Source: an uncultured Actinomycetes bacterium
GTDB taxonomy: Bacteria; Actinomycetota; Thermoleophilia; RBG-16-64-13
Direction: 5' to 3'
Assembly: GCA_963706025.1 (NCBI GenBank)
Contig: CAVPLM010000024.1
Span: 1 to 13,475, forward strand
Length of the DNA stretch: 13,475 bases
Position numbers and translations under genes: made by a program. The notes beneath the pieces were generated by a model, which saw only the letters and a program-made list of their open reading frames with translations, was not told the origin of the DNA and made no database searches. This document shows, in pieces, positions 1-13,475 of this stretch. Each line of letters opens with the position of its first letter. Positions within the stretch are counted from its first letter, which is position 1.

Positions 1-2
1 TG

Positions 3-1319
3 TGGGCCATCCTCCTCCTGCCCACATTGGGCGTGGCATACCTCCTCACCCGCTCCATCACTTCGCCGATCGAACGTCTGCAGCACATGACCGCGCGGGT
101 GGCAGCGGGTGAACTCGGGTATCGGACCAGCATCCGGACGAAGGATGAGTTGGGAGAGTTGGCCCAGTCTCTGAACAGTATGGCCGCCCAGCTCGAGATC
201 CGGGCGGGGCAGCTCGGGGCCGAGATGGAGCATTCCGGCCAGGTCTTGGCAGCCATGAGCGAGGGGGTCCTGCTCATGGACTCCGACGGGCGGCTACTCC
301 GAGGCAACCCGGCCGCGGGGATGATCCTGGGCGTTGATCTGCAGGGCATGGAAGGCCGGCCGCTGGTCTTGGCGGCGCGTTCGTTCCCTGCACTGGCTTT
401 GGCGCGCAAGGCGCAGGAGACCGGCGGAGCCATCACCGAGGTTCTTGAACTACCGGGAGGCCGGCTGTTGTCGGTCGAGGTCATCCCCCTGCAGTCGTCC
501 GAGGTGGGTACCCCGGGCGCGCCCTCTCGGGGCGCGCCCCGTGCCCTCACCGGGCAGACGCTCTTCGTCATCCGGGATGAGACGGCCCGGCGCGCCACCG
601 AACGGATGCGGCGTGACTTCGCCACCAATGTCTCCCACGAGCTCAAGACCCCCCTGGCCGGTCTCTCTCTGCTGGCCGGGACGCTCGGTCACGCCATCCG
701 GGAGGATCCGGAGCAAGCCGAGAAGTTCGTCGAAAGGCTCTCGGCGGAGATAGGACGTCTGACCGAGTTGGCGAACGATCTGTTGACCCTGTCGAGGCTC
801 GAAGAGCCGGAAGTCTCGACCGAGGCCGCTTTTGTGGAGGTCGACCTGGCCCGTCTGGCAGCCGAGACGGCCACCGAAGTGAGACCGCTGGCCACGGCGA
901 AGCACCAGGAGTTGACGGTCGACACGCCGGCGGCTGCCTTGGCGATCGGCGACGAAGTCGCCCTGCGCACCCTCATCCGCAACCTACTCGACAACGCCGT
1001 CCGCTACACCGAGACCAATGGACACATCGCCCTGGCAGTACGTCTCCGGGCCGGCGCCGACGGCCGGGATCGAGTGGTGCTCAGCGTGCGCGACGATGGA
1101 GTGGGCATACCCCAGGCGCACCAGCAACGTATCTTCGAGCGCTTCTACCGGGTGGACAAGGCCCGTTCGCGCGAGACAGGCGGGACCGGCCTCGGCTTGA
1201 GCATCGTGCGGCATGTGGCCGAGCGCCACGGGGGACGAGTCGAAGTGGAGAGCACGGTGGGCGTGGGCTCAACCTTCACGGTGACCCTGCCCGGCGCCCC
1301 GACTATGCCGACCGCCTGA
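3..1319 (+). CDS. phoR: PhoR/SenX3-like sensor histidine kinase (TM-HAMP-PAS-HisKA-HATPase), 5'-truncated by the window edge
   Basis: The frame is open from position 3 (WAILLLPTLGVAYLL, a TM helix), so TTG27 is not the true start. HAMP: SITSPIERL...DELGELAQSLNSMA. PAS: VLAAMSEGVLLMD...NPAA. H-box: RRDFATNVSHELKTPL. N-box: NLLDNAVRYT. G1: DDGVGIP. PhoR-type F/G2 box: RIFERFYRVDKARSRETGGTGLGLSIV. The kinase call is secure; the phoR symbol is less so. Confidence 0.85.
   Translation, partial: WAILLLPTLGVAYLLTRSITSPIERLQHMTARVAAGELGYRTSIRTKDELGELAQSLNSMAAQLEIRAGQLGAEMEHSGQVLAAMSEGVLLMDSDGRLLRGNPAAGMILGVDLQGMEGRPLVLAARSFPALALARKAQETGGAITEVLELPGGRLLSVEVIPLQSSEVGTPGAPSRGAPRALTGQTLFVIRDETARRATERMRRDFATNVSHELKTPLAGLSLLAGTLGHAIREDPEQAEKFVERLSAEIGRLTELANDLLTLSRLEEPEVSTEAAFVEVDLARLAAETATEVRPLATAKHQELTVDTPAAALAIGDEVALRTLIRNLLDNAVRYTETNGHIALAVRLRAGADGRDRVVLSVRDDGVGIPQAHQQRIFERFYRVDKARSRETGGTGLGLSIVRHVAERHGGRVEVESTVGVGSTFTVTLPGAPTMPTA
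499..553. repeat. Intragenic palindromic/hairpin element in the kinase PAS domain
   Basis: The self-complementary 10-mer GGGCGCGCCC occurs twice (515-524 and 530-539), separated by TCTCG. Flanking pairing is GGGTAC (506-511) with GTGCCC (541-546), and GGTG (503-506) with CACC (548-551) as an alternative. Confidence 0.7.
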
Positions 1320-1692
1320 GCCCCGCTCTCCGCGGGCCTGCGGTCTGAGGACGGGGGCGTTTGGTTGTCCAAACGGTCCACGCCGCGCAGAGAATGAGAC
1401 CCCCAGCCCACACCGAGACGGGCAGCCAAAACCACCACCTATCTGGCGTTCGGGCCAGATTCACGATGAAGAGGTTCCAGGCCCCGATCAAGAAGATCAT
1501 GATATGGGCCAACAACCATTCCCGCCGGGTGAGGCGTCCGCGGACACCGGGCTCCTCGTGGGAAGCCTCGGGCGAAGCATCGGTGCCCAGCATGTGGGCC
1601 GACTTCTCGTCCGCCAGCAACTGCTGGAGGATCTCGGAACCCATGCACGGCCTGGGACCGGGAGGATCCCTCCGCTCGAGGAGGAACCTCAT
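1303..1692 (-). CDS. 2TM-domain small membrane protein
   Basis: RREWLLAHIMIFLIGAWNLFIVNLARTPDRWWFWLPVSVWAGGLILCAAW fits the 2TM pattern (H...xN...IN...WFxWP...WG.GL..H). The start is uncertain: ATG1692 lies 2 nt after the upstream stop, and ATG1644 is an alternative. It overlaps the kinase 3' end by 17 bp. Confidence 0.75.
   Translation of the reverse strand: MRFLLERRDPPGPRPCMGSEILQQLLADEKSAHMLGTDASPEASHEEPGVRGRLTRREWLLAHIMIFLIGAWNLFIVNLARTPDRWWFWLPVSVWAGGLILCAAWTVWTTKRPRPQTAGPRRAGLRRSA
1320..1370 (+). terminator. Possible imperfect intrinsic terminator of the kinase gene
   Basis: Directly after the TGA at 1319, GCCCCG/CTC/CCGCG can pair with TGCGG/GAG/CGGGGGC as a bulged stem, followed by GTTTGGTTGT. 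Confidence 0.3.
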
Positions 1693-1694
1693 AG

Positions 1695-1940
1695 TCAGGC
1701 GGCCACCCGGGCCGACTCGTCCATCTCGAGCACTGGCGCAGCTGGGTCCGAGACCTCGGCAATACTCCCGACCGCGACCTCAGCCCCACAGCGCATACAA
1801 CCAAATAGACCTGACCCAGCCCTGGCCGGTGCGACCGGCGGCGACCATATACGCAGTGGGGAGCCACAGCAGAAACAGGGCGAATCCGCACCCCACGTTC
1901 TGACCTTGTCCGCCAGAGTGATCTCCACAATCACACTCAC
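1695..1940 (-). CDS. Small zinc-ribbon-like protein (81 aa)
   Basis: GTG start with GGGGAGG 5 nt upstream. Two Cys knuckles, PCFCCGSPL and GCMRCGAEV, about 22 residues apart. The stop is 2 nt before the next minus-strand ORF. Confidence 0.65.
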   Translation of the reverse strand: MSVIVEITLADKVRTWGADSPCFCCGSPLRIWSPPVAPARAGSGLFGCMRCGAEVAVGSIAEVSDPAAPVLEMDESARVAA

Positions 1941-1975
1941 CGGAACCTCCCCAGAGTGGGCGCTTCACTACACCA

Positions 1976-2018
1976 ACTCTAGAGAGAGGACGGGGACTGT
2001 GTGTTACCGCGAGGTTAA
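1976..2018 (-). promoter_or_regulatory. Candidate promoter: -10 TAGAGT plus an OmpR/PhoB-type tandem repeat TTAAC-N6-GTAAC
   Basis: The minus strand reads TTAAC(2018-2014)-ctcgcg-GTAAC(2007-2003), an 11-bp period, then TAGAGT (1981-1976) 21 nt downstream. No good TTGACA -35 is present. It lies in the 100-bp gap before the zinc-ribbon gene. Confidence 0.45.
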
Positions 2019-2040
2019 GACAGTGGAAAAACCGTGCACC

Positions 2041-3420
2041 CTAGTCGAGCACATCCAGTATCTCGGCCAGCGACCCTCGCACCGTGTGCTTGGCTATCCT
2101 CTCCAACTCCGGCCACCTGGGCCGGAAGGCGACGGAATTGCCTGCCGCCGCAAGAAGACAGGCGTCGTTCTCGCCGTCGCCGACCGCCAACACTCTCATC
2201 GGGTCCAGACCGGTCTTGTCGCAGAGATGAAGCATGATGTTCAGCTTGCAGTGCTCGTGCTTGGGACAGCCATGCTCATGGACCATGGCCGGCGAGAACG
2301 TGATGTCGCCAGTGGCTCGGCCCTGGCGGAAACGCATCAGGTGGGCTACGCTGAAGTCCGCGAACACTCGGCGCCGCACGGTCTCGGCGGCGATCTGATA
2401 GCTGTCCGTGACTACTCCTACCCGGTAGCCGGCACGGCGGAGCCCGACCACCGCTTCCACGGCCCCTTCGACCAAGGGAAGCTGTCGGGCGACCTCCACA
2501 AAGGTCTCCTGGTACTCACCGGCGAAGAGCGCGGCCAAGCTTCGGGTACGCACCTCCGCGGCCAACGTTGGGTTGCCAAGATACAGTCCCACTTCCTGGC
2601 TCCTCCCCGCGGCCTCGGCCAGCTGCTCGATGTAGCGACCATCGACCAGGGTCCCGTCCATGTCGACAAGCGCCAGCTTCTCGGTCAGCCCAAGCCGCGA
2701 GGATACAAGCGAGAACTCAGCCTCGGCCCTACGTTCGACTTCTTCGACCTCGCGGACTTGCGAGATGTTCAGCTTGTCATAGCGCCAAGCCCGGTCCATT
2801 ATCACCCGGACGACCTGCTTGGCCATATCACCGAGCACTTCGAGGGGGTGACTGTCGTGCTCGACCCAGCCGATGTTGACCTCTTCGATGCGCGCCTCTT
2901 TCGCGTTGGCGTCGAGGATCAAGCCAATATCGACCCCGTAGTCGGGCTCAAAGGACAGCTTCCGAAGCAGCCGACGCCGGGCCGCTATAACCCCGCCCAG
3001 AGGCTGGCGAAGTTCCGCGATCTCGGGAAAGAACAGACTTAGAAGCGGTCGGGCGGTGAGAGTGGTGACTTGCCCGGCCCTTCCAGAGAAACCGGCCTTG
3101 ACGAAATCGGCCCGGCCGGCGACGAGGGGCTCTACCAGTCTGGTGATCAGGTCGGGGTGAAGATCGACCAGGTCGCCGTCAAGATAGACGATCAACTCGC
3201 CGGCAGAAGCCCCCAGGCCGTCTTCCATCGAGGCTCCCTTGCCGAGGAAGGTGCTGGTGATAACAGTCGCTCCTGAAGCCTTCGCCAGTTCCGGAGTCTC
3301 ATCGATGGAGCCGTCGTCGACCACGATCACCTCGTCCACACCAGGCGAGCCGAGAGCAAACTCGACCAGGCGACCGATGGTGCTGGACTCGTCGACGACG
3401 GGGATGACGACCGAGATCAT
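2041..3420 (-). CDS. Bifunctional glucosyl-3-phosphoglycerate synthase-like glycosyltransferase (GT-A) / HAD-IB SerB-like phosphatase, 459 aa
   Basis: Start revised to ATG3420 (AAAGGAG 5 nt upstream; MISVVIP). GT part: VVDDGSIDET, GKGASM, DGDL (DxD), VKA...GQVTTLTARPLL..FFPE....QPLGG..AARR.LL..L.F..DYGVDIGLILD and EH, all typical of GpgS/actinobacterial MpgS. HAD part: LALVDMDGTL, VVTDS, Lys in HCKL, AVGDGEND. Confidence 0.85.
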   Translation of the reverse strand: MISVVIPVVDESSTIGRLVEFALGSPGVDEVIVVDDGSIDETPELAKASGATVITSTFLGKGASMEDGLGASAGELIVYLDGDLVDLHPDLITRLVEPLVAGRADFVKAGFSGRAGQVTTLTARPLLSLFFPEIAELRQPLGGVIAARRRLLRKLSFEPDYGVDIGLILDANAKEARIEEVNIGWVEHDSHPLEVLGDMAKQVVRVIMDRAWRYDKLNISQVREVEEVERRAEAEFSLVSSRLGLTEKLALVDMDGTLVDGRYIEQLAEAAGRSQEVGLYLGNPTLAAEVRTRSLAALFAGEYQETFVEVARQLPLVEGAVEAVVGLRRAGYRVGVVTDSYQIAAETVRRRVFADFSVAHLMRFRQGRATGDITFSPAMVHEHGCPKHEHCKLNIMLHLCDKTGLDPMRVLAVGDGENDACLLAAAGNSVAFRPRWPELERIAKHTVRGSLAEILDVLD

Positions 3421-3534
3421 TCTGGCTCCTTTCTCACGGCCGAGGGTGCGTCGCGTGAGAGGCGCTCGAGAATCTTGTAGGAGCCTGGGGGACAACCGGG
3501 AATCGGGAGAAGCCGTTACTGCTGCACCGAGATT

Positions 3535-4362
3535 CTATCGCTTCGAACCCTGCAAGGCCAGTATCGCCCCCTGCTCGAAGACCCGGGGGGTGTTGGTGAT
3601 CTGCAGGATCCCTCGGTCGTCCACGGCTACCGATGTGTTGAGACAGCCCCCTTCGGCGGCGGACTGGTAGTTGACCCTCACCGCTGCGGGCCTCAGTAAC
3701 GCGCCCGTCTCATCCACCGCCTCCAGATCGCTCCAGCGCACCGTGACCGACGGAGCATCGCAGTCGGCGAACACCTCCGACCACACGAGGGGGCGGACAA
3801 GGTGTCCGCCTTCGTTGCCGGCATCCACATAGAGGTCGCGGATCAACCGAGATCCGCCCGCGGCCACGTCGGTCACCTCTGCGCGCCACGCCCCCGGCTG
3901 GTCCGGCGAGCGAAAGATTCGAAGACGATACGGGCGGCCTGGCTCCCAGGAGTATCCAAGTGTGTGGGGATCGTCGGGGAAGCCTGGCAGATCGGAGATC
4001 GAACCAGAGAGTATCCCGCCCCCGTCCTCTTGCGACGCATATCCGCCCCAATTCACGGCGGTGTACCCAGGGTAACGCCGGTTCCACTGCAGGCCGGTAT
4101 GAGCGCCCCCGCGGAAACGGTCCCCTGCGAGGAAGTCCACCTGCAGGGCCCAGAAGTAGAGGGCCGGCACTTGGGGAGGGACCACGATCTCGAGCACGGC
4201 CGATACCTCGACCAGCCGGGCCGACCGCGCCGCTGCGGGCAGCTCCCAGACGAGATGGAACGAGGAGGCCCCGTTCGGCGAGCGGGGCGGGCCCGCTTCG
4301 CGCGGCCCGCCGCCACCTACCATGGCCGCAAGATTGCGCAGAGTGTCTGTCCATCTCGACAT
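3535..4362 (-). CDS. Hypothetical beta-rich protein, DUF3472-like, 275 aa
   Basis: Start revised to ATG4362 (GAAGAGG 6 nt upstream). The sequence is aromatic-rich and globular: YFWALQVDF, GGAHTGLQW, YSWEPGRPYRLRI, WRAEVTD, VWSEVFADC. These resemble the GGYxGLQ / YxWxxGxxY / FxExF motifs I associate with DUF3472. The gene is likely real; the family call is tentative. Confidence 0.6.
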   Translation of the reverse strand: MSRWTDTLRNLAAMVGGGGPREAGPPRSPNGASSFHLVWELPAAARSARLVEVSAVLEIVVPPQVPALYFWALQVDFLAGDRFRGGAHTGLQWNRRYPGYTAVNWGGYASQEDGGGILSGSISDLPGFPDDPHTLGYSWEPGRPYRLRIFRSPDQPGAWRAEVTDVAAGGSRLIRDLYVDAGNEGGHLVRPLVWSEVFADCDAPSVTVRWSDLEAVDETGALLRPAAVRVNYQSAAEGGCLNTSVAVDDRGILQITNTPRVFEQGAILALQGSKR

Positions 4363-4483
4363 GGGCGCCTCTTCGTGGGATCTAGAGGGCGAATCGCATC
4401 GGCCCTGCGCCTCACCGCGGGATCGCCACATTCTTACCCCGATGAAGATACCGCAAACGCGCCCGGCGGACGTTCGGCGACGA

Positions 4484-4492
4484 TGCTAGGAT
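4484..4492 (+). promoter_or_regulatory. Candidate extended -10 promoter (TGcTAGGAT) for the nucleotidase gene
   Basis: Matches TGnTAnnnT and lies about 83 nt upstream of ATG4576 in the divergent intergenic region. Confidence 0.4.
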
Positions 4493-4575
4493 GGGCGGGG
4501 TCGGCCGGCGCATCCGAGCATGCCCCGCACCGGTCTCACCGGCCACACCTGTCCTATGTCCGATGGGAGGTACAG

Positions 4576-6045
4576 ATGGGCGCTACGCGCAGGTTCACCA
4601 TCCTGCATTCCAACGACATGCACGGGGATTTCTTGGCCGAGCAGGAGGCAGGCGGGGGAGACCTCATCGGCGGCCTGCCCTTGCTCTCCGGTTACATCAA
4701 CAAGGTGCGCGCCGAGGAGGAGAACGTCCTCTACGTGATCTCGGGCGACATGGTGCAGGGGTCGATCATCGACTCCGACTTCAAGGGCACCTCCACCATG
4801 CAGATCATGAACTACCTAGCCCCCGACGTGGTGGCTCTGGGAAACCATGAGGTCGACTACGGCCTGCCGCACCTGCTGTTCCTGGAGAAGATCGCCAACT
4901 TCCCCATCGTCAACGCCAACCTCTACATCAAACCGTTCGAGAAGCGCATGATGCGCCCCTATCACATCGTCTCCAAGGCCGGGTTCGACATCCTCTTCAC
5001 CGGCATCCTCACCGAGAAGGTCATGGACTCCATCAAGCTGGACGAGCTCATCGGTACGTTCGTCACCCTCGAGGAAGCCGGCCTGGAGGTGGGCAAGATC
5101 TGCGACGCCTTCAAGAACGACGACGTCGACCTCACCATCCTCTTGACCCACATCGGTTTCGAGTCGGACAAGGAGCTGGCCGCCATGCTCCGGCCCGAAT
5201 GGGGCGTGGACATGATCATCGGCGGGCACAGCCACACCCTGCTTACCGAGCCCGAGCGGGTCAACGGCATCCTCATCACCCAGGCGGGCACCGGCACCAA
5301 TCAGATCGGCCGCTTCGACATCGTGGTGGACGACGACACCAACTCCATCGTGGAGTCGAAGTGGCAGCTCATCCCCATCGACGAGCACATCGCCGAGCCC
5401 GACCTGCGCATGGCCGAGTTCATCGAGTCCTTCAAGTCGGTGGTCGACCGCAAGTACAGCGTGATCATCACCAAGTTCGCCGAGACCCTCACCCATCCGC
5501 GGCGGGAGGAGGAGACGACGCTCGGAAACCTGTTGGCCGACGCTCTGGCCGAAGGAACGCAGAGCGACGTGGTGCTGCTGGGGGCCGGATCGGTGCGGGT
5601 GCGGGAGATGGGCCCTGCGGTCAGTCTCATGGATTTCGTCTCCTGCTTCCCCTACGACGACTCGCTCACGCGCTACACGTTGAGCGGCGCGGCCCTCAAG
5701 AAGGCGTTTGCTCACTGGATGCGTCCCGAGAACCGCGATGGGGAGGGGGAGTGCTATCAAGTCAACTCCGCCGTCCGAGCAGTCTATTCAAACGCGAGCG
5801 CCGGACTGGTATCGCTTTCGGTGAACGGCATCCCGGTGGACGATGGACAGACCTACACGCTCGTCCTGCAGGGTTACCACGCCAAGAACGCCGAGCCGTA
5901 TCTGGATCTGGCGCCGGATGAGCTCACGGCTGCCGGGCCGAGCAAAGTCGCGGCTACCTCAGCTCAGACGGTGCTACGCGAGTGGCTGCTTGCGCACCAG
6001 AACGTGAGCAGCAAGGTCGAGGGACGGTTGGTCTACCAGGATTGA
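4576..6045 (+). CDS. Bifunctional metallophosphatase / 5'-nucleotidase family protein (UshA-like), no signal peptide, 489 aa
   Basis: Start revised to ATG4576 (GGGAGG 5 nt upstream). Calcineurin-like motifs: TILHSNDMHG, SGDMVQGS, LGNHEVDYG, LTHIG, IIGGHSHT. C-terminal domain: ETTLGNLLADA, GSVR, FPYDD. The 258 upstream codons of the 747-aa ORF are mostly antisense to another gene plus intergenic sequence. Confidence 0.9.
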   Translation: MGATRRFTILHSNDMHGDFLAEQEAGGGDLIGGLPLLSGYINKVRAEEENVLYVISGDMVQGSIIDSDFKGTSTMQIMNYLAPDVVALGNHEVDYGLPHLLFLEKIANFPIVNANLYIKPFEKRMMRPYHIVSKAGFDILFTGILTEKVMDSIKLDELIGTFVTLEEAGLEVGKICDAFKNDDVDLTILLTHIGFESDKELAAMLRPEWGVDMIIGGHSHTLLTEPERVNGILITQAGTGTNQIGRFDIVVDDDTNSIVESKWQLIPIDEHIAEPDLRMAEFIESFKSVVDRKYSVIITKFAETLTHPRREEETTLGNLLADALAEGTQSDVVLLGAGSVRVREMGPAVSLMDFVSCFPYDDSLTRYTLSGAALKKAFAHWMRPENRDGEGECYQVNSAVRAVYSNASAGLVSLSVNGIPVDDGQTYTLVLQGYHAKNAEPYLDLAPDELTAAGPSKVAATSAQTVLREWLLAHQNVSSKVEGRLVYQD

Positions 6046-6070
6046 GGCCGTCCACACCCTCGAGGCCGCG

Positions 6071-6883
6071 TCAGTTGGATGGCACCCCTTCGGGCTCGTC
6101 CAACGAGTCGAGGAAGTCGCTCAAGCAGCGTTTGAGGAAGAACTCAAGGGCCGCGAAGGAACGTTCCAGTTCGAAGCCTTTGGGTCTAAGGGCAGCCTGC
6201 AGCGCGAGTCCGTCCACCACGGCGACCATCAGAGAGACGAAGCCTATGTATCGCTCTCGATTCTCCGGTCGCACCCGCTCCGCCAGCCCAAGCCACTCGA
6301 CGTTCATCTTGTAGTACCACTCATACAGGGCGGCGACTCGCTGGCGAAGCCGCTCGTCGCGTATTACGTAAGGCAGGAGGTCGAAGAACACGAGAAAGCC
6401 GTCCGCGTCGGCCGCCAGCCGGGTCTGGCCCTCGATGTACCGCTGCAGCCGCTCGTCGCCGGTGGTCCCCCGAGTGTGCTCGGCCAGGGCGAGACAATCG
6501 TCATAGTCCAGAGAGTCGAGGATGGCCAGGATAAGTCCATCTTTGTTGCCGAAGTAGTACTTGATGGAGGCTTTGTTCTTGCCCGCCTCGGCCGCGATGG
6601 CATCCAGCCGTAGCGCATCGAACCCGCCCGCGAGCAACAAGCGCCGAGCGGCTTCCAGAAGCTTCTGCGCAGTGTCGGGCAACGAAAGCGCGGGGTCCTC
6701 TACCGGGAACCCCAGGAGCTCGTGGACCTCCGCGGCTGCCGTGCCGGGGGCGGTGGCCGCCGAGGGTGTGATCGGGGCGGGGGCCGTGGGCGCCACGGGA
6801 ACGGACGCGGCTCCGGTCGCGGTCGCTGCTGCGATAGCGGGCGCGGCTCCAATCGTGGTGGCTTCCGGTGGGGAAGAGGTCAT
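6071..6883 (-). CDS. TetR/AcrR family transcriptional regulator with an N-terminal low-complexity extension
   Basis: HTH: KLLEAARRLLLAGGFDALRLDAIAAEAGKNKASIKYYFGNKDGLI. C-terminal AVVDGLALQ. The start overlaps the livM stop (ATGA) and has GGAGGAG upstream. Confidence 0.9.
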   Translation of the reverse strand: MTSSPPEATTIGAAPAIAAATATGAASVPVAPTAPAPITPSAATAPGTAAAEVHELLGFPVEDPALSLPDTAQKLLEAARRLLLAGGFDALRLDAIAAEAGKNKASIKYYFGNKDGLILAILDSLDYDDCLALAEHTRGTTGDERLQRYIEGQTRLAADADGFLVFFDLLPYVIRDERLRQRVAALYEWYYKMNVEWLGLAERVRPENRERYIGFVSLMVAVVDGLALQAALRPKGFELERSFAALEFFLKRCLSDFLDSLDEPEGVPSN

Positions 6884-7965
6884 GGGGTCTCCTCCGCGCC
6901 GGGTTCCACTGGCCGGGACTCGCGCCGGCGGCGAACAGCCGCCTGGACCGAGTCGATGGCTCCCATCATCCCGCGAGGAGCCAGCATCACCATGATCACG
7001 ACCAGCGCCCCAAAGATGAGTAAGCGCCAGCGGTCGAATTCACGTAGCCAATCGTTGACGAAGATGATGATGAACGCGCCAATTGCCGGGCCGGGAAACT
7101 TCCCGATGCCCCCCAGAAGCACCATGATGACAAGGTAGATGAAGACTTCGAGCCCCAAGACCCGAGGGGATACCACCCCCGTGTAGTGCGCGTAGAAGGC
7201 GCCCATCAGGCCCGTCATGAGCCCAGACAGCCCCACGATGAGAAGCGACACCTTGTACCGGGAGATACCCAGGCTCTGGGCGAAGGACTCTGAATCATGC
7301 AGGGCGACGAAGCTGGTGCCGAAACGGGAATTGATGGCGAAGAAACCGACCGCGAGGCAGACGATGAAAAGCCCCAGAGCGAGGTAATACCAGGGTATCT
7401 GATTCGACCCGCTGAAAGTATAGCCGCCGATGCTGTACGGGGTCACAGGTGAGATGCCTCGTTTGCCTCCGGTCCCGATTGCCGCGCCCACGGTCAGAAG
7501 CGGAGCCAACACTTCGTAGAAGGCGAGGGTCAGAAGGGCGATGTAGATGCCGGCCAACCGCAGACAGGGCAGACCGATAAGTACGGCGATGATTCCGCCG
7601 GTGGCCGCGCCGGCCAAGAGGCCCCACCACGGGTTTATGCCCGCGTTCTCCGACAACATGGCCGACGTATAGGCGCCGATGGCGAAGAACCCGATCTGGC
7701 CCAGATTGAAGATGCCCGCGTAGCCGAGTAGGAGATCCCAAGCTATGGCTACGCCGCCCCAGATCATGGAAACCACCAGCAGCCGCATGGTGTAGTTGCT
7801 GTCACCCAAGGCAAGGGGCAATAGCGCAAGGATGACGATCATGCCCATCACCATGCCGGTCTGGCGACTAAGCCGCAGGGCTTTGGGCCGGTCGCCCGGC
7901 AGTGGCGGCTCTTTCGTTCGGCCGCTCGTCCTTCCGTCGTTCATATCCGGCATATGGGCGGTCAT
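6880..7965 (-). CDS. livM: Branched-chain amino acid-type ABC permease (LivM family)
   Basis: WDLLLGYAGIFNLGQIGFFAIGAY, LRLAGIYIALLTLAF, SRFG..FVALHDSE..A.SLGI, MVLLGGIG...GP.IGA, APRGMMG. ATGA overlap with livH. Confidence 0.9.
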   Translation of the reverse strand: MTAHMPDMNDGRTSGRTKEPPLPGDRPKALRLSRQTGMVMGMIVILALLPLALGDSNYTMRLLVVSMIWGGVAIAWDLLLGYAGIFNLGQIGFFAIGAYTSAMLSENAGINPWWGLLAGAATGGIIAVLIGLPCLRLAGIYIALLTLAFYEVLAPLLTVGAAIGTGGKRGISPVTPYSIGGYTFSGSNQIPWYYLALGLFIVCLAVGFFAINSRFGTSFVALHDSESFAQSLGISRYKVSLLIVGLSGLMTGLMGAFYAHYTGVVSPRVLGLEVFIYLVIMVLLGGIGKFPGPAIGAFIIIFVNDWLREFDRWRLLIFGALVVIMVMLAPRGMMGAIDSVQAAVRRRRESRPVEPGAEETP

Positions 7966-8840
7966 CCTTTCCTCGCCGTGGCCCCGAACAGGCCGGCCGG
8001 ACGAACCAGAAGGATCAGGAACAGGACGAGGAACCAGAACGGCATCACCCAGAGGAGACCAAGCTTCCAGCCCACGATGGCTTCAAGGATGCCCAGAATG
8101 AAGGAAGCGTAGAGAGTGCCTTTGATGCTGCCCAAGCCCCCGGCGATGACGATGATGAGAGCCTTGACCAGGAAGGTCCAGCCGCCCAACGGCGTCATGA
8201 AGAACCGCGGCGCGAGCAGGATGCCCCCCGCCCCACACAGCAAGGTGGATATGCCGAAAGTGATGGCAAACACGCGAACCAGCGGGATCCCGACGATGCG
8301 TGCCCCCACGGGATCCTGGGCCACAGCCCGCATGCTCATGCCGGTGCGGGTCTTGGCCATGAATACGAAGAGCACAACGGCCACCACCAGAGCGAAGGCG
8401 AACATCGCCAGCAACTGCCAGCTGATGGTGAAGCCCCCGATCTTGACGCTCCCCTCCAGGAATGCGGGCAGAGATTTGGTGCGCGGTCCAAAGATCACGA
8501 GTACCAGGTTGTCCAAGAACACGGCCAGGCCCAGAGTGGCGAGCAGCACGCTGAACTCGAACTCCGGGCGGCTGCGCAGGGGCCGAATAATCACCTGGTC
8601 GACCGCCAACCCCATGAGGAACATGATCGGCAGCACGACGATGAACACTAAGAAATAGTTGAGCGACGCGTAGCCCACCGCGATGACCCAGGCCAGATAC
8701 GCGCCCCAGGTGAAGAAGGAGCCGTAGGCGTAGTTGAGTACCCGGCCCACCCCATAGCAGAGGGTGAATCCCACCGCCACCAGGAAATAGACGATGCCGA
8801 TGGTGAACCCGGTGATGAGCACTTCTATGAACTCTCGCAC
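7962..8840 (-). CDS. livH: Branched-chain amino acid-type ABC permease (LivH family)
   Basis: LVAVGFTLCYGVGRVLNYAYG, TRTGMSMRAVAQD..GARIVGI, IAGGLGSIKG, LVRPAGLFG. GTG start with GGAG upstream. Confidence 0.92.
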   Translation of the reverse strand: MREFIEVLITGFTIGIVYFLVAVGFTLCYGVGRVLNYAYGSFFTWGAYLAWVIAVGYASLNYFLVFIVVLPIMFLMGLAVDQVIIRPLRSRPEFEFSVLLATLGLAVFLDNLVLVIFGPRTKSLPAFLEGSVKIGGFTISWQLLAMFAFALVVAVVLFVFMAKTRTGMSMRAVAQDPVGARIVGIPLVRVFAITFGISTLLCGAGGILLAPRFFMTPLGGWTFLVKALIIVIAGGLGSIKGTLYASFILGILEAIVGWKLGLLWVMPFWFLVLFLILLVRPAGLFGATARKG

Positions 8841-8864
8841 CTCGGTCTCCGATCCCTCTCGCGC

Positions 8865-9572
8865 TTAGGTGATCCCCAGGAAGACCTTGCGCACCGCGTC
8901 GTCGCGCAGGGCCTCGTCTTTGCTGCCCGAGAACGCGATGCGCCCGTCTTCGAGGAGGTAGATGTAGTCCGACTGCTCCGCGATGTCGCCGGTGGTCTGC
9001 TCCACCAGGAGTATGCTGAGCCCCCGTTCCCGCAGAGCCACGATCTGTTCGAACACTTGCGTCCGCAGGATGGGCGCCAGACCGAACGAGGGTTCGTCGA
9101 TGGCCAAGAAACCCGCGTTTGACATGAGACCCCGCCCGATGGCCAGCATCCGAGCCTCGCCGCCGCTCAGAGTAAGGGCGGTCTTCTTTGCGAACTCCTT
9201 TAGTCGAGGGAACATACCGAAGACCAGTTCGAGATTCTCGGCTTCCTTCCCACGAGCGTTCTTGTTGTAAGCCCCCAAGCGCAGGTTCTCCATCACCGTC
9301 ATTTCGGGGAACAGATGGCGCTCCTCGGAGATGAGCACGACCCCCATCTCGACCAATCTATGCGAAGGCAGACCCTGTATCTCTTGACCCTCGAAGCGCA
9401 CGATCCCGCTGGCCGGCTTCATGAGTCCGCAGATGGTCTTGAGCAGGGTGCTCTTGCCGTGGCCGTTGGGTCCAAAAATCGACACCAACGCGCCGCTCTC
9501 CACACGCAGTGACACGTCGTGGATAGCCTGGTACTCGCCGTAGAAGGTGTTGATGCTCTCTACCTCAAGCAC
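8865..9572 (-). CDS. livF: ABC ATPase (LivF family)
   Basis: Walker A GPNGHGKST, signature LSGGE, Walker B LAIDEPSFGLAP and the LivF-type LVEQ. Confidence 0.92.
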   Translation of the reverse strand: MLEVESINTFYGEYQAIHDVSLRVESGALVSIFGPNGHGKSTLLKTICGLMKPASGIVRFEGQEIQGLPSHRLVEMGVVLISEERHLFPEMTVMENLRLGAYNKNARGKEAENLELVFGMFPRLKEFAKKTALTLSGGEARMLAIGRGLMSNAGFLAIDEPSFGLAPILRTQVFEQIVALRERGLSILLVEQTTGDIAEQSDYIYLLEDGRIAFSGSKDEALRDDAVRKVFLGIT

Positions 9573-10293
9573 GCTTACCCCCGACCAGGCATTCGATCAC
9601 AGCGGGGTCTTCTACCACTGCCCGGGGCTCGCCTATGCAGAGCATCTCTCCGTAGTTGAGAACCAGCATGCGATCGCACAGGCGGGTCAGCGCACTCATG
9701 AGATGCTCGATCATGATGATGGTGAGACCCCATTCCTTGTTCAAGCGCCGGATAAGGTCGAGGCTCTGCTCCGCTTCCACTGCGCTCAGCCCGCCCAAGG
9801 CTTCGTCCAACATCAGCAGGCGGGGTTTCGTGGCTAGAGCGGAGGCCAGCACGGTCAACTTCTTGTCGTAGAGCTTCAAAGTGCTTATGGGGCGGTCTTC
9901 CTTGCCCTCCAGACCGACGAAGGCGATGAGTTCGCGGATGTCGGTCCAAGGAACCCGGTGAAGAACCGTGTCACCTTTGCCGCCGTAGTACTCACCGATG
10001 CGCAGATTCTGGGCCACCGTCATGGAATGGAAAGGCTGGACCAGTTGGAAGGTGCGGGCTACACCCAGATGGGTGACGCGGTGGGGCGGCAGACCGTCGA
10101 TACGCTTACCATCGAGAAAGATGCGACCGGAACCGTGCAAGAAGCCCGAGATCAGATTGAAGACCGTGGTCTTCCCAGCCCCGTTCGGTCCGGCCATGCC
10201 GAAGACCTCCCCCTCCTGTACGTCGAAGGAGAGGTCGTTGACCGCGGCCAGCTCGCCGAACCGCTGGGTCACATGTTCCAAAGAGAGCAGCAC
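9565..10293 (-). CDS. livG: ABC ATPase (LivG family)
   Basis: Start revised to GTG10293 (GAGGA 9 nt upstream); the longer start at 10371 runs through the intergenic hairpin. Motifs: FGELAAVND, GPNGAGKTT, GVARTFQ, LMLDE, IEH. 8-bp overlap with livF. Confidence 0.9.
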   Translation of the reverse strand: MLLSLEHVTQRFGELAAVNDLSFDVQEGEVFGMAGPNGAGKTTVFNLISGFLHGSGRIFLDGKRIDGLPPHRVTHLGVARTFQLVQPFHSMTVAQNLRIGEYYGGKGDTVLHRVPWTDIRELIAFVGLEGKEDRPISTLKLYDKKLTVLASALATKPRLLMLDEALGGLSAVEAEQSLDLIRRLNKEWGLTIIMIEHLMSALTRLCDRMLVLNYGEMLCIGEPRAVVEDPAVIECLVGGKRA

Positions 10294-10329
10294 CTGGGTG
10301 GGTCCTCGATCCCTTCGCACCGTGTGGTC

Positions 10330-10365
10330 CGGAGCGGCGGCGGGACACGTCCCGCCGCCGCTCCG
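10330..10365. repeat. Perfect 17-bp inverted repeat after the SBP gene (mRNA stabiliser or partial terminator)
   Basis: CGGAGCGGCGGCGGGAC-AC-GTCCCGCCGCCGCTCCG, 17 nt downstream of the SBP stop. There is no U-tract on either strand. Confidence 0.9.
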
Positions 10366-10382
10366 TCTCATCGGTCGGGATG

Positions 10383-11702
10383 CTACTTAGCTTCCCAGGC
10401 CGGTTCGATGTACTGCGGCAGTACGAACTCGTCGGTACCGAAGAAGGCCAGCTCCCCCCCGCCCATGTACTGACCGTAGGCAATGGGGAAGTCGGGGCCC
10501 GCCTGCACCGTCTGCTCCGGGTTGTTGAAGTCGTACACGCCCAGCAGACCAGTGTACGGATTGGCCCTCATGTGATCTGCGATTTCCGCGTATTTGGTGG
10601 GATCACCCACGGCTTTGACCGCCTCCACCCAGATCATCACCGAGTCGTAGGTGGACGGAGGTGTCGTCAGGGGCACCGGCATCCCGAACATCTCCTCGAA
10701 ACGAGCTTTCCAGGCATCGTTCTCGGGGCTGGGAGGTACGAAGCTCGTCACGTACCCCATGACACCCGTGAGCGATTCGCCGACGGCCTCCTGGGTCTCC
10801 GTGAAGACGACCATGTAGGAGATGTCGAGCAGCGAGGGGGTGGGGTCCTCCATGAACTGCTTCACGAACGACGAGATGTCGGCCACCGACAGCACCGAGC
10901 ATACGATGGCGGCCGGCTCCAACGAACGGATCTGGGTCAGGATGGAGCCCCAGTCGGTGGTACCGTAGGGGAAGGTCTCGTTCATGACCACTTCCCAGCC
11001 GGCGGCTTCAGCTTCCGCCGCCACTGCTGCGGTGTAGTTGAGGTCCCACTCCAGGTCGCCGTGCAGGATGGCGATCTTGTTGTTGGGATAGGTGTACTGG
11101 TCTTCGAACTGGATCATGCCCTCCCAGGCACGTTTCCCGTACTCCGCCTCGACCGGGAACACCTGGAACATGTTGCCGAAGGTCTCGGGATCGCCACTGA
11201 CCATCTCGGCAGCCCGCACCGAGCCGCTACCGTGGACGAAGGGGACGTCGCTCTGGGCGCCGAAGGCCTCGAAGTCAGGGCCGTAGCCACCGTAGCCCTC
11301 GACCACGAAGTCGACTCCTTCTTTCTCGATGAGGTAGTCCTTGGAAGCAGCTACCGTCTCGGGGAGCAATTCCTGGATGTCGAACGTCACCAGTTCCACC
11401 GGGCGGCCCAAGAGACCGCCGGCCGCGTTGAGATCGGCCACCGCCATCTCCAGACCCATCTCCATGTGCTGCCCGTCGGCCGCGTAGGCTCCGGTCAGCG
11501 GTAGTGGGGCCCCTATCTTGATAGGCTCGCCGCTGGGCGGGGCTGCGGTGGTCTCAGTGCCTGCCGCGGTGGTCTCGGTACCGCCGGCGGTGGTGGTGGT
11601 CGCCTCTTCATCCCCTCCGCAGGCCGCCGCGAAAGCGGCGAGCGCGAGGATCACCAGGGCTGCTAGGAGCACGATCAGGATTGTGTTCTTTTCTCTTCGC
11701 AT
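10383..11702 (-). CDS. ABC substrate-binding lipoprotein, LivJ/LivK (periplasmic binding protein type 1) superfamily
   Basis: Basic N-terminus, hydrophobic stretch and lipobox AAAC-GG, then a Thr-rich tether. PIKIGAPLPLTGAYAADG, LNAAGGLLGRPVELVTFD, TTDWGSILTQIR, YDSVMIWVEAVKAVG, YTGLLGVYDF. Confidence 0.92.
   Translation of the reverse strand: MRREKNTILIVLLAALVILALAAFAAACGGDEEATTTTAGGTETTAAGTETTAAPPSGEPIKIGAPLPLTGAYAADGQHMEMGLEMAVADLNAAGGLLGRPVELVTFDIQELLPETVAASKDYLIEKEGVDFVVEGYGGYGPDFEAFGAQSDVPFVHGSGSVRAAEMVSGDPETFGNMFQVFPVEAEYGKRAWEGMIQFEDQYTYPNNKIAILHGDLEWDLNYTAAVAAEAEAAGWEVVMNETFPYGTTDWGSILTQIRSLEPAAIVCSVLSVADISSFVKQFMEDPTPSLLDISYMVVFTETQEAVGESLTGVMGYVTSFVPPSPENDAWKARFEEMFGMPVPLTTPPSTYDSVMIWVEAVKAVGDPTKYAEIADHMRANPYTGLLGVYDFNNPEQTVQAGPDFPIAYGQYMGGGELAFFGTDEFVLPQYIEPAWEAK
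11542..11604 (-). repeat. Degenerate 21-bp tandem repeat (about 3 units) encoding the SBP tether ATTTTAG-GTETTAA-GTETTA
   Basis: Plus-strand units: gctgcggtggtctcagtgcct / gccgcggtggtctcggtaccg / ccggcggtggtggtggtcgcc. Confidence 0.8.
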
Positions 11703-11718
11703 CTTTCTTCCCCCTGTC

Positions 11719-13221
11719 CTAAAGCGTTTTCTCTATGTCGATGGCCACCGTTTTCAAGTGGGTCACGTCATCGAGGGTGAAGCGGCCCCCGAGTCGTCCG
11801 TGGCCGCTCTTCGTCCCGCCTCCACCGCCGAAAGGCTCATGAGCTTCCCAGTAGTCGGTGCTGTCGTTGAAGACCACGTTGCCGGTGCGGAGCTGATCCG
11901 CATACCAGAAGCAGCGCTTGATGGATGAGGTAAAGACCGACATCTGCAGACCATAGCCGGTCTCGTTGGCGATCTCGACGGCTTCGGCGTCGGTGGTGAA
12001 CTCGATGACAGGCGCCACCGGCCCGAATGTTTCCTCCTGGTTGAGAAGCATGTCCCGCGTCACCCCGTCGATCACCGTGGCCGGGAAATACAGGTCGGTA
12101 GGCCGGCCGGATTCACGCGCCCCACCCATCAGGATCTCCGCCCCTTTCGCCCGGGCATCGTCAAGGTGCTGCTCGGTCTTGAGGGCCGTGGGTTCGTTGT
12201 TGAGCGGGCCCATGGTGGTGGCGGGATCCAGAGGATCACCGAGAACGTAGCCCTTGGCCTCCTTCATCAGCAGGTCCAGGAATTCGTCGTGGACCTTCTT
12301 GTCCACGAGGATACGCTCGGTCGCGCAGCACACCTGGCCGGCGTTGTAGAAGCAACCGAATGCCGCCGCCTTCGCGGCCTCCTCGAGGTTGGCGTCGGCG
12401 CAGACTATCTGCGGACCATTGCCACCCAGTTCCATGAGAGTCATTTTGATGCCGGCCCGCGAGCAGATGGCCTCTCCGGTCACGGTCTCGCCGGTGAAGC
12501 CGATGAGAGCCACATCCGGGTGGGCCACCAGATAGTCGCCCACCACCCCTCCCGGACCGGTCACCAGATTGAAGACGCCCGGAGGCAGATCGGACTCCTC
12601 CAGCGCGTCTTGGATGCACCGCCCGACCAAGATCATGGAGAGCGGGGTCGTGGAAGCCGGTTTCATGACCACCGTGTTGCCGACCGCCAGGCCCGGCCCC
12701 AAGTACTCGGAGGGAATCACGGTAGGGAAGTTCCACGGTGTGATGACCGCCATGACCCCGTAGGGCTCCCGGAAGGTCAGCACGCGCTTCGCGGGGTCTC
12801 GCATAGGGATGACGGGGGTCTCCATACGCACCACGTCTTCGGCGGCCAGCTGGAAGTTGAGGGCGGTCTCCAAGACCTCGGGCAGGGCCTCACCAGCGTA
12901 GGGCTTCCCTTGCTCCACCGAGAGCACTCGAGCGATCGGCTCGGCCCGTTCCCGGATGAGCTCCGCCATGCGCAGGATCACTTCGGCCCGCTTGAACACC
13001 GGCATCGCCCGGTAGGCCGGCCAGGCCGCCTTGGCCGCGGCCACCGCGGCATCGATGTCGGGAGCTGCGCACTTCGGCACCTCGGCGAGGACCGCCCCTG
13101 TCACCGGACTGCGGACCGCGAATCTGGCTCCCGAGAGGGCGTTCACCCACCGGCCGGCGATAAGATTGCTCCTGTCCTCGAGCTCCTCGGGTATCACTGC
13201 CTTGCTGCTTGCACCGACCAT
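11719..13221 (-). CDS. NAD(P)-dependent aldehyde dehydrogenase (semialdehyde dehydrogenase-like)
   Basis: ITPWNFP, KPASTTP, FTGETVTG, catalytic MELGGN and NAGQVCCA, EETFGPV, PFGG...KSGHGR. GAAGGGGGG precedes the ATG. Confidence 0.95.
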   Translation of the reverse strand: MVGASSKAVIPEELEDRSNLIAGRWVNALSGARFAVRSPVTGAVLAEVPKCAAPDIDAAVAAAKAAWPAYRAMPVFKRAEVILRMAELIRERAEPIARVLSVEQGKPYAGEALPEVLETALNFQLAAEDVVRMETPVIPMRDPAKRVLTFREPYGVMAVITPWNFPTVIPSEYLGPGLAVGNTVVMKPASTTPLSMILVGRCIQDALEESDLPPGVFNLVTGPGGVVGDYLVAHPDVALIGFTGETVTGEAICSRAGIKMTLMELGGNGPQIVCADANLEEAAKAAAFGCFYNAGQVCCATERILVDKKVHDEFLDLLMKEAKGYVLGDPLDPATTMGPLNNEPTALKTEQHLDDARAKGAEILMGGARESGRPTDLYFPATVIDGVTRDMLLNQEETFGPVAPVIEFTTDAEAVEIANETGYGLQMSVFTSSIKRCFWYADQLRTGNVVFNDSTDYWEAHEPFGGGGGTKSGHGRLGGRFTLDDVTHLKTVAIDIEKTL

Positions 13222-13269
13222 AAGCCCCCCTTCACGATCCTTGCATCGCCAACGTTCTCGTGGCTCAGG

Positions 13270-13473
13270 TCAGAGCCAACGGGTGCTGCGCCGGGCGAAA
13301 CGCAGACCGGCGCGTTTGAGGTCTTCGACATAGGCCAAACGCACTTGGCGCGCCAACCCTTCCGGCGGGAGCACCCCTCTCTGCGTGATGGTGCCGTCGA
13401 GGAGGTAGCCGGCGTAGATGGCGGCAGGAGTAGACGTCCCATACGAGATGCGGTTCGCCCCCGGGATCATCTG
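13270..13473 (-). CDS. C-terminal fragment of a saccharopine dehydrogenase-family protein (5' part outside the window)
   Basis: The frame is open to the window edge. ISYGTSTPAAIYAGYLLDGTITQRGVLPPEGL....YVEDLKRAGL fits the C-terminal pattern SYxTGxPAxIxAxxLxxGxxxxxGVxxPE...L...GL of saccharopine dehydrogenase, carboxy(nor)spermidine synthase and lysine 6-dehydrogenase proteins. Confidence 0.7.
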   Translation of the reverse strand, partial: QMIPGANRISYGTSTPAAIYAGYLLDGTITQRGVLPPEGLARQVRLAYVEDLKRAGLRFARRSTRWL

Positions 13474-13475
13474 GG

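Follow-up and report, generated by a model that had tools for sequence, protein, structure and literature searches.

The locus described here raises the question of whether a single gene can encode both steps in the synthesis of a glycosylglycerate, i.e. the transfer of a sugar to 3-phosphoglycerate and the subsequent dephosphorylation, as had been proposed in the preliminary description of the window (the whole analysed stretch of DNA, 13,475 nucleotides). The gene in question, P0001, is a single ORF of 459 aa on the minus strand (3420–2041; the positions of the gene parts given below refer to the same strand). It starts with an ATG at 3420, ends with a TAG at 2041–2043 and contains no internal stops; a Shine-Dalgarno-like AGGAG (3426–3430) is placed 5 nt upstream of the ATG. 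Sequence analysis, matches to two profiles and an AlphaFold model (pLDDT 88.9, pTM 0.86) revealed that the predicted protein is composed of (i) a GT81-like glycosyltransferase with a GT-A domain (residues 1–215; 2776–3420), (ii) a linker (residues 216–245; 2686–2775) and (iii) a phosphatase domain of the HAD-IB/SerB fold with a C1 cap (residues 246–459; 2044–2685). The charged helical linker mentioned in the preliminary description was located at residues 222–236 (QVREVEEVERRAEAE); in the model the helix spans residues 228–243, with low confidence at 220–230. Further homologues of the fusion, the existence of which had been considered likely, were found in large numbers (1414 matches in all). 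Each of the best 120 of these (query included) covers 97–100% of P0001, at 55–82% identity, so the joining of the two domains cannot be attributed to chance. The fusion of a GpgS-like glycosyltransferase and a SerB-like HAD domain in one gene is thus real.

The best structural matches of the glycosyltransferase half are mycobacterial GpgS and the MpgS of Rubrobacter xylanophilus. Alignment to 4y6n/3ckj (Foldseek E 1e-20, rmsd 1.6 Å; VIA Z 27.5) defined the domain, and the fold comparison yielded Z values of 27.5 for GpgS, 26.8 for R. xylanophilus MpgS, 21.7 for DPMS, 21.5 for MgS and 15.7 for ArnC. The GpgS proteins of family GT81 (M. tuberculosis Rv1208, M. hassiacum; PDB 4y6n, 5jqx, 7p5l) have the same fold (rmsd 1.6–2.3 Å, 38–40% identity), as does R. 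xylanophilus MpgS (PDB 3f1y; 30% identity), whose solved chain aligns no phosphatase domain. A tree built from 68 GT domains separated 22 other GT2s (support 100/99) from a side made up of 24 fusions, 16 long-loop proteins and 6 unfused short-loop proteins; a 150-row tree was computed in quick mode after removal of 18 degenerate, fragmentary or duplicate rows. The profiles of polyprenyl-phosphate GT2s scored 73.8 (AglJ), 29.2 (DPhHxTase) and 23.1 bits (ArnC) on P0001, versus 176.9 bits for the GpgS profile NF010496. The domain therefore clusters with GpgS, away from the dolichol- and undecaprenyl-phosphate GT2s. Fold and phylogeny support the grouping with GpgS; the profile score, however, lies under the curated cut-off of 262. 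The same is true of six other fusions (170–198 bits) and of the short-loop branch overall (166–198 bits), whereas the long-loop controls scored 314–360 bits, with all four of those tested passing the cut-off.

Most of the GpgS/MpgS motifs ascribed to this domain are indeed kept. P7, E11, S38, K61, D81-x-D83, V118, T119, QPLGG, Y161, D164, H188 and M199 correspond, respectively, to Pro50, Glu54, Ser81, Lys114, Asp134/136, Val186, Thr187, the PLSGE loop, Tyr229, Glu232, His258 and Met269 of M. tuberculosis GpgS, and E11, K61, D81, D83, Y161, D164 (Asp for Glu232) and H188 occupy donor/metal positions. The family also has equivalents of Arg167 and Arg185, the latter of which we take to be the phosphate-binding residue of GpgS. 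In that enzyme Val186 and Thr187 bind the acceptor carboxylate, and Ser81 has been modelled to exclude guanine (PMC2581804). The Ser81 equivalent is kept in 122 of 122 family sequences and the acceptor clamp G-R-V-T (184–187) is nearly invariant (G 121, R 120, V 121 and T 122 of 122). What distinguishes the short-loop branch from GpgS, apart from the attached phosphatase of the fusions, is an acceptor loop shorter by approximately 5–11 residues than that of long-loop GpgS and the absence of Glu212, Arg256, Asn260 and Arg261, with PLGGV and V-E-H-D-S-H replacing PLSGE and R-x-H-R-N-R (256–261). No biochemically characterised member of this branch was identified. Because the branch falls below the GpgS cut-off and lacks these four residues, we place the transferase in an uncharacterised short-loop branch beside GpgS, with a substrate assigned by analogy. 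The PLGG loop is like that of the mannose-using MgS, GpgS having PLSG (PMC2581804), so that the donor sugar may differ from that of GpgS.

Accordingly, we considered whether the branch uses another donor, such as GDP-mannose (which would give mannosylglycerate), or another acceptor, such as a different phosphorylated 2-hydroxy acid, so that the fusion would yield a related or unknown solute. The distinct branch, the shorter loop, the four missing residues and the MgS-like PLGG would fit such a reading, as would the dual specificity of R. xylanophilus MpgS, an MPG/GPG synthase in the available text of PMC3240985. Moreover, an unfused short-loop transferase with membrane segments is present in all 41 of the 41 Methanobacteriales genomes, which is why the branch may serve other acceptors, and the unfused member at locus L180 adjoins an amidotransferase. 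However, the carboxylate clamp is retained in the family, the guanine-excluding serine is invariant, and the nearest characterised folds (GpgS, MpgS and MgS) all take glycerate acceptors; we therefore judge a different substrate to be unlikely.

In the phosphatase half, the HAD motifs are in place as first read, i.e. DMDGT (253–257), TDS (338–340), K392 and GDGEND (414–419), and the catalytic residues D253-x-D255, T338, K392, D415 and D419 are intact. The domain has a SerB-type fold (Z 25.1 to 1f5s, 28% identity) and shares with SerB of M. jannaschii (1f5s) and M. avium the HAD core, all four catalytic motifs (I–IV) and a helical C1 cap, which follows motif I. Structures of the HAD-IIB type align over only ~136 core residues, and the MPGP model TIGR01486 was missing from the 25 best NCBIfam matches of P0001. 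With the HAD-IB profile TIGR01488 (cut-off 45), P0001 scored 39.1; of six other fusions, four scored 48.8–77.5, one 44, and one was unlisted at E 1e-10. With the SerB profile TIGR00338 (cut-off 144), the scores were 83.5 bits for P0001 and 72–124 for the same six. Fold and motifs bear out the proposed phosphoserine-phosphatase-like domain, though without Glu20, the residue that binds the serine amine in phosphoserine phosphatase (PMC6321591). In P0001 this position is R262; Arg stands there in 121 of the 122 close homologues, and Glu was found there in none of the 41 full-length distant fusion representatives. The Arg56 position is Ile, Leu or Val in the HMMER alignment, motif II reads T/S-D-S instead of SGG, and the domain has an invariant R291, a new invariant Arg lying one turn earlier than Arg56 of SerB. 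An additional loop, C385-x2-H388-x2-C391-K392, is inserted relative to SerB; the loop motif and C421 (together 2158–2268) do not vary among the 122 close homologues and form a possible metal site.

These features bear on whether the domain is simply a housekeeping phosphoserine phosphatase, the fusion being incidental. The closest fold is that of SerB, and in the assembly the SerB-family model gave its best matches to the three fusion HAD domains and detected no separate SerB. Nevertheless, the replacement of Glu20 throughout the sequences examined, the altered Arg56 and motif II, the score far below the SerB cut-off, and the detection of the fusion in no more than 8 of the 24 genomes from the same family, with variation between haplotypes, make a housekeeping role hardly credible. 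A search with the HAD domain by itself gave 106 proteins, most of them encoded on short contigs and seemingly pieces of fusions, and established no stand-alone HAD family.

By analogy with the characterised enzymes, the fusion probably carries out a two-step synthesis of a sugar-glycerate, most likely glucosylglycerate. In the first step the GT-A domain would bind a divalent metal via D81-x-D83 and H188 and glucosylate 3-phosphoglycerate at O2, with UDP-glucose or ADP-glucose as the donor; V118/T119 would hold the acceptor carboxylate, and the loop arginines the phosphate. In the second, D253 of the HAD domain would accept the phosphate and then free it, with the cap arginines R262 and R291 standing in for the amino-acid-binding residues of SerB. 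The author of the preliminary description knew of no characterised example, and our search of the literature likewise found no description of this GT-HAD fusion. MgsD of Dehalococcoides mccartyi, which is built from a Thermus/Pyrococcus-type MpgS and a HAD-IIB MpgP, follows the same proposed logic of one polypeptide for both steps. Its parts are different: the MpgS fold of T. thermophilus matches the model only with Z 17.4 and 12% identity, and the HAD domain here is of the IB/SerB type. Classical GpgP and MpgP (HAD-IIB) are HAD enzymes too and remove the phosphate in the last of two steps of solute synthesis, but they carry a C2B cap between motifs II and III, a class different from the C1 cap seen here. 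In the available text of PMC8490865, MgsD converts an NDP-sugar and 3-phosphoglycerate to glycosylglycerate on one polypeptide, and synthase-phosphatase fusion is presented as a recurring design in that of PMC10873239. In GgpPS the product is glucosylglycerol and the order of the domains is opposite to that found here.

The copy present in the window departs from its family at the acceptor loop (3070–3084), and in this respect the earlier account of the GpgS/MpgS motifs does not hold: R113 and G-R-V-T read G113 (GGA) and G-Q-V-T (Q117, CAA), so that neither loop arginine is left, whereas Arg occupies both positions in 120 of 122 family sequences. An assembly error was ruled out as the source, as contigs of runs X1 (covering 2954–3116) and X3 (2926–3166), from two other studies, have the same letters. 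Of 137 near-invariant columns, the allele differs from the consensus in 9; no other of the 122 sequences differs in so many (median 1). Seven of the nine lie in the transferase half or where the linker begins. The strain variants found in public contigs, which are few (19 sites in total, depth 2–5), comprise 7 non-synonymous and 2 synonymous changes in the transferase half, which fits the neutral expectation, and 3 non-synonymous and 7 synonymous changes in the HAD half (p = 0.004 against neutral); for these 19 sites the difference between the halves gives p = 0.07. One HAD variant, R262S, alters a conserved residue. This pattern suggests that the transferase half of the window allele is probably weakened or dead and its phosphatase half intact. 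The fusion family at large probably is a working enzyme. With two near-invariant acceptor-loop arginines gone, this allele is ill suited to the enzyme assay that had been proposed.

Could the allele still be a full synthase-phosphatase with the same chemistry, R114 and backbone amides replacing the lost arginines? Its metal, donor and carboxylate residues (DxD, K61, T119, D164, H188) are intact, the frame is open and has a good ribosome site, and near-identical alleles turn up in sequencing runs of several studies. In addition, one RNA run contains two contigs that match the gene exactly, with none from the rest of the 13.5-kb window, a weak hint of expression given that the run was found via this gene. 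Yet both RNA contigs map to the HAD half, the allele is the most deviant of the 122, both arginines are so widely kept, and the transferase variants match the neutral expectation; continued full activity of this allele is accordingly improbable. We give an even chance to the combined reading, in which a single polypeptide of the family makes a sugar-glycerate, most likely glucosylglycerate, and in which the transferase of this copy has probably lost some or all of its activity while its phosphatase is intact.

The gene lies within a gene-sized insertion (approximately 2040–3540) that is lacking both in contig C4, a sister haplotype, and in the syntenic region of the five relatives compared. 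No convincing terminal repeats were detected at its ends. Several strains are mixed in the assembly (7.3% contamination), in which the window region recurs on contigs C2, C4 and C6. The fusion copy on contig C27 is 99% identical to that of genome G003 and is missing from the syntenic contig C5. Three paralogues in one cell were consequently rejected as an unsafe interpretation. The N-terminal extension of the copies on C27 and C3 gave no Pfam match; the N-terminal domain of some fusion copies is probably a winged helix.

The distribution of the fusion is patchy, covering several bacterial phyla and some archaea; the carriers include Thermoleophilia, Planctomycetota, Acidobacteriota, Bacteroidota, Betaproteobacteria and archaea, and are microbes of soil, sediment and freshwater. 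The genes of the fusion are at present labelled ‘phosphoserine phosphatase’ or ‘HAD-IB phosphatase’. Pattern scans recovered at least one full fusion among the 48 loci listed for genome contigs and 9 among 80 loci of metagenomes, and a plasmid search gave three matches, to the GT half only. The catalytic residues of both domains are kept in 21 of the 41 full-length distant representatives, and at least one is missing in one or both domains in the remaining 20, a sample drawn by 50% clustering, which over-samples decayed sequences.

Of the 28 fusion loci, 13 have an ion-transport or solute gene within 3 kb by the leave-one-out count, and 17 when self-hits are included. Such genes were seen at 1.5% of sites chosen at random from the host assembly and at 1 of the 50 other GT2/HAD loci; the categories were picked after the loci had been seen, related loci are not independent, and the count leaves out L176 (a duplicate of L001) and the unfused L180. 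For transporters only, the figures are 12 of 28 fusion loci versus 1 of the 20 loci with canonical GpgS (p = 0.007). The flanking genes differ by lineage and include those for CPA, NhaD-like, CLC, MscS and Trk proteins, Na+/H+ antiporters, K+ uptake systems, and trehalose and sucrose genes. None of the listed types was found at the window’s own locus. The neighbours of the family point to osmotic and ion homeostasis, in which an anionic, nitrogen-free product could act as a counter-ion or osmolyte alongside the flanking transporters, channels and trehalose/sucrose genes. It is also conceivable that the fusion, or its half-dead forms, acts mainly as a regulator or as the maker of a small signal for the adjoining transporters rather than of a bulk solute. 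The excess of transporters over canonical GpgS loci, the catalytic losses among distant representatives and the probable winged helix of some copies would agree with such a role. We nevertheless consider it very unlikely: the partners vary by lineage, as would be expected of a general osmotic gene cluster more than of a single dedicated partner, the representatives with losses come from a sample enriched for decayed sequences, and fusions making bulk solutes exist (MgsD and GgpPS, in the available texts cited above).

As regards origin, the independent recruitment of the HAD domain suggested in the preliminary description was not established. In the best rooted tree canonical GpgS falls inside the fusions (95/89 and 95/81), and one of the deepest rows is an archaeal fusion; the opposite arrangement was not rejected by the AU test (p = 0.178). 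We tentatively put forward, as a doubtful scenario, that the short-loop fusion represents the old one-gene form of glycosylglycerate synthesis, found across domains, from which canonical GpgS descends by loss of the phosphatase; that its HAD half is a further, SerB-derived class of GpgP, probably bearing a metal loop; and that the single-gene cassette has spread into ion-homeostasis clusters. In mycobacteria dephosphorylation is carried out by a separate histidine phosphatase (available text of PMC3240985), and a loss of the phosphatase in the ancestry of GpgS, if true, would explain the recruitment of this unrelated enzyme. A family working as proposed would add a new phosphatase lineage to the glucosylglycerate pathway and provide a one-gene cassette for a protein-stabilising solute, comparable to mgsD for mannosylglycerate. 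If the family works as proposed, glucosylglycerate synthesis would be far commoner in microbes of soil, sediment and freshwater than screens for gpgS and gpgP show.

The open reading frame of P0001, the 459-aa glycosyltransferase (GT)-HAD fusion, runs on the minus strand from an ATG at 3420 to a TAG at 2041 as a single open frame, with AGGAG located 5 nt 5' of the ATG. Pfam analysis revealed a GT2-clan domain (residues 3-140) and HAD domains (248-427). The top-ranking NCBIfam models were GpgS (NF010496) for the GT half and SerB (TIGR00338) for the HAD half, both scoring below the cut-off (176.9 vs 262 bits and 83.5 vs 144 bits, respectively), and the best matches among PDB sequences were mycobacterial GpgS (E 1e-33), R. 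xylanophilus MpgS (2e-20) and SerB (1e-14). An AlphaFold model built from 103 sequences (pLDDT 88.9, pTM 0.86) matched GpgS with an rmsd of 1.6 Å; its structure-match Z scores were 27.5 for GpgS, 26.8 for MpgS, 25.1 for M. jannaschii PSP, 21.7 for dolichyl-phosphate mannose synthase, 21.5 for MgS and 20.0 for MtnX. These analyses confirmed the preliminary description of a GpgS-like GT and a SerB-type HAD phosphatase on one polypeptide. By the tests run, the fusion lies outside the GpgS equivalog, SerB, classical GpgP and MgsD families.

GT residues were mapped onto M. tuberculosis GpgS, with roles taken from PMC2581804. Across the fusion family (122 sequences: 120 listed homologues and two further copies in the source assembly) the equivalents of Pro50, Glu54, Ser81, Lys114, the DxD motif, Gly184-Arg185-Val186-Thr187, Tyr229, His258 and Met269 are kept; Val186 and Thr187 are described there as contacts for the phosphoglycerate carboxylate. 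In contrast to canonical GpgS, the family has a shorter acceptor loop, carries Asp in place of Glu232, and lacks Glu212, Arg256, Asn260 and Arg261. A quick tree of 150 rows placed all 73 fusions inside a 112-row short-loop group, separate from 38 long-loop rows (SH-aLRT 99). A grouping with dolichol/undecaprenyl-phosphate GT2 enzymes, considered in the preliminary description, was not observed, since short- and long-loop rows share one side of a careful tree of 68 rows, opposite 22 other GT2s (support 100/99), and all four long-loop rows tested passed the GpgS cut-off; polyprenyl-phosphate GT2 models were the best match for two of the four outgroup rows tested. Canonical GpgS was nested among the fusions in the 68-row tree (95/89, 95/81), although constraining the short-loop rows to a single group lowers the likelihood by just 7 log units, which the AU test does not reject (p = 0.178).

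The equivalent of Ser81 is invariant and this residue has been modelled as excluding guanine (PMC2581804), which favours UDP- or ADP-glucose as the predicted donor. The PLGG loop of the family corresponds, according to the same paper, to that of the mannose-using MgS, and all 41 of 41 Methanobacteriales genomes contain a short-loop GT that is not fused but has membrane segments, which counts against a simple reading. The latter GT81-like protein (L004:6877-8607, L203-L208; about 575 aa) has a C-terminal domain of no known kind and is a core gene, with adjoining genes common to the three loci compared. Other short-loop GT domains are fused to a nucleotidyltransferase domain or a polysaccharide pyruvyltransferase domain (P0207, P0226). 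On the minus strand of G008:C1 (L180:6313-9456), a 237-aa short-loop GT without a fusion partner precedes genes, in the same orientation, for an asparagine-synthase-type amidotransferase and a HAD-IIB phosphatase. These genes are a candidate operon for making an amidated solute, e.g. glycosylglyceramide.

The catalytic residues of the HAD domain are intact in P0001 (D253, D255, T338, K392, D415, D419). In PSP, Glu20 and Arg56 bind the amine and the carboxylate of phosphoserine, respectively (PMC6321591). The Glu20 position is R262 in P0001 and Arg in 121/122 sequences; Glu was found there in none of 41 distant full-length fusions and in three SerB-like controls. The Arg56 position is L295 in P0001 and Ile in 116 members, with an invariant R291 one turn before. 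This pattern fits a phosphatase re-tuned to an anionic, amine-less substrate. One result favours the alternative that the domain is the cell's phosphoserine phosphatase and its fusion incidental: a search of the assembly with the SerB model detected no separate SerB. The binding residues point instead to the re-tuned phosphatase. A C-x2-H-x2-C loop and C421, invariant in 122/122 sequences, suggest a putative metal site.

The fusion is common yet patchy. It was full-length in 120/120 listed homologues (the best 120 of 1414 matches), and 174 clusters (50% identity) reach E 1e-30; source names include Planctomycetia, Blastocatellia, Riflebacteria, Rubrivivax, Chitinophagaceae, Verrucomicrobia, Thermoleophilia and Ca. 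Iainarchaeum. A named fragment with 68% identity indicates that the host probably belongs to the Thermoleophilia. Full-length fusions occurred in 8/24 genomes of the same family and 0/16 from other families of the class. With up to six candidates scored per genome, they were detected in 2/251 genomes of an Acidobacteriota-centred set (one being the centre, picked for carrying the fusion) and 7/251 of a Planctomycetaceae-centred set, plus two split or broken. No account of the fusion was found in the literature surveyed.

Of 137 near-invariant columns, P0001 itself deviates from the consensus in 9 (L9V, N10D, A49S, R113G, R117Q, D182N, R216K, D282G, I295L), the highest value among the 122 sequences (median 1). 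R113 and R117 of the family, both replaced in P0001, correspond to GpgS Arg167 and Arg185. We take Arg185 to bind the acceptor phosphate, and the MgS equivalent of Arg167 presumably binds glycerate. The GpgS loop bearing both residues probably contacts the acceptor (PMC2581804). The substitutions are real, because contigs from runs of two studies (X1 and X3) cover codons 113 and 117 with the same changes and one other difference; codons 9-10 are covered unchanged by contigs of X2, X3 and X5. The matching contigs contain 19 variant sites (non-synonymous/synonymous: GT 7/2, HAD 3/7); variation in the HAD half differs from the neutral expectation (p = 0.004), whereas that in the GT half is compatible with it, and a comparison of the two halves gives p = 0.07 at these 19 low-depth sites. 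Branch-specific changes are raised in both GT (13) and HAD (11), so relaxation may extend beyond the GT half. The P0001 transferase is more probably impaired than unimpaired. Copies with a defective half recur in the family: among 41 distant representatives, 21 were intact, 8 lacked HAD residues only, 5 GT residues only, and 7 both.

The sister contig C4 is syntenic with the window except for a missing segment of about 1.5 kb, which extends from the stop codon of the fusion gene to a point shortly 5' of its start. No match to the gene was found at the syntenic site in five relatives (G001, G002, G003, G007, G015; the G002 match stops at a contig break), and the fusion copy on contig C27 is absent from the syntenic C5. 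The gene thus behaves like an accessory insertion of a single gene, and its ends revealed no convincing terminal repeats. The insertion is flanked by genes for a PhoR-like HAMP-PAS histidine kinase (3-1319, plus), a small 2TM protein (1303-1692, minus) and a UshA-like 5'-nucleotidase (4576-6045, plus). The gene immediately upstream of the fusion, likewise on the minus strand (3535-4362), encodes a protein of about 275 aa that is beta-rich as predicted by eye, has no Pfam/NCBIfam match and is conserved in 5/5 relatives searched. The TetR regulator, branched-chain-amino-acid-type ABC transporter and aldehyde dehydrogenase genes (6071-13221, minus) form a probable catabolic operon with no relation to the fusion. 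The source assembly is a strain mixture with near-duplicate haplotype contigs of about 85-99% identity (C2, C4, C6, C24; C17/C5 vs C27; C1/C8/C29), which makes copy-number claims from it unsafe.

Pfam annotation of 88 selected flanking proteins of fusion loci revealed three kinds of Na+/H+ exchangers, CLC, MscS, TrkA/H, a Na/Ca exchanger, a cation ATPase, sodium symporters and a universal stress protein, as well as trehalose (OtsA/OtsB/TreT) and sucrose-phosphate genes. The C3 copy of the assembly faces otsA/otsB and the C27 copy lies next to mgtC; at the window locus none of the ion-transport or solute neighbours is present. With flanking proteins as queries and matches required from another locus (leave-one-out), 13/28 fusion loci had a listed neighbour within 3 kb (17/28 with self-hits) and 16/28 within 6 kb (20/28), compared with 1.5% of random assembly sites, 5/20 canonical GpgS loci (trehalose genes in 4, a transporter in 1) and 1/50 other loci; the categories are post hoc and related loci are non-independent, although partners differ between lineages. 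Transporters alone accompanied 12/28 fusion loci and 1/20 canonical GpgS loci (p = 0.007). A small membrane protein (about 105-117 aa, no Pfam match) is encoded directly upstream of three planctomycete fusions, with a similar-looking one near a fourth (L184:9962-10273, L185:9946-10260, L189:8260-8610, L182:16968-17321). Four fusions (C3, C27, G003 and G007) have an additional N-terminal domain of 80 residues (L002:10896-11147, L001:9645-9893, L173:8423-8653) with no Pfam match, which Atlas leads suggest is a winged helix; a similar stretch occurs on C11 (G000:C11:59419-59640).

By analogy with GpgS plus GpgP, which the fusion is predicted to resemble in its working, the GT half would convert NDP-glucose and 3-phosphoglycerate into glucosyl-3-phosphoglycerate, and the same chain would release glucosylglycerate and Pi. 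The family very probably performs such two-step glycosyl-hydroxy-acid chemistry, and glucosylglycerate specifically is its likely product. Glucosylglycerate is described as replacing glutamate as K+ counter-ion when nitrogen limits (PMC5381378), a role that fits the ion-transport neighbours of the fusions; the product would serve osmotic and ion balance.
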